This document shows, in pieces, positions 1 through 64,000 of a DNA stretch of 64,000 bases (the stretch's first letter is position 1; each line of letters opens with the position of its first letter). The stretch spans positions 5,127 through 69,126 of the IMG/VR virus record IMGVR_UViG_3300008120_000440; one strand, 5' to 3'. The notes under the pieces are model-generated. The model saw only the letters and a list, made by a program, of their open reading frames with translations, made no database searches and had not been told where the DNA came from. The stretch is from a virus. The position numbers were made by a program, and so were the translations under genes.

Positions 1-542
1 GCAATGAATATTTTTCTAGATGGGGCGTTGATAGATGGCATGTTGATGGTTCATGGGAAGAGCATGTTGTTGATATAAGTTGCATGCACATGAGAACTCC
101 GTCCCCAGAGGGCGGCAATACACGGTTTGTTGACCTAGAGCGCGCATATGATTGTCTTGAAAAGGAACACATAGATTTTATTTATAGAATAAAGTCTCCA
201 GGATGGAATGCCGACAGTAATGAGTTTCCAGCATACAGAAAACCAGAATATGCGCATCCATCAATAAGGGTCCATCCAGTAACAAAAAACCTTTCTATTT
301 TCTACAATGGGCAAAATACGATTGGAAAAGATTACGATAAATGGAATGCCTACAAATTGAGTTTATTGAACATATTTGATATGCCAGATAATCAGATTGA
401 AGTTAGTTGGTCAGAAAACGACCTTGTTGTCTGGGACAACAGATGCGTTGCTCATTCTGTTATGGGTGGATTTGCTCGCAGCCAGAGAATTTACGACAAG
501 ATTGAAATTGGTAAATCTGAAGTAGAAACAATTGCTTTATGA
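1..542 (+). CDS. TauD/TfdA-family 2OG-dependent dioxygenase (5' truncated by window)
   Basis: Frame is open from nt 3 and gives WHVDGSW (HxD), GGNTRFVD, HPSIRVHPVT, WSENDLVVWDNRCVAH. Confidence 0.85.
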   Translation, partial: NEYFSRWGVDRWHVDGSWEEHVVDISCMHMRTPSPEGGNTRFVDLERAYDCLEKEHIDFIYRIKSPGWNADSNEFPAYRKPEYAHPSIRVHPVTKNLSIFYNGQNTIGKDYDKWNAYKLSLLNIFDMPDNQIEVSWSENDLVVWDNRCVAHSVMGGFARSQRIYDKIEIGKSEVETIAL

Positions 543-1251
543 AAAATATGGACAACTACATCTACGACGGATGGGAAGAAGTAAGAATAAATTCCGAGGA
601 CAAAAAACACATTCATGTTCATGAGAATTTTATTTCTGAAGAAGATTTGGTTAAAATAAATGAATTTTGTCTAACCGCTGAACACATTGAATCAAATCCA
701 TTAATCCTCATTGATTACATACCGACCGTTGTAAAAAATTACGAAACCGAAATAACCAAGATTCTTCGTTCATATAGGGACAAAATATGTAAACTTTTAG
801 AGGAAACATACGACTGTAAAATAAACATCAATTCTGGTTATTCGGAAATTTCAAGTATTTCTCGTTACACGCCAGGAACATTACTCAACCCTCATGCGGA
901 CAAGGAAACATCAATTCTGGTTATTCGGAAATTTCAAGTATTTCTCGTTACACGCCAGGAACATTACTCAACCCTCATGCGGACAAGGTGTGCGAATCCT
1001 GGCGCGACCTAAGCAATGTTCTCTATTTCAACGACTCGTACGAGGGTGGAGAAATATATTTTTATCAATATGGCATTGAGTTCAAACCAAAGGCTGGGAC
1101 GCTATTGATATTCCCGTCTGGGGCAAATTTTGGCCATGGAGTGAAACAAATAACATCTGGCAATCGCCTCGTAACAAGCACATTTTGGGTTGTTGAAAAA
1201 TGGAACAGCATGGATTATGCGAATTGGCAAAGTTACCATCCGATTGTTTAA
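539..1251 (+). pseudogene. Prolyl-4-hydroxylase-like 2OG-Fe(II) oxygenase, frameshifted by an 83-bp tandem duplication
   Basis: Removing one repeat copy joins LNPHADK to VCESWRDLSNVLYFNDSYEGGE...HGVKQITSGNR, giving a 209-aa protein; may be an assembly artefact. Confidence 0.8.
823..988. repeat. Exact 83-bp tandem duplication (823-905, 906-988)
   Basis: AAACATCAATTCTGG...CATGCGGACAAGG occurs twice back to back. Confidence 0.95.
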
Positions 1252-1988
1252 TTGGAAATAACCCCAACTGGAACAAATTTCTGTTGAGTGTTCTTGGCTT
1301 TGATGTCTTCAAGCAAGTGCATCACACTTTCCGCTGGATTAAATTCAGGTTCGCCGTGTCCATACCACCTGAGATAGGCGTACCTTGTCCCCTGTGTAAC
1401 TGGGGCGACCTCATGGCATCCGACAAAAGACGATGGGTATATAAAAACCGAACCAACTTTTGGCTTGCTATTTATTCCCCATATTCGCCATGATATCTGT
1501 CCACCTTCAAAGTCGTCATTCAAAAATGCTCCAGCAGTCAGAATATTGTAAATGGGGATACTGTTCAAAATTGTTACGCCATCATCCGCGTATGCGATAT
1601 TGCAATCAGAGTGTGGGCCAATACATTGTCCATTTTCGTATTTGATTACATACCCATTAGTAACCCATCTGACATTTTCTACGACTACTGGAAAAATTTT
1701 GCAATATTCAACCATGCATTTATGAATTGAGTCTTGCAGATATTTTAAAAAGTTTGCGTTTTCTTCATTTAGTGAATGCAGATTTGTGTATCTGATTGGT
1801 GATTCGTTTGCATGTTCCCGTGGTATTTCATACCCACCTTCTGTGCGGGTATTTTCAATTTGTTTATTTGAATCACCATTGTCAATGGTTGATTCTAGGC
1901 TATTTGTGAATTTCTTAAAATATTCTGGGTCAACAGTAAATGCATTATCAAATTTGACTATGGCGTTACCCATGTGTGTGATAATCAT
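1248..1988 (-). CDS. 2OG-Fe(II) oxygenase (P4H-like)
   Basis: GPHSD, FLNDDFEGG, HEVAPVTQGTRY. Confidence 0.88.
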   Translation of the reverse strand: MIITHMGNAIVKFDNAFTVDPEYFKKFTNSLESTIDNGDSNKQIENTRTEGGYEIPREHANESPIRYTNLHSLNEENANFLKYLQDSIHKCMVEYCKIFPVVVENVRWVTNGYVIKYENGQCIGPHSDCNIAYADDGVTILNSIPIYNILTAGAFLNDDFEGGQISWRIWGINSKPKVGSVFIYPSSFVGCHEVAPVTQGTRYAYLRWYGHGEPEFNPAESVMHLLEDIKAKNTQQKFVPVGVISN

Positions 1989-2743
1989 AATTCACCAACT
2001 TCTACTTTTTTCTGAAAGTTATTAGCAACTTTTGTATCCTCTACACCAATGTCTGAACGAAATTTTTTTAACCACAAATTCTTTTTGTCCAAATCATCTT
2101 GCCCATCAAAATGTGAGCGCGCATGTGAAAAGAAAGACAAAAAAGCCCATCTTGTTCCAGATGTAATTTGTTTAACTTCATGGCTACCAACAAAATTTGA
2201 AGGATAAATCAGAGCGTCACCAGCGCGAAGGTCAAGTTCCTCATCAATAACGGTAAATCTAAATTTGCCACCAGTGAAATCACTATTCAAGACAATTGAA
2301 GTGCTCAGAGTATTATCAATTGCAGAAGACGAAATTAACTCAACAGAGTTGTTCTTGTAGGATGCTGAGCAATCTGAATGTGGTCCCATCCCAGTATTTT
2401 GGGCATACTTTATGTAGTGGAGTTGTTTATGTTCGGTTATGCATTCAACAACCGCAGGGAAAACTTTGCAATAATCAACAACTGATTGATAAATTTTTTC
2501 AGAAATGATTTTTGTAAATTCAAGAGAATCTATGTTTTCAGCATATCGCACAGGATATGTTTTTGAATCAATCTCTTCGTTGTACTCATATCCACCAGCG
2601 GTATAAAGTTTGCCATCTTTTTTAGTGAAGCCTTGTGGGGTTATGTTCTGTTCTATCAACGAAATGTCGTAAGTTTCAATTTCATCAGCGCCAATAAGTC
2701 CACGAATCAGAACAATTCCGCACCCAAGGTGATACCTAATCAT
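1985..2743 (-). CDS. 2OG-Fe(II) oxygenase (P4H-like)
   Basis: GPHSD, LNSDFTGG, HEVKQITSGTRW; start placed at ATGA overlap 2740-2743. Confidence 0.88.
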   Translation of the reverse strand: MIRYHLGCGIVLIRGLIGADEIETYDISLIEQNITPQGFTKKDGKLYTAGGYEYNEEIDSKTYPVRYAENIDSLEFTKIISEKIYQSVVDYCKVFPAVVECITEHKQLHYIKYAQNTGMGPHSDCSASYKNNSVELISSSAIDNTLSTSIVLNSDFTGGKFRFTVIDEELDLRAGDALIYPSNFVGSHEVKQITSGTRWAFLSFFSHARSHFDGQDDLDKKNLWLKKFRSDIGVEDTKVANNFQKKVEVGEL

Positions 2744-3600
2744 GAGTGCATACTTTCTACTAAATGCCACGCTGGAGAACTTTTGTCAACACCGCAGTTG
2801 ATTAGATGGTTTCTAAAGTCTTCACGCAATGTGGGGAGATACACATTGGTTGAAACTGCAGCAAGTTCTGGCTGAGTGATTGGGTCAGCAATGAATTCGT
2901 TTACTGCAGGATTGGGTGAACCGTGCGCGTACCAGCCTAGATATGTGTACCTGTTTCCTGCAGTTATTGGTTCAATCTCATGCGCAGCCATAAAATTTGA
3001 CGGGAACATTAAAATATCGCCAGGATTTGGCGTGTAGCGGATATCTAGATAATTAAAGTAATGCGCACCACCAGAAAAACCGTTATTAAAGTAAATAAGT
3101 GCAGTAAGCGTATTCCTGGTTGCTAGTTGGTCTGTCGGCTCGCCAAAACCGTATGAATAGTCGGCACTCGTATCTGAGTGGGGACCCAGTAGGCGGCCTC
3201 CATGCTCTATTGAGTATGCAACCAGATGGCCTTTTACCTTCCACCAGATATTTTTGTAAGCCAGTGGAAACTCAACTAGATACTTAAGCAGATACTTATC
3301 GCGAGAATTTTCAAGAAATTTTAAAAACTCAATAACATCTGCCTGCTCGCTTCTGTGTATTGAAGCACCGCGACGAGGCATATTCATCGTGTCTTCATAA
3401 TCAAAAAAATATCCACTTTTATTTAAAAATCCAGGCCTGCCCGACTCTGGGTCAATTGCCTCTTTGTACATGTCGTTGCGTTCAGCCGATACTGCATTTT
3501 CTGCAAATTCGCATGCCCAGTCAAAATCAAATGTTATCGCATCTCTGAATACGATTACACCGCCGCCGAGGTGCTCGGGAGCGACATCATTGTAAATCAT
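2740..3600 (-). CDS. 2OG-Fe(II) oxygenase (P4H-like)
   Basis: GPHSD, YFNNGFSGG, HEIEPITAGNRY. Confidence 0.88.
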   Translation of the reverse strand: MIYNDVAPEHLGGGVIVFRDAITFDFDWACEFAENAVSAERNDMYKEAIDPESGRPGFLNKSGYFFDYEDTMNMPRRGASIHRSEQADVIEFLKFLENSRDKYLLKYLVEFPLAYKNIWWKVKGHLVAYSIEHGGRLLGPHSDTSADYSYGFGEPTDQLATRNTLTALIYFNNGFSGGAHYFNYLDIRYTPNPGDILMFPSNFMAAHEIEPITAGNRYTYLGWYAHGSPNPAVNEFIADPITQPELAAVSTNVYLPTLREDFRNHLINCGVDKSSPAWHLVESMHS

Positions 3601-4507
3601 CTTTGTTTCTTTCCTGGATTAATTCTTGAGTGGTACCACTGCTGTTGTTTATGCGATTTAATGGCAATGTTAGCATTTTATATTTATCAGAATCGGAGTT
3701 GTATTTGCTATTTATATAAGTGGAATAGTCGTCAAAAACTTCTGGTATCCAAACTTGAGATGACTTTAGTTTAAGTGCGCCAGAATCGGATGGACAAATA
3801 CCCCTCTTCACATCCTCGGAGCCATGCGAAAAATATGATATGTATGCATACCTTGAACCACTATGAAGTTCTTTTACCCTATGCGTACCCATGTAATTTG
3901 ACGGAAACATAATGATGTCACCAGACTTTGGCTTGTAGCAAATGCCAAGATAAGGGAACTCAAGTTCCCCACCAACATATTCGTAATCACCGCATTCTTC
4001 AGAAGAGTTAGCGGAGTCATTTAAGTACAATATTGAGCCGACAACATGCCTTGTAGCGACTTGCATGTCTGGCACCGCTCCAGGTTGATAATTGACATCG
4101 TTATCTGAGTGAAAACCCATGTCCGAACCACTCCTGTAAGCGACAACATGGCCGTGCGTTCTCCACCATAGAGACGGAAGAATCATTGGGAAATGCTCTA
4201 CATATCTAATTAAACATGAATATACGGCATCTTCGCATTTATCAAAAAATATATGCTTTTCATCTGTTCTGTCGTCTGGGGCAAATCCAGTAATTCTGTT
4301 AACACGATAAATATCCTCTAATGGGTATCTATGTCCAGAACGATTTATGGCATGTAGAGCATTGCCGCTTTCATCGTGGATGATTGTAAAATCTTGTTCT
4401 ACAACTTTTTCGTGAAGTTCTGCCAAATATGGAATTATGAAGTCGTGGTCCACTTCAACCACATTCCTAAAGACGAGAACTCCTCCGCCGAGATTCTCAA
4501 TATCCAT
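3587..4507 (-). CDS. 2OG-Fe(II) oxygenase (P4H-like)
   Basis: GFHSD, YLND...YVGGELEF, HRVKELHSGSRY. Confidence 0.88.
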   Translation of the reverse strand: MDIENLGGGVLVFRNVVEVDHDFIIPYLAELHEKVVEQDFTIIHDESGNALHAINRSGHRYPLEDIYRVNRITGFAPDDRTDEKHIFFDKCEDAVYSCLIRYVEHFPMILPSLWWRTHGHVVAYRSGSDMGFHSDNDVNYQPGAVPDMQVATRHVVGSILYLNDSANSSEECGDYEYVGGELEFPYLGICYKPKSGDIIMFPSNYMGTHRVKELHSGSRYAYISYFSHGSEDVKRGICPSDSGALKLKSSQVWIPEVFDDYSTYINSKYNSDSDKYKMLTLPLNRINNSSGTTQELIQERNKDDLQ

Positions 4508-4508
4508 C

Positions 4509-5123
4509 TTACAAAACCGCGTCTATTGCTTCCCTGATTGTCCAGGCTGCTCCATGGACAAGTGGCTTATCTGCCAGTGGCCAATCTTGCCAGTTAAAGC
4601 GAGAAATGAATACGCCGTCGCGACTTAGCAAAAATTTCTCCCAATTATGTGGAATGCGCATCATCGCTTGCATTGCCTTGTTCTGACCTCGCTGTGCAGA
4701 GTCCGATGTGTCGGCAAGGTTGTCGCTTGAATTACGCAACTCTGGACCTTTAAGGTATGTGTAAATTGGGTGCTCATTTGGTCCGTTTACATCAATCTTT
4801 TCCGTGATTGGAAATGTTACAAACGGATAATTTTCAGCAATAAACGCAGCAATCTCTTCATTGCTTCCTGGCTCCATTCCGCCGAATTGGTTGCACGGGA
4901 AGCCGACTACGGTAAATCCCCTATCTTTAAATTCGTCGTGCACTTTCTGTAATTCCCATAATTGGCGAGATGTTCTCGCGTGCGACCAAAATCTGCTGCA
5001 TTGTGGCTCGTACCCACACTTGGAGGAAATATTCACAAACAGAGCAATTTTCCCCTTTACGGATTCAAGCAGGTTTTCCTCACCAGTAAGGGAGGATATG
5101 TTCATGTCATACGCAAAACTCAT
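4509..5123 (-). CDS. Glutathione peroxidase-family protein (Cys type, divergent)
   Basis: GKIALFVNISSKCG, VVGFPCNQFGGMEPG, KIDVNGPNEHPIY, NWEKFLL. Confidence 0.9.
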   Translation of the reverse strand: MSFAYDMNISSLTGEENLLESVKGKIALFVNISSKCGYEPQCSRFWSHARTSRQLWELQKVHDEFKDRGFTVVGFPCNQFGGMEPGSNEEIAAFIAENYPFVTFPITEKIDVNGPNEHPIYTYLKGPELRNSSDNLADTSDSAQRGQNKAMQAMMRIPHNWEKFLLSRDGVFISRFNWQDWPLADKPLVHGAAWTIREAIDAVL

Positions 5124-5446
5124 TGGTGCCTCTTTGCTGTAAGGGTTGTTTTAACAAACTCACCCACGCTTACTGTCCCAAAAAATAAATCAGAATTGCT
5201 ATCTTTGCCAAATTCAAGCGAAACAGATGCTGTCATTGGAGTATCAATTTTAAAATCCGCACTAAATGACGAGTCGGTCAAAGAGTATGAAGCGAATTTC
5301 ACACTCCCTCTATTTGTTGATATTTCTGCTTCATTGGACACATCATCTACAAGTAGCAGGTAGTCCTCGTCCCCAAACGGAGTATTGACCGTTACGATGA
5401 AACTATGGGCGTATCTTTTGTGCTCTATGTTGTAGTCAATGTTCAC
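5120..5446 (-). CDS. Hypothetical protein (beta-rich)
   Basis: 108-aa ORF abutting or overlapping both neighbours. Confidence 0.65.
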   Translation of the reverse strand: MNIDYNIEHKRYAHSFIVTVNTPFGDEDYLLLVDDVSNEAEISTNRGSVKFASYSLTDSSFSADFKIDTPMTASVSLEFGKDSNSDLFFGTVSVGEFVKTTLTAKRHQ

Positions 5447-6127
5447 TTATTTCTCCAAATAAAACCCGTTGTTCTGCAATCCTAGTGGCTTTTTGTCCTC
5501 AGACCAGACATTTACCACCAGCACCCTGCGAGTACCGCTTTCCGTTGGGGTGGTGTTGTGAAGGATGTGCCCAGCGTCAAACACAATCAACCTGTTTGGC
5601 TTAAAAGCAATCCTCTCCCGTTTCTCAATGGGGGAAGCCATTGATTCAAGCACCCCTCGCTCAAGTTGTGATTTGCTTCCGTCTTCAAGCAAAAATTCAT
5701 GCAACTCCAAAAATCCACCATCTATTGACTCGTGGTCGGGGTAGTAAACGCAACCAATAGTTGGCCCATTAAATATTTGACTTTCTTTATAAAGGTGAGA
5801 ATCTTCATCAATATGCAAGCCTAGATACTGTCCTGGCTTAAATGTTTTTGCCCAATACTCAAAACCGCATATCTGGTCATACGGGAGGGGCAAATTGTCT
5901 TTCCATATTTCCTGTATTACTCGCTTCTTGAGTGTATTTGCTGGAGACCTCCACCAACCGTCCCAAAACATATATGGGGAATAATGTTTTGAATCTTGGT
6001 CATGATATTGGTGTATTGAATAATTCACCTTTTGCTCATCACCCATTGTCTGCGGAAAGAAATTCTCATCGTTTCGGATTTCTTCTAGCAGCGATTCATT
6101 TGTAATAAAATTGTCAATTACTTTCAT
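5447..6127 (-). CDS. 2OG-Fe(II) oxygenase
   Basis: LGLHIDED, GCVYY...GGFLE, NRLIVFDAGHILH, RRVLVVN. Confidence 0.85.
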   Translation of the reverse strand: MKVIDNFITNESLLEEIRNDENFFPQTMGDEQKVNYSIHQYHDQDSKHYSPYMFWDGWWRSPANTLKKRVIQEIWKDNLPLPYDQICGFEYWAKTFKPGQYLGLHIDEDSHLYKESQIFNGPTIGCVYYPDHESIDGGFLELHEFLLEDGSKSQLERGVLESMASPIEKRERIAFKPNRLIVFDAGHILHNTTPTESGTRRVLVVNVWSEDKKPLGLQNNGFYLEK

Positions 6128-6855
6128 TTCTTTATAACCAATGTAAATCCGTAATGAAGTGGAATATGAAATACTGAAACCGAACTGTTGTTTTTAAGTT
6201 CTTCATGCAGGTCGTGCATTGGGTGTCCGTACATGTCATTGTCATACAGAAATGCCCAATCAGATGTGCCGTTTATGAGCATCAACCCACCATCTGTCAA
6301 CATCCTAAGGAAATAATCTGGGTTAGATAGTGGCATGTCAAGTTGGTTTGCCCAAATCTCAATTAAATCAAATTTCTTGCTACACCCTTCGGTGACATCT
6401 TGCATTGATATGACTTCATATTCCAGTTTTGAAAATCTCTCATTTATTGAAGTAAAACATTTTTCAAAGTTTCTCAAAGATATATTGTTGAGCAGCGTGG
6501 TTTTGATGTTGTTTTCGCAACACTGGACAACTCTTGTGCTTGAATAATCTGGTCCGCATATGAGTACGCTTGATGGACTTTTCAAAGCGTAGATTAAATC
6601 TTGAAATATTTGAGAGATGGTGTAGGTCCTAAATGTCCTTTCATTTGTTTCCTCAAACATTTCCCACGGAAATATCGCTAGGTCAACACCGCCAGTCGCT
6701 ACATTCCTCTTGTCAAAATCAATCACAGAAACAAACTCGGCCATGAGTTTTGATGAATGTCCATAATATTTTCCTGGAAAATCATCTTTGTGGCTCTGGG
6801 TGTTAGAAAATATGTCAGCCAGGTGTGCCAGGTTGTAATTAGGCTCCATTTTCAA
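6124..6855 (-). CDS. Class I SAM-methyltransferase-like protein (degenerate motif I)
   Basis: PSSVLICG, KKFDLIEI, LRMLTDGGLMLIN resemble Rossmann methyltransferase strands. Confidence 0.5.
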   Translation of the reverse strand: MKMEPNYNLAHLADIFSNTQSHKDDFPGKYYGHSSKLMAEFVSVIDFDKRNVATGGVDLAIFPWEMFEETNERTFRTYTISQIFQDLIYALKSPSSVLICGPDYSSTRVVQCCENNIKTTLLNNISLRNFEKCFTSINERFSKLEYEVISMQDVTEGCSKKFDLIEIWANQLDMPLSNPDYFLRMLTDGGLMLINGTSDWAFLYDNDMYGHPMHDLHEELKNNSSVSVFHIPLHYGFTLVIKK

Positions 6856-7312
6856 TCACCTGAATTTTATGGTGCGCTCTGCGAACACCTCGCAATAATG
6901 CAATATTTTTACGCTTTATAAATGTTTGGCTTGCCGTGTCTGATGGGGTTCCGTGCTTGTACCTGTATACATTCCGTATTTTTTCAACTATTTCATCTAT
7001 CGTTAGGAGACTAATTTCTTCATCAGAAAAACCCAAAATATACATATACGCAACAAACTCGGCCTTATTGAATTCTAAATCCAAGTCGGCGTTATACCTT
7101 GATAACGGGTCTTGTCTTGAAATGTCCTGCGGTGAATCCCATGAAATACGGTTGCCAACTGGAAGCGGACCGACTGGACCGCCGTACAAATGGCAATGTG
7201 ACTGCTGTCCGTCAACAACCCACGATTCATTCTGCTTGTCCCAGTTAACTGTTAGCGTGTCGCGAGATTTGAAATCAACTGGGTCAATTCCAATTATTGG
7301 CTCAATCTGCAT
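6839..7312 (-). CDS. Hypothetical protein
   Basis: In-operon ORF; ATG at 7312 overlaps upstream gene end. Confidence 0.65.
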   Translation of the reverse strand: MQIEPIIGIDPVDFKSRDTLTVNWDKQNESWVVDGQQSHCHLYGGPVGPLPVGNRISWDSPQDISRQDPLSRYNADLDLEFNKAEFVAYMYILGFSDEEISLLTIDEIVEKIRNVYRYKHGTPSDTASQTFIKRKNIALLRGVRRAHHKIQVIENGA

Positions 7313-7496
7313 TGCCCACCAACTTTTTGTATGCAGCAACTTCGTTCATTAAGCAAAAATACGAGTCATATAGCGCAGATGATTCATCAACTGGTATGTG
7401 AGTCAAGGAAAAAGCATCAACTCCAAGTATTTTTGAAAGGGTTGATATTGAGCGCTCAAGATATGCAACTGCTTGTTTTTTAGCAAAGTCACTCAT
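7302..7496 (-). CDS. Small hypothetical protein
   Basis: 64-aa ORF overlapping both neighbours. Confidence 0.6.
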   Translation of the reverse strand: MSDFAKKQAVAYLERSISTLSKILGVDAFSLTHIPVDESSALYDSYFCLMNEVAAYKKLVGNAD

Positions 7497-8058
7497 TTAT
7501 TCCTCTGTAAACATCCATATTTGGTATTTCAACAGTAGTTGGATTTTGTGGTTTTAGATTGAAACTTACAGCAACTCTTGGGATACCTGATTGGTGCATA
7601 GTCGTAAAATGTGGAACAAAAGAATTGAAAAACACTACTTTGCCAATTTCTGGCTTTATCCGTGTCATTGACTCAATCCTGTTATATCCAAAAGAGTGAA
7701 ATACCAACTCTGCTGAATCGTCGTCTGACGATGTGTAAATCACCCCACTCCAATACTCTTGCGGCTGCATATGCGTGTTTGAGTGGTGGGAATGGTAGGA
7801 GACTGATTCCCCTTTATTTGTTGATACAGCCCATATGTCATTGATAACGGATGGCACTGGCAAGACCTTGTTGGCCAGCAACTCAATTGAATCGCTTAAT
7901 TTACGGCACTCTGGCGAGTTTGGATATACGCGAAAACCATATCCTTTTGCGAATACAAGGTTCTGTTCCAGCACCTCTGCTGTTACGGTTTTGTAATCAA
8001 TACCGTCAATTCTGCCAATATGGGCATGTACGGCAAGAAGGGTTATGAACTCATCCAT
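7489..8058 (-). CDS. Putative 2OG-Fe(II) oxygenase (HxH type, TIGR02466-like)
   Basis: WAV...YHSH, WSGVIY, VFFNSFVPH, RVAVSFN. Confidence 0.8.
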   Translation of the reverse strand: MDEFITLLAVHAHIGRIDGIDYKTVTAEVLEQNLVFAKGYGFRVYPNSPECRKLSDSIELLANKVLPVPSVINDIWAVSTNKGESVSYHSHHSNTHMQPQEYWSGVIYTSSDDDSAELVFHSFGYNRIESMTRIKPEIGKVVFFNSFVPHFTTMHQSGIPRVAVSFNLKPQNPTTVEIPNMDVYRGINE

Positions 8059-8755
8059 GCGGTTCTTGCAATTTTGGTAAACCAGTAAATTCTGGACCTA
8101 TTCTGTTGCCATCAGCGTCCAGCCCAGTTTTTATGCCCTTTGTCCATGTCCATGGATTTTCTGCTTGATTCTTCATTTTCATTTCGTTGTATTTTTTGCG
8201 TTTTTCAACGAATTCGCGGTCTTCGTACAAAACAGAAAATTCAACCTCTGTGTTCTGGAGCAGGGAGTTATCAAAAATATAAAAAAACATAAATGGGCTT
8301 CCAGACTCAAAAACTACTGGTTCATTAATTTTGTTTATTTTCCAGTTCATATCAAATGGGTCTGGCCACCAACTACTTGGGATTATCGCCGATAAAGGTT
8401 CAGCGCCATTTACAAAGTAATTAGGCGAGCCACCAATCCATAGGTCATACCCAGATTCTGTCTGAAACGCGCAATTTGTCCTAAATGTGACCATGCCAGA
8501 GATGTTCCCACTAGCGACTGTTAAGCCATTAAATTCTCCGCCAGACAAAACCTTAACTGGGTTGTGTGTTCCGTCCCATTCAACGACTACATCATGCGGT
8601 AGACAAAGTTCCCAACCGTACACATTCGCGTATGTCATCGGCAAGCACTGATACGCATGTTTGTTGTGCGTAGCGTCCATCCAATCTCGCTTAATGCGAG
8701 ACTGTTTTACAATTGGCAAATCATGAGAACTTTTTTTAATAATTAGGCGCGGCAT
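8051..8755 (-). CDS. DUF6065-like protein
   Basis: RDWMD..HAYQCLPMTYANVYGW, LWIGGSPN, WWPDPFDMNWK; start placed at ATG 8755. Confidence 0.7.
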   Translation of the reverse strand: MPRLIIKKSSHDLPIVKQSRIKRDWMDATHNKHAYQCLPMTYANVYGWELCLPHDVVVEWDGTHNPVKVLSGGEFNGLTVASGNISGMVTFRTNCAFQTESGYDLWIGGSPNYFVNGAEPLSAIIPSSWWPDPFDMNWKINKINEPVVFESGSPFMFFYIFDNSLLQNTEVEFSVLYEDREFVEKRKKYNEMKMKNQAENPWTWTKGIKTGLDADGNRIGPEFTGLPKLQEPHG

Positions 8756-9392
8756 TGTATGGAATTTCTTTTGAAAAATCATGGAATGCATCGTTGTAGT
8801 CAAACATAGTTACTGCAGCATACTTTGTTCCCCTGGTAACTGGCTTTGATGCGTGTGCGTAAATAAATGTTGAAGGGAATAGTAAAATGTCTCCATACTG
8901 CGGCTTGAACGACATTTCAAAATACGGAAACCACAACTCGCCGCCGTCATAGTCGTCGTTCAAATACATGACAGATGAGACTGTGCATATGTATGAAAAC
9001 CCATGGTCGCTATGCACATTGAAGTGCTGGTTCTCTTTGTAGCGAACATAATTGATTGCTTCCATGAAATTCATAGAAATGTTATATTTGCTTTGATAAT
9101 CCTGGAGGCAGGGTATTAGGCCCTTTTTGGTGTCTTCGTAGATGTTCTTCATTTCGGAAAACTGTGGCGGCAAATTTTCAATATGAGTGTTGCCTATTTT
9201 GCAATCAACGCAGTCTCTGTACTGTGGCATTTTTTGTCCAAACCCAACTAGTGCGTCCATCCACATAAATGGTGGTTGCGTGCTATTGCCGATAGTCTCT
9301 TCCAGTCTTTCTGGTAGGCGCAGTTCTTTCCCTAAAGCGTTGCGGTACGCAATGATTCCATACTTTCTGTCACCGATATATTCAAAATTCAT
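8736..9392 (-). CDS. Prolyl-4-hydroxylase-like 2OG-Fe(II) oxygenase
   Basis: FNVHSDHG, YLNDDYDGGEL, HASKPVTRGTKY. Confidence 0.9.
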   Translation of the reverse strand: MNFEYIGDRKYGIIAYRNALGKELRLPERLEETIGNSTQPPFMWMDALVGFGQKMPQYRDCVDCKIGNTHIENLPPQFSEMKNIYEDTKKGLIPCLQDYQSKYNISMNFMEAINYVRYKENQHFNVHSDHGFSYICTVSSVMYLNDDYDGGELWFPYFEMSFKPQYGDILLFPSTFIYAHASKPVTRGTKYAAVTMFDYNDAFHDFSKEIPYNAAPNY

Positions 9393-9400
9393 TGCTGCTC

Positions 9401-10027
9401 CTAAAGAAACTCTTCAACCGTATAAAAAGCGGGCGTAGTAAATCTATCCGCACCGACAATCCTTTTTACACCGTGCAGATAGTGAATATCTCCTGGGTGC
9501 ATGACGGCAAGTCCAGGGCGAGGTTTGACAATAATGTCGTGGTCTGGGTAATACAGTTCTCCGCCATCAAAATTGTCATTATAGTAAAACAGTGCATTTA
9601 GGTCGTAGTCGGTAAACGGGTTGGGTGAGCCATCAAGCATTTGCTTATCGGCGTGTGGGCGCTGTTCAAGCCCATGAAACCATCTAACTATTACAGGACT
9701 TCGTTTGCTAAGTTTAACTTTGTAAAAATTTTCTGCATATTTTTGTAATTTAACGATGTAGAAGTCAATCAAGTCATGGACTTCCTGGCTGTGTTTTTCT
9801 ATCAAGTGCGCTGGGCACTGACGGTCATTCCAGTACTTGGCGTTGTATGTGCATACGCCATTTTCATCGTATTGATTTTCTGATGCAGGATTTTCCCATT
9901 CTGTTATTGAGGTGGCAAAACTATAAATTTTGTTTAGGTCATTTAATTCAATGAAATTATCAAGAATTAAAATGTTGTCTTTTGATGTGCCAAAATATCC
10001 AGGCGGAACTTTCCACGGGGAGGTCAT
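9401..10027 (-). CDS. Prolyl-4-hydroxylase-like 2OG-Fe(II) oxygenase
   Basis: QRPHADK, YYNDNFDGGELYY, HGVKRIVGADRF. Confidence 0.9.
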   Translation of the reverse strand: MTSPWKVPPGYFGTSKDNILILDNFIELNDLNKIYSFATSITEWENPASENQYDENGVCTYNAKYWNDRQCPAHLIEKHSQEVHDLIDFYIVKLQKYAENFYKVKLSKRSPVIVRWFHGLEQRPHADKQMLDGSPNPFTDYDLNALFYYNDNFDGGELYYPDHDIIVKPRPGLAVMHPGDIHYLHGVKRIVGADRFTTPAFYTVEEFL

Positions 10028-10044
10028 TGTTGAATCTTATCCGA

Positions 10045-10707
10045 TTACAGAATCCTGAAGAAAGCATTTATGGAAAATCTCTCCCCTTTTGTTACTGGCT
10101 TAATTTCATGCACCATTGACTTCGTTGAGGTATTGCTTAAAATAACCGCAGAACCACAGATTGGTTGCCACGAAACTCCTAGTTCCTCAAAATGTATAGA
10201 ACCACCTTCAAAATCTTCATTTAAAAACATAAAACAACTGAAGTCAATATTTACTAGTTGATTACCATTCAACACAGGACCGTCCTGATGTGGCGGCATT
10301 GTTGCTCCAGTTTTGCCACGGCGGAATATTGTCGCCATAAGTTCAAGTTCTTCTATGTCAAACATAGTGCTTATTTGTTTTGCAACTAAAGCGACATGCC
10401 TGTCGGTTAGCGCCCATAGTTCCGTGTCTTCGCGATAGTTTATTGTGAAACCATTATTTTTAGTTGGTTTTGGGTTTTCGGAAAAAGACGGAACATAATA
10501 AGGCGACCCATTGCGGAGTTTGGTCGGCGCTTCTTCCCATCCCATTTTCCCAACAGCGTTATCTGCTGTGGATATTTGCTTTCCGTCTTTGGTTATCTCA
10601 AAATTAAATTTGTCATCTGATTTTATTGCTAAATCAACAATGTCTTTAGCGTCAGCGTCCGAAATGAAATTTGGGATAATTGTAAGACTTGTTGTTTTTC
10701 GCTGCAT
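10045..10707 (-). CDS. Prolyl-4-hydroxylase-like 2OG-Fe(II) oxygenase
   Basis: MPPHQDG, FLNEDFEGG, HEIKPVTKGERF. Confidence 0.88.
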   Translation of the reverse strand: MQRKTTSLTIIPNFISDADAKDIVDLAIKSDDKFNFEITKDGKQISTADNAVGKMGWEEAPTKLRNGSPYYVPSFSENPKPTKNNGFTINYREDTELWALTDRHVALVAKQISTMFDIEELELMATIFRRGKTGATMPPHQDGPVLNGNQLVNIDFSCFMFLNEDFEGGSIHFEELGVSWQPICGSAVILSNTSTKSMVHEIKPVTKGERFSINAFFRIL

Positions 10708-10730
10708 AAGCCCTCTTTGTAATAATTAAA

Positions 10731-10743
10731 GCGATTTTATCGC
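10731..10743 (-). promoter_or_regulatory. Putative -10 box (TAAAAT) inside the imperfect palindrome GCGATAAAATCGC, upstream of the oxygenase operon
   Basis: Minus strand TGCGATAAAATCGC followed by RBS-like AGAGGG and ATG 10707. Confidence 0.45.
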
Positions 10744-10749
10744 AGTTAA

Positions 10750-11442
10750 CTACTTGAATGCAGGCGGGAAAAACGGCGGGAAAAACGGCGGGAAGAACGG
10801 CGGGAAGAACGGCGGGAAGAACGGTGGGAAATACGGTGGAAAGAACGGAGGGAAGAACGGTGGGAAATACGGAGGAGCAACTGGTGTTACTGAGTTTGAT
10901 GAAGCAGAATCAGCAGAGCCATAAACATTGGAAGCCCTAACAATAAATGTATAAGCAGTTCCGTTTGTTAGTCCAGTCACAGTAATTGGCGAACCACCAG
11001 TTCCAGTGACGCTTCCAGGACTTGAAATTGCTGTGTATGTAACTCCGCCAGACCCAACTGACCCAGCGGTATATGTAACAGTTGCCTGAGCGTTTCCAGC
11101 AGTTGCTGTTCCAATGGTTGGCGCAGATGGCCTAATTCCTGGTGTTACAGAACTTGAAGTGGCAGAAACATCAGAAAGAACTCCATTCCCAGCAGTTGCG
11201 CGAACGGTAAATGTGTATGCGGTTCCCGCATTCAGCGTGGTGAATACGGCTGGAGAGGCACCAGTTACTGTTTGTCCACCACTTGATGTGACCGTATATG
11301 TGATGGTGCTCTTACCAGTATATGTTGAAGCAGTAAATGGAACAGAGACATGGCCATTCGTGTTATTGAATGTTGGAGTGCCAATGGTCGGAGTGGTTGG
11401 CTTTTTACCACCACTATCAAGTGATTGATTTTGTGCTCCCAT
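10750..11442 (-). CDS. Two fibronectin type III domains plus C-terminal (PP[F/Y/A]F)10 tail; probable virion-surface or fibre-associated protein
   Basis: Two copies of P..PTIGT...YT..SS.G...L..GTAYTF.VRA; Pro/Phe repeat tail. Confidence 0.85.
   Translation of the reverse strand: MGAQNQSLDSGGKKPTTPTIGTPTFNNTNGHVSVPFTASTYTGKSTITYTVTSSGGQTVTGASPAVFTTLNAGTAYTFTVRATAGNGVLSDVSATSSSVTPGIRPSAPTIGTATAGNAQATVTYTAGSVGSGGVTYTAISSPGSVTGTGGSPITVTGLTNGTAYTFIVRASNVYGSADSASSNSVTPVAPPYFPPFFPPFFPPYFPPFFPPFFPPFFPPFFPPFFPPAFK
10756..10875 (-). repeat. 10 x 12-bp coding repeat for PPYF/PPFF/PPAF
   Basis: Period-12 repeat with synonymous variation in Pro and Phe codons. Confidence 0.95.
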
Positions 11443-11445
11443 AAA

Positions 11446-14100
11446 TTATGCCGAAAGGTCTCCTACAGCAACCCATGTATCTGATGCCCGCTTGATTAGC
11501 GTAACATACGACCATTGAGCGCGAACTTTTAACCCTGGAGTACCGTTAATCGTGACTCCAGCGCCTGCGGTTATTGTAGTCTGCCCAGAGCCTGTTTGGA
11601 GCACATTTATTTGTGTTCCAGTTGGAAAGTTGACCGATGATGCTGGCGGCACGGTAAGGGTGTTTGCTGAACCAACGCCCATTTCAACAATTTTTGACCT
11701 ATCGCTTAACACGAGCGTGTAATTTGCTGTCTGGGCATTAGTCACTACATCTGCCAATTTTGATATGGCAATGTTTGCACTACTGCTAATTTCTGCGTCA
11801 ACAATAGTGTTGTCGGCAATCATCGCTGCCGTCACGGTCTGGTTTGGGAGTGTCACGGTACCCGTGAATGTTGGACTATTGATTGGCGCAAAGTATGCAA
11901 TACTTTGACCATCAAGGAAGTCGGCATTTAGGTTTGTTACAACCGTTGTAGAGGCTACGGTAAATGGGGCAGTCCCAGTTGCAACTGTGCTTTGGAAGGT
12001 GTTTGCTACAACATCTGCCGCAGCGTATGAGGCGTGTGCAGTGTTGATTGGGTTTGTCGGCTCAACGGTCAAACCTTTAAAGAACTTAAACTTTTGCCCA
12101 TCTGATGCGTCTGCAAAAAGACCAGCATGTCGGTATGTGCCGTCGTTATAGTTGCCCGCAAAACCAAGGTCTGGGTTGGATACGGTGCTTCCATCGTTGA
12201 GGTAAATCAACGGGTCTTCAATTGCGAGGCTCTCTTGGTTAACGGTTGTTGTCGTTCCAGTTACCTGAAGGTTTCCGCCAACAACAACATTCCCAGTTGT
12301 TGTTACTTTCGCGAATGTCACTTCTGACGCTGTTCCAACTGCCTGGCCAATTGCAACCGTTGGCGTCGCTCCTTCACCAGAGTTATTTGTGAGCGTTACT
12401 CCCGTTCCAGCAACAAGCGAGGCAACATAATCTCCACTTGTATCGGTTCCAAGGGCAACAGAGTTTGAAGCAATAGTTGCGGTAAGTGTTCCATTGCCAA
12501 GGTTGGTCAGTGTTACGGTTCCAGTCAAGTCTCCAGCAAGAGTTATGACTGGTGAGGCAGCCGAACTTGCCTTGCTATCTAACTGCGTTTGAATAGCAGA
12601 TGTAACACCATCAACATAATTGAGTTCAGTTGTTGAAAGCGTAGCACCATCAAGAATATTCAATTCTGCAGCAGTTGAGGTGACTCCAGTTAAGTCCGTT
12701 GGAGCAATGTTAATTGATGCAGTTCCATCAAATGCCTGACCAGCAATGTTTCTGGCTGTTTGCAATTTTGTTGCTGTGCTTGCATTTCCTGTAACTTCAC
12801 CAGTCAGGTTTGCGGTCACTGTTGCAAAAGTTACATTTGATGTAGTCCCAACAGCCTGCCCAATAGCAATTGCTGGGGTGGTTCCCTCCCCGCTGTTGTT
12901 GGTGATGGTTACGCCAGTCCCTTCAACCAAAGAGGCAACATATGAACCAGTTGTATTCGTCCCAAGGGTTAATTCAACATTGCTTGTCGTTACACCAAGC
13001 ACACGGCCGTAACCGTCTCGCGATATTGCCGAGACAAAAGCAAGACCAGCAGAACCAGAGTTATCTGATTGATTTATTGTCGCAAGGTCAATGCTGTCAG
13101 CACCAACAAAAATTCGTCCAGCGTCAGCGGTTGCAACATTCAGTGTATTTCCAGTAACCGTTAATCCGTTACCAGGGTTGAAAGACGCAGTTCCACTGTA
13201 TTGGACGAATGTGATGTCGTCAGTTCCAATGATGTGCGCGCCACCCGTGCCAGTACCAGTTGTTGATACTGAAAATTGCTGATAGTAGTTATTTGTTCCC
13301 TCACGAACACCAACTGATTCGCCGACTTTTATTTGTCCTGCGTGAGAACCGTTCATGTCGCTAGCGCGAGTCAGAATCCAGTGTGAGCCAGCGCTACCTT
13401 GTGCGGTTACATCGTAAACACCATTGTGGGCGGCGTTTGCTTGATTTTTTACAAGAACACGGTCTGTGGTATTTGCATTTGTTCCATCAATCACAAGTCG
13501 CGCATTTGATGATGACTCAAGCGTTGCGCCAATTCCATATCCGCCGTCTAAGTCAAGGGTGCCAGCGGTGTATGACGGCGTGTTTGGCAATGCGGCTGCT
13601 GTAGCAAGTCGGGCAGTCTTGTGCCAGTGCTCTTCGCCAAGTCGCGCCTCAAGGGATGTGGCATTGATGATGTCGTAGTAATCGGTTCCGTTTTCTGTTA
13701 CTTGCCACTTATCGGTTGATTCATTCCAACGCAAAACAACATTTGTTGAATCGCCGCGCTCAACTTCTATTCCAGAGTTCAAAGATGGGGAGCCAGTTAC
13801 GCCAGAGTTAAGAATGACAATATTGTCCTCAACCGACAGTGTTGCCGTGTTGAGAGTGGTCGTATTGCCACTTACAGTAAGGTCGCCAGAAACTACGAGA
13901 TTATTGAAAGTGACATTATCTGTTGTTCCGACTCTCTGTCCGACGGTGTAGGCGAGCGAGGTCCATGCGGTTGTGCCGTCACCAATCTTGAACTTGCCAG
14001 TATTTGTCTCAAATCCAACTTCGCCGCTGGACAGGGTGGGGTTAGCGGATGTCCAGTTAGCCGCCGTATCGCGACGGAAAAGTATCTTCTTGTAAGCCAT
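11446..14100 (-). CDS. Tail fibre protein (N-terminal Mtd/hyaluronidase-like motif)
   Basis: RRDTAANWTSANPTLSSGEVGFETNTGKFKIGDG; DRVLVKNQ..HNGVY; Thr/Gly-rich repeats. Confidence 0.85.
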   Translation of the reverse strand: MAYKKILFRRDTAANWTSANPTLSSGEVGFETNTGKFKIGDGTTAWTSLAYTVGQRVGTTDNVTFNNLVVSGDLTVSGNTTTLNTATLSVEDNIVILNSGVTGSPSLNSGIEVERGDSTNVVLRWNESTDKWQVTENGTDYYDIINATSLEARLGEEHWHKTARLATAAALPNTPSYTAGTLDLDGGYGIGATLESSSNARLVIDGTNANTTDRVLVKNQANAAHNGVYDVTAQGSAGSHWILTRASDMNGSHAGQIKVGESVGVREGTNNYYQQFSVSTTGTGTGGAHIIGTDDITFVQYSGTASFNPGNGLTVTGNTLNVATADAGRIFVGADSIDLATINQSDNSGSAGLAFVSAISRDGYGRVLGVTTSNVELTLGTNTTGSYVASLVEGTGVTITNNSGEGTTPAIAIGQAVGTTSNVTFATVTANLTGEVTGNASTATKLQTARNIAGQAFDGTASINIAPTDLTGVTSTAAELNILDGATLSTTELNYVDGVTSAIQTQLDSKASSAASPVITLAGDLTGTVTLTNLGNGTLTATIASNSVALGTDTSGDYVASLVAGTGVTLTNNSGEGATPTVAIGQAVGTASEVTFAKVTTTGNVVVGGNLQVTGTTTTVNQESLAIEDPLIYLNDGSTVSNPDLGFAGNYNDGTYRHAGLFADASDGQKFKFFKGLTVEPTNPINTAHASYAAADVVANTFQSTVATGTAPFTVASTTVVTNLNADFLDGQSIAYFAPINSPTFTGTVTLPNQTVTAAMIADNTIVDAEISSSANIAISKLADVVTNAQTANYTLVLSDRSKIVEMGVGSANTLTVPPASSVNFPTGTQINVLQTGSGQTTITAGAGVTINGTPGLKVRAQWSYVTLIKRASDTWVAVGDLSA

Positions 14101-14279
14101 TAGGCATCGCCTCCATCTACTGTGTTGATATCGCCAGAAACCGCTGTTGACGACAATCCACCGTCAATTATCGCATATAAATTGCGTCTACTCCATGTGG
14201 TACCACTCCATACGAAGAGTTTGCCGACAATGAAAAATTGGTCATTTGTTGATGGTGATGCTGGAAATGAAATAGCCAT
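14100..14279 (-). CDS. Small fibre-associated protein (59 aa, absent from ORF track)
   Basis: MAISFPASPSTNDQFF...VDGGDA resembles the N-terminus of the upstream fibre (MAMNFPNSPATND); AGGAG RBS; TAATG overlap with next gene. Confidence 0.75.
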   Translation of the reverse strand: MAISFPASPSTNDQFFIVGKLFVWSGTTWSRRNLYAIIDGGLSSTAVSGDINTVDGGDA

Positions 14280-14286
14280 GATTCTC

Positions 14287-16914
14287 CTACGATGCGCTCA
14301 GGTCGCCGAATAGTATCCACTCGTCAGCGGCTCGTTTTACCAGCGTGGCAACGGAGTATCGGGCCGACAGATAGAAACCAGGGTTTGAGCGAACAGTGAC
14401 CCCAGCATCACCAATAATTTGCGTTTTGCCAGTTCCGTACTGATAAACCGATATTTTTGTTCCGATTGGGAATTGAACCGAAGAGTTCAATGGAATTGTA
14501 ACGGTATTGGCCGAAGAGGAATCTCGCTCAATTGTTTTATTCATGTCCGTCAACACGAGGGTGTAATTTGATGCTGAAGAAGCAGAAATGCCAACCAAAG
14601 ATGTGTTAGCCCATTCTGTGCCGTTATACGAGAGCACTTGGCCATATGTCTCTCCGTCAATGAGCACATCGGTCAAATCTCGCAGGTCTGTCACCAATGG
14701 GTCGTCGTTGAACAATTGGACCCATGCTGACGAGTAATAGATGTAAGCATCAAGGGTCAGCGAGTTGTACCAAAGGTCGCCTTGTTCTGCTGGAGAAGGA
14801 GCAGTGTCTGAAACAGTAATGCTGCTGCTAGAAACTGGGGCAGATGTTGTCCAGGTAGTTCCATTAAAGGAAATCAAGTCACCAGTTGTTGCACCAGATG
14901 TTGTGAGTTTGGACAAAGCAATTGCCGCACTAGAACTAATGTCTTCGTCAACAATGGTTCCATTTTGAATCATCGCGCTGGTTACTGTTCCAGTATCGGC
15001 TGTCGTCACTACTGGTACGGTTGAACCGTTTGTAACGCGACCATATGTATCAACGGTTACTGAGTTGAATGTTCCAGTAGATGTAACAACATTGCTTCTT
15101 AATGCAATTGTCGGTGTTGCACCTTCTAGGCCGCTGTTATTTGTAAGCGTTATTCCCGCTCCCTCAACCAGCGAAGCAACATATCCACCAGTCGTGTCAG
15201 TTCCCAGTGCGATTGAACCACTGAGCGCTACAGTTCCGCTTGCGTTTGGAAGCGTAATTGTTCTGTCTGCAGTCGGGTCCACGACTTGCACGATTGTTTC
15301 ATAATCATTTGCAGTTGCGCCTTCAAAAACAACCGCACCGCCAACGATGACACTTCCAGCAACGCTCAAGTCACCTGGGTCGGCAATTGAAGGAGCAGCA
15401 ATAACTTGGGCCGAGCCCGCTATTTCTATTTTCCCGCCACCTGTTGCAGCGTTTGAAGTTACTCTTACGAACCTGGTTGCTTCGTGACTTATTAACTCAA
15501 CAGTTCCAGTATTCGGTGCAATAAGTCTTATTCCGCTTGATGTTCCGTTATTGTCTGCCAAAAGCGCAGTTCGTGCTCTTGAGTCAGTGAAATAGATGTT
15601 TGTTGTTCCTTCTGCAACATCGTCGATGTCATCCAGGACCACTGTTCCCATTGCCGTTGAATGGTCAAGGGCGTTATGGCGGGTATCGGTTAGGTACTGA
15701 GTGTGGTCATCATCTGAAAGACCAGTCATTGACCCATGGTCGGACACTGGCGTTGATGGGACCGTGCTTCCGTTGGAATGTATTCGGCGCAAATCATAAA
15801 TACCGCGAATAGCAGCATTTACGGAGTTTGTAAATGAGTCAGTTCCTTGGAATACAACCTTATGCAATGGACGGAATTCAACAATTGGAAATCCGTCAAG
15901 ATTGAGTCCTTCCCACAAAGCCGCTTCCGCTTCACCAATAGTGTTGTATGAAGCCTGCCCCATGATTGCAATGACTGGTTCGTTTAAGTTATTTGTTGCA
16001 ATAATCCAAGAGATAGCAAACTTATTATTGTCAATATCTGTTGTTGACCAGTTTGGTGAACTGAACAAGTTGAATTGAGGGCGCGATGTTCCCTGCTTGA
16101 ATGCAAATTCTGTTGCACTATCTTTTTTCCAGTGATTGTTCAAGCGATAGAAGACAGGGATTTCAGCATTGCCTTCAAGAATCTGTTCCCATGTGTTTGC
16201 CGTTGGCGTATTGGAATGAGAAATATCCACTTGTAAATCTTCATCAAAAAATGTTCCACCAGCAAGGTCAAATTTTGCATGGTCGTCAGAAGAACCATCA
16301 CCATCAATTGAATAACTGCTTACGCCAAAACCGTTTGCAATCGCTGCTCCGCGTGTTCTATGCAAGTATTCATGAGTCGCCCAATCAAGAGTTACACCGT
16401 GGCGCTCGTCGGCAAAAAAGTATGCTTTGTTATCTACTTCATTCCAGTAGATATATGCAGTTGGCGTATCGTTTTCCCAGTCAAAAAACGAAGTTCTGTA
16501 AGCCAATGTCCCAGATGAGTTAAAATAAATGTAGTAAAGACCAGATGTATCTGGTATTTGAACTGTTTGCGTAGTTGTTTTAACATACCTAATTCCAGTG
16601 CACCAAACAGTAAATGACGCACCAACAGGGGAAATAGAAAATTCTCTAGAACTTTCATCAAATGCTATGGTGCTCTCTGTTTTATCTTCGTGACCTATTG
16701 GCTCGCTAGATGGGCGAACCGCATTAACCCAATTGTTCCCATCAAACTCAAGAAGTTGGCCATTTGCTGCAGATGTAATTACAACATCACCAAGGTCATC
16801 AATGTCTATTGGTGTTGCAACTAATACCCATTTTTCACCATCGTAAGACCATGTATTTGAGCCAACCGTGTAAGTATCGTTGGTTGCTGGTGAATTAGGA
16901 AAGTTCATAGCCAT
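14287..16914 (-). CDS. Tail fibre protein
   Basis: Fibre motifs (DLGDVVITSAANGQ, DHGSMTGLSDDDHTQY, QGDLWYNS); C-terminal domain shared with 11446-14100. Confidence 0.8.
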   Translation of the reverse strand: MAMNFPNSPATNDTYTVGSNTWSYDGEKWVLVATPIDIDDLGDVVITSAANGQLLEFDGNNWVNAVRPSSEPIGHEDKTESTIAFDESSREFSISPVGASFTVWCTGIRYVKTTTQTVQIPDTSGLYYIYFNSSGTLAYRTSFFDWENDTPTAYIYWNEVDNKAYFFADERHGVTLDWATHEYLHRTRGAAIANGFGVSSYSIDGDGSSDDHAKFDLAGGTFFDEDLQVDISHSNTPTANTWEQILEGNAEIPVFYRLNNHWKKDSATEFAFKQGTSRPQFNLFSSPNWSTTDIDNNKFAISWIIATNNLNEPVIAIMGQASYNTIGEAEAALWEGLNLDGFPIVEFRPLHKVVFQGTDSFTNSVNAAIRGIYDLRRIHSNGSTVPSTPVSDHGSMTGLSDDDHTQYLTDTRHNALDHSTAMGTVVLDDIDDVAEGTTNIYFTDSRARTALLADNNGTSSGIRLIAPNTGTVELISHEATRFVRVTSNAATGGGKIEIAGSAQVIAAPSIADPGDLSVAGSVIVGGAVVFEGATANDYETIVQVVDPTADRTITLPNASGTVALSGSIALGTDTTGGYVASLVEGAGITLTNNSGLEGATPTIALRSNVVTSTGTFNSVTVDTYGRVTNGSTVPVVTTADTGTVTSAMIQNGTIVDEDISSSAAIALSKLTTSGATTGDLISFNGTTWTTSAPVSSSSITVSDTAPSPAEQGDLWYNSLTLDAYIYYSSAWVQLFNDDPLVTDLRDLTDVLIDGETYGQVLSYNGTEWANTSLVGISASSASNYTLVLTDMNKTIERDSSSANTVTIPLNSSVQFPIGTKISVYQYGTGKTQIIGDAGVTVRSNPGFYLSARYSVATLVKRAADEWILFGDLSAS

Positions 16915-17937
16915 TATGCAGCCTCATAACTTCCTGAGATGGTGATGTTGTCAGCAGTACCCCAAATAAATGGACCACCATTACCAACAGATGCCCATGT
17001 TGTTACTGATGCACTGGTGCCAGGAATGATTACTGCAAAACTTGATGTTGAGCCAGTGTAATTACCGTTACCAATTCCTCCGTACCAAGCGACAGAGTCA
17101 TCAAGTATTGCTGCTGGTTCCATTGTTCAGCGCAAAACCACCACCATCAGCAGTAATTGTTGGGGTATAAGATGTCCATGCGGTTGACTCAATTGAGATA
17201 GTTGCTGTTGAACCCTCTCCAGGTGTATGCGAAACAGAAATTCCAGTTCCAGCCGACACATCAGATACATAGTTGCCCGTGGTATCAGTCCCTAGGGCAA
17301 CGCTATTTGCCTGTATTGTTGTGGTTATTGATGCATTTGCGGAACCATCAAATGAAACAGTTCCTGTTACATCTCCAGTAAGGGCAATATTCCTTGCTGT
17401 TTGCAATTTTGTTGCGGTAGCAGCGTTGCCAGTGATGCTGTCGGCAACAACTCCACTACCGCTGTTGCCAATTTCAACCCAAAAAGCATCATAATAAACA
17501 AATGTTTTACCAGTATCAGACTCGTACCACAGGTCGCCTTCTGTTAAGTCTTCTGTTGGGACCGCATCGGATACGGTTAATGTTGCTCCGCTTGCATTGA
17601 CTTCATTCCAGGCATCATTTGAACGGAAATAAAAAACATGATTTGTGGTGTCAATTGCAATTGCACCATTTGCTAGCGATGCTGTTGGCGCACCATTTGT
17701 GGCAAGGGTGACAACTCCAGAAAGTGCCTGAAATACATCGTCGGTTTTGAGGACATTCGCGCTATCACGGTAGAGATTTGTATCCCCAGTCGCTGAGCCA
17801 GATGCCCATGTAATTCTGCCGCCTGCATCAATGCGTACTCTAGGGTAAGTATCAGACCCAACTCGTGCTGAAATAGCCTCATCACTTACGCTTGAGAACT
17901 CTGTTCCGCGTAGCGGTGTCCCTACAAATCTTGTCAT
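16914..17937 (-). CDS. Tail fibre protein split by a frameshift near 17115 (ORFs 17101-17937 and 16914-17123)
   Basis: WTSYTPTIT...NNGT is followed in another frame by PAAILDDS...ITISGSYEAA, which look like two ends of one fibre-tip domain. Confidence 0.7.
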
Positions 17938-17938
17938 T

Positions 17939-17986
17939 GATACAGCCTCAACTGTCTCTTTATGTTTGTCACACCCCTCAAGGTGC
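17939..17986 (-). promoter_or_regulatory. Tandem hairpins with identical UUGAGG tops overlapping the RBS (putative translational operator)
   Basis: GCACC-TTGAGG-GGTGT and ACAG-TTGAGG-CTGT immediately before ATG 17937. Confidence 0.5.
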
Positions 17987-17992
17987 TATGTA

Positions 17993-19474
17993 TTAACCGA
18001 TAACTACGACTGTGTATGCGCCAGATGAAGGAGCGGTTGAGAAGGAAACAGTAACCGTATCAACATCTGTTCTTACGGTGTCGGCAATTACTGTGTCGTA
18101 GTTGCTTGAATCGTAAACCTGAATCATCACTTCGCGAGTGTTGAAGGCGTGAACAATCGTGAATGATGTGTCTGCGCCGTTTCCAACTGCTTTTGTAACT
18201 TTGCGAGCAAGTGCTGGCGTGCTTACTCCAGAACCCTGCGTCCCACCAGCAGCAAGGCTTGTGCGTGCCGCAGAAGCAGATGTTGCGTTAGTACCACCAT
18301 TGCCAATTGGGAGGGTCCCAGTGATGGCGGCGGACTGCGAGAGGTTTACGGCTCCAAATTCTGGCGTTCCACCAGAACCAGCCTGAAGAACCTGATACTG
18401 GGTTCCAGCAGCAGTTACCTGAATTGCGCTTGTGGAGTTTCCAAAAAGGATTCCGTTGCTCGTAAAGGATGTAGCGCCAGTACCGCCCTTGTTGACAGCA
18501 ATGGTGGTTGCCGACCATGTACCAGTGGTAACGGTTCCAAGCGTGATAATTGATGTTTGACCAGCATAGGTTGATGCAATATCAACTGTGTCGGCGTTTA
18601 CCGTGATGCGGTCGGCAGTGCCACCAACATTAAGTGTGTTTCCATCTTTGGATAGACCAGTACCAGCAACGATTGAACCAGCACCAGAGAACTGAACCCA
18701 GTTCATGGCATCGGTTCCTACGGTGATTGAACCGTTTGTGGAAACAACCCAACCGCTGTCTGCGTTTACGCTTCCTTCTTCAACAAATGTAAATGTTCCG
18801 CCAGAAACCGTTCCAGTGTCAGCAGTGCCGTTTGCATCTGTTGCACGAACTGGTGCTCCAGTGTTCTGAACAACATAGATACCGTTTTCCGATGCGGTGC
18901 TCTGGTTCTTAACAAGAACGCGGTCGCCAGCAGCAAGTGTTACTGTCGTATCAAGCGTATCTCCAGCCTCAAGCCCTGTTGCAATAGTGATTGGACCAGT
19001 CGTGGCAGCACGAACTGATTGCTTTACATCAAGACCCTGGCGGGCTGCGTCAACATAGCCCTTGGTTGCAATATGCGCTGCGTCTGTTGGGGTTGCGACT
19101 TTGGCGTTGCCGTTTGCGTCTCTTTTGACTAATTTGCTTGCAGTTGCATCCGATGTTGCATCATTAAGCATGTTCCAGAAAGTGCTGGAGAGCAAACCAG
19201 CGCTGTCCGTATCGGCAAGATTCAGGGTCAGCGTTACCGTTCCATTGGACTCGGTGATGGTGAGGGCATCTGTATGCGAGCCACCTGCGGAAAGCGTGTG
19301 TGGCAATGACTTCCATGCACTACCCGTGTAGACCTTGATGGTGTCCGTGGCCGTGTTATAAATCATCCGACCTTCAAAGTTGCCACTTGACGGGTCGGTC
19401 GGAACCTTTTCAAAAGTTACATTGAGAAGTTGATTTTGATTGATATCAAGATTTGTAACAAATTTCATTGCCAT
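17993..19474 (-). CDS. Tail fibre protein
   Basis: ATKGYVDAARQGLDVKQSVRAATT, DRVLVKNQSTASENGIY, GGTGAT repeats. Confidence 0.82.
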   Translation of the reverse strand: MAMKFVTNLDINQNQLLNVTFEKVPTDPSSGNFEGRMIYNTATDTIKVYTGSAWKSLPHTLSAGGSHTDALTITESNGTVTLTLNLADTDSAGLLSSTFWNMLNDATSDATASKLVKRDANGNAKVATPTDAAHIATKGYVDAARQGLDVKQSVRAATTGPITIATGLEAGDTLDTTVTLAAGDRVLVKNQSTASENGIYVVQNTGAPVRATDANGTADTGTVSGGTFTFVEEGSVNADSGWVVSTNGSITVGTDAMNWVQFSGAGSIVAGTGLSKDGNTLNVGGTADRITVNADTVDIASTYAGQTSIITLGTVTTGTWSATTIAVNKGGTGATSFTSNGILFGNSTSAIQVTAAGTQYQVLQAGSGGTPEFGAVNLSQSAAITGTLPIGNGGTNATSASAARTSLAAGGTQGSGVSTPALARKVTKAVGNGADTSFTIVHAFNTREVMIQVYDSSNYDTVIADTVRTDVDTVTVSFSTAPSSGAYTVVVIG

Positions 19475-19483
19475 AAGTAATCC

Positions 19484-19795
19484 TTAAGTGAGGTAGGCAT
19501 ATCCAGAGAACGCAGAACTAAAGTTTACTACAATTTGCGTGTTGCTTACATATGAAATGTCGCCGACAACAACGCTTTTTGCTGAATCAACGACCATTAC
19601 AGACGGATACCCACCAAGCGTGTGATTGATTGTCCAGACCTGCGAAGCAGATGCCTGGGTGTGGACATGTCGCCGTACTGTCGCGGAACCAACCGTAGAG
19701 ATAGTGATTAAACTTGGGACCTCTTCGTCAATGTTTACATCTATAACTGGTTCTTGAACGATTACCTGATTTGGAACGGAGTTTGTAACTGTCAT
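19484..19795 (-). CDS. Small tail/fibre-associated structural protein
   Basis: HTQASASQVWTINHTLGGYPSV...FSSAFSGYAYL; ATGA overlap with upstream gene. Confidence 0.7.
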   Translation of the reverse strand: MTVTNSVPNQVIVQEPVIDVNIDEEVPSLITISTVGSATVRRHVHTQASASQVWTINHTLGGYPSVMVVDSAKSVVVGDISYVSNTQIVVNFSSAFSGYAYLT

Positions 19796-20166
19796 CGCGT
19801 GACCTCTGGCGATAGGCGCCACTCACCCTGTAGCACGCGGCTCACAACACCAGCGTCAGAAATAATTTCAAGGTCATATACCCCAGAACTTGTCAGCAGG
19901 GCGGTGTCTTCGGCAGCAATAGTGATTTCAATTGTTCCGTCTTCTCCGCCGAGGACGATACTTCCGTCATCTGTTGACAATGAAACTAGTGCTGACGAGG
20001 AGTCAACGGTTCGGCGCACCTGCATTCGGGCTTCGTAGCCAGTGAGGTCGTAAAGGAGATAAGTAGGGTCAGACGGTGGAGAGTTGGGGTCTGGGTACTT
20101 CATAGTTATGAAGCGCGTGAATGTAGCCCCCTGCTGACAAGTTATGTTGTAAGTTCCTGCAAGCAT
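19792..20166 (-). CDS. BppU/LtfC-like baseplate-fibre adaptor domain protein
   Basis: YNITCQQGATF, DLTGYEARMQVR, GTIEITI, GVYDLEI. Confidence 0.65.
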   Translation of the reverse strand: MLAGTYNITCQQGATFTRFITMKYPDPNSPPSDPTYLLYDLTGYEARMQVRRTVDSSSALVSLSTDDGSIVLGGEDGTIEITIAAEDTALLTSSGVYDLEIISDAGVVSRVLQGEWRLSPEVTR

Positions 20167-20211
20167 AGATGCGCGCTCCTAAATATCCAGCGCCCTAATT
20201 GTAAGCCAATA

Positions 20212-20227
20212 CTGCCATTGCTGGCAG
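20212..20227 (-). terminator. Short GNRA hairpin downstream of holin
   Basis: CTGCCA-GCAA-TGGCAG on minus strand; weak U tail. Confidence 0.3.
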
Positions 20228-20236
20228 GAGGAATGA

Positions 20237-20452
20237 CTACAAGACGCTTGAGGAATCCTTGTTTGGTCCAACTTTCTTCAATCCCATGCTCATTGCAATT
20301 GATGCCGCAAGAGCGACAACTCCAACCTTGAGGGTTGCGGTGTCAACTAATGAGTCAAAATCTGACCCTGCAGCAATCCATGCTCCGAGATAGGCGGTGA
20401 TGAATGTTTTTGCAGCCTGTTCAACTGCATCTTTAACGAATTTAGTGCTCAT
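20237..20452 (-). CDS. Holin (r1t-like, actinophage type)
   Basis: 71 aa, two hydrophobic segments, DAVEQAAKTF motif. Confidence 0.75.
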   Translation of the reverse strand: MSTKFVKDAVEQAAKTFITAYLGAWIAAGSDFDSLVDTATLKVGVVALAASIAMSMGLKKVGPNKDSSSVL

Positions 20453-20485
20453 AATTGCTCCTTATCGCCAGTACCAATTTTACCA

Positions 20486-21748
20486 CTAAGCAAGTACCGC
20501 TGTATCAAGAACACCAGCACTCAGGCTTCCAAGGAGGAATACTGGAGCAAACTCGCTTGAACCAAGAACCGCTTCATCAAGGATTCCGTAGTCTGGGTCA
20601 TCAAGAAGTAGTGGGAGTTCGTCAAACACTTCGTGATGCAGTTCAAAGCCAAGCGGACGAGTCAAATTGGCGATTGCCAGAACTTCATCACTTGTATCGC
20701 CAACGGCTGCTACTCCAGGGGTTTCGCTTGTGAGGGTGTAGATATTTATCACGAACGAGGTTCCACCTGGGATTATGTATACGACCTTGTTCCCAGTGAG
20801 AATTTGTTTTACAGTTTCGCGAATCGCTTTAGTCGTGCCCGCCTCGCGGCCGAAGTATGCAGTATTTAGTTGCCATGTAGCAAAAGCATCTGGGTCGTCA
20901 ATTAGTTCTACGCCATCAACGGTGATACTTCTAATGATTTTTGCTCCAATAAACTGAGCAAGCCACTTCTCGTAGTCCTGATGAACATAGTCTGCATCAA
21001 CCAATATGCTGTTTGCCCACACTGGGTCGGTTCCAAATTTTGCGGAGATTTCAGATTTGCTAAATCTGTAAAAATTTGACGACATCTGGCTGGCTATCCC
21101 AGCGTAATATGTCAAAGCGTGCATTAACTTGTAAAAAGGATATTGTGGATATGTCTGCTCTTTGTCTTTATCCCACATGAATGTAGGTAAGTTACGCCGC
21201 CCGTTCTGAACAAACGGGTTGTTATAGAAAGAAACATCGTCAACAAGCGTTGGCAGCGTCATATGTATTTTGGAGCCGCTGTGCCCAAGAATTCTGATGT
21301 GAACAGAAAATTCTGCAGGGTCGTTTTCTGATACCCGTAATTGTCCAGACCAGCCAGTTGACCAGTTTCCAGCGAATGTTGAGTTTGAATGAATAACTTC
21401 ATCACCGTGCTCGTCAATAAGCGTTGTTTCAATTGTCAAAATTCTTGAACACTTAAACCGAGCGTGAAATTGAATCAATGAGTCTTGAACGGTCGTAGAG
21501 TCAACTGAAAAATGATTCAATTGAATTTCTACTGGCTCATTTTCATCAATTGGGAGTATTTCAAACGAATACTGAAGTGGGTGAATATATGTTTCAGCCA
21601 CAACCGTTTCTTGGGCATTGGTGAACTCCCAGTCATGAACATACCCAGTCGGGCTCTTCGTTTCAACGATAGAGCCAGATGAGACAATTCGTGATTCCAG
21701 CCTATTTTGTGGCGAAATCAGATTGGTGGTCAATTCACTGTATGCCAT
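20486..21748 (-). CDS. Baseplate wedge protein (P2 gpI-like C-terminal part)
   Basis: WLAQFIG, GTTKAIRE, RPLGFEL; follows baseplate J. Confidence 0.65.
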   Translation of the reverse strand: MAYSELTTNLISPQNRLESRIVSSGSIVETKSPTGYVHDWEFTNAQETVVAETYIHPLQYSFEILPIDENEPVEIQLNHFSVDSTTVQDSLIQFHARFKCSRILTIETTLIDEHGDEVIHSNSTFAGNWSTGWSGQLRVSENDPAEFSVHIRILGHSGSKIHMTLPTLVDDVSFYNNPFVQNGRRNLPTFMWDKDKEQTYPQYPFYKLMHALTYYAGIASQMSSNFYRFSKSEISAKFGTDPVWANSILVDADYVHQDYEKWLAQFIGAKIIRSITVDGVELIDDPDAFATWQLNTAYFGREAGTTKAIRETVKQILTGNKVVYIIPGGTSFVINIYTLTSETPGVAAVGDTSDEVLAIANLTRPLGFELHHEVFDELPLLLDDPDYGILDEAVLGSSEFAPVFLLGSLSAGVLDTAVLA

Positions 21749-21749
21749 G

Positions 21750-23180
21750 TTAATTTGTATAGGCCTCAAGTGTTAGAAGAATGTTTCCTTCGGTCAACTG
21801 CAGCAAACTTCCTTTTTTGTCGTAAAGAAGGTCGTTGCCATCCGCACCACTCCAACCAGAGTATGTAACAGTTGCTGTTCCACCAGACGAGTATGAACCA
21901 CTTGCCCCACCAGATGCCCCAACCGTAAATGTTGTGGCGTTCCGTGCGGTAATTATTTTGTTTGCAATGTTCAAACCAGATGGTGTAATCCCAGTTACGG
22001 TAACTGTCTGCCCAACGCTGAAATTATTATTTGCAGTGTATGTTACGGATGGTCCGCTCACGCTTGCCCCAGTAATTGTTGCCGTTCTTGTATAGCCAAT
22101 AGACAGAGCGGTTACATGGATTACTTGAGAGTTGAGTTGAATTGCATTCAAAACAGTGTTATAGCGCAGTCTTTCTTCCACATACTGAGAGTTAAGCGGG
22201 TTGAACAACTCAATCAGGTTGCCAGTAATTTGGCTTGACAATGCTGCCGATGTGACTGATGAGTCATACAGGACGGTTGCATTGACAAAGAAATTAAGCA
22301 ATGGTGGGTCAAGCACATCCAATGTTATTCCAGCAACCGACCTTGCAACTGCGTCATTTTTTATTTCGGTCTTTTCTGCTGTTGTCAACAATCTGTTTGG
22401 ACCGTATGCGTAAATTGTCGCATACCCAGGCTCATCGGTTTCGTCTACATCAAGAGTTCCACCTGGGTCAGTCAAATCATAGACTTTTGCTCGCGTAATC
22501 AAGTCTGGGTAAGCAGAAACTAAAAAACTTTGTAATTGATTTTTTGTCGTATTTGCTGAAGATAGAGATTGAATATATGTAACTGCGCGAGATAGGAAGT
22601 CGTTAGTTGACTCCATGCTTGTTCCGTTTGCAAAATCGCCGCTGCATTTTGCTGAATAGATTGATTGGTCATAAGACAAAACAACTAATTCATCATCGGT
22701 ATTTATATCTGGGACAAGACCAATCGTTACTGATGTGCAGGACACAGTTCCGCTTGGAAGAGGGTCATTAATTCCGACAGCGTCAATCACCAGTATTTCA
22801 TCCGTATAGTAGAGGTACTGAACGACTTGGTCGTTTTGCACTACTTCGTACGCAAGGATGGTCCCAGCAGGGATGGTTGTTCCGCTTGTTGAAATGGCAG
22901 TGATTTGTGCGGTAAGCGTGGCTCTCGTTCCTTCGTGCACTGGGGCACCAATCATCTTGGTAATGCCCATCATGAGAGAGTTGGGGATTCTGTTTATGGC
23001 GCCAACATTCAGTGCCGTCATATACGAAATTGCTTGGAACATCGCATCTTCTGGGGTGCCAACTCTTAAAGAAAAATCTGGAAGAACGGTGCGCGCTACT
23101 GCGATTGAGTCCAAATAGATATCAGCAGGCTGGACATCAAGTGGCCGCAAGTCAATAAATTGGGTAAAATCAATTGGCAT
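21750..23180 (-). CDS. Baseplate J-like protein
   Basis: GTTIPAGT, GTSMESTNDFLSR; position after gp25-like gene. Confidence 0.8.
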   Translation of the reverse strand: MPIDFTQFIDLRPLDVQPADIYLDSIAVARTVLPDFSLRVGTPEDAMFQAISYMTALNVGAINRIPNSLMMGITKMIGAPVHEGTRATLTAQITAISTSGTTIPAGTILAYEVVQNDQVVQYLYYTDEILVIDAVGINDPLPSGTVSCTSVTIGLVPDINTDDELVVLSYDQSIYSAKCSGDFANGTSMESTNDFLSRAVTYIQSLSSANTTKNQLQSFLVSAYPDLITRAKVYDLTDPGGTLDVDETDEPGYATIYAYGPNRLLTTAEKTEIKNDAVARSVAGITLDVLDPPLLNFFVNATVLYDSSVTSAALSSQITGNLIELFNPLNSQYVEERLRYNTVLNAIQLNSQVIHVTALSIGYTRTATITGASVSGPSVTYTANNNFSVGQTVTVTGITPSGLNIANKIITARNATTFTVGASGGASGSYSSGGTATVTYSGWSGADGNDLLYDKKGSLLQLTEGNILLTLEAYTN

Positions 23181-23188
23181 TTGTTTTC

Positions 23189-23485
23189 CTACCTGTTGTA
23201 AACGAATTTGACAGAAATTGTTCCGTCATTTGAACTTATAGTTCCACCGAGCGACTGGATTTGAACTTCTGGAATAAATTTTGAAGCGGATAAAGCAAGT
23301 TTTTCTGGAGACACTCTAGAAAAGGTTGGGTCATATACACCGAAATCTGGAGTCAACGGCAGAGACGCTGGTTCAGTAAGAATGCAGAAACTTATTAACT
23401 GCTTGAAAAATCCATCTGAGTTTTCGCGCAGTTTTGACATGCTTCCGTCATTGTCAAAAGATAAAGGAAATTTTAATATGTCCAT
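23189..23485 (-). CDS. gp25/gpW-like baseplate wedge subunit
   Basis: LKFPLSF, LTEP..LPLTPDFGV.DP. Confidence 0.7.
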   Translation of the reverse strand: MDILKFPLSFDNDGSMSKLRENSDGFFKQLISFCILTEPASLPLTPDFGVYDPTFSRVSPEKLALSASKFIPEVQIQSLGGTISSNDGTISVKFVYNR

Positions 23486-23515
23486 AAATTCACCAAACCA
23501 ATTATCCCACAGCCC

Positions 23516-23845
23516 TTATGGCGTCTCTAGCGCTTGAACGCGAAGTTCAAGTGCGTCAAAGTCTGCCTGACTAACAAAAACATCTTGCTTCTTGGAGACT
23601 GCGCCGATAATGAATATTCTTTCAGTTGAATTGTCTACAAATGTGCACAAAACCTCATCGCCAGCAGATAGTGCATATGTTTCCGTTCGCCCAACAAACT
23701 GGACATCTTTATAGACAATATTTCCAAGCGCGCTGACCTTGATTGATGGCAGGCCGCTTGATGCGGAAACAACCGTTCCGACAAATATGCCATTTAAGTT
23801 TGCTGCGTATGAAACCGCTCTACCACGGTGAATATCATTTTGCAT
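23516..23845 (-). CDS. Baseplate spike (gpV-like OB fold), short
   Basis: GIFVGTVV, AGDEVLCTF...IFIIG; synteny. Confidence 0.6.
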   Translation of the reverse strand: MQNDIHRGRAVSYAANLNGIFVGTVVSASSGLPSIKVSALGNIVYKDVQFVGRTETYALSAGDEVLCTFVDNSTERIFIIGAVSKKQDVFVSQADFDALELRVQALETP

Positions 23846-23856
23846 ATTTTCTCCAG

Positions 23857-25074
23857 TTACTGCCTAGTGGTATTTTGCTGTTGTGAACCAGGGGTATTAA
23901 ATGTGCCAGAAAGCGAAATGTTGTTGAATGACGCTGGGAACTCAATTGCCCCTGGATATATTACACCAACATCAATTTGCTTAATCTGCTTGATTTCCTT
24001 ATCGGTCAATTCTGGCGTTCTAAATTGGACGCTGACTGGGTCAGGACTCATCTCCTCATAGTCAACCGATGTTATTAGGTAGTTACCGTTGAGGAATGGG
24101 ACATTGCCTACAAAAGCGGTCATTCCAGGCCTTAGTCTTACCCCATTGGTTCTCTCAACAATGCACGACCCGTCTGTTTCGTGCGGGTCGTTTTCGGATT
24201 TGTGCATAGTTGGGAGTTGCAACAACTTAAATGTGTCGTAATACCCACCAGTCTCGTTGTTGACTGTTTGCGGATATGTCAAATATGAATGGTATCTAGT
24301 TTCGTCAACATTCATTCTTTTTTTAGGTAGCCATTTTTGAACCGTGTACTCCTCCAGCCCCCATTTATGCAGCAACCATTTTTGGCTCCCAAAATACAAA
24401 GTTCCGTCCGCTTCAAATACAACGAACTTGTTTTCACCAGCGATTCTTTTAATAACATCCCAAACTGAATCTGCCTGCTTATCTCCAGATGCGGTTGTAA
24501 TGTTCGCCGTTTTTGTAGTCTGCTGTCCGACAAAATCCAGACCGTATTTTCGTGCTGCATTTTCAACAAATGAACTACTTTTACCAGTTATAACTCCTGG
24601 CTTCCTATCACGCTTCATCTGTTGTATTGCTTTGGTGTAAGCCTGAATCCTAACTACAGGAGATGCTCCATTTGATTGCTCATATGTGACATCAGCAATT
24701 TCAAATGGATACCCCCAGTATTGAGGTGCTGCGCCAATTGATGCTCTATTCATATCCCGTATGTTTTGACTTTTATAAATTACAGTTTGACCCACTTGAA
24801 AATAATTTCTTTGAGCCATTTCAAATCCTGGGTCAACGACATCAAATGTTAAAGCAGACGCACTATCAAGTGTAAAACTCACCTTTAATGACAGAATGTT
24901 GTTATGTAGGGTTGTTATAAATGATTTTTCTGGGTAAATAAAAATCAATGGAACAAGTCGTTCAGAGCCTTGCAACTCGTATCTTGGTTCGTTCGCAAGC
25001 AGGTCCTCGTAGGATAACTGGGCGTTATCGTTTGCCTCAATTGAAATGCTTGAATTAGATGGACCCGATGGCAT
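23857..25074 (-). CDS. Baseplate hub (gpD/late control D-like)
   Basis: SALTFDVVDP, SVWDVIKRIA...FEADGTLYF, LRPGMT...NGNYLITSV. Confidence 0.72.
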   Translation of the reverse strand: MPSGPSNSSISIEANDNAQLSYEDLLANEPRYELQGSERLVPLIFIYPEKSFITTLHNNILSLKVSFTLDSASALTFDVVDPGFEMAQRNYFQVGQTVIYKSQNIRDMNRASIGAAPQYWGYPFEIADVTYEQSNGASPVVRIQAYTKAIQQMKRDRKPGVITGKSSSFVENAARKYGLDFVGQQTTKTANITTASGDKQADSVWDVIKRIAGENKFVVFEADGTLYFGSQKWLLHKWGLEEYTVQKWLPKKRMNVDETRYHSYLTYPQTVNNETGGYYDTFKLLQLPTMHKSENDPHETDGSCIVERTNGVRLRPGMTAFVGNVPFLNGNYLITSVDYEEMSPDPVSVQFRTPELTDKEIKQIKQIDVGVIYPGAIEFPASFNNISLSGTFNTPGSQQQNTTRQ

Positions 25075-25077
25075 AAA

Positions 25078-26826
25078 TTATGGCTCCACTACTGGTTCTG
25101 TCGGAGGTGGATTTTTCCATTTTTCGTCAATAAAGCCAGTTGAAAGATTTTCGCTAATTAGCGCCTGACTCGGTTCTGTCGTGACAGATGGTTGTCCAGG
25201 AATATTCGGAGGCGTGTGAACGAGCCTCGGCATGGATATCAAATCTTGTTTTTCCATCGGGAATTCCTGCAATGTTATATTCGCCTGAGCCCTGGTTATT
25301 TGCATCAAAGAATTTCTTCTCTGCGCAGTTATTGATAAATCTGTTATTACGAATTGAACTCCACGAGGAGTGTTCCCAGTGTCATACCTAAACTGAGAAG
25401 TGAACATGTCGTCAAAATTATAAAAAGTGACTGGGTATGGTGTTTGCGCAATTCGTCGCAGAGTTTCAATTTTCTTTTCCACATGAGTCAATAAGCCATC
25501 ATCTTCATTTGCTATTACAAAAGAAAAAGAAAGTGTTAATAATTGGAATTTTTTCCAGTCAACAAATGAAAATCCACCATTCCTATCAACGCTTACCCAT
25601 TCTCCGCCGAGACCAGCGTATTGAACTTCGTTTGGTTTTTGGTCAAATACAAACCTGTTATATCTGTAGTTTGTTGCGCCAGTGGTTGACGCTGTTGCGT
25701 AAATTTGAAACATTTGTGGCTCAAGCATGAAGTCAGATGCGTCATCTGCCTGCTTGTAAATCAAGTCTGATGTTGCGTTATCTGCAAATATGTTGCGGCT
25801 TCTTTGAATCTGTATGCTTGAAACAACACCAGGAGTGTATTCAAATAGGCCGTTGTCAACAATACCCCTGTTGCCACCTGTTCCGCCGCCACCGCCACGG
25901 CCACCAGAGCCTGCTCCGCCAGCACCAGCGCCTACTCCGCCAGCACCGCTATTTGCATCACCACCAGGGGATTGAAGCGCAGCGGCGGACCCCTGATTGC
26001 GGAAAATATTTATTTGCGCTTGGGTGTATCCCGAGTCAAGCAATTCGCGTCTAATGGCATCGTCACTTAAACCACGGTTTTTATACATTTTCCAGAGTCC
26101 AATGCTGCCTCCGCCATATCCGCCGTTTCCAGCAGAATAAAAAGCGGTTCCAGTTGTTCCAGATATTGATGTAATTGCTTCTCTATTCAATTCATCTTCA
26201 TGCATGAAGTAAGTTGTATAGAGGCTGATTAATTGGTCTCGCGTTACAATTTTGGTTCTAAAACTATTTTTGTATGCTGGCGATTGAAAGTATAATTGCA
26301 AGCCAGAATCTCGTTGTTCGTTGTCAACCCCACTGGCAAGCCAAGCATTAAACCTATTGAGCAAATCTTGCAAAGATATATTTACAAGTTTTTCTGAACC
26401 AAGTTGCAATGTGGTGTACTGAGTTGCAAGTGGGCCAGCCTTAATTAGCCCCCGCGCTTTTAGTTTCGCAGGACTTGTTGTCGTAAAATCTTGTTGATAC
26501 CTAAAGCCGCCGTTGTATATTAATTTGCCGCTACTGTCTTGTTTCCCAGTTGATACAACGCCACTGGCGGAATCGCTACCAAATGTTCGTTTTTCAACAA
26601 TTGCACATTTTGGCTCAGCCGTTTCCGTATTGATTGCTTCTGCTAATAGGACTTTGTTTTTGATTCCTATCACATAGTACGAACCATCCAGTTCGCCTTC
26701 TTTTTTAAATGTCTTTGGGTTATCGCCATAAATTGCTTTATTTTCTGGATTGAAATTTGTAACGATATAGTCTGTCTCAAAATATTTAACTCCACCAACG
26801 GATAGGGTTTGGCCCTGGTACGCCAT
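25078..26826 (-). CDS. Tail tube initiator / baseplate protein with long N-terminal extension
   Basis: C-terminal FDQKPNEVQY...ITDLSITAQRR...ANITLQE; follows tape measure. Confidence 0.55.
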   Translation of the reverse strand: MAYQGQTLSVGGVKYFETDYIVTNFNPENKAIYGDNPKTFKKEGELDGSYYVIGIKNKVLLAEAINTETAEPKCAIVEKRTFGSDSASGVVSTGKQDSSGKLIYNGGFRYQQDFTTTSPAKLKARGLIKAGPLATQYTTLQLGSEKLVNISLQDLLNRFNAWLASGVDNEQRDSGLQLYFQSPAYKNSFRTKIVTRDQLISLYTTYFMHEDELNREAITSISGTTGTAFYSAGNGGYGGGSIGLWKMYKNRGLSDDAIRRELLDSGYTQAQINIFRNQGSAAALQSPGGDANSGAGGVGAGAGGAGSGGRGGGGGTGGNRGIVDNGLFEYTPGVVSSIQIQRSRNIFADNATSDLIYKQADDASDFMLEPQMFQIYATASTTGATNYRYNRFVFDQKPNEVQYAGLGGEWVSVDRNGGFSFVDWKKFQLLTLSFSFVIANEDDGLLTHVEKKIETLRRIAQTPYPVTFYNFDDMFTSQFRYDTGNTPRGVQFVITDLSITAQRRNSLMQITRAQANITLQEFPMEKQDLISMPRLVHTPPNIPGQPSVTTEPSQALISENLSTGFIDEKWKNPPPTEPVVEP

Positions 26827-26828
26827 TG

Positions 26829-29800
26829 TTATCTCCTATACATTTCTTCGCGGTTGATTCTGTCAAGATGGGCTTTTACTTGCTGAACAATTTGCTCAGT
26901 GTTCCCACCACTGACATTGATGTTAATCGTATTTCCACCGCTGCGGCCAGAATTGCTCGTGCTCACCTGAGGGATGGACGGACGAGTCATTGAGGGGACA
27001 GATGTATCACCAATTGGGCCTGGGACAACATGGAGGTGGCGGTTTTGTGAACCACCATGAAACTCGGCAAATCCACCATTTCGCTCAACAGTTGTCTTGT
27101 ACATGCCAAGTTGGTTTCCAACAAGGTCATATGCGCGACCAGTAACATGGTCCGAGTTAATTGAACCAAGACCGTAGTTTCGGTAAGAAGATGTGACGGT
27201 TCGCTTGCCAGCAATTCCAGCATTCATCATGTTATGGCGTGACAGCGTCTGCACAAGCCTTGAAGATGTTGTGTCGCCAATACCTTTTCCTCGCGGCGTA
27301 AATGTGTCGTTGATACCAGCAGCCTTAAAGACTTCCGTGAGTGCTTCTTTGCTCCACCATTCTGGACGCTGGTCGGATTCTGGGCTATAAAAAGCGCGTT
27401 GTTCTTCAATAAGTTTTCTTTGCTCATCAGCAACAAGTGCTTGCTTTTCGGTGAGGTCGGCTAAATAAAATGCTTTATCTGCTGTCTCAAGTGTTTTTAC
27501 ATCTTTTTGGTCAATGCTCACACCATAAGTGCCAAGGGTTTGAGAAAGACTTGGCCCCTTGAACAATTCTCCACTAGAAATTGCATTGGCTAAAGCCTGT
27601 TGTGTATCAAGGTCAAGTTTTCCAAATTGGTCAGCAACGCTTTGCACCCCACCAGAGCCGAGCATGATTCCCTGTTCTGCCATTCTTGCTGTAAATTGAC
27701 CCTTCAAGGCGCTTTGCATTGACTGGTCCTGCTTGGTAAAGAAATCATTCATTGCAACACGGGAAGCACTTCCAGGAGCGTAGATTTCAGTTCCTAGCCC
27801 TTCAAATGTTCCACCCTTTTGAGTGAAGGCTTTTCCACCCTCTCCGAACTGCCTGCGTAATTCAAAATAGGTTTTCATGGTGTCGCCGCCGCTGATGATA
27901 TTCATCTGCTCGGCTGCAACTTTCATGAAGTTTCCAAGTTCCTGCATATCAATTGGGCCAGTTCCTCCAGCAGCACGCCTATTCATAGAGAAGGCTTTAG
28001 CGGCCTCATCAAGAATCAATGGTGCCTTCTGACGCTTTACGACTTCATCAAATACGCTCAGGTTATTGACCATTGCCTGATTGAGGTCCATGTTGATTTG
28101 TTCTGCGGTTTTAACAACAGTTACACCAAGTTCAACCAAAACCTCATTGAAGTCCTTTGTTGCATCGTAAAGGTTCACACCCATAGACATTGCTAAGCGG
28201 TCAATTTCTTTGCCAGTTAGACCAGTCATGTCCGCAATAACTTTTGTACGCCGTTCATAGACGGTGTTCAAACGCTGCGCTGCTGTTGCCTGAGCATCGC
28301 TTCTATCGGCAAATCGCTTAAGCGCGGTACCTCGCGTGTTATCGTTCTTGTTGTATTCGTCAAATTGCGCCTGCGATATTTCGCCGCGTTGCAGCATGTT
28401 TACTAGTTCGGACTTTTGCGATTTTCTTGTGGCTTTATCTCGTTGGCGTTTTCCAAATAAGTCAAACATTTGCTTTGCGCCATAGACGATTGCGCCACCT
28501 GCTGCGCCAGCAATACCGCCAACTATTCCACCTATCGCCGCTCCAGCGATTGTCCCAGCAATAGGAAGTACTGAACCGAGATAGGCACCAACGGTTGCTC
28601 CAGCAGCGGCACCAATTCCTCCACCAGAAAGCAGCATGTTTCCAATACCACGGCGATTTCCAACTTTTGTTTGGGCTTGGCCTCGTGTATTCAGGTCGGT
28701 AGCCCTGCCTCGCGCTTGCGATGCAAATTGTTTCATGGCTTTTAAGTTTTCGGATTCACCACGACCAGTTCTAGTGAGTAACGCTGCCTTGACCATGAAG
28801 TCATTGATTACATTGTCCATTACCTCATCAACTGATGCTTTGATTTTCTTTGACTCTGCACGGGCTTTGGTGATTGGCGCCATGATTGCACCCATTGCTG
28901 TTCCAAGCGCAGCACCAACAATCATTCCAGGAGCGCCACCAAGTTGTTTACCGAGCATCGCACCAGCAAGCGCACCACCACCAGCGGCAACTGCTGTATT
29001 TCCACTCTTCATCGCCAGAGTTCCACCAGCGAGTCCTATGCCAAGTTTTGGACTATACATAGAAGCCATGGCGGCAAGGTTTAATCCACCTTGCAATTCT
29101 GGTGATGCTTTTCCACCAAGAGCGCCGAGCGCCATTGAAGTTGCAAATGAGCCAATTCCACCGCCGAGCAATCCCTTTCTGTTTTCTGCTTTGTCCGCAT
29201 CTCTTTGACGGGCTTCCCTGAACATTCGCCCAGTCATCTTCCGCCAACCAGTTACTTGGCTGCCTGGGATTTTCGTTTTGCTTCCGTACCTCCAGCGTCC
29301 GCCACCGCCACCAGCACCTCCGCCACCAGAGCCGCCTGGACCGCCTGGGGCGCCTGGAAGAGGAGAACTTGGGCCTCCTGGACCAACTCCTGGGAGCGTT
29401 GGGAATCTACTGAGCATTGAACCAAAACCAGGTCCAGTTGATGCCAGCCCGCTCATTTTGAACTTCGCAAGACCCTGTGCATGTTGTCTTGCACTTTGCA
29501 ATCCACCCATTTTGTATGAGTCGTAAATGCCAGCAGTCGCGCTGCTTAGGCGTCCGTTGATTGAAGCCCTTACGCTCGCAGGTATACCCGTTACGGCACT
29601 GACCGCGCCTTGGCGCATACTTGCAAGACCACCACTTAGCCCGTTGTTGGAGAAGTTGTTGTACATCCCACGAGCGGAAAACAAACCGCCTGCTCCGCCC
29701 GCAACAGTTCCAACAAGTGGGCCAGCCTTTCCGAGAACACCACTTCCAGCGAGAGCGCCAGCGGCCGCACCATGCGGTCCGCCAGTGATAAAACCTTTTG

Positions 29801-31487
29801 CGGCTCCGATTGCCGCACCCTTGATGTTTACTGTTCCAGCGTCAACATTCATGTATTGAGTTTTTTCGCGGATATAGCCACCAAAGTTGGTTTTCATTCC
29901 TCTGGCACCAGCCATCATCGCAAAAAACGCTCCTTGAGAACCGAACATTTTTTGCATTCCACCAAAAACATCAGCGAACATTTGGAAAGCGTCAGTCAAG
30001 AAGTTCACTACTGTAGTGAATTTGCTAAGTGTCTCAACAAGACCACCGCCGACATTGCTGAAAAACTTAATAAATGTACCAATAAGTTCGCCTACTGCAG
30101 CACCAAATTTTTCAAACTGATTTCCTTGTTTTCCAAGAAGCGAGTTGAGACCGTTTGTTGCTGCTTTTATTTCTCTCCATACTGGCTTAAACATTGCTCC
30201 AAAGAATTTTTCCAGAACTTTGGCGCCTTCAATCAGCGGTTTGAGGTTATATGTAATTTCCTTAAATCCAGCCTTGAAGTCATACCACCACTCGCCAAGT
30301 CGCTTGAACATTCCAACCGATTTTGGCAAATAGTCTCTAATTAGTCTTACATAGAACTCAGATAATTTTTCAACCGCTGATGTGAGTGCGCCTAGAAGGC
30401 CGCCGTTTTTACCCCATGCCGCAACGCTTCCAGATGTGGCTCTTAATGCTTTATCAACGGATTTGTACATTGACTCAAGCGCAACTTTTGAATCACCCAA
30501 AAATCCCTGACCGAAGTCAGCGAGGTTCCCTCTTAGCATGGAAAAATATTTTTTAAACTGTGAAAACAATGTTGAGTTAATCGCATCAAACTGACCAGTA
30601 ACTCCACCGAGCGCTGAAAGTTTTCCGCTGTTCATTGCGGCAATGAACTTTTCTTTTGTATTGATTCCTTGCTTATCGGCCTGCTTGATTGCCTCAACCA
30701 TCGCTGGGCCAAGTTCTTTTGCTGCAGTTTTAACTTGAGCGTATGACTTCTTTGAGTCTTGAAGTGTTGCTACGAGTTCTGCTGCTTTTTCTACACCTTG
30801 CTCAAGCGGCTGACCAGCAGAAGCAAAGTCCATTAGCCCTTTTAGGTATTTTTGGCTAGTTGCATTGAAAGTAACATTTTGGTTCTTTGATACAGTGGCA
30901 AATGCTTTGTTTAGATTCTCAACACCCAAAACCGCAAGGTCAGCATCCATCGTGAGGTTACGCATAACCATTCGGGTTTGATTTAGGCCACTACCAAATT
31001 CTTTTGCAGTCTTGGTCTTGTACGCATACATCGCTGCCTGTTGTTCACGAACTGCCGCAGAAGCGATAGAAACTGCCGTCGTGAATCCAGCCGCAGTTGC
31101 AGCAAGTCCCTGCATAGCAACTTGATATGTCTTCATGGCAAATCTGCCGACTATGAATGCACCGTGGGTGACAATCATTGCCGCGCCAAGGGCAGCCATT
31201 TGTATGGTCGCCATTTTCAGCATTGACACAAGCGACTTCATCGTCATTGCGCCCATTTTGCGGATTATCTTGTCGGTGGAGTCAAGTACCTTCCTCCACC
31301 TATCGGTCTGCTTGCCAGCACCGCCCATGGAACTACCCATCAATTTTGATGCAGCAGCGTTAAGGAGCATGTCCTTAGACAGGCCTTTGATTTCGCGTCT
31401 TAAGCCCTTTACGGAGCCGATAGTTCTTAGAATCGCGCCAGTATCGGCGCGTGAACTAATTTTAATTGATGCTTTCTCGTCAGCCAT
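26829..31487 (-). CDS. Tape measure protein with C-terminal M15-like Zn peptidase motif
   Basis: 1552 aa Ala/Gly-rich helical protein after tail chaperone; SSYR...SDHVTGRAYD...HLHV. Confidence 0.9.
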   Translation of the reverse strand: MADEKASIKISSRADTGAILRTIGSVKGLRREIKGLSKDMLLNAAASKLMGSSMGGAGKQTDRWRKVLDSTDKIIRKMGAMTMKSLVSMLKMATIQMAALGAAMIVTHGAFIVGRFAMKTYQVAMQGLAATAAGFTTAVSIASAAVREQQAAMYAYKTKTAKEFGSGLNQTRMVMRNLTMDADLAVLGVENLNKAFATVSKNQNVTFNATSQKYLKGLMDFASAGQPLEQGVEKAAELVATLQDSKKSYAQVKTAAKELGPAMVEAIKQADKQGINTKEKFIAAMNSGKLSALGGVTGQFDAINSTLFSQFKKYFSMLRGNLADFGQGFLGDSKVALESMYKSVDKALRATSGSVAAWGKNGGLLGALTSAVEKLSEFYVRLIRDYLPKSVGMFKRLGEWWYDFKAGFKEITYNLKPLIEGAKVLEKFFGAMFKPVWREIKAATNGLNSLLGKQGNQFEKFGAAVGELIGTFIKFFSNVGGGLVETLSKFTTVVNFLTDAFQMFADVFGGMQKMFGSQGAFFAMMAGARGMKTNFGGYIREKTQYMNVDAGTVNIKGAAIGAAKGFITGGPHGAAAGALAGSGVLGKAGPLVGTVAGGAGGLFSARGMYNNFSNNGLSGGLASMRQGAVSAVTGIPASVRASINGRLSSATAGIYDSYKMGGLQSARQHAQGLAKFKMSGLASTGPGFGSMLSRFPTLPGVGPGGPSSPLPGAPGGPGGSGGGGAGGGGGRWRYGSKTKIPGSQVTGWRKMTGRMFREARQRDADKAENRKGLLGGGIGSFATSMALGALGGKASPELQGGLNLAAMASMYSPKLGIGLAGGTLAMKSGNTAVAAGGGALAGAMLGKQLGGAPGMIVGAALGTAMGAIMAPITKARAESKKIKASVDEVMDNVINDFMVKAALLTRTGRGESENLKAMKQFASQARGRATDLNTRGQAQTKVGNRRGIGNMLLSGGGIGAAAGATVGAYLGSVLPIAGTIAGAAIGGIVGGIAGAAGGAIVYGAKQMFDLFGKRQRDKATRKSQKSELVNMLQRGEISQAQFDEYNKNDNTRGTALKRFADRSDAQATAAQRLNTVYERRTKVIADMTGLTGKEIDRLAMSMGVNLYDATKDFNEVLVELGVTVVKTAEQINMDLNQAMVNNLSVFDEVVKRQKAPLILDEAAKAFSMNRRAAGGTGPIDMQELGNFMKVAAEQMNIISGGDTMKTYFELRRQFGEGGKAFTQKGGTFEGLGTEIYAPGSASRVAMNDFFTKQDQSMQSALKGQFTARMAEQGIMLGSGGVQSVADQFGKLDLDTQQALANAISSGELFKGPSLSQTLGTYGVSIDQKDVKTLETADKAFYLADLTEKQALVADEQRKLIEEQRAFYSPESDQRPEWWSKEALTEVFKAAGINDTFTPRGKGIGDTTSSRLVQTLSRHNMMNAGIAGKRTVTSSYRNYGLGSINSDHVTGRAYDLVGNQLGMYKTTVERNGGFAEFHGGSQNRHLHVVPGPIGDTSVPSMTRPSIPQVSTSNSGRSGGNTININVSGGNTEQIVQQVKAHLDRINREEMYRR

Positions 31488-31526
31488 ATTCAGATTTTCT
31501 CTTAATAGGGCGGGCCGAGGGGAGTG

Positions 31527-31720
31527 CTACTTTTCTCTTTCGCGCCGTTCTCGCTCGCGGTCGTTAGATATAACTTTAGCACATGCCATCATTATGACCC
31601 ATTGCTCTTGGGTGTAATCCAATAATTCTATTGGACTTGTGCCCCAGAGTTCGCCGAGACGAGCGGCGTTTACGATTGTGGAATCTTCAACTAGTTCGCT
31701 GAAGATTCCTTCATAGGGTC
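31527..31720 (-). CDS. Tail assembly chaperone -1 frameshift extension (gpT-like)
   Basis: -1 frame from GGACCCTA reads PYEGIFSELVEDSTIVNAARLGELWGTSP...REREK*, filling the gap before the tape measure. Confidence 0.7.
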
Positions 31721-32224
31721 CACGGTGTCCACCGTATCCGAGTATCCAGCAGCCTCAAGAATCGCAAGTGCTGCGCCTTCGGTGTGTGGGTCAACGCCAA
31801 AGAATGCGCGAACACAATCTGGGTGAGGACGAGTTGTCTCGGTCATCTCCATGATTAGGTCAGAAGCAAATGTCAATGGATTGCCATTGTCATCAAAAAC
31901 TTCTTCATCACCAAAGATGATTCCAGTTGTCGTGTGTCCAATAACAGCACACGCAAACTTCAATGAATCCAAGCCATTCTTGGTGTCTTCGCCTGCGTTG
32001 CGGCGCCATGAGCGAAGTTGTTGCTGAGAAATGTTTGGGCTAATAATCAACTTAACGCCAGGGCGTTCTGGAACTTCAAGATGAACCGTTGGACGCTCAA
32101 CCTTTTTCTTGATTGCTGCAGTCAACTGGTCAAGAACTGTCTGTTCTTTCGCGCTCTTAGATGGAACAGCCTTCTTTGCTGGCTGCTCTGATGGTTGCTC
32201 TGAATAAAGTTCTGAATTTGTCAT
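31691..32224 (-). CDS. Tail assembly chaperone (gpG-like)
   Basis: Between tube and tape measure; ATG 32224 lies 7 nt after TAGTTT. Confidence 0.75.
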   Translation of the reverse strand: MTNSELYSEQPSEQPAKKAVPSKSAKEQTVLDQLTAAIKKKVERPTVHLEVPERPGVKLIISPNISQQQLRSWRRNAGEDTKNGLDSLKFACAVIGHTTTGIIFGDEEVFDDNGNPLTFASDLIMEMTETTRPHPDCVRAFFGVDPHTEGAALAILEAAGYSDTVDTVDPMKESSAN

Positions 32225-32286
32225 AGCCGACAAACTAGCACAGGACCAATAAAGAGCCTGTCAACAATTACGCTAAAAGCGTTTGA

Positions 32287-32781
32287 TTATTGGTTGATTT
32301 GGCTAGCAACATTTGAGACCGAGAAGGTCAAAGCAAATGTTGATGGAGCACCTGACGATGAGTCACCGTCTGGCTCAGTCAAACCCACGAGGAGTGACTT
32401 GGAGTAGATGCGGTCAAGACCAGGAACCTTGAGGTCACAGTTGAACACTTCAACCGTAATGTCGTAGTAAGCCTTGCCGACCATCGTGCGGAGGATTGCC
32501 AACTTCTTGTCAATGTAGTTCTTGTCGTCGGTCAAAATGCCATCGCGCTCGTAGTCGTAGTGAGCGGTCAGCGTAATGTCGCCGATATCAAACGGAGCAC
32601 AGAGAACTGTTGGCGAAGAGGCGCCGCCTTCGTAGATTTTTTCTACTGAAGCAGTGATTTCACCACCCGATACCTGAGCGAACTTGAACGCCTCCCACTT
32701 TGGTGGCTGCGTCTCAAGAATGTTTGCAGTAGCGTGCGGAGCAATCCGTGCGATTACTTGCCTTTGCGATACCTTTGCCAT
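32287..32781 (-). CDS. Tail tube protein
   Basis: FAQVSGGEITA, GDITLT; immediately downstream of sheath. Confidence 0.8.
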   Translation of the reverse strand: MAKVSQRQVIARIAPHATANILETQPPKWEAFKFAQVSGGEITASVEKIYEGGASSPTVLCAPFDIGDITLTAHYDYERDGILTDDKNYIDKKLAILRTMVGKAYYDITVEVFNCDLKVPGLDRIYSKSLLVGLTEPDGDSSSGAPSTFALTFSVSNVASQINQ

Positions 32782-32799
32782 GTGTTATTCCTCCGTGGC

Positions 32800-34275
32800 T
32801 CAGACGACTGACTTAGTCAGGTTTGATTTGATGATGTCAACTTCAATCTTGTCGCCGACACTTGATACACGCAATCCGACGCGAGCCTTTACAAGGCCAG
32901 TTGCAAGTTGCGATGTTGGGTTGAGAGTTGTATCACACTTAACCGTGTAACCAAAGTCAACGCGCTTGCCAGTTGCATCAAATGCTTCAAACAATGCTCC
33001 GCTTACGCGAAGTGGCTCAAGGATTGCAAACAGTTTTGATTCAACGCTTGCGAAGATAGTGTTTCGGCCGTCAATTACACCGAAGAGCAGGTCTTCAAGT
33101 GAGCGGTTGGCTTCAACAACAACCTTGTTTACAACATCCTGTGCGGTGATGTAACGGAAGTTGTCGGTATCTGCCGACATGCTGCGAGCACCGTAGATGC
33201 GAATGGTGTTGTTAATCAAACGAATCGCGTTGATGTAAGCGTCATCAAGTTGGTCTCCGTTGGTCTTATCAATGTCAATTGCAACTCCGTTTACGAAGCG
33301 TGCTGCTGAAATCAATCCAGCGCCAGGCTGATGCGAGCCAGTCTGGATGTGGCCAAGAGCGCGCTTTGCTGCTGCGTAGCCAACTGGTGGAATCAGACGG
33401 TTAATTCCGCTTGTTGATGTTGGGATGTAAACCCATGGGTAGAAGTAAGCAACATGCTCGCTGTGCACATCTGCTGCCGAAAGAGTGAAACCTGCAGTCT
33501 TTGCTTCTGCGATGGTGTCGTCAAATGCGCCGAACAGGTATGCCAAACGGTTGTAGTTGTTTGCGTGATTCGCAAGACCAGTTTGAACCGTTGTGTGGCT
33601 TGATTCTGGGCAAACTACGACGCCAGTTCCGTATGAATCCAAGAAGTCACTCAATCCTGTTACATAGTCAGCAACAACAATCGCTGCTCGGTCATCATCG
33701 CCGTCGCTCAATGCTGTTGCAGCCATAACTTCAGGCTTTGGTGAACCAGTTACACCAAGGTCAATTGCGGTAACAACAGCGGATGCTGCTGCGCTGCTGT
33801 TGATGCGTCCAACTGCTTGCGTAGTTGTTGAGCAGTTTCCAGTGCTATAAATCAATTCGCCATTTTTGCGAATAAGAATAATGAAAGTGTTGGTTGCGGT
33901 TCCAGCGGTTACTTGAACAGTAACATTGCCGCTCCAGTCTCCAGGGCCGTTAGCAACGATGTCCATAACATCGTCTCCGCCTGCTCCACCCTCATTCAGG
34001 GTGATTGAACCGATGGTGAAATCTGAACCAACTACGCGCGAGATGTAAGCACGGGTGCCACCTTCTTCAAAGAAGGTCTGAATGGTTGGGTGAAGGTATG
34101 CGTACGAAACATATCCACCGTAGATTGCCTCAAATTCGGCAAGGCTTGTTACAAGCGTTGCTTCGCCGACTGGGCCGCTCTCTGCCTGACCAACTGCAAA
34201 CATCTGTGATGTTTCAATTGATGCTGGTGCTGATGGACCTGTTCTTACTGCTGTTGTGATGTTTACGCCTGGCAT
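32800..34275 (-). CDS. Contractile tail sheath protein
   Basis: MPGVNI, FFEEGGTRAYISRV, YFYPWV, IRIYGARS, FRYI. Confidence 0.92.
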   Translation of the reverse strand: MPGVNITTAVRTGPSAPASIETSQMFAVGQAESGPVGEATLVTSLAEFEAIYGGYVSYAYLHPTIQTFFEEGGTRAYISRVVGSDFTIGSITLNEGGAGGDDVMDIVANGPGDWSGNVTVQVTAGTATNTFIILIRKNGELIYSTGNCSTTTQAVGRINSSAAASAVVTAIDLGVTGSPKPEVMAATALSDGDDDRAAIVVADYVTGLSDFLDSYGTGVVVCPESSHTTVQTGLANHANNYNRLAYLFGAFDDTIAEAKTAGFTLSAADVHSEHVAYFYPWVYIPTSTSGINRLIPPVGYAAAKRALGHIQTGSHQPGAGLISAARFVNGVAIDIDKTNGDQLDDAYINAIRLINNTIRIYGARSMSADTDNFRYITAQDVVNKVVVEANRSLEDLLFGVIDGRNTIFASVESKLFAILEPLRVSGALFEAFDATGKRVDFGYTVKCDTTLNPTSQLATGLVKARVGLRVSSVGDKIEVDIIKSNLTKSVV

Positions 34276-34296
34276 GACACCTTCCTAGTTACTCGC

Positions 34297-34329
34297 GGGA
34301 GATAACGCCGTGTTATTTCTCCCATTGTA
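34297..34329 (-). promoter_or_regulatory. TACAAT -10 box followed by hairpin in sheath leader
   Basis: TACAAT-GGGAGAAATAAC-ACGGC-GTTATCTCCC on minus strand. Confidence 0.45.
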
Positions 34330-34333
34330 CAGA

Positions 34334-34678
34334 CTATTCCTGACTGGTGGGTGCAACTGTTTCTTGAACTTGTTGAACTTCTTGCTCAACAACTTCTACA
34401 ACTGGTGCACTTACTGTTTCTACTTTTTCTTTTGATTTTGGCTTTGGAGCAGAACTAACTGAAGCAACTTCTCGCAAAACAGTTAACGCACCAGATTCAA
34501 TTCCTTTTGCGCAAATTCTGCAATCCGAATCAATAGCGGCAACTTCGTTCGGATGAATTTGTCGTCCATCTTCATCAATTACGAAAGGCCCTTTAGTTGC
34601 ATTTCGCACAATCTTGCTTGGCTTGTCAAAACCATTTCGCTTTTCAACGCTGTCAAGCAATACGAATAAATGTGCCAT
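34334..34678 (-). CDS. Hypothetical protein
   Basis: ORF from MAHLF; TACAAT upstream at 34711-34716. Confidence 0.6.
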   Translation of the reverse strand: MAHLFVLLDSVEKRNGFDKPSKIVRNATKGPFVIDEDGRQIHPNEVAAIDSDCRICAKGIESGALTVLREVASVSSAPKPKSKEKVETVSAPVVEVVEQEVQQVQETVAPTSQE

Positions 34679-34738
34679 TTTTAAAATCCAATCTTTAAAA
34701 CCAACAGCCAATTGTACCCAATAAAACAATTATGGAAG

Positions 34739-35368
34739 TCAACTAGACCAATCTGCAGTTGGCAATGATGTATCAAAGAGACTTTGCTGCTTAACGGCTA
34801 TATCAAACTCGGACATTTCAGCAATATCTTGACGAGTCACAACTTCATTGATACTGAGCGTGTACCCAAGGTATGAACCAGACATAACCCTGTCTCCCTT
34901 GAGAAGCGTTGTGTCGGAGAACTCTTCGCGAAGCGAGCCCTCGTCAATCATTACCTGAAATGATTGTCTTGGGTCAGTTGCCTGCAGGCATGGGTAATCA
35001 AGCAAGGCAGAACGAACAACAGTGGTGAGCCTGTCTCGTGCAATTGTTGCTTCCTCTGAGCCAAGCGCCCTGCACCAAATATATGTGCGCATCACATAAT
35101 CAACCCTGTATAGAGGGTCTGGTCCATCGTAAGCAATTCGCTCAAAGCCAGAGGTATTGATTGCAACAGTGATGATTGTCGGCCACTCATCCAGCGCCAA
35201 TGGCTCGTATGTCAAATACTTTGCTGGCGTAGGAAGTTCAGTATCGCTGATATTCCAGCCGTTTCTGTAACGAACTACTCTCTGCGGAATGTCAAGTTGC
35301 AAATAATTTGAAACATATTGTTTTGCAAACTGGGCACCATGCATTAGCGGGTTATCGTAAATGGCCAT
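34739..35368 (-). CDS. Tail completion/terminator protein
   Basis: Position between neck and sheath; EWPTIITV, RDRLTTVVRSALL. Confidence 0.6.
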   Translation of the reverse strand: MAIYDNPLMHGAQFAKQYVSNYLQLDIPQRVVRYRNGWNISDTELPTPAKYLTYEPLALDEWPTIITVAINTSGFERIAYDGPDPLYRVDYVMRTYIWCRALGSEEATIARDRLTTVVRSALLDYPCLQATDPRQSFQVMIDEGSLREEFSDTTLLKGDRVMSGSYLGYTLSINEVVTRQDIAEMSEFDIAVKQQSLFDTSLPTADWSS

Positions 35369-35369
35369 C

Positions 35370-35834
35370 TTAGATAGTTCCGTTCACGACAAAGTCAGCA
35401 GCCATTTCAGCAACTTCTTTCGTCCATAATTCTGGAGCAAAAAGAATTTGTCGTTTTGGCATCTTTGTTGTTCCGTATTGGTGAAACTTTGCGTATTCAA
35501 CATCTGTTGAGTAGGTAGCCCATGTGTCATGCGCGTCAACATCTGGGCCAACTACAGCGACTGAATTAAAAAGCCGACCAGTGCGAACCATTGGTGGCGC
35601 GCCAGGAAAATTTATGGCTTTCCATGCGGCATATTTGGGTTGAAGAGGATTCCAACCACCGACTTCAAGTCCGTTTGACAGATAATTGCTTTTTGCGTAT
35701 TTGCGTAGAGCAAGTCCTGCTTTTTCAAAAACTGGCTTTAAATTACGCGCTCTTTGGCGCATGTCTCTGAGTGATTCCTCTGTCCCCTCAAGGCCTCGCT
35801 CGTCAACATCAAGATGGAGATGAATGCCACCCAT
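35370..35834 (-). CDS. Virion morphogenesis (neck) protein, P2 gpS/Mu gpG-like
   Basis: WNPL, RTGRLFNS, YAKFHQYGTTKMPKR. Confidence 0.8.
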   Translation of the reverse strand: MGGIHLHLDVDERGLEGTEESLRDMRQRARNLKPVFEKAGLALRKYAKSNYLSNGLEVGGWNPLQPKYAAWKAINFPGAPPMVRTGRLFNSVAVVGPDVDAHDTWATYSTDVEYAKFHQYGTTKMPKRQILFAPELWTKEVAEMAADFVVNGTI

Positions 35835-36612
35835 TAGGAAATCCTATTTCGTCTGTACCGTTTCACCATCATTAATTCTTTTTCCAAGAATCCAGTTTCT
35901 GCTACGGCAACACCACGGGGATTAAGGTCCTTAACACCGACAACATCGTCGTGCATGTTTTGCATTTCTCTTGTTGCTGCACGAAGAATCATCAACTTGA
36001 ACATTGCAATATTTTCGCCGTCAAGACCAGCGGTATATGTGACGGTTACGCGGTCATTTGCATAACCGCGATAGAAGTCAATACCAAAACGGCGAACCGT
36101 ATAGTCGGAGCCTCTTGCGTCAGCGGTTCCGCTTTGGACATATGTCCCAGCAGTTAGTCCGCTTTGCGTGACCGTAAAAGTTGTTGGAGTAACTGCAGTT
36201 ATTACTTTCAAGTCAAGATTCAACGCAGCATAAGCCATGTTTTGAATATCTACAGTTTGACCAATAGTGAAGTCATTAGAAGCCGTGTAAACAACAGTAG
36301 AACCAGTAACCACTGCGCGAGTGATTGATGCCGTTCTTTTAATCGCCTCACCAAGAAGCAGTCCATCGGTTGAAAGGTTTCCGACGATAACGCTCTTTAC
36401 GGAAACTACTGGAGAATTTCTTAAGTAAATTGTCGGCGGTGGCGTGCTGTAAGTAAGGATTCCATTCGGGTTGATGTCTGTCTGCTGAAAACCCTCGTTG
36501 ATGATTCAAGTTCGCTTTGTAGGCCGTTGAGAATCAGTTCGGCGGCATCTTCCTGACGCAAGGACAAAGAGATATCCATGTATGTCTTAAGTTCAGCAAC
36601 TGATACAAGCAT
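35834..36612 (-). CDS. Head-tail connector/adaptor, frameshifted near 36500
   Basis: MLVSVAELKTYM N-terminus continues in another frame as ...IYLRNSPVVSV...VTVTYTAG...YRRNRIS. Confidence 0.7.
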
Positions 36613-36653
36613 TTAAATACCCCCATCCAAGAGGCTTGGAGAAGTGGGAATAA

Positions 36654-36884
36654 TTATCCCCGATTACGCCGAGCGCGCAACCTGTCTCGGAGCCGTCGGG
36701 CGGCGCGTGCTGCTGCAGATTCGCTCAAAATCTGACGAGCAGTTGCAGTACGGGCGCGACCAACCCGTCGGCGACCCACGGTCTCTCCAGCAAGATTGAT
36801 GAGTCGGCGAGCGGTGCCAGCACGACCTTCATCGCGACCTTCGTCCTCGTCACCACCAATTTGTGTTCGTAGATTGCAAATCAT
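36654..36884 (-). CDS. Small Arg-rich basic protein
   Basis: 76 aa; GAAGGAG RBS; TGCTACAAT upstream. Confidence 0.65.
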   Translation of the reverse strand: MICNLRTQIGGDEDEGRDEGRAGTARRLINLAGETVGRRRVGRARTATARQILSESAAARAARRLRDRLRARRNRG

Positions 36885-36940
36885 TGCGACTCCTTCAAAA
36901 AGCGATACCAGATTGTAGCACTTTTAAGGACTTTCTAATT

Positions 36941-37486
36941 TTACCTATCCGAATTTGGCGGAGACTCAATGCTTGGTTGGTCAATTGTTCCAGCAGGTGC
37001 TTCAATTGGCACCCATGCCCTAGAGTACTTGTGCTCAGCAATTTTCTTTCGCTTGAGTATCGTTCCGTCCATGAGAATTTGAAGTTCGTCATATTTCATT
37101 GACAGCAGCCTGTCAAAGTCTTTTTCTTCGTAAGCACCAGATGCAAGCAACTCTCTAATTATGTCGGAAACCTTGTGCGCCACTAAAGCACCCCTGCCTC
37201 GGTTAAGGCGCATGTGCATTACCCTCGCCTCAAGGGAATCGCAATCCACAAATGTCACTGGTACAAGATTGTTGAATTTCTTGCTCATGTGCTTATTATC
37301 TTTAACTAGCATCCACCTGTGATATCCATCAATGATTGTGTTTGTTGATTTTTGGACAATAATCGGAGACATGAAGCCGTAATCATAAAGCGAGCCAGAT
37401 AGGACTAATAGGTCTGGCCTCAGAACATGTGTCGCGCACCATTCTGGCTTATTCAATACCGAAACATCTACAAGTTCAATTTCCAT
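36941..37486 (-). CDS. IbrB-like ParB/Srx-domain protein
   Basis: GFMSPIIV, IIDGYHRW, RLNRGRG, YSRAW. Confidence 0.8.
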   Translation of the reverse strand: MEIELVDVSVLNKPEWCATHVLRPDLLVLSGSLYDYGFMSPIIVQKSTNTIIDGYHRWMLVKDNKHMSKKFNNLVPVTFVDCDSLEARVMHMRLNRGRGALVAHKVSDIIRELLASGAYEEKDFDRLLSMKYDELQILMDGTILKRKKIAEHKYSRAWVPIEAPAGTIDQPSIESPPNSDR

Positions 37487-37499
37487 GTAACACCTACTC

Positions 37500-38663
37500 C
37501 TATTGTTGTTGGTTTCCGTCAATGTCTTGTCCATCTTCGCCGAGCCTGAGCGCAAGTTGACGAACCGCATGGACTTTGGTTTTTGGGCCGATAGGACTTG
37601 CTGATTCACCGACATCAAGAGAGCCCATAAGCATCGTCCTAATCAATTGATAAATAGTGTAGGACTTTGGGTCAGCCAAGTGCTTTCGTCTGAATTCCGC
37701 AACAAAAGATTTTGCTCGTCGGGTTTTGAACTCACCAATCATGTAGTCATCAATGAAGTAACTAGCACCCTCAAAGCCAAGTTTTGCGTAATTGTTGACT
37801 AGCGCTTCTATGTCAACCGAGGCCCAATAAAGTCGCTGAGCATCAATGTATGGAAATACTTCTACCAGTCTGTCGTAGAATTCTGGCTCAGTTGCAACAA
37901 CATCGCCTATACGGCGAATGGCAACTGAGTGCAAAGGTATCCCAACTCTGCTATTACTGTCGGTTATTGCGGCAACATCGTAATAAGAGCAGTACTCAGC
38001 ATTGTGCTCTTCCGACAAAAATTTGAATACATCATTTGATTGCCAGTCATAAATTACTTTTGCGAACTTTAATGGAATCCCTTTTTTGTTTTTGTACGGT
38101 GTAACGATGTAGTTCTCATGCAACTTCTGAACTAGTGAACGGTAGCGAATCATGGATTCATTTGCTCTCACACCAGTAATAAACGCAACACTCCCCTGCT
38201 TGCCCTGCATCGTGTAGTAGTCAACTGATTCAGGAAGAGGCTTTGTCGCATCAAGTCCAAAATGCTCAGCCCTAATCGCCCATGATGGCATCGGACGAAT
38301 CAAGCGACCTTCTTTCTCTCGCTTGCTGCTCCATAGAATTGCTGACTGTCGTTTACCTAGAACCCAAATTTCAGTTCCATATGGAAGGCAATACCACTCC
38401 ATATCAACCCAGTCGTAATTTCTGACTTTTTCAATATATTCAATGGTTCGTGGGCTAACCATTTCTTCATCGCGGAAAATCACTTTTACTGGGCCAAGCC
38501 CTCGCTCTTCGTGCACTTCTTTTGCTAGGTAAAGAACTGCTGACGAATCTTTTCCACCAGAAAACTGAACACATACAGTGTCAAAAGTATCGTAAACATG
38601 CCTGATGCGCGCCCGAGCCGCCTCAACGCAGTCCATGTCAAGAAATAGTCGTTGGCGTGTCAT
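37500..38663 (-). CDS. IbrA-like PAPS-reductase-family (PP-loop) protein
   Basis: FSGGKDS, FRDEE, WYCLP, GVRANESMIR, IYDW. Confidence 0.85.
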   Translation of the reverse strand: MTRQRLFLDMDCVEAARARIRHVYDTFDTVCVQFSGGKDSSAVLYLAKEVHEERGLGPVKVIFRDEEMVSPRTIEYIEKVRNYDWVDMEWYCLPYGTEIWVLGKRQSAILWSSKREKEGRLIRPMPSWAIRAEHFGLDATKPLPESVDYYTMQGKQGSVAFITGVRANESMIRYRSLVQKLHENYIVTPYKNKKGIPLKFAKVIYDWQSNDVFKFLSEEHNAEYCSYYDVAAITDSNSRVGIPLHSVAIRRIGDVVATEPEFYDRLVEVFPYIDAQRLYWASVDIEALVNNYAKLGFEGASYFIDDYMIGEFKTRRAKSFVAEFRRKHLADPKSYTIYQLIRTMLMGSLDVGESASPIGPKTKVHAVRQLALRLGEDGQDIDGNQQQ

Positions 38664-39463
38664 TACACCTCGCAGTGTTCGTCAATAAAATTCATTAACC
38701 GTTCAGCAGTTGTATTTCCATCTATTGATGGATTACTGCGAAGCCAGCGCACAAAGTTGTACCAACGGCTCTGTTGTTCTGGGGTGTCAAAAACAATCGT
38801 GTATTGAACAATCGCTTGCGGTGCGGCGTTTGGCATTGCTGTAGCAGCGCCCTTTACTGCCAGTTCTTTTTGGTCATGCTCTGGACTGGCGACTATTTTT
38901 GCTTCTTCGTTTTCATCAACTTTGACCATTGAGCGAAGTTCTTCCTTGTATTCCTCTTGCTGCTGAACAGAAAGCGGATTCACAATTGCTGGAGGAATGT
39001 ACTCTCCGCCTGTAACAACTTCAACTTCACGCAGTGTCGCTCGCTCATCAATTGCGGCAATTTCAAATTCGTCCCAGCCAAGGTTGTCCCATAAAGTTAT
39101 GTAGTCATCAGAAACCGTTGACAAAAGATTATTTAGTAAATCATCGTCTGTATAGCCAAGTTCCATGGTTCTGTTATCAGCAAGCGCGTATGCAATTGCC
39201 CTCTTGTCATCACCCTCAAGGAAAATACACGCAATCTTGTCCCAGCCCAAACGCTTTGCTGCCTGAAGTTGGTGATTACCAGCAATAACCGTCATTGTCC
39301 CATCGTTATTTTTGCGAGCAACAATCGGCTTGACCTGCCCAAACTCTTGGTAGGAAGCAGCGATTGCGTCAATGTCGCCTTTGCGTGGATTGCCCTCAAG
39401 TTGCTCAAGGCTGTTGATGTCAACAGCAAGCGATTTAAGTGATTCGTGAATTCCGTTTTTCAT
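38663..39463 (-). CDS. ParB-like N-terminal domain protein
   Basis: NPRKGD, FGQVKPI, VIAGNH, ALADNRT. Confidence 0.85.
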   Translation of the reverse strand: MKNGIHESLKSLAVDINSLEQLEGNPRKGDIDAIAASYQEFGQVKPIVARKNNDGTMTVIAGNHQLQAAKRLGWDKIACIFLEGDDKRAIAYALADNRTMELGYTDDDLLNNLLSTVSDDYITLWDNLGWDEFEIAAIDERATLREVEVVTGGEYIPPAIVNPLSVQQQEEYKEELRSMVKVDENEEAKIVASPEHDQKELAVKGAATAMPNAAPQAIVQYTIVFDTPEQQSRWYNFVRWLRSNPSIDGNTTAERLMNFIDEHCEV

Positions 39464-39798
39464 ACCTGTACTCTCACATTTGCGTTAAGTGTTCGTAATG
39501 AGTCCATTGATGTTCTCACTGACAAAAGTTTTTCGCGCTTTGCTTTTACGAGCGCCTCTGCAATTTTATAGTCATAGTCAAAATCGCTCATCTTGTAGTC
39601 TGCCCATGCTTCGCGCTCTTTGATTGAACCTTTTGCTGCAAGATACTCTTTTGCCCAATTCGCTTTATAGAGTGCTTCTTTTTTAGCGGCATCCTCAGCA
39701 AGTTTTTCAAATGCCTCAGTTTCTTCTTCAAGCATGTCCATGAACCTGAGAATTTCATTCTCAATTTCTATTTGACTGATAGGTCCACTTCTAGCCAT
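39460..39798 (-). CDS. Coiled-coil protein (possibly UvsY-like)
   Basis: Helical 112 aa ending LRTLNANVR; within recombination cluster. Confidence 0.5.
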   Translation of the reverse strand: MARSGPISQIEIENEILRFMDMLEEETEAFEKLAEDAAKKEALYKANWAKEYLAAKGSIKEREAWADYKMSDFDYDYKIAEALVKAKREKLLSVRTSMDSLRTLNANVRVQV

Positions 39799-39799
39799 G

Positions 39800-40339
39800 T
39801 TATTTGCCCTTTTCTAGTGCACTGAATAGTGGCTCCCAATCTATCTTGGTCAGTGCAGAAAGTTGTTCATCCGACCACTTATATTGAGACTCTCCAAGCC
39901 TGGCTAAAACCATTTGCTCAAGGACCCACGCATCACACACATCGTCTGCAGATGGGCCAGTAAAACTAATTCCAGATATTGCAAATACTGAAAACAAAAC
40001 TTCTTTTTTCCCAGCGTTTCCTTTCCCAGTAGCAAATTTTGCACGGCATGTTGGCGGAACATCAATGATTGGGAATCCGTGTTTAGTCAGGAGGGATTTG
40101 ACCACGCCGCCAAGTTCTCCTATTGCATGTGCTCTACTGAACTTTGAGCCAAATGAGTACCCCTCTATTAGAATTGCGGCTGGTCTGGTTGAAGAAGCGA
40201 TTTCAAGTATTTTTTCTGAAATCTCAATCAGGCGAGCAGTCCCTTTTTGCTTTGACGCAATAGCAACATATTCCCCACCAACGCACACGCCAGTAGATGT
40301 AAGGGATAGGTCAATCCCCATGAATCTTAAATCGCTCAT
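39800..40339 (-). CDS. ruvC: RuvC-like Holliday junction resolvase
   Basis: GIDLSLTSTG, LIEGYSF, ELGGVV, ATGKGNAGK, DDVCDA. Confidence 0.88.
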   Translation of the reverse strand: MSDLRFMGIDLSLTSTGVCVGGEYVAIASKQKGTARLIEISEKILEIASSTRPAAILIEGYSFGSKFSRAHAIGELGGVVKSLLTKHGFPIIDVPPTCRAKFATGKGNAGKKEVLFSVFAISGISFTGPSADDVCDAWVLEQMVLARLGESQYKWSDEQLSALTKIDWEPLFSALEKGK

Positions 40340-40376
40340 GCGACGAGACTACTACGCAAACCCAATAAATACGGGT

Positions 40377-40448
40377 AAAAAATAATAGACGCAAGGACAG
40401 GGTAAGTCTCCCTACCCTGCCCTCGCGCCTATAACGGTCCTAAGGATT
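40377..40448 (-). ncRNA. Candidate sRNA / structured 3' element: 17 nt antisense to 23S rRNA followed by 22-bp GAGA-capped stem and U tract
   Basis: CCTTAGGACCGTTATAG then stem ATAGGCGCGAGGGCAGGGTAGG-GAGA-CTTACCCTGTCCTTGCGTCTAT with four G-U pairs, then TATTTTTT. Confidence 0.6.
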
Positions 40449-40457
40449 ACTAGTTTA

Positions 40458-40763
40458 CTACCGTTCCCATCCGTGCCTTGCAAGTCCTAAATCAAATGCA
40501 AGTTGTGGATAATTTCCAATCCTGTTGTGACACGGCCTGCACACGGCGAGCAAGTTTTCTTCATCCAAAATTGAACCACCCTGCGAGCGTCTCACTAGTT
40601 CGTGAATATCAACAGAGCGATTTTGATTGAACAAAGTTTTTTCGTCATACTTCGCAAACACTTTGCACGCTTGACAGTACGGATATTTTTCCAGCAAAGC
40701 CTTAACCAATGGTCTGCGAAGTTCGTACTCCGCTTCCTTCTTTTTGCTTCGCTTGCGAATCAT
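40458..40763 (-). CDS. Small HNH endonuclease
   Basis: CQAC...DIHELVRRSQGG...NLLAVCRPCH. Confidence 0.85.
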   Translation of the reverse strand: MIRKRSKKKEAEYELRRPLVKALLEKYPYCQACKVFAKYDEKTLFNQNRSVDIHELVRRSQGGSILDEENLLAVCRPCHNRIGNYPQLAFDLGLARHGWER

Positions 40764-41287
40764 CAGATTCCGTCTATTGATTCAAATGTCCAACGATTGT
40801 CAAGAGCGTCCCAAAGCGCTCTGTCAATTGCCGTCTCTTCAAGGTCATACTCATCAAGAAGGTTTTTATGCTTAATGATTGCTTTCCTATAGAAGTCGGC
40901 CTGAGCGGCATCATTCTGTGCAGCAACCTTGATGTGGTCGTCGCTTCCAGTGTCAATCAACTTAGTCACTTCATCAAGACGCCTATTCACATGGAACATA
41001 AATCGCTCAATCTTTGTCCTGCGTAGTGAATATGCAAGTTCGGCTTCCTCGGCAAGAACTACACCGTCTTCGCCAAGTGCTTCGTAGCGCTCTTTATCTG
41101 CTTCTGCATCGGCATTTATGTCGTCAACTTGAGACTGAAGATTGTCAATAAGAAGCAAAAGCGCTTTTTGCCACCTAGCCCAATTTCTAGGCTCTAACAA
41201 AATTTTCCGTTGTTGCGATGAAATTTTGTTTTTCACATCCTCCGATACGAGGCGTGCAAATGCGTCGTCGTTTAATAGTGAACTCAT
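40763..41287 (-). CDS. Hypothetical helical protein
   Basis: 174-aa ORF coupled to HNH gene. Confidence 0.7.
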   Translation of the reverse strand: MSSLLNDDAFARLVSEDVKNKISSQQRKILLEPRNWARWQKALLLLIDNLQSQVDDINADAEADKERYEALGEDGVVLAEEAELAYSLRRTKIERFMFHVNRRLDEVTKLIDTGSDDHIKVAAQNDAAQADFYRKAIIKHKNLLDEYDLEETAIDRALWDALDNRWTFESIDGI

Positions 41288-41293
41288 ACTAAA

Positions 41294-42076
41294 TTACTTT
41301 CTACTCCATGCTGGACAAATTGATTTGTATGAACAATAATCGCACAACTTTGATTTTATTGGTTCAAATGAACCAGTTACACACCGCTCATCAATTCGTT
41401 GTTTGATTCCAACCACTCTCTCAACCGTATTTTGTAGTGTCTCGTCTGTGACAATCTCCGTGAATTTAACGCCATCTTTGAGGTACAAAAGTTCTAACTT
41501 TGATGCTTTAAACAATGATGAAATATTCATCAGTGCTGCATAAATGCGCAACTGTTCAAACTTTCCAGAAACCCAGTTTTTGTTTGGAGTTTTGCCAGTC
41601 TTGTAATCCGAAATAACTAATCCGCCATCAGCGTCATTGCTAAATCTGTCAATAAAACCTTTCAGTGTTACGCCACCTAAAGAATCATTTAGTTCGTGTT
41701 CAATCCCAGCGGGAACCACTTTTGACGGGTCTTCAATTAGCCATAGGTTCTCAATACAAAACCATGACTGCCAGCGAATCTTTTTTATTTCGTCAGCACG
41801 ACGGACAACAACTGCAATCTTGTCGCCCCACTCTTTGTTCCAGCACTCTGCAGCAAGGAATCTCGCTGACTGAAGAGTTCTATCGTTTGGTGGCAATTTG
41901 TAAAACAGTTCCAAGACATCGTGGACAAAGTTCCCCATCAGCGCCTCTTTGCCAGACTCATCTGGAATGTTGTCTATCTTCCCGTACTTAAACTTGAGCG
42001 GACATTGCTCAAATGTCGCCAAAGAGGACGGAGAAAGATGCGCTGGTGGTTGTAAGTCCTTATTTTCCAGATTCAA
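41294..42076 (-). CDS. RecB/Cas4-like PD-(D/E)XK exonuclease
   Basis: LSPSS...CPLKF, GFIDR, DYKTG, QLRIYA, CDYCSYKSIC. Confidence 0.9.
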   Translation of the reverse strand: MNLENKDLQPPAHLSPSSLATFEQCPLKFKYGKIDNIPDESGKEALMGNFVHDVLELFYKLPPNDRTLQSARFLAAECWNKEWGDKIAVVVRRADEIKKIRWQSWFCIENLWLIEDPSKVVPAGIEHELNDSLGGVTLKGFIDRFSNDADGGLVISDYKTGKTPNKNWVSGKFEQLRIYAALMNISSLFKASKLELLYLKDGVKFTEIVTDETLQNTVERVVGIKQRIDERCVTGSFEPIKSKLCDYCSYKSICPAWSRK

Positions 42077-42725
42077 CGACTTCGCCCTTCAATTTTATTT
42101 GGGCTAATTTTGAATAAAGGAAATCAAGAATTTCTTCTGATGCGTCTTTTGCGCTGGTTGGCTTTGGCTTGTCGCCATATTGCTGTTTCCAGTACTCGCC
42201 AAGTTGGTCGCGCTCTTCTTTTGTCAACTTCTTTGAAGCGTCCTTGAATTCTTCCCAACGCTTCTCGCTCTCCGACATGGGTGCATTTGAAGCATCAATG
42301 ACTTGCTCAATTTCAATTGCGTCTTCACTGCGGGCAAGGTACAGACCTACGCCAAGCGTTTGTGCCGCTTTTTTCAGAGCATCAGAAATTGCGCCTTTGA
42401 ACTCATCGCCGAGGTCAACTATTCCGCCAGCCTTAGTGCGCTTAATTTTCTGCCCACCAAATCCATCGCGAGTGACGATGTTGAAATCTTCTCCAACCGC
42501 TGGAATCCACTCAAGACGCACATGAGCAACAATGAAATCTGGGTCTGATGCATCGCGTTCACAGCGAACAATCTTGAAAGACCACTTATCAACACCAAGC
42601 ACTTTGTTGAGTCTGGTAATCACTTCACTCACTGGAATATATGTAAGAGCAGTGCCACCCTTGTTGAGAATCTTTTCCATTTCCCGTGGGAATGGTTCTG
42701 TGAGTTGTGGATAAATGTCATTCAT
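42060..42725 (-). CDS. Rad52/Rad22-family single-strand annealing protein (Sak-like)
   Basis: LTYI...VITRLNKVLG, KGAISDALKKAAQTLGVGLYL. Confidence 0.88.
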   Translation of the reverse strand: MNDIYPQLTEPFPREMEKILNKGGTALTYIPVSEVITRLNKVLGVDKWSFKIVRCERDASDPDFIVAHVRLEWIPAVGEDFNIVTRDGFGGQKIKRTKAGGIVDLGDEFKGAISDALKKAAQTLGVGLYLARSEDAIEIEQVIDASNAPMSESEKRWEEFKDASKKLTKEERDQLGEYWKQQYGDKPKPTSAKDASEEILDFLYSKLAQIKLKGEVVESGK

Positions 42726-43216
42726 TACTTTGCCTCCCTAACGATGATGCTTGTTTTAAAATCTCCCTGTTCGCAATACGAATCAGGATTCACTCCAATT
42801 TCTCCAAGTTTGCCAACTCGCCAGTACGAAACTGCTGCATAATCAAGCAATTTGACAACCATGTCCTGTGCGCTCATGACGATTTCACCAGTGTCCATGT
42901 CAACGGACATTTCAGACAGACGCTCAGCAACGCGAGTTGCTAGTTCAGGGTGACGCCACTTCTTTCTGTCTGCTGCTGTTTTCTTTTCAATCGTGATTCC
43001 GCTTGCGGTCTCAATCATTCCGCTGGAGCCCATCAGGTTGCCAACACCGTGAGCAAATGAGTCGTAGATAACAGACAGTTCGCGCTTTGCAAAATTCAGT
43101 TTTGCAAGACCCTCTGCTGCTTCATCAATCTCTGGTTTTGAGTCAATGTACTCAGCCAGTTGCTTGTTCAATTCTGCCAATGCTGAAGCAAAATCATCCA
43201 GTGATTTAATAGCCAT
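42725..43216 (-). CDS. Hypothetical phage protein
   Basis: 163-aa ORF with GAGG RBS, first gene of recombination cluster. Confidence 0.7.
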   Translation of the reverse strand: MAIKSLDDFASALAELNKQLAEYIDSKPEIDEAAEGLAKLNFAKRELSVIYDSFAHGVGNLMGSSGMIETASGITIEKKTAADRKKWRHPELATRVAERLSEMSVDMDTGEIVMSAQDMVVKLLDYAAVSYWRVGKLGEIGVNPDSYCEQGDFKTSIIVREAK

Positions 43217-43250
43217 ATATGTCCTCGCTTAAGGTATTAGTAATAGTTAC

Positions 43251-44555
43251 CTAGACGACGATACTGACTCTTTTCCTCTGTGGCAACCCCAGTCCTGTCA
43301 AATGTGTAAATGCCCCAACTGCGGAGTCAACTTGGTCGTCGTGGTTGGTTGATTCTGGGAAAGAAGAAAGTTCGTCCATCCAGTCACTTAGCCACGCTCC
43401 ACGCACAACCCTGACATTTCCATTTGCTACAGCGGCAGCAAATGGTCTTGCTCTAGTCACCTTGTCTCCAGTAGACCGAATCGCCGCAAAGTCGTAGCCT
43501 GGGACCACATATCGCGCATATTGGTCCATGAGCGCCTTGCCCGATGAGCCTGGTTCCTGCTCCATGCGGATTGGGACTAATTTCCCATCTTCATAAGCAG
43601 TCTGAGCAATAAACTGCTCAACCTTTTCGTTCTTCAGGCGTGCCTTTTTGACATCCAGCACATATGCGATGCCTTGGTCAAACATCATCAGGGTTCCGAC
43701 CGTCCAGTCGGGGTCTGGGGTCGCGGCATTTGGCTCTGTCGCTGCAAGGTCCCAAAATCTGACGACTCGTGCCGACGATGTGATTGGAGGGATTTCTTCA
43801 TTATCCATAATAACTATTGATGTTCGCTCAAACATGCTTCCCAGCGTTGTTGACCACCAGTCACCTTCTTCAAGACGGCGTCGTTCAACTGGGTCAAGGG
43901 CAGATAGTGCTTGGCGATACGAAACAGCGTCAATTCCAGGGTTATCCGTAAGTCGTGAAGGAACGAAGATTCTGCCTTTTTCCTGCCCTTCAACGATAAA
44001 ACGCTGGCGGACCCAGTTCGGCGCAGGGTTTGAGGCGCACCTCATTCGCAGTGGAACTTCGGATAGGGGGCCGCTATTTGGGCGACGGAGACGAGAGAAC
44101 ATATATCGGTAATCGTTTTCACGGATTTCCGTGACCTCATCCATGCCGATGAATTGAAATTCAGAACCCTTATAGCGAAGGTAGTCACCAGTGTTGTTTA
44201 GGTATCCAAACGAAATTCTGGCCCCAGAGGGAAATGTCGCAACGAAACTGTTGTTGTTCCAGTGGATGTCGTCATGAGGAGATATCCATGTTTTGAAGCG
44301 GTCCATGAGCGCTCCAGGAAGTGATAAGTCAGCAAATGTGCGACGGAAAAGAATTGCCGAATAGTTAGGCACATCAACATACTGAAGCGCAGACATGAGA
44401 AGAGCAGAAGACTTTCCTCCTCCTGCAGCGCCGCCAAAAAGTGCCTCAATTGAGTAAGTTCTTAGGAAAACTCGTTGATTTATTGACGGAGCCTCTGGGA
44501 CATAGAGGGGTTCCTTCGGTTGCAAATACTCTAAAACTTTTGCCCAATTAGTCAC
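43251..44555 (-). CDS. terL: Terminase large subunit
   Basis: GGAAGGGKS Walker A, FIGMDE Walker B, WDLA, HDDQVD; GTG start after GGAG. Confidence 0.95.
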   Translation of the reverse strand: MTNWAKVLEYLQPKEPLYVPEAPSINQRVFLRTYSIEALFGGAAGGGKSSALLMSALQYVDVPNYSAILFRRTFADLSLPGALMDRFKTWISPHDDIHWNNNSFVATFPSGARISFGYLNNTGDYLRYKGSEFQFIGMDEVTEIRENDYRYMFSRLRRPNSGPLSEVPLRMRCASNPAPNWVRQRFIVEGQEKGRIFVPSRLTDNPGIDAVSYRQALSALDPVERRRLEEGDWWSTTLGSMFERTSIVIMDNEEIPPITSSARVVRFWDLAATEPNAATPDPDWTVGTLMMFDQGIAYVLDVKKARLKNEKVEQFIAQTAYEDGKLVPIRMEQEPGSSGKALMDQYARYVVPGYDFAAIRSTGDKVTRARPFAAAVANGNVRVVRGAWLSDWMDELSSFPESTNHDDQVDSAVGAFTHLTGLGLPQRKRVSIVV

Positions 44556-44574
44556 ATTCGTCTCCAACAAGTTC

Positions 44575-44607
44575 TATCGTATGTCACAATTGTGCGCTAG
44601 GTTGTAC
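44575..44607. promoter_or_regulatory. Divergent promoter region with central palindrome CACAATTGTG
   Basis: TACGAT on minus strand and TAGGTT on plus strand flank a 10-bp palindrome at 44585-44594. Confidence 0.5.
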
Positions 44608-44610
44608 ATG

Positions 44611-44790
44611 ATGAAAAAAATATTCAGGGCAATTCGTTCAAAGTTGACCAGACCAACCTTCGCAAATTTGTTGATGGCATCATTTATACTATTTACGGCG
44701 ATTGGAGGATTTCTCATAGCACCACCAATCGGATTCCTGGTAGCGGGTTTAACATGCGGCATATTCGGATACATATTGGGCGCTGAGTAA
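44611..44790 (+). CDS. Small membrane protein upstream of portal
   Basis: Basic N-terminus and two hydrophobic segments. Confidence 0.7.
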   Translation: MKKIFRAIRSKLTRPTFANLLMASFILFTAIGGFLIAPPIGFLVAGLTCGIFGYILGAE

Positions 44791-44795
44791 AAATT

Positions 44796-46811
44796 ATGGC
44801 GTGGAACTCATCATCTAATAAGGGCGCGTCTGCGCCTAACAGCAAGGCGCTTGGACCTGGCGCCCCTATTGCCATGAACCCTGGTGTTGCTGGCAAGGCA
44901 TACCACGATATGTGGGACATTGAACGGGCATACCGAGAAGGAATGCAGAAGGTCACTTGGGTTTCAAGGTGCATTGATGCAATTGCTGGAAACCAAGCGC
45001 GACTTCCAATCATTTTGCGTAAAGACAACTCAAGAGATGGTGAAATCCTAAAAGGTCGCCGCGCACTTCGTTCACCGCTTTTGGAAATCCTAAACACCAA
45101 GTCAAATATGGGCGAAAACTCATTTATTTTTCGCTACCGACTTTCATCACAATTGATGCTCAGCACCCGCGGAGCGTTTATTGAAAAAGTTAGGGGTCGT
45201 GACGGAAGAATTATTGGTTTGAACTTGTTGCCACCGCAGCACACATCGCCAATCCCAGACCCTCGTAGATTTGTCTCTGGCTACGAGGTAACAATGCCTC
45301 ACGGAGAAACTGTAATTCTAAAACCAGAAGATGTTTGCTGGATTCGTCGCCCTCACCCGCTTGACCCGTACCTTTCGCTAACCCCCATGGAATCGGCTGG
45401 TGTCGCAATTGAAATTGAAAATCTCGCAAAGGTGTACAACAGGAACTATCTGCTAAACGATGGTCGCCCAGGTGGAATTCTTGTTGTAAAAGGTGAAATT
45501 GACGACGACGATAAAGATGAATTGCGCAATAGATTCAGGGGCAACCTAACGAGAGTTGGCTCAACAACTGTAATCTCGGCAGATGACGGTGTTGATTATG
45601 TTGATACATCGTCAAACCCGCGAGATGCCGCCTATGTTCAGATGCGACAAATTCAGAAAGAAGAAATTCTTGCAGCGTTTGGAGTACCAGAATCTGTAAT
45701 CGGTAATGCCTCTGGGCGAACATTCAGCAACGCAGCAGAAGAACATCGCGTTTTTTGGAACGAAACAATGCTTCCACATCTTGATTTGCTTGCTCGTGCA
45801 TTAGACGAACTTGACGAAGTTAACTATGTTGACTTTGATACATCACATGTTCCAATTCTGATTCTCTACAAGCAGGAGCGTTCGCGTTACCACCTTGACG
45901 AGTTCAATGCTGGCTTGCTGAGCGCGAATGAGTACAGAGATTCAACAGGTCGCAAGACCGTGAAGTCTGACCTTGCTGACTCGTTGTTGATGAACCCGAA
46001 CTTGACACCGATTGCAAACACTGAAAAAGAAATGGAACAAGCAGCACAAGGCGCAGTTCCAGGAATGCCAGGAATGCCTCCAGGGCAACCAGGAATGCCA
46101 GGAATGCCAGGGATGCCACCAGAAGCAGCAGGCGCACCTGGTCTTGAAGTTGGGCCAGATGGAAGCATGGCAAGCCCGCTTGACCCGAACACCATGGCTG
46201 GTTCGCTCGCCGCAGCACAAGCAGCACCACCTCCAGGTGGGGCAGCACCAGAGACAGCAATGGCTCCACCTCCAACAGCAGTCGCATCGGCTGAGCCATT
46301 TGGCGGAATTGAAACAAAACAGGAAAACCTTGAACTTGAGCGTTGGAAAGAAATTCTCGGTCGCAGTTTTGAGCGAGTAATTGAGCGTCAGCAACGGGTC
46401 ACAATGGAAAAAGTCAACGGCATGAAGTCAAAGAAGGCGCTTGCTGCTGGGACTCTTGACATTGAATCAATCTTTTCTGTTGAAATCTGGAATAAGCAGA
46501 TGGAAGAAGATATTCGTCCAGTGATTGCGACAATCATTCAAGATTCACAAGAAACTTCTAAGAAGTCGCTCAACAGGGTTGATGTAGTTTCTCAAATTGA
46601 TTCACACATTGCTCGCTTCAAGAGGGTCAACCAAGAAACGCATGAGCAACTTGTTTCCGCATACATGTCAGCATTGCCAGTGCCTAATGAAGACAATCGC
46701 AGCACCGTCTTTAGGGCCTCGTGTGTTGGTATCTTCACAAACTTGATGGCCAAGACCAGATACGAGGTTTCTGAATCAGAAGCCCGTCGTGCTTGGGGAT
46801 TTGCAAGTTAA
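44796..46811 (+). CDS. Portal protein (HK97 family) with Pro/Gly/Met linker and C-terminal extension
   Basis: VSRCIDAIA, LLNDGRPGG, EEILAAFGVP, TFSNA. Confidence 0.93.
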   Translation: MAWNSSSNKGASAPNSKALGPGAPIAMNPGVAGKAYHDMWDIERAYREGMQKVTWVSRCIDAIAGNQARLPIILRKDNSRDGEILKGRRALRSPLLEILNTKSNMGENSFIFRYRLSSQLMLSTRGAFIEKVRGRDGRIIGLNLLPPQHTSPIPDPRRFVSGYEVTMPHGETVILKPEDVCWIRRPHPLDPYLSLTPMESAGVAIEIENLAKVYNRNYLLNDGRPGGILVVKGEIDDDDKDELRNRFRGNLTRVGSTTVISADDGVDYVDTSSNPRDAAYVQMRQIQKEEILAAFGVPESVIGNASGRTFSNAAEEHRVFWNETMLPHLDLLARALDELDEVNYVDFDTSHVPILILYKQERSRYHLDEFNAGLLSANEYRDSTGRKTVKSDLADSLLMNPNLTPIANTEKEMEQAAQGAVPGMPGMPPGQPGMPGMPGMPPEAAGAPGLEVGPDGSMASPLDPNTMAGSLAAAQAAPPPGGAAPETAMAPPPTAVASAEPFGGIETKQENLELERWKEILGRSFERVIERQQRVTMEKVNGMKSKKALAAGTLDIESIFSVEIWNKQMEEDIRPVIATIIQDSQETSKKSLNRVDVVSQIDSHIARFKRVNQETHEQLVSAYMSALPVPNEDNRSTVFRASCVGIFTNLMAKTRYEVSESEARRAWGFAS

Positions 46812-46856
46812 TTTCAGTAATTAGTTTAATTTACTGAAACTATAAAGAATACTTGC
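46803..46856. promoter_or_regulatory. Inverted repeat between portal and protease genes
   Basis: TTTCAGTAA-N10-TTACTGAAA with outer GCAAGT/ACTTGC arms. Confidence 0.45.
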
Positions 46857-46908
46857 TTCAATTTGCGATGTCTGTCGTTTATTATCGTTAGTACGCAAGG
46901 ACGGCATT

Positions 46909-49900
46909 ATGTACAACGAAATTCAATTCAAAGCAAACTCTGGTCAGGTAAACATTGACCAAGCAGAAGGAATTGTTGAATGCTTCGTTGCTGGAATTGG
47001 TAATAAGGACTCAGTAGGCGACATTGTTCTCTCTGGCGCTTTCACAAAGAGTCTTATGCGCCGCAAGCCTCGTGTTGTTTGGGGCCACAACTGGAATGAC
47101 CCAATCGGGAAAGTTCTTGAAATTTACGAAGTCCCATCAAGCGACCCTCGTCTTCCAGCAAAAATGAAAATGGCTGGCATTGGTGGTCTATTTGCAAAAG
47201 TCCAATTCAACCTCAACTCAGAAAAAGGGCGAGAGGCTTTCGCAAATGTTGCGTTCTTTGGTGTGGAACAAGAGTGGTCAATTGGGTACAAAACACTTGA
47301 TGCAATTTTTGACAACACCCGTCAAGCAAACTTGCTGCGAGAGGTTGAACTCTACGAAGTATCTCCAGTTCTTCACGGTGCAAACCAATTGACTGGAACA
47401 ATCTCCGTTAAGAGCGACGAAGAGAAGATGCACATGATGGGCGGAATGGGAATGCCACAGGCAGTTGTCATTGCCCGACCAGAGTACGAAGGTCCGCAAG
47501 AACCTCGTGACCCATTTGCGATGGGCGTAGCACAACCCCTTTCTGATGAGCGCCGTTCAGCCGTTCAGCAAGAACTAATCAGCCGAACTGGCGGACCTAT
47601 TCATGTGCTTAAAGCAACAGAGTCATCTGTCGTTTTCATGAAGCCAGGTCGTGGATTATTCAGACTTGGTTACTACTTTGACGGCGAGCAATTCATGTTT
47701 GGCAAGCCAGAGCCAATGGGTCAGAAACCAGTCGCGGTTGTTCAGAATGTTCCGCCACGACCAAACATTTCTGGTCCAACGCCAATTCCTGGAATTAGCG
47801 GAAAGCCAAACATTGGGTCGCCAGCCGCACAGTACCCAACACCTGCGCCACAAGACGACATGAGTTTGATGTTCGGAATGGTCAAGCCAAAGGGAACTGA
47901 AAAGTCTCTTGAAGACGAAATTGACATGCTTCTTGAGAAGATTGACAATGATGAAAATGTTTCAATCAAGTCAGACGCAATTGAAAAACTTAACTCGGTT
48001 GTAAGAACTTTGCAAGAAATAATCGGCACCGAAGTTGAAGAAAAGTCTGAACTAATTATTCAATGCGCCCCAGAGCATGCCTTTGAAGCAAAGCAACTTC
48101 TTGACCCAGTTTTTGATTACCACCAAGTTGAAACACTGGTTACTGAAGAGGGAATTCTCATCACATCAGACATTGACCTTGACGCATACCAAGCAATTGA
48201 GACTGCAACAAAGTCGCTATTTGGCCGCATTGGACGGAGAATAGGGCCAGGTGGTCCAAAAAAAGGTAGGCGCGCAGCGCGCGCTCTCACCCAGATAGAA
48301 GGAGTCCTAGACCCTTCAAAGCGTCGCGATGTTGATGGCGACGGCATGATTTTTGACGGAACTTGGCGAGAGATGCCAGACCCAACACGGGCTGTTCCAA
48401 ACGCAACTGGCTTGATGTCAACAAGGCAGCGAAATACCATCCCTAAGTCTGATGAAAAGTTAAATGTCAGACTTACTCGCACCCAAGCAACAAAAATGCT
48501 TGATGGCATTAAAAAACTTTCTGGCAGCGATTCAGACGGCCCACTAAAGGACCTTCGTGATGAAATTGACCGCCGTAAGTACATCGGCGACCCAAACATC
48601 TCGCCAAGCATGCTTGATTCTGCTCTTGAAGAAGTAAACAATCGTAAGGCAAATGGTGAAGCCGTTGATAAATTCCTTGAAGACGCCCTCAACGAAATGA
48701 AAACAACTGGCGCATTCGGGCAAAATAATGCGCGCAGTCGTGCTGGTCGCCCAACTGGCGCTGCAGCACCCAAAAAAGAAGGTCAGCAGAATTTTGCAGG
48801 ATATTCATTTGAAAAAGTAAAACCAGAAGGCTGGGACCTAATGTCCCTTGAGGATAAAGAAAACTGGCTTGCAACATCAGCGACTACGGCCAAACTTGCG
48901 ACTCGCGACAGAGACAGAATTCTGGCGCAGGTCTACGAGGAAATGGATAGGCGCGATAGGAGGGCTCAGGCTCGCCAGCGTTCGGTCGGTCGCGCTGCTA
49001 CTGCTCCAAAACCAGAGCCAAAGCCAGAGCCAAAACCAGAAGCAAAGCCAGAACCAAAGGCTTCAAAGCAAACCGATGATGACCTGACCATAGACCCTGC
49101 GCTACTTCGCAAGCGGTATCAATCCTTGACCGATGACGAAAAAGAAGAAGTTGACATCTATGAGGCCGCCGTTATCGGGAAACTGACAGAGCGACTTCGT
49201 GCAACTAACGCAAAACTTGATGAAACTGGCAAAAACGATGTTGCCGAATTAGTCAACAACGCGCTATCGGAAATTGACAACGCACTTGGCGATGGTGCAA
49301 ATGAAGATGCAATTAATGACGCACAAGACGCAATCTCAAAACTGCTAAGGGAATTGAACACCTCGTACGGTCCAAAGCCTAAGAAGCCAAAAGCCGAAGA
49401 AGAAGGCAAGCCAGAAACACCAGACAAAATTTCTAGTGCTGCTGGAAAATTTAGGAGTTACTTCACGACCGTTAACGAGGCGCTTGACAAAATGCTTGAG
49501 CGCCGTCGCGAATCCACTGCGGACAGAGGCGACGAAGGCGAGTTGGACCTATCCGAAAGAGCGGTCTCGGGCCGAGTTCGCGGATTTGACGAAACAGATA
49601 TTCCGTCAAGAATGCAGAACTCGCTAAAACTTGCACGCTCATACAGGGATGCAAGTTCCCGACGAAAGACTTCAGGTGCAGGTCTCACATTCCAGAATAG
49701 AACCCCAGGTGGATTGCGCTCTGAAAGGGGCAAAGTTGAACCTCGGACTGAAATCATCGCTGAGGCAACTTGGTGGAAGAAGATTGAAGAATCACTTCCG
49801 AAGGAAATACGAGAAGCAAAAGACAAGGCAACATCTGACGCCCTGACAAGACTGTCAACCTTGCTCAAGCGTCAAGAGTCTGGAAAAACTGGTTCCCGTA

Positions 49901-50106
49901 GAACAAATGTTGGAACCCTGAATGTCACTCAAAGCGAAGCGGACTCAATCCTTGACGCCGTGATGACAGTTGTTGACCGACAAATGGAAAAAGGTGGTTC
50001 GCGAGGAGAGATTTTTGCTGAACTTCTGGAGAAGATTGCACAATCATCAATGTCTACATTTATAGAAAAAGCAACTCCATCGGCAGAAAAACCGAAAAGA
50101 AACTAG
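46909..50106 (+). CDS. HK97-type prohead protease fused to about 900 aa of extra sequence
   Basis: DSVGDIV..GAF, WGHNW..PIG, WSIGY, LYEVSPVLHGAN. Confidence 0.9.
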   Translation: MYNEIQFKANSGQVNIDQAEGIVECFVAGIGNKDSVGDIVLSGAFTKSLMRRKPRVVWGHNWNDPIGKVLEIYEVPSSDPRLPAKMKMAGIGGLFAKVQFNLNSEKGREAFANVAFFGVEQEWSIGYKTLDAIFDNTRQANLLREVELYEVSPVLHGANQLTGTISVKSDEEKMHMMGGMGMPQAVVIARPEYEGPQEPRDPFAMGVAQPLSDERRSAVQQELISRTGGPIHVLKATESSVVFMKPGRGLFRLGYYFDGEQFMFGKPEPMGQKPVAVVQNVPPRPNISGPTPIPGISGKPNIGSPAAQYPTPAPQDDMSLMFGMVKPKGTEKSLEDEIDMLLEKIDNDENVSIKSDAIEKLNSVVRTLQEIIGTEVEEKSELIIQCAPEHAFEAKQLLDPVFDYHQVETLVTEEGILITSDIDLDAYQAIETATKSLFGRIGRRIGPGGPKKGRRAARALTQIEGVLDPSKRRDVDGDGMIFDGTWREMPDPTRAVPNATGLMSTRQRNTIPKSDEKLNVRLTRTQATKMLDGIKKLSGSDSDGPLKDLRDEIDRRKYIGDPNISPSMLDSALEEVNNRKANGEAVDKFLEDALNEMKTTGAFGQNNARSRAGRPTGAAAPKKEGQQNFAGYSFEKVKPEGWDLMSLEDKENWLATSATTAKLATRDRDRILAQVYEEMDRRDRRAQARQRSVGRAATAPKPEPKPEPKPEAKPEPKASKQTDDDLTIDPALLRKRYQSLTDDEKEEVDIYEAAVIGKLTERLRATNAKLDETGKNDVAELVNNALSEIDNALGDGANEDAINDAQDAISKLLRELNTSYGPKPKKPKAEEEGKPETPDKISSAAGKFRSYFTTVNEALDKMLERRRESTADRGDEGELDLSERAVSGRVRGFDETDIPSRMQNSLKLARSYRDASSRRKTSGAGLTFQNRTPGGLRSERGKVEPRTEIIAEATWWKKIEESLPKEIREAKDKATSDALTRLSTLLKRQESGKTGSRRTNVGTLNVTQSEADSILDAVMTVVDRQMEKGGSRGEIFAELLEKIAQSSMSTFIEKATPSAEKPKRN

Positions 50107-50161
50107 TTTGATAAGAAATCGCGATTAAAGCGATAGTTCCGCCATATAACACGCGGTGAAG

Positions 50162-50256
50162 TATAATTTGTCAAATAGAAATTTTCATATAACGAGGTAA
50201 GTGGTGTTGTCGCGTCAGCGACTTCATTTCTTTCTGCGGCAACACTTCTAAGGAGT
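50162..50256 (+). promoter_or_regulatory. TATAAT box and structured 5' leader
   Basis: GTGTTGTCGC (50204) can pair with GCGGCAACAC (50236) or with inner GCGAC (50218); AAGGAG RBS follows. Confidence 0.4.
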
Positions 50257-50263
50257 TAGTAAA

Positions 50264-51529
50264 ATGGGCGAGTACGGCGATAAAGCAGTAGTAAAGATTG
50301 ATGCTGACGGTTCGGTGCTCAAGTGCGCTAAATCTCTTGGCGCAGAAGAATGCGGATTTACTCCTGGCGCAAAAGTTTGCGGCAAGTGCGGAGCAATGCC
50401 ATTGCAAATGAAGGCAATGATGGAAGACGAAGAAGAAGAGATGCCAGAAGAGGAAATGGTTGAAGACATTTCCACAGACGAAGAGATGCCTGCGCCAAAG
50501 AAGAAGCCTGTTGCTCCAATGGCCGAAGAAGAAGACGAAGAAGAAGAAGAAGAGGAAGACGAAGAAGAGCCAATGGCTGGCGACATGGAAGCCATGCGCA
50601 ATCGTCGTCTTGCTTCAATGGGAATGAAGTCCGCTGATGTTGGTCGCACTGGATACCTGTGTGCGGTTGACCGCAAGGTGTACCCAGGCGGAACTGGCGT
50701 CTGCGATGACTGCCCAGGTGGATGCGTTTCCGAAAAAGGAATGCCAGGCTTGCTCCATGTTGAAGGTCTTGCAGAAGACATGTTTGAAGGAAAGATTCTT
50801 GACTCTGGATACTCAGCAGAGGCAGACATGTTCGTTGTTGATGTTCAAGCAAAAGACGGTCGCGCGGTTGAAGTCTTCGTTGACGGAACTAACGGCGAAG
50901 TTCTTGGCTGGCACAAACTTGACCAAGATGCATTTGAGCAGAAGTCACTTCTTGACGAGATGATGCTCATTGACTTCAATGAGGCAGCAGAAATTGCAGT
51001 CAAGTCAATTGAAGGAAGCGTAGTTGCTGTAGAGCCAGATGTATTTGAAGGCTACGACGCATACGCTGTTGAAATTGACGGCATTGATGGCAAGTCTTAC
51101 GATGTGTTCGTTGCTCTTGATGGTGAAGTCCTTGGTTACGACAAGTACGAGCCAGAGGAAGCAGAAGACATTGAAGCCGAAGCAGCAGAAATTGCTCTCA
51201 AGCGTGCATTCACTGAAGACCAACGAACCGCAATGGCCAAAGAAGGCAACGCTCTTCCAGACGGCTCATACCCAATCGGCAACAAGGGTGATTTGCAGAA
51301 TGCAATTTCCGCTTATGGTCGCGCTAAGGACAAAGAGGCAGCAAAGCGTCACATCATGAAGCGCGCAAAAGAACTCGGTGCTGAAAGCATGATTCCAGCG
51401 AACTGGCTTGCTGGAGGAGCAGAAATGAGCAAGAAGGATGACGACAGCATTGAAGTCGCTGACAACAGTTTCATGGCATCATTGCTTGAGTTTGAACTCC
51501 TTAATGCCGAAGAAGACAACAACCTCTAA
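50264..51529 (+). CDS. Acidic head-region protein: Cys clusters, PepSY-like repeats, C-terminal DUF6582-like domain
   Basis: CGKC, CDDC; AAEIAVKSIEG...YAVEI...DVFV..DGEVLG; ALPDGSYPI...DLQNAI. Confidence 0.65.
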   Translation: MGEYGDKAVVKIDADGSVLKCAKSLGAEECGFTPGAKVCGKCGAMPLQMKAMMEDEEEEMPEEEMVEDISTDEEMPAPKKKPVAPMAEEEDEEEEEEEDEEEPMAGDMEAMRNRRLASMGMKSADVGRTGYLCAVDRKVYPGGTGVCDDCPGGCVSEKGMPGLLHVEGLAEDMFEGKILDSGYSAEADMFVVDVQAKDGRAVEVFVDGTNGEVLGWHKLDQDAFEQKSLLDEMMLIDFNEAAEIAVKSIEGSVVAVEPDVFEGYDAYAVEIDGIDGKSYDVFVALDGEVLGYDKYEPEEAEDIEAEAAEIALKRAFTEDQRTAMAKEGNALPDGSYPIGNKGDLQNAISAYGRAKDKEAAKRHIMKRAKELGAESMIPANWLAGGAEMSKKDDDSIEVADNSFMASLLEFELLNAEEDNNL

Positions 51530-51567
51530 AAAGAATCAAAAACAGATTCTAGAAATTGGAGCCCGTC

Positions 51568-54500
51568 ATGACGGGTAAATCACTTCGTCTTACACGCACG
51601 CTTGTAAGCAGGAAGTTTGCACCGCCAAAATCGGCAGACGAACGCGCCATTGAGTTTCTTGCATCAAAAAAAGAAGTTGTTACAAAGTCATTTGACGCTG
51701 AACTTTCCGTAAAAGCACTCGGCAAAAATGTTGGTAAAAAGCCGCCGTCTGCAGATAACAAGGAAAAGCGCAAAAAGGGCAAAGGCCCAAACAAAAGGTT
51801 CGGCCTTGCTGTTTTTGACCCTAACGCAAAGAAAAAAACTGGTCAGGTTTTCATTCCATGGATTGCTCAATGGGGGAGAACTGGAAGTGATGAGTTTCCA
51901 AACTTTGGCTGGATAGACCCAATCGCCGAATTAAAGCCAAGTCAAACAAGTGCGCGAATGGCGCAGGCTAGCGAAAAAAAGAAGAACGGAGTTAGCGTCA
52001 CTTACTCGGATGTTGTGCGGAATCCACGGACTGGAGAATTTGATACAAAATCGCTAGGAAGGACTATTGGTCAACTTGTTCCAGGTGGAGAAATAGCAAC
52101 ACGAGCAGCATCGGCACTCGGTCTCTGGCAGGATGCCGCTGGAAAACTGCGATGTCCACCTGGCGTTCCTGCGGCCAACCAATTCACCGACTCATCTGGC
52201 TCAAACTGTTTTGACATCACTGAAGGAATGGCAAGCAGGCTTTTGCGGTCAACAATAAATCAAAACCTTTCTCTAATTGATGACATGTCTTTGCTGAATG
52301 AAGCAATGACCTATTCTCCAAAAGAAAGATTTGTCATAGATGGGAGAACAGCCAGGTTCCCAGAAAAACGATACGACAGTTTGGTTGACATCGTTAGTGG
52401 TCTTGCAAGTTCAAGAGCGCGCATAGAGATGACTGATGGAAAGCGTACTGTTTGGTTGCCGTTTGATGATACCGACCTGATTGATGAAGCAGGAGCGGAA
52501 GGGTTCAAGCGAACAGGCCGTATAGAACCAGGGTCAGGCTCTGCGGCATCCGCAACGCCAATTATAAAAGTTGATGCAGTTCCAGAAGTCCCAGAGTCGG
52601 CAGATGATTTAATCGGTCCAGACTCACTCCCGATTGCACGAATTGACCCAGATGCATTTGCTGCTGAAGTTCGTGCTCGTGTTCTTGATGCTCACCCAGA
52701 CATAACTCCAGAAGAACTAGACAGAATCGTCATGCTCGCCGAGCAAAAAGCACGAATGACCGATGCTCTTAACGGAAGAATTGATGTTGCTCTGCAACTC
52801 ATGAAAGACCTTGGAATAGATATAGACCCAAGCAGCCCGCAAAGCGTCAGTGCTGGATATATGAAGGCGATGGAGGAACTCCGCAAGGCTGGATGGGACA
52901 TCAACTTTGAAGACACTCTATGGACGGGTGTTGATAGAACTCTTCCATTTGAGGAGCAAGTCGCTCAGCATCACGCCAATGTGTTGAACATGATTGTTCA
53001 GAACATGGTTAAAGACCCTGATGGCACTCTTGAAGCGAGGGATGCTTCGGTTGTCAAGAGGATGTGGACTGGTTTAACCAAAAAGAAAAAAGAAGAAGCA
53101 ATTCGCAACGCAACGATGGCTTACCTAAATGGCGACGCTCCAGAAACATTGAAGACTGACCTAGAGCGAGCACTTCATCGCAACATGGCTCACAGAATGA
53201 ATAACTATTTTGCAGCCGAACACGGATTCATGCTTGGGATGCTGGCTGAACACAAAATGAATCCAGCAAAAGCAGAATTGCTAAAGCGCGTCGGTGTTAT
53301 GGACCCATTTGACCCCCGTGTTGGAACTGGTCTTGAAGCGATGGTTGTTCCAGATAAAGATGGAAACATATCAATGCTTTGGAACCCGTTGGGCATGGTT
53401 CTTGATGGTAAGCCACCAGCGCCAAGAAACCCAAAAGCATGGCGTTTATACGGAACTAGCGGAAGCGGACTTGAAGTCTCAAAAATTGACGAAGTGAAGA
53501 AAGCGGTTGACTCTGCAACAAAGATGGCGATGCTCAACGACATGTTGGGCGGAGATGTTTTTGACTCAATTAAAACCCATGGATATATGGGTGATGTGGC
53601 AAAAAATCATGGTGGAGCAATTGGCCATGCGATGTTTGTCTTCCAGCACGAAATGACACACGCACAACAGTACGCAATGGTTATGTACATGATTTCTCAT
53701 GACAAAAAAGGTCGCCGTATAAGCACGCTGTCAAATGTTGAAATTGCAAAACTTGCGGATGACATAATTACTGGAAATTTCCCAGGGCTTACAATGGAGA
53801 TGCTCTTCGCTGACGAAAAAGCGATGTCGGCGGTTCATGCAAAAGTTGGCATTGTTATGGACTCAATGGTCAAGGATGGAATGTCTGGCATTTATCCACG
53901 AATGCATCTTGAGACAATGCACATACTAAATAAAATAATGGACTTAAAAGATGAAGACCGAGCAACCTTCATCAACGACCTTGAGGATAGGTTCGCAACA
54001 CTTCGCGAGCGTTCGGGGTTTGATAAAGACCTAACCCCAGAAGAGTCAATGGAACTAAAAGTTCTTAATCACGCTATTTCAACAATACGAGGCATTGATT
54101 CATTTGATGATGAGCAATTACAAAATTCGGTTAGAAATCAACGCGCTTTAATGTTTGCTGAATCAGCCGCCGAATTAAGTGCCGCTCGCGCGATGGGGAT
54201 AATTGACCCCAAGGATGAAAGTGTAACTGCCGCGCTTGCCCACCTTGATGCCCCAATGGACAAGGTTGCGAAAGAAGTCGTAGCAGTAAAAGAATCAAAG
54301 AAGCGCAAGTGGCTGGAGCGAGCAGTTGGCGCAGTTGAGTTTTTTAGCGACTTGAAAAATTCAGAATGGTCACTTGAGCAAGCATCTTCTGGAGATATGC
54401 CACTAACAATAAATCTTGTCCGTAGGAAGCGCTGGCGCGAAGGCTCAGAGATGGTCGTATCTGAATCAGTAGCAGAATTGTTTACAGTGTCTCTTGAGGA

Positions 54501-57172
54501 AAGCAGCGGGATACCTCTCGGGTTTTCAAAACTTACACCAGAAGGCGAGTATGAACCATTGCGGGCAGGGGATTTGCGCGGCTTTGCCGAATCCATACTG
54601 TCTTCTGGGGTTGAGAAAACTCGTCCATTCAAGGGCCGCGCCTCTGCAAGAAGCCATGGCGCAAAAATGCGTGATGAAGTTATTTCCAGTTCAACTCCAA
54701 TGGAAATTGCTGCAATGGAAAAAGTCATGCCAGAACGAAGTGACGCACGAATACTCTCGGTTCCTTCGCATGTTTCATACTCCGTAACGGAAAGTGCAAG
54801 AATACGAAAAGGCTTAGCGCTTGGAAAAACATTTGATAAGCGTATTGAAGAAGATATTGCCCCACTTCTTAGCGTCATGGATAGGCACACCCTTGATGAC
54901 GACTACACGGTAATGCTTGACATGGATATCCCTGGTCGGGATGGACTTGTTGAAGGCTCTTCGGTTGAAGTGTCAAATATGTTCAGAGGAATTATTGCTG
55001 ACCAAAAAACAGTCTTGACCCCAAATCGCGATTCATCAGGAACACGCTTAGTCCTAACTCTCCCACGAGGAACAAGCGCAATCCCAGATGAAGACTTCAT
55101 GCCTGGCAGAAACGGCAAGAAATCATATTCCGCATTGCTTATGCCTCCAGGAAAAATTAAAATAGTCAGTCGTCAAGATGACGGCACAATAGTTGCACGC
55201 CTTGTTGAGCAGGCAAGTCCAAACGAAGTTCTTTCAAGCATGCGCGAGCCGTTGCAAGAAATTGTTTCAAACCCGAATACACCAGCATCTCGCAGGATGG
55301 AAGCCCAAAAAGCAATCAACGCCATAGATGCAGCACGCTCAATCAACTTGCCAGTAGGAAAACGCGGAGATGACCGAGTTGCACGAATGTCTCCAGTTGG
55401 TCTTGCTTCTGCAAGAGACAGAATTGGAGCGAAGTCCCACAAGTACTATGATGAGGCATTAGAGAAGGTTGAAGAAGATGCATCTAACTGGGAGGGGATG
55501 AAACCTTCAACAAAAAATGCGCTCAAGTATGGTTCAACTATCGCCATGACCGCCGCAGCAGCATGGCGAGGAAGAAAAAATAAAAAAATCTCTAGTTGGA
55601 TGAGTGATTTTGAAGAACATGAAATTGATTTTGCGGAAGAACTACTTCACATCTGGGATGCTGGGGGACCGACTCCGACCGCATACACAATAGCGACTGC
55701 AAAAAAAATGATTTATCGGGCACAGGATGAATTTGAAAAATCTGGAATTAGTGGCTCTGATTTCCGCGCAAAAATTGATGACATGTTCAATGGAATCAAA
55801 AAAGACATTATTGAAAAATTGGCTAATGGAAATCGTCGCTTGGGCGAAATGTCAACAAACTTACGAAGGTCGCATTCTTGCGAAAGTTCGTCGCACCACA
55901 CCAGATTCGTTGAACGCCCAGCGGCAAAATGGCTCTTCCCAAAAACACCCAGGTATCAAGCGACTTGCAAATGTGACCCCATTGAGGGCTCAAAAAGAAG
56001 GTGTCGCAGATGCTGGCGAACTTGACGAAAATCAAGTTACATCTTTACTAAAAAACGAAATTCTTGAAGACATATTTGACATGGCCGATGAAGTTCCTAT
56101 TGAGCGGCTTGCTAGGTGGATGAAATTGAGGAAAGAAGCACTACAAAAACCAGGTGAAACAATTGGCTATTCGGATAAAGAGGTATTGGCGCGGGCAGCC
56201 AAGAGCCTGGTATCAGCGCATATCGGCGATGCTTTATCCGAACAGTTCACCATTGAAGAACTTATAAAGGCAGGACAATCTGAAAGAGTCTATGACTTGC
56301 CATCTTATGGTGAAAATATTTTTCAGCACATTTCGGATATTGTTGATTCATACAACAATGGAGATGGAAGTCTAGTGACTTTCTGGTATGTCCCAGAAAC
56401 TGGAACAATTGAAAAAGAGCGCCCCCGAGGGATTGATGGCGAATACGAGCGATACACCGATGACTGGATGCCATACAACTACCCGAGCGATGACGCGACT
56501 AAAGCGCTATACGACGATGCGGCATCTGTGTTGGTAAAACAATGGCAGATAACATCAAATGATAAGAATATAATGAGCATAAGAGTCCAAGATGTTGCGC
56601 GTGAAATTTTTGAATTAAATGATTCACTTGGCTGGCGTGCAAAAGTTGGTGAAAGGGAGGGGGTTCTAGGTCCAGAAGAGCATGCCCCTCTTCCAATTTC
56701 TCCAGAACAAAAGAAACTCCTTACTGTTTTCCTGAAAGCGCAATACAGTCAAACGCAGGAGTATTTGAAGAAAAAAGGTATTAAAAAAATGGCGGTTTAT
56801 CGTGGATATCACAGCGATGAAATCAGAGACGAACTTGGTGATTCAGATAGAGAAATTGTTGACACTCTTGAACTTAGGCCATTGTCTTCATTTTCTGTTG
56901 ACCCAAACATTGCCAGTGGATTCGGTCTAGTTGTTATGGAGTCAACAATCAACGCAGAAGACATAATTGCTCTACCATTAACTGGAAGTGGTTGTCTCGG
57001 AGAATCAGAAGCAATCGTTCTTGGGCGAAGTGGTTTGAGCGGAACGATTCGTGGAAGAGAAGCATTCGTTAGGCGAGTTACTAAAATGCAGGCAGCAAGG
57101 TCAAACGCTGCACTATGGTCCGAATTGGACGAGTTTGCTGAAACGCTGAAAGATACTGGGAGCGACTTCTAA
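51568..57172 (+). CDS. Giant polyvalent protein (HExxH zincin, degenerate ART, C-terminal ADP-ribosyltransferase), frameshifted near 55855
   Basis: HEMTH at 53647; VYRG...LSSFS...GESEAIV in the second frame; ORFs 51556-56025 and 55727-57172 overlap by about 300 nt. Confidence 0.65.
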
Positions 57173-57468
57173 TGCCAATCAGGGTTGACGACGGACAGCA
57201 GAATTCCGACTGGATTAAAACAAATGCTTTTGACTTTCCAGGAGTTAAAACGCTGAAGCAGTTTTACAAGCATTTCAACATTTCAGAAAAAGAACCAGAA
57301 AAATCTAAAGCAATGCGACACCTAGCAACAATGAGTTGGGTAAATGTTGCTCCAGATGAGATTCGTCAAGAGTTGATGAAATACGCACCAGGCACGCCAG
57401 AGCCGTGGGAAAGCGTGTCAAACTATAGGTTAAGCCGTCGCCTAAAAGAGCAGGATAATAAGAAGTGA
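57172..57468 (+). CDS. Small protein coupled to the ART-domain gene
   Basis: TAATG overlap; 98 aa. Confidence 0.7.
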   Translation: MPIRVDDGQQNSDWIKTNAFDFPGVKTLKQFYKHFNISEKEPEKSKAMRHLATMSWVNVAPDEIRQELMKYAPGTPEPWESVSNYRLSRRLKEQDNKK

Positions 57469-60400
57469 AATCCGTACTTGTTGGAAAAATTGACAACAAA
57501 AAGTTGTACTACATCATTGATGCAGAGGGAACGCGGAATGACGGCGTCCTCGTTGATGACCTCGGCGGAAAACAATTAATAGATTTCTGGCAGTTTGTTC
57601 GCTCTGAGCCGCGAGTTAAAAAAATGAAGAATAGCGATTTCCACAAATTTCTGTGGCAAGACTCGCTGAACCAAAGAGAAAAAGCACTTTGGAACAATGT
57701 TTTTATTGCAAAAGCCTTCCTGCCAGACGATGAACTTCTAAAAACGGTTCCGATAAAAGACGACATCCTCGGTCGTAAATCAATCCTTCACGGCCTTATG
57801 AATCGGGCGCTTGATTTTGACATCGCAAGGCGCTCCAACACGCTTGAAGAAAAGGCGGTGAGGGGTCGGCTTGGTTCGGCAATTGGTCGTGCCTTTTCTC
57901 CAAAAAGAAGCACAGGCAAGAGATTTGTTCGTCGCTCAATGGAGGAGATTGAGGGCGTACTAGACCCAAAGAAGCGCCGCGACTCAGATGGTGACGGAAT
58001 GATTTTTGACGGCACATCAAGGGAAATGCCAGACCCATCAAGAGTATCTAGCACCGCACTTATGAATACCTTGTCAAGCGTCACCGCTGATTCTCAACTA
58101 CCAGATGTTGATGGACCATTAATCAATGTTGACGCAAGAAGAAAAAGGGTTTCATCTCAAATGCGTGCAATTTCTTCCGCTATTGGGATACCAGCAACCA
58201 TTAGGGAACTTACAGAGTTCACGCGCCGAAACTTCGCGTCAAAATTTGGCTTTAAAAAGATAAAAGATAAATTGAATGAGCATGAATTAGAAGCATTTGA
58301 ACATTGGAATAATGGGGTAGTTCCAAAAACTGTTGCCGACGCACACGAGATTCTTGCAAAAATCCACCCGACATACCTAATGGACAGGCCAGCAAGGCAC
58401 GATGAGTTGCAGAAACATGTTTCATTTGATTTCCTTCTGGATAAAGATGCAACAGAAGAATTGGAATCTTGGGAAATTTCGCTTCTTGCTTCACATTTGC
58501 TATTTATGAAAGAGTCAGAAAACCTACCGAATTCACCCATTGGGCATAACTTCTATTACATGGACCTTGACAGGGCTGAAAAAGTATCTGCAAAAGTTGC
58601 AAGGGACTTGATGAAATATCTAAAGGGTGAATCATCAATGAGGCCACTTCCAATGGGGTTCCAAGACCTTAAGATGCAACTTGGTCGCGGTGGACCAACA
58701 TTCCGAGTATCAAATCCAGCAGAACTATTAACTCTTAAGAATTACATTGACGGAGAACTACAAAGTTTATCAACAAATAGCGATAAAAGAGAATTGCTTG
58801 AGCGAATAACCAGATGGGCACTTGTTCAAACGCAAGGTCATATTGGTTATTCAAGTGGTGTTAGCGGTTACTGGGGATTCAAGCCTGGCCTCAAAATAGG
58901 AAGTAATGGAAGAGTTGAAAAACTTTATGCACCAGGTCATATTGTTGCCTATCAGCGTGCAGAATCAGAACTGTTGAGTCAAATTGGACTTCCAAGAGAG
59001 GAAGCGACAAATAGCAACATATCAATACTTGACCTATTTCGTTTGACTCAGCAAACTGGAAATAGAATTGCAGTTACCGCATGGCTTTCTGATGAAGATG
59101 AAGTTACTAGTAAAAAACTTTCAGCGAAGAAAGAAGAATTGTCAAAATCTGTGCAAGATTTAGAAAAAAAATTAAAAGACAAAGAACGACAATTTAAGAT
59201 TTCTAGTGATTCTGGAGTTTTTTCTCCAGAACAAAACATCAACATGCAAAAAGATATTTCTGAAATCAGACAGGAAATAGAAAAAATTGTCGGAGAGATA
59301 GCGGATATTGAAGAAAAAATAGATGTTGACACCCCAGAGCGAAGAGCAAAAAAAGCAAAAGACCTATCCGAAATGCTCGCCCTAGGCACCGCCCACCACG
59401 AACACGGTCATGGTCATGAGTACATAGCCATTTATAATGACCTGGAAAAAGCAGTCTTAGCACGGCGTGACATACGGATGAACGAACTAAAGGCAAAGAG
59501 CAGCCTTCGCAGGGACGAAAGAAACGAATTAAATTTGCTTTCATCTGCAACCGACCATCGCGAACTATGGAGTTGGTACCAGATTGACCAAATTGAGAAC
59601 GGTCCAGAAGAACCATTCAAAGAATCGCTTACTTCGTCTTTGGAAGAGATGGCGGCATATGGTTTTCTAGAGCGATACGAAACCCTATTTTTAATTGACC
59701 CTGAAGAACAGGGCCTGATTGAAGGTTTTCATGGAGCAGCCTTTATGGTCTTGAAGGTGAATAGAAAAAATGCCGCAGATACTCTCGCCGAAAATAGGCG
59801 AATCATTCAAAATTTGGAAAGACAAACAGACCCACTTGCTGCGCCTCTGCTCCAAAAAATTAGGGAAGATGTTAAACAACTTGAAGAAGATATAAAAAAC
59901 ATTGATTTAGCAATCGCTGATTTCCAAAAACAAATCAACCTACTAGATTCTCAGCCGCTATTTGACCCATCAACAAGGTCAACAGTTAAAGTTTCAGAAG
60001 AACAAAGAAGGAAGTTTAATAAACTGCTTGAAGATTATGCACGAATTCTTGAGGGCATGCCAGATAGCGCAATCCCCACAAGGCCTAGCCCTGGTAGCGG
60101 AGCAAAACTTGCATCCGTTGTTCGTCAGGCAAAAATCAGAAGTGATGAACTCACCACTGGAGAACTAGTTTCCATTATCAGTGCTGGGCGCGTGCTCTCA
60201 ATGACCAACATTGCGAGTGGCGCGCGCTTCATCACGATGACGCAAGACACAAATATTGCACCACAGTCAGATGGAGGATTCTCCCAGTACGGTGGAGTTG
60301 TGGATGGTCTAGCACGAAATAGCAATCAATTTGCCGTTATTAAAGACCTCATGCGCAACGGGCTGCCAGAGATTTTTGGAGATGATTCGGAAGCAAATGC

Positions 60401-61271
60401 AAAGTTCGCACGGGCGCTTCAGGCGATGGGCATGACAGCGCGAGCAAGCCACATGTTCCAGACAGCACAGAATCCTCAAGATTTAGGTTTTGGCACCGAC
60501 CCAGACAGCGGGATGACGCTCCCATCCCTGGACATGGACCCATCTGAATTTATTCAGCACCTAGCGAACCTCGCGGAATCTGATTCCTTTTTTGCCGAAG
60601 GCAGAAACTCAAGCATGTCGCCGTACGATGGCTCTGTGCTGCTCCTTGGCGACGGCTCAAATATTGGTCTAGAAAATTTTATTGCTTCTCTGTATAGCGA
60701 CAGTGACATTATGGAAAAAGCAAGAACAAAACCATGGGGCGAACTATGGGATTCTCTTACCCCAGAACAAAAAATTGCTGTTCGCAGAGGTGTCGCCGAA
60801 GATGTAAGAATGCACCAGCGCAATAACTACAGTTCGGGTGGTGGTGACAGGTTCGGCTATGCGCTTTTTTCCAAAATTAGTCAACAATTCAGCCTTGATG
60901 ACTTAAATCCTGACGAGAAAAACTTGATAAAGGGCATAGTCAAAAAAATGGCTGTTGCTGGAGGTGAGTCGTATGTTGAAAAGGGGTATCGCAAAGCAAC
61001 AACAGCAGCACAAAGCGGTATTGAAATTCTTTCCTATCTAGGGGAATACGGGTATAGAGAACTGCCATCTGAACTTAATGCGGCGATTAAGTCAGGGATG
61101 AACATCCTTGGTGGACAGAGGCTGACACCAGAAGAAACAGCGGCACTGACGAAATATGCGACTTGGCTTCTCCATAGTCCAGGAACCGATTTGGAACAGT
61201 CTATAAAATCAGAAAATCACATTGTTATTGACAACAAAAGAACGGTAGTCGGAACAAAATGGACAAAATAG
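57465..61271 (+). CDS. Large head-region protein with DxDGDG tag and HExxH motif
   Basis: 1268 aa; DSDGDGMIFDG; AHHEHGHGHE; coiled coils. Confidence 0.7.
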   Translation: MKSVLVGKIDNKKLYYIIDAEGTRNDGVLVDDLGGKQLIDFWQFVRSEPRVKKMKNSDFHKFLWQDSLNQREKALWNNVFIAKAFLPDDELLKTVPIKDDILGRKSILHGLMNRALDFDIARRSNTLEEKAVRGRLGSAIGRAFSPKRSTGKRFVRRSMEEIEGVLDPKKRRDSDGDGMIFDGTSREMPDPSRVSSTALMNTLSSVTADSQLPDVDGPLINVDARRKRVSSQMRAISSAIGIPATIRELTEFTRRNFASKFGFKKIKDKLNEHELEAFEHWNNGVVPKTVADAHEILAKIHPTYLMDRPARHDELQKHVSFDFLLDKDATEELESWEISLLASHLLFMKESENLPNSPIGHNFYYMDLDRAEKVSAKVARDLMKYLKGESSMRPLPMGFQDLKMQLGRGGPTFRVSNPAELLTLKNYIDGELQSLSTNSDKRELLERITRWALVQTQGHIGYSSGVSGYWGFKPGLKIGSNGRVEKLYAPGHIVAYQRAESELLSQIGLPREEATNSNISILDLFRLTQQTGNRIAVTAWLSDEDEVTSKKLSAKKEELSKSVQDLEKKLKDKERQFKISSDSGVFSPEQNINMQKDISEIRQEIEKIVGEIADIEEKIDVDTPERRAKKAKDLSEMLALGTAHHEHGHGHEYIAIYNDLEKAVLARRDIRMNELKAKSSLRRDERNELNLLSSATDHRELWSWYQIDQIENGPEEPFKESLTSSLEEMAAYGFLERYETLFLIDPEEQGLIEGFHGAAFMVLKVNRKNAADTLAENRRIIQNLERQTDPLAAPLLQKIREDVKQLEEDIKNIDLAIADFQKQINLLDSQPLFDPSTRSTVKVSEEQRRKFNKLLEDYARILEGMPDSAIPTRPSPGSGAKLASVVRQAKIRSDELTTGELVSIISAGRVLSMTNIASGARFITMTQDTNIAPQSDGGFSQYGGVVDGLARNSNQFAVIKDLMRNGLPEIFGDDSEANAKFARALQAMGMTARASHMFQTAQNPQDLGFGTDPDSGMTLPSLDMDPSEFIQHLANLAESDSFFAEGRNSSMSPYDGSVLLLGDGSNIGLENFIASLYSDSDIMEKARTKPWGELWDSLTPEQKIAVRRGVAEDVRMHQRNNYSSGGGDRFGYALFSKISQQFSLDDLNPDEKNLIKGIVKKMAVAGGESYVEKGYRKATTAAQSGIEILSYLGEYGYRELPSELNAAIKSGMNILGGQRLTPEETAALTKYATWLLHSPGTDLEQSIKSENHIVIDNKRTVVGTKWTK

Positions 61272-61741
61272 GCATAGGCAAAATAAAAGGCTACGACGAC
61301 CTTCCAGTTTGGCAACAAAAATGGTTTAGGATTTTTGGTTCCGCATGGCCAACCACAAACAAAGAGATGACTGGCATGTCAACATTTGTTGGTAATCTTC
61401 GCAAGTTTGTTGATGGTGAAGACATTCATGCGGCAAAAAGAAACCAATTGAAAGATGGGTTTGAAGCATCTGCAATCGCCACTGCACCTAAATCAATAGG
61501 TAGGGACGAGGCATTTGCAAAACTGGTATTCTTGGATGAAAGAGACATTGAGGTTTATGAAATGTGGAATGATGGAAGCATCATCCCAACCAAAGATTTC
61601 ATGGACTGGATTAGACCAGGCCTTGAAAAGTACGCAAAAGAAGGACCCCGCAAACCAAAGCAGGCTCCGACAATGGAGCAACTGCGCAAACAGGTTTTAT
61701 CTAGAAAGAAAATGCGAGAGAAACAAGAAAACAATGATTGA
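61259..61741 (+). CDS. Hypothetical protein
   Basis: 160 aa, overlaps both neighbours. Confidence 0.65.
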   Translation: MDKIGIGKIKGYDDLPVWQQKWFRIFGSAWPTTNKEMTGMSTFVGNLRKFVDGEDIHAAKRNQLKDGFEASAIATAPKSIGRDEAFAKLVFLDERDIEVYEMWNDGSIIPTKDFMDWIRPGLEKYAKEGPRKPKQAPTMEQLRKQVLSRKKMREKQENND

Positions 61742-62357
61742 TAACTACAAGGCCGACCCACTTGGCGGAATAATTCCACAAGAGCGCGTCACTGGTGACA
61801 TTCTCAAGGGCCGTGGTCCTCGCCGTGGGAACCTTGAGCGCCTATTGCGCTACTGGCGCCCAATCATGAAGAAGCCAGGCGGATTCAGTCGTTGTCGCGT
61901 CATCCTCGCTGACCATCCAGAACTTTACCCACTTGAGAACATTTGTGCATGGCTCCACCACGAAACAACTGGTCTATGGCCAAACGAGGGTTGTCATCAC
62001 CCAGGAATGAAGAATTGCAAAGGAAAGTTGAAGAAAAACAACTGGACAGATGCCGATTTTGCACGCCGACTCAAAAGGCCAATTAACGCCCCAGGGAAAC
62101 TTGGCGGCAAGAGTGCTTACGACGATGACGATGTTTTCTTTTCGCCTATTGAGTGGAGCCAAAACGAAAGCAAGGCAAACCCAGTAGTGACAAACGAAGA
62201 CATGTCGCATGCCATGAAAGTACTTGCTGACTTTGTTGAGATGGAGCCAGATTTCTCTGATTACCTACGCAACAACGACAACTGGGAGACAGTTGGCGAG
62301 TCACCAGACGGGAAAATGATTACCGCAGAATACCTGCCAACCAAGTGCTGCGGATAA
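61734..62357 (+). CDS. Head-region protein with RYW...RC...CAWLHH..TG.WP putative metal-binding domain
   Basis: Cys/His motif resembling actinophage capsid-maturation-associated domains; ATG 61734. Confidence 0.6.
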   Translation: MIDNYKADPLGGIIPQERVTGDILKGRGPRRGNLERLLRYWRPIMKKPGGFSRCRVILADHPELYPLENICAWLHHETTGLWPNEGCHHPGMKNCKGKLKKNNWTDADFARRLKRPINAPGKLGGKSAYDDDDVFFSPIEWSQNESKANPVVTNEDMSHAMKVLADFVEMEPDFSDYLRNNDNWETVGESPDGKMITAEYLPTKCCG

Positions 62358-62372
62358 CGAACGGAATTTTAA

Positions 62373-64000
62373 ATGCATGAATTAGTACAGGAAATCAAGA
62401 CACTTGAATTTGCAAGTGCTTGCTGCCCGAACTCAATGATTACCAAAGTGCGCGTAGTGTTTGCGTCGGGAAAAACGGCGCCGAACAATGTAATGCGCTC
62501 TTTGCCCGCAAATCGTGGGGAACTAATTACATTTAAGGCTCTCGCAAAACGCAACGGTCGCATGCGCGAGTACGAGGTAAAGCGAGTTGGTTCAATCGGC
62601 TCAAGTAATCCAATTCTGCAGGGAATTCAGGCTGCTGGCTCAGTAGCCCTTCCTGGTGACTCAAGCATCATCAGAAGCCCAATTAGAAGCACTGTATTCG
62701 GCGCACTAACCCCAGGCATGCCAAGCGTTCCTGGAATTCCAGGTCGCGGTCTTGGTGGAAGAGACAGGACATACCACTGCCCTGAGGGCTATCAGTACGG
62801 TGGGCGATTCACTGATAAAAAGTTCTCAAACTGTGGTGCAAAACTATTTGATATTCCTGGCCCACTTGGTTTGGCTATTGCAGCAATTCGTGCAGTACGA
62901 AACGCGGTTAGGCCTGGTGAAACAACGCAGGGCGAAACGCTTGGTGCTGGCGAGTATCCAGGAAGCATTGTTGATTCACGAAAACCGCAAATTCCAAAAG
63001 TTGCGATTTCAAATCCACAGAAGTTGAAACTTGAAGTTGACAAGTTAGTGACTCCGCTTGGCGCTCAAACTGCTCCAGCCGCACGAATGGTTAGACGAGA
63101 CGGATTCATTCTTGAACCAGTAGTTCCAGCCTCCGTTTTAAGAACCATTCCAGATAACCGAGACATGGAAGGCGCAACATACCTTTCCAACCATCTAACC
63201 CCTGACACCATCGGGAAAGATGAGTTGGGGCTTTTGTCAAACACGGGAATTCAAAGTCTCAAGTATGTTCTTCCTGGTGGCTCAACATTGACCCTTGAGA
63301 AGAAGCGACCACTAACCGTGGGCGAGCGTCGCAAACTTGGTCGGACAGTGAACGCAGCAATCGCGTCGTCAAATGACAAAGACCCAGCGTCAAGACTAAA
63401 GATGGTTGCAACCGAAACTGGAGATGGAATCGGATACAGCGAGAAGTTCGTTGGAATTTCCAATCCAAACGAAGTTGGACCAGACGGACGGGAGCGCTGG
63501 GCAACCACTGTATTCAATAAGAAGCGCACGGCAAAGCCAACCGCAGCAGAAACTGCACAACCAGCGCAGACGCCAGCAGCACAGCAGACAGATATTGGGA
63601 CCGTTGATGGTGCGATTAATCACTTGTCAAAGGGTGGAAGTCTGGCAGACATTGCCCCAGATATCTTGCAAGATGTTTTGAAGAAAATGCGCGAAATTAA
63701 GACGCAGAAAATCAACGACCGCCAGTCACTCGTCTCAATGCCTAACGGCGACAAACTATTCCTCAACTCGTCTGCTAACAACTTTGAGCACATTGGACAG
63801 CGTCTTGCCTCTGAAATCCAGGAACACCTTGGGATTAAGGCGCCAGATGTTTACTTTGTCGGCACGGGCGAGAAGCGTAACTATCTCATCCAAGATGCAG
63901 AAACTGCAATTCGTGGGGCAAAGATTGACAGAAACTCTAAGTTTGCCGACTCCAACCCGATGGATGTAACCAGGTTGATGTTTGCCGACATTCTTAGCGA
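62373..64000 (+). CDS. Large protein (3' truncated) with CPxG tag and start of a HipA/PI3-4-kinase-like domain
   Basis: Open frame from ATG 62373 to window end; EHIGQRLASEIQEHLGIKAPDV...LMFADIL. Confidence 0.6.
   Translation, partial: MHELVQEIKTLEFASACCPNSMITKVRVVFASGKTAPNNVMRSLPANRGELITFKALAKRNGRMREYEVKRVGSIGSSNPILQGIQAAGSVALPGDSSIIRSPIRSTVFGALTPGMPSVPGIPGRGLGGRDRTYHCPEGYQYGGRFTDKKFSNCGAKLFDIPGPLGLAIAAIRAVRNAVRPGETTQGETLGAGEYPGSIVDSRKPQIPKVAISNPQKLKLEVDKLVTPLGAQTAPAARMVRRDGFILEPVVPASVLRTIPDNRDMEGATYLSNHLTPDTIGKDELGLLSNTGIQSLKYVLPGGSTLTLEKKRPLTVGERRKLGRTVNAAIASSNDKDPASRLKMVATETGDGIGYSEKFVGISNPNEVGPDGRERWATTVFNKKRTAKPTAAETAQPAQTPAAQQTDIGTVDGAINHLSKGGSLADIAPDILQDVLKKMREIKTQKINDRQSLVSMPNGDKLFLNSSANNFEHIGQRLASEIQEHLGIKAPDVYFVGTGEKRNYLIQDAETAIRGAKIDRNSKFADSNPMDVTRLMFADILS

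What the first reader, a model, noticed from the sequence alone, without database searches (positions are those of the whole stretch)
40377..40763. HNH nuclease followed by a candidate sRNA antisense to 23S rRNA helix 69: possible RNA-guided or ribosome-targeting system
Seen: plus strand 40429-40445 is CTATAACGGTCCTAAGG, so the strand carrying the HNH gene reads CCTTAGGACCGTTATAG, starting 12 nt after the HNH stop and 6 nt after a TAAACT -10-like box. It runs into a 22-bp stem whose four non-Watson-Crick positions are all G-U on this strand, capped by a GAGA tetraloop and followed by a U tract. Established (from memory): this 17-mer equals E. coli 23S rRNA 1914-1930 (helix 69, intersubunit bridge B2a) and is the core of the I-CeuI site. 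Inference: a ~70-nt RNA whose 5' end could guide the 101-aa HNH to host rDNA/rRNA, block or remodel ribosomes, or act as a decoy. Caveats: my rough estimate for a chance 17-mer match to any rRNA position in 64 kb is a few percent, and many Actinomycetia carry AACCATCC at this site, so the host sequence matters.
Basis: partly seen in the sequence, partly recalled or inferred. Interest (0 to 1): 0.88.

Follow-up and report, generated by a model that had tools for sequence, protein, structure and literature searches.

The report
Phage small RNA complementary to 23S helix 69
This lake phage carries a small, strongly conserved RNA gene whose free front end is the complement of a universally important loop region of bacterial large-subunit ribosomal RNA, but it is not tied to the neighbouring HNH nuclease and probably does not match its own actinobacterial host's ribosome perfectly.

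Summary
The 17-mer, the 22-bp hairpin with four G-U pairs, the GAGA loop and the U tract are at the stated coordinates, and the 17-mer equals the reverse complement of E. coli 23S 1914-1930.

It is not chance.
- It is exact in 48 of 80 loci fetched through HNH relatives that are only 69-100% identical.
- It stands in at least 116 viral contigs, against 3 and 4 for two other universal rRNA 17-mers.
- Its hairpin covaries: 13 of 16 pairs change on both sides.
- A TAnnnT box lies 6-7 nt upstream.

So this is a real, uncatalogued small RNA gene of about 66 nt. It is one class of a wider set of phage RNAs that display the complement of helix 69.

The RNA-guided-HNH reading is not supported. The HNH abuts RuvC with no RNA in 11 distinct relatives, the RNA occurs in phages lacking this HNH, and the 5' segment never varies.

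These phages are actinophages: 5 of 5 complete relatives carry WhiB genes. All actinobacterial 23S sequences I examined read CCATCC where the RNA needs CGGTCC. Pairing with the host would therefore be 8+7 bp, not 17.

This scan met the same RNA in at least nine other phage genomes. Function is untested.

The parts
40452..40457 (-). -10-like promoter box TAAACT, 6 nt before the 17-mer
   Evidence: In alignment A1, 42 of 46 rows have TAnnnT at this spacing. Two more (L089, L106) have it 7 nt upstream (rows). The two class-B rows lack it. This rests on consensus and conservation only; no transcription start was measured.
40429..40445 (-). Invariant 17-nt 5' segment CCTTAGGACCGTTATAG, the reverse complement of E. 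coli 23S 1914-1930 (helix 69 loop, its 3' strand, and the linker to helix 70)
   Evidence: All 46 rows of A1 are identical here. It is unpaired in the consensus fold. The duplex with the E. coli site is -28 to -29 kcal/mol.
40385..40432 (-). 22-bp hairpin with GAGA loop; its first four pairs use the ATAG of the 17-mer. The family consensus helix of 16 bp starts at 40428.
   Evidence: 99.7% of 735 cells are paired and 13 of 16 pairs change on both sides. 0 of 500 shuffles reach this; slid controls pair 33-56% of cells. 166 of 735 cells are G-U or U-G, which fixes the strand.
40375..40384 (-). U-rich tail TATTTTTTAC; with the hairpin it forms an intrinsic-terminator-like 3' end, so the predicted RNA runs from 40445 to about 40377 (about 66 nt)
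   Evidence: The tail is not a family constant: 15 of 46 rows have 6 or more T in the 10 nt after the stem.
40458..40763 (-). Upstream neighbour: HNH endonuclease gene, 101 aa. It is not part of the RNA's mechanism as far as the evidence goes.
39800..40339 (-). Downstream neighbour: RuvC-like resolvase gene with its own TAGTCT box (40351-40346) 6 nt before the ATG, which makes it look leaderless
   Evidence: 37 of 61 distinct RuvC starts in relatives have TAnnnT 5-8 nt upstream, against 4.1% at random positions.

Best explanation
SHOWN. Window 40445 to about 40377 (- strand) holds a conserved, separately organised small RNA gene. It has a -10 box, a 17-nt unpaired and invariant 5' segment, and a covarying hairpin that in this phage also looks like an intrinsic terminator. 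It belongs to one lineage ('class A', in 140-170-kb actinophages, always between the HNH and RuvC genes of the recombination module) of a wider, uncatalogued set of phage RNAs. All of them display the complement of 23S rRNA around helix 69. In some the complement is a linear 5' end of 17-28 nt. In others it sits in the loop of a hairpin.

INFERRED. The RNA acts in trans by pairing with large-subunit rRNA at the helix 69 loop (1914-1920) and the 1923-1930 linker. The likeliest substrate is free 50S or newly made 23S, where helix 69 is exposed. Pairing there would interfere with bridge B2a, that is with subunit joining, recycling or late assembly.

In this actinophage the pairing is probably two short helices (8 + 7 bp, about -19 kcal/mol) and not a 17-bp duplex, because actinobacterial helix 69 differs at positions 1921-1922. 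The HNH gene is a neighbour, not a partner.
For: Conservation independent of the rRNA match:
- The 17-mer is exact in 48 of 80 HNH-anchored loci and carries only C1-to-T in 3 more. That change still gives a U-G wobble with G1930.

Enrichment:
Over all loci held by then (those), 162 instances give 62 distinct flanks, and only 1 is a true 23S.
- Two other universal rRNA 17-mers occur in 3 and 4 stretches.

RNA and strand:
- The hairpin is supported by covariation.
- 166 of 735 cells are G-U or U-G.
- The promoter box is conserved.

The rRNA link is not an accident of one class:
- Other classes extend the complementarity to 20-28 nt. L141 reaches 28 nt with one C-to-T; L190 and L083 reach 23 nt.
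- Cultured Vibrio phages such as PWH3a-P1 carry 24 nt antisense to 1907-1930. Both of their differences preserve a wobble pair.
- Hairpin-type RNAs ('class C') put the complement of the helix 69 loop in a 12-nt loop, and their stem changes are compensated inside the RNA itself.

Target and copy number:
- In E. coli rRNA the site is by far the best, at -29.2 against about -16 elsewhere.
- There is one copy per complete relative, and no other site with 3 or fewer mismatches in 5 of 5 genomes.
Against: Host mismatch:
- The lineage infects actinobacteria. 5 of 5 complete relatives carry 2-3 WhiB genes, and TerL, portal and PAPS-reductase all hit actinophages best.
- Both actinomycete 23S checked (Nonomuraea, Tsukamurella) read CTATAACCATCCTAAGG.
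- So do actinobacterial 23S on low-GC contigs (flanks 48.5-51.5% GC) from metagenomes, although that scan required the variant.
- Against Tsukamurella rRNA the helix 69 site scores only -19.3, with background near -16.

The seed has not adapted:
- The version matching actinobacteria occurs in only 2 viral contigs, neither sRNA-like.
- The two central C's that would mispair are nevertheless invariant in class A.

No direct evidence:
- No 5' or 3' end was measured and no binding was shown.
- From recall: m3-pseudouridine at 1915 in mature E. coli ribosomes cannot form a Watson-Crick pair.
Confidence: 0.5

Rival explanations
1. It is a real small RNA, but in this actinophage its working partner is not host 23S rRNA. 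The invariant 17 nt would then be held by another partner (an unidentified host RNA or a sequence-specific protein), and the rRNA complementarity would be inherited from relatives in phages of other hosts.
For: Two central mismatches with every actinobacterial 23S examined. No seed adapted to the host. The two mispairing C's are invariant in class A. The helix 69 site in Tsukamurella rRNA is barely above background.
Against: No alternative target was found. The 5 complete relatives hold no other site with 3 or fewer mismatches. Pairing with the neighbouring second RNA does not covary. In all other classes the constraint follows 23S, through extensions and wobble-preserving changes. The two flanking sub-helices (8 and 7 bp) still match actinobacterial rRNA. 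The host itself is unknown.
Confidence: 0.25
2. It is a cis-acting punctuation module: a terminator for the HNH operon, plus a promoter and leader for the RuvC operon, with no trans function.
For: It always lies between HNH and RuvC in class A. In the window it has a strong terminator-like hairpin. 31 of 46 family members lack a clear U tract, so read-through towards RuvC is possible.
Against: A terminator or leader does not need 17 invariant unpaired nucleotides that match rRNA. RuvC has its own -10 box at leaderless spacing (37 of 61 starts against 4.1% background). 11 distinct relatives do without the element. Related elements sit in quite different gene contexts: next to lysozyme, ribonucleotide reductase, a staphylococcal-type nuclease and tRNA clusters.
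Confidence: 0.08
3. It is a DNA-level element: a captured piece of rDNA that serves as a homing-endonuclease or recombination site (the I-CeuI site core) next to nucleases.
For: The 17-mer is the core of a known rDNA homing site (recalled, not tested). It sits between an HNH and a RuvC gene. A NUMOD3-containing gene lies about 0.8-1.4 kb from the element in L107 and L182.
Against: The constraints are strand-specific: 166 G-U or U-G cells would be A-C mismatches on the other strand. The differences from 23S that are seen are wobble-preserving transitions. The flanks of the homing site are not matched in class A. The HNH is a syntenic core gene and does not have the sporadic distribution of a mobile one.
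Confidence: 0.05
4. One reading: the RNA's 5' end guides the 101-aa HNH to rDNA or rRNA.
For: Adjacency in the window, 12 nt after the stop. The layout of a 5' segment followed by a hairpin superficially resembles guide RNAs.
Against: The HNH occurs without the RNA in 11 distinct relatives. The RNA occurs without this HNH in 25 loci. Up to 1.5 kb separates the two in some relatives. The 5' segment is never reprogrammed. The HNH is a bare 101-aa domain with no other Pfam match. No complex prediction was run.
Confidence: 0.03
5. A chance 17-mer beside an ordinary terminator.
For: 4 of 200 shuffles of the window reach a 17-nt rRNA match.
Against: Conservation, enrichment over control 17-mers, covariation and the promoter box.
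Confidence: 0.02

Closest known systems
Trans-acting base-pairing small RNAs with a 5' seed and a terminator hairpin (RybB, OmrA/B type; named from my own knowledge)
   Same: Size of about 60-70 nt, own promoter, a conserved single-stranded 5' end followed by a stable hairpin, which in this window carries a U tract.
   Different: The conserved complementarity is to ribosomal RNA, not to mRNAs. The seed is 17 nt and invariant. The genes are in phages. Chaperone dependence is unknown. Two thirds of the family lack a clear U tract.
Loop-presenting antisense RNAs that start pairing by a kissing contact (CopA/CopT, RNA I/RNA II; from my own knowledge)
   Same: Sister classes of this RNA (class C, and the Vibrio-phage form) place the complement of the helix 69 loop in a hairpin loop.
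   Different: The window's own RNA presents the segment as a linear 5' end. The presumed target is a ribosomal hairpin, not a replication or toxin transcript.
Synthetic antisense oligomers against helix 69 (reviewed in PMC12828698; I saw only its search listing)
   Same: The same target region of 23S rRNA.
   Different: Those are man-made. I found no natural phage or bacterial RNA of this kind in three literature searches or in Rfam 15.
Guide RNAs of RNA-guided nucleases with a 5' guide (IscB omega-RNA/HEARO, Cas9 guide; from my own knowledge)
   Same: A 5' targeting segment followed by structure, next to an HNH gene.
   Different: There is no large scaffold and no RuvC-HNH fusion protein. The 'guide' is invariant, and RNA and HNH occur without each other.

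Membership tests
Seed-plus-terminator trans-acting sRNA | Own promoter and a discrete transcript | tested here: inconclusive
   A conserved TAnnnT lies 6-7 nt upstream in 44 of 44 class-A rows. The one RNA run that could be laid gave no cover of the element.
Seed-plus-terminator trans-acting sRNA | Conserved single-stranded seed | tested here: met
   The 17 nt are invariant in 46 of 46 rows and unpaired in the consensus structure.
Seed-plus-terminator trans-acting sRNA | Intrinsic terminator at the 3' end | tested here: met
   Met in the window, but in only 15 of 46 family rows.
Seed-plus-terminator trans-acting sRNA | Regulates mRNAs through seed pairing | not testable with these tools
   The host genome is unknown. 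No complementary site was found in 5 complete phage relatives.
RNA-guided HNH/RuvC nucleases (IscB/Cas9-like) | Nuclease and RNA always co-occur | tested here: not met
   11 distinct relatives have HNH next to RuvC with no element. 25 loci carry the element without this HNH.
RNA-guided HNH/RuvC nucleases (IscB/Cas9-like) | Variable guide on a constant scaffold | tested here: not met
   The guide is constant and the scaffold variable. The covariance model found no scaffold with another 5' segment in the 29 HNH loci without the 17-mer.
RNA-guided HNH/RuvC nucleases (IscB/Cas9-like) | Multidomain effector (RuvC with an inserted HNH, plus an RNA-binding part) | tested here: not met
   The HNH is 101 aa with a single Pfam domain. 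RuvC is a separate 179-aa resolvase-family protein.
Plain intrinsic terminator | GC-rich hairpin plus U tract, with no constraint on upstream sequence | tested here: not met
   Hairpin and tail are present, but the upstream 17 nt are invariant and the tail is dispensable in the family.
rDNA homing-endonuclease site (I-CeuI type) | Full recognition site including flanks | tested here: not met
   Identity to 23S stops exactly at the 17-mer on both sides in the window. The length of the full site is recalled, not tested.
Any Rfam 15 family | Score at or above the gathering threshold | tested here: not met
   No hit in the window. Only chance-level hits at E above 1 on the element. None on 10 sister loci apart from tRNAs and one true 23S.

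The most novel reading that the evidence does not exclude
Phages of several bacterial phyla encode small RNAs that dock onto helix 69 of the host's large ribosomal subunit, the RNA of intersubunit bridge B2a, and so take direct RNA-level control of ribosome joining, recycling or assembly. The actinophage version would work through two short helices on the universally conserved loop and linker. Some of its relatives carry beside it a second RNA with a stretch complementary to the 3' end of 16S rRNA. In phages whose genes look leaderless, that pair could shift translation away from Shine-Dalgarno-led host messages.
Probability: 0.35. Interest if true: 0.92.

Novelty: new variant of a known kind. 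Interest (0 to 1): 0.78.

Why it matters
No natural antisense RNA aimed at bacterial rRNA is on record in what I could search. Helix 69 is one of the most conserved and functionally central RNA elements of the ribosome. If phages really address it with RNA, that is a new route of host takeover and a natural precedent for antisense antibacterials. It would also be easy to test, because cultured Vibrio phages carry a version. The mismatch with actinobacterial helix 69 found here is a sharp test. Either short bipartite pairing suffices, or the accepted reading of this whole RNA class is wrong for actinophages.

Tried and rejected
Expression. One metatranscriptome run held a small share of the stretch. 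Its contigs covered only 40940-41375, inside the gene upstream of the HNH, and nothing on the element. This says nothing either way.

Second RNA. Relatives whose RuvC starts about 300 nt after the 17-mer carry a second structured non-coding element of about 170-200 nt. A profile of it found only weak hits inside a 1552-aa ORF of the window, so it is absent here. Pairing between the two RNAs was rejected because the candidate stretch varies while the 17-mer does not.

Other rRNA matches in the window: none above chance; the next longest is 14 nt.

Cultured relatives. No DNA match of the region or of the element in 50,697 phage records.

Host 23S.
- I tried to reach actinobacterial genomes of the genome library. 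A locus cannot serve as centre (error).
- A WhiB search returned only phage proteins.
- I used two actinomycete records of the plasmid collection and one metagenome scan instead.
- The true host remains unidentified.
- The position of the FISH probe HGC69a on helix 69 is recalled. The papers I read (passages of PMC2810431 and PMC6194029) show only that it is used for freshwater Actinobacteria. Its sequence is in a supplementary table that I could not open.

WhiB was not found in the window's own record, which is 48% complete.

No structure or complex prediction was run for the HNH.

Full report
WHAT IS THERE. On the - strand the HNH gene (40763-40458, 101 aa) ends in TAG. It is followed by TAAACT, by six bases, and then by CCTTAGGACCGTTATAG at 40445-40429. 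This 17-mer is the exact reverse complement of E. coli 23S rRNA 1914-1930 (on a locus fetched). Its last four bases open a 22-bp hairpin with a GAGA loop (-40.3 kcal/mol, z -6.1), and a U-rich tail follows.

IS IT CHANCE. Judged on this window alone, it might be. 4 of 200 shuffles of the window reach a 17-nt match to some E. coli rRNA position. Related sequences settle the matter.
- I fetched 80 viral loci through the HNH protein, not through the 17-mer.
- 48 of them carry the exact 17-mer downstream on the same strand. 3 carry it with only C1 changed to T. 29 have nothing like it.
- Their HNH proteins are only 69-100% identical, and the bases on either side of the 17-mer differ freely.
- Two other universally conserved rRNA 17-mers, from the sarcin-ricin loop and from 16S 1391-1407, gave 3 and 4 stretches.
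- Over all loci held by then (those), 162 instances have 62 distinct flanks, and only one is a real 23S gene.

IT IS AN RNA, ON THE HNH STRAND. I aligned 46 distinct copies: 44 of this class, the window included, and 2 of a sister class.
- A 16-bp consensus helix pairs 99.7% of 735 cells, and 13 of 16 pairs change on both sides.
- No shuffle of 500 reaches this. Sliding the partner strand pairs only 33-56% of cells.
- 166 of the 735 cells are G-U or U-G. They would be A-C on the other strand, so the strand is fixed.
- A TAnnnT box lies 6 nt upstream in 42 rows and 7 nt upstream in 2 more.
- The RuvC gene downstream has the same box at the same distance from its start codon (window 40351-40346; 37 of 61 distinct starts in relatives against 4.1% at random).

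These phages therefore seem to use -10-only promoters with leaderless starts, and by analogy the RNA should begin at or next to the first C of the 17-mer. That is inference; no end was measured. Only 15 of 46 copies have a clear U tract, so the hairpin is kept for more than termination. Rfam 15 has no family for the element. Three full-text searches found no description of it.

THE HNH IS A NEIGHBOUR, NOT A PARTNER.
- In this class the element always lies between the HNH and a RuvC-like resolvase gene. The HNH, however, ends anywhere from 16 to 1455 nt upstream.
- 11 distinct relatives have the HNH directly against RuvC with no element.
- 25 loci carry the 17-mer without this HNH or RuvC. Their neighbours include a lysozyme, a ribonucleotide reductase, a staphylococcal-type nuclease and tRNA clusters.
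- A covariance model built from the alignment found the element only where the 17-mer stands, and never with another 5' segment.
- An invariant 'guide' on a variable scaffold is the opposite of a programmable system.

A WIDER SET OF PHAGE RNAS.
- Other classes extend the complementarity to 23S: 28 nt in L141 with one C-to-T, 23 nt in L190 and L083, 22 nt in L107 and L182.
- Cultured Vibrio phages (PWH3a-P1, qdvp001 and three others) carry 24 nt antisense to 1907-1930 on the gene strand, after a TGTAAGAAT box. Their two differences from perfect antisense, A-to-G opposite U and C-to-T opposite G, both keep a wobble pair.
- Scans that let the two central bases vary found 49 further instances. Most belong to a hairpin type.
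- In that type CCUUAGGAnnGU pairs with a downstream segment of the same RNA, and changes in nn are compensated there. Its 12-nt loop carries the complement of the helix 69 loop.
- The shared core of all classes is therefore the complement of the helix 69 loop plus the 1923-1930 linker.

This scan has met the same RNA in at least nine other phage genomes. Those notes reached the same general reading and gave me the leads to the second RNA and to the loop-presenting forms.

THE HOST PROBLEM. The lineage infects actinobacteria.
- The terminase, portal and PAPS-reductase proteins find Gordonia, Brevibacterium, Streptomyces, Arthrobacter and Mycobacterium phages first.
- 5 of 5 complete relatives (140-169 kb) carry two or three WhiB genes. 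That family rang only in Corynebacterium among the 14 control genomes.

The 61 nt around helix 69 are 99% or more identical to E. coli in 598 of 642 rRNA-bearing records of the plasmid collection. The two actinomycetes among the listed rows are different. They read GGTGG...CCATC in the stem, which gives CTATAACCATCCTAAGG at the target.

Several of the stretches are actinobacterial 23S with the same large insertions as Tsukamurella, on contigs whose flanks have only 48.5-51.5% G+C. The variant therefore reaches low-GC actinobacteria, although that scan could only find the variant.

Against Tsukamurella rRNA the best site is still helix 69, but as 8 bp, a 2x2 internal loop and 7 bp. It scores -19.3 kcal/mol, against -29.2 for E. 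coli and about -16 for unrelated sites. The seed has not followed the host: the actinobacterial form of the 17-mer stands in only 2 viral contigs, neither sRNA-like. Earlier notes of this scan that say the RNA 'exactly complements' the host's rRNA in actinophages are therefore probably wrong on that point.

READING. A conserved small RNA gene is as good as shown. That it acts on 23S rRNA is the best available inference for the RNA class as a whole. The grounds are the enrichment, the extensions, the wobble-preserving changes and the loop presentation. For this actinophage it holds only if two short helices on the universal loop and linker suffice. I put that at about one half, and I give a quarter to a different, unknown partner. 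How it would act on the ribosome is conjecture from what is known of helix 69; blocking bridge B2a on free 50S, or pairing with nascent 23S, are the candidates. No experiment or read data bear on it. The one RNA run available did not cover the element.

Noticed in passing
L044:4912-5162, L029:4416-4643, L039 and L076 (between HNH and RuvC); absent from the window: Many relatives carry a second structured non-coding element of about 170-200 nt between the anti-23S RNA and RuvC. It has its own -10-like box, a closing helix (TCTAGCC...GGCTAGA), a terminator, and a conserved AGGTGGTCC or AGGTGATCC stretch complementary to the 3' end of 16S rRNA. L039 and L076 have it without the anti-23S RNA.
   Followed up: partly
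L375:606-690, L349:2211-2295 and 40-odd further loci: A hairpin-type relative of the RNA ('class C') sits in large contigs without WhiB (0 of 5). The 5' stretch is paired inside the RNA, the complement of the helix 69 loop is in a 12-nt loop, and a GAAA-capped terminator follows.
   Followed up: partly
L222 (Vibrio phage PWH3a-P1, NC_020863.1 80887-80910) and four related cultured Vibrio phages: An unannotated intergenic stretch of 24 nt is antisense to 23S 1907-1930, with two wobble-preserving changes. This gives a cultured system in which the RNA class could be tested.
   Followed up: partly
window 40346-40351, and RuvC starts in relatives: RuvC and probably other genes look leaderless: TAnnnT lies 5-8 nt before the start codon in 37 of 61 distinct RuvC starts, against 4.1% background.
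   Followed up: partly
L206, L211 (Myxococcus), L207, L209 (deltaproteobacterial MAGs), L199, L200, L203, L204, L210, L213: The 17-mer also stands outside rRNA genes in a few bacterial genomes. In four of them 4-6 further bases match antisense 23S. The context was not examined.
   Followed up: no
L107:10982-10998, L083:2624-2640: In two tRNA-rich phage contigs the antisense stretch lies on the strand opposite to the tRNA genes. A NUMOD3-containing gene lies nearby in L107 and L182.
   Followed up: no
L225:7686-7702, L226:12744-12760: Two unrelated viral contigs share CCTTAGGATGGTTATAGTATAGCA, the actinobacterial form of the 17-mer with the same following bases. No hairpin follows; its meaning is unknown.
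   Followed up: no
hits H46-H50, H53, H57, H60: Staphylococcus, Arcanobacterium, Hafnia, Enterobacter and Pantoea phages have unannotated stretches of 23-31 nt that are 87-92% identical to 23S 1927-1960. Their E-values are near chance (2-5).
   Followed up: no
window 40760-40763: The HNH start codon overlaps the stop of the upstream 174-aa gene of unknown function (ATGA). This suggests coupled translation within the recombination module.
   Followed up: no
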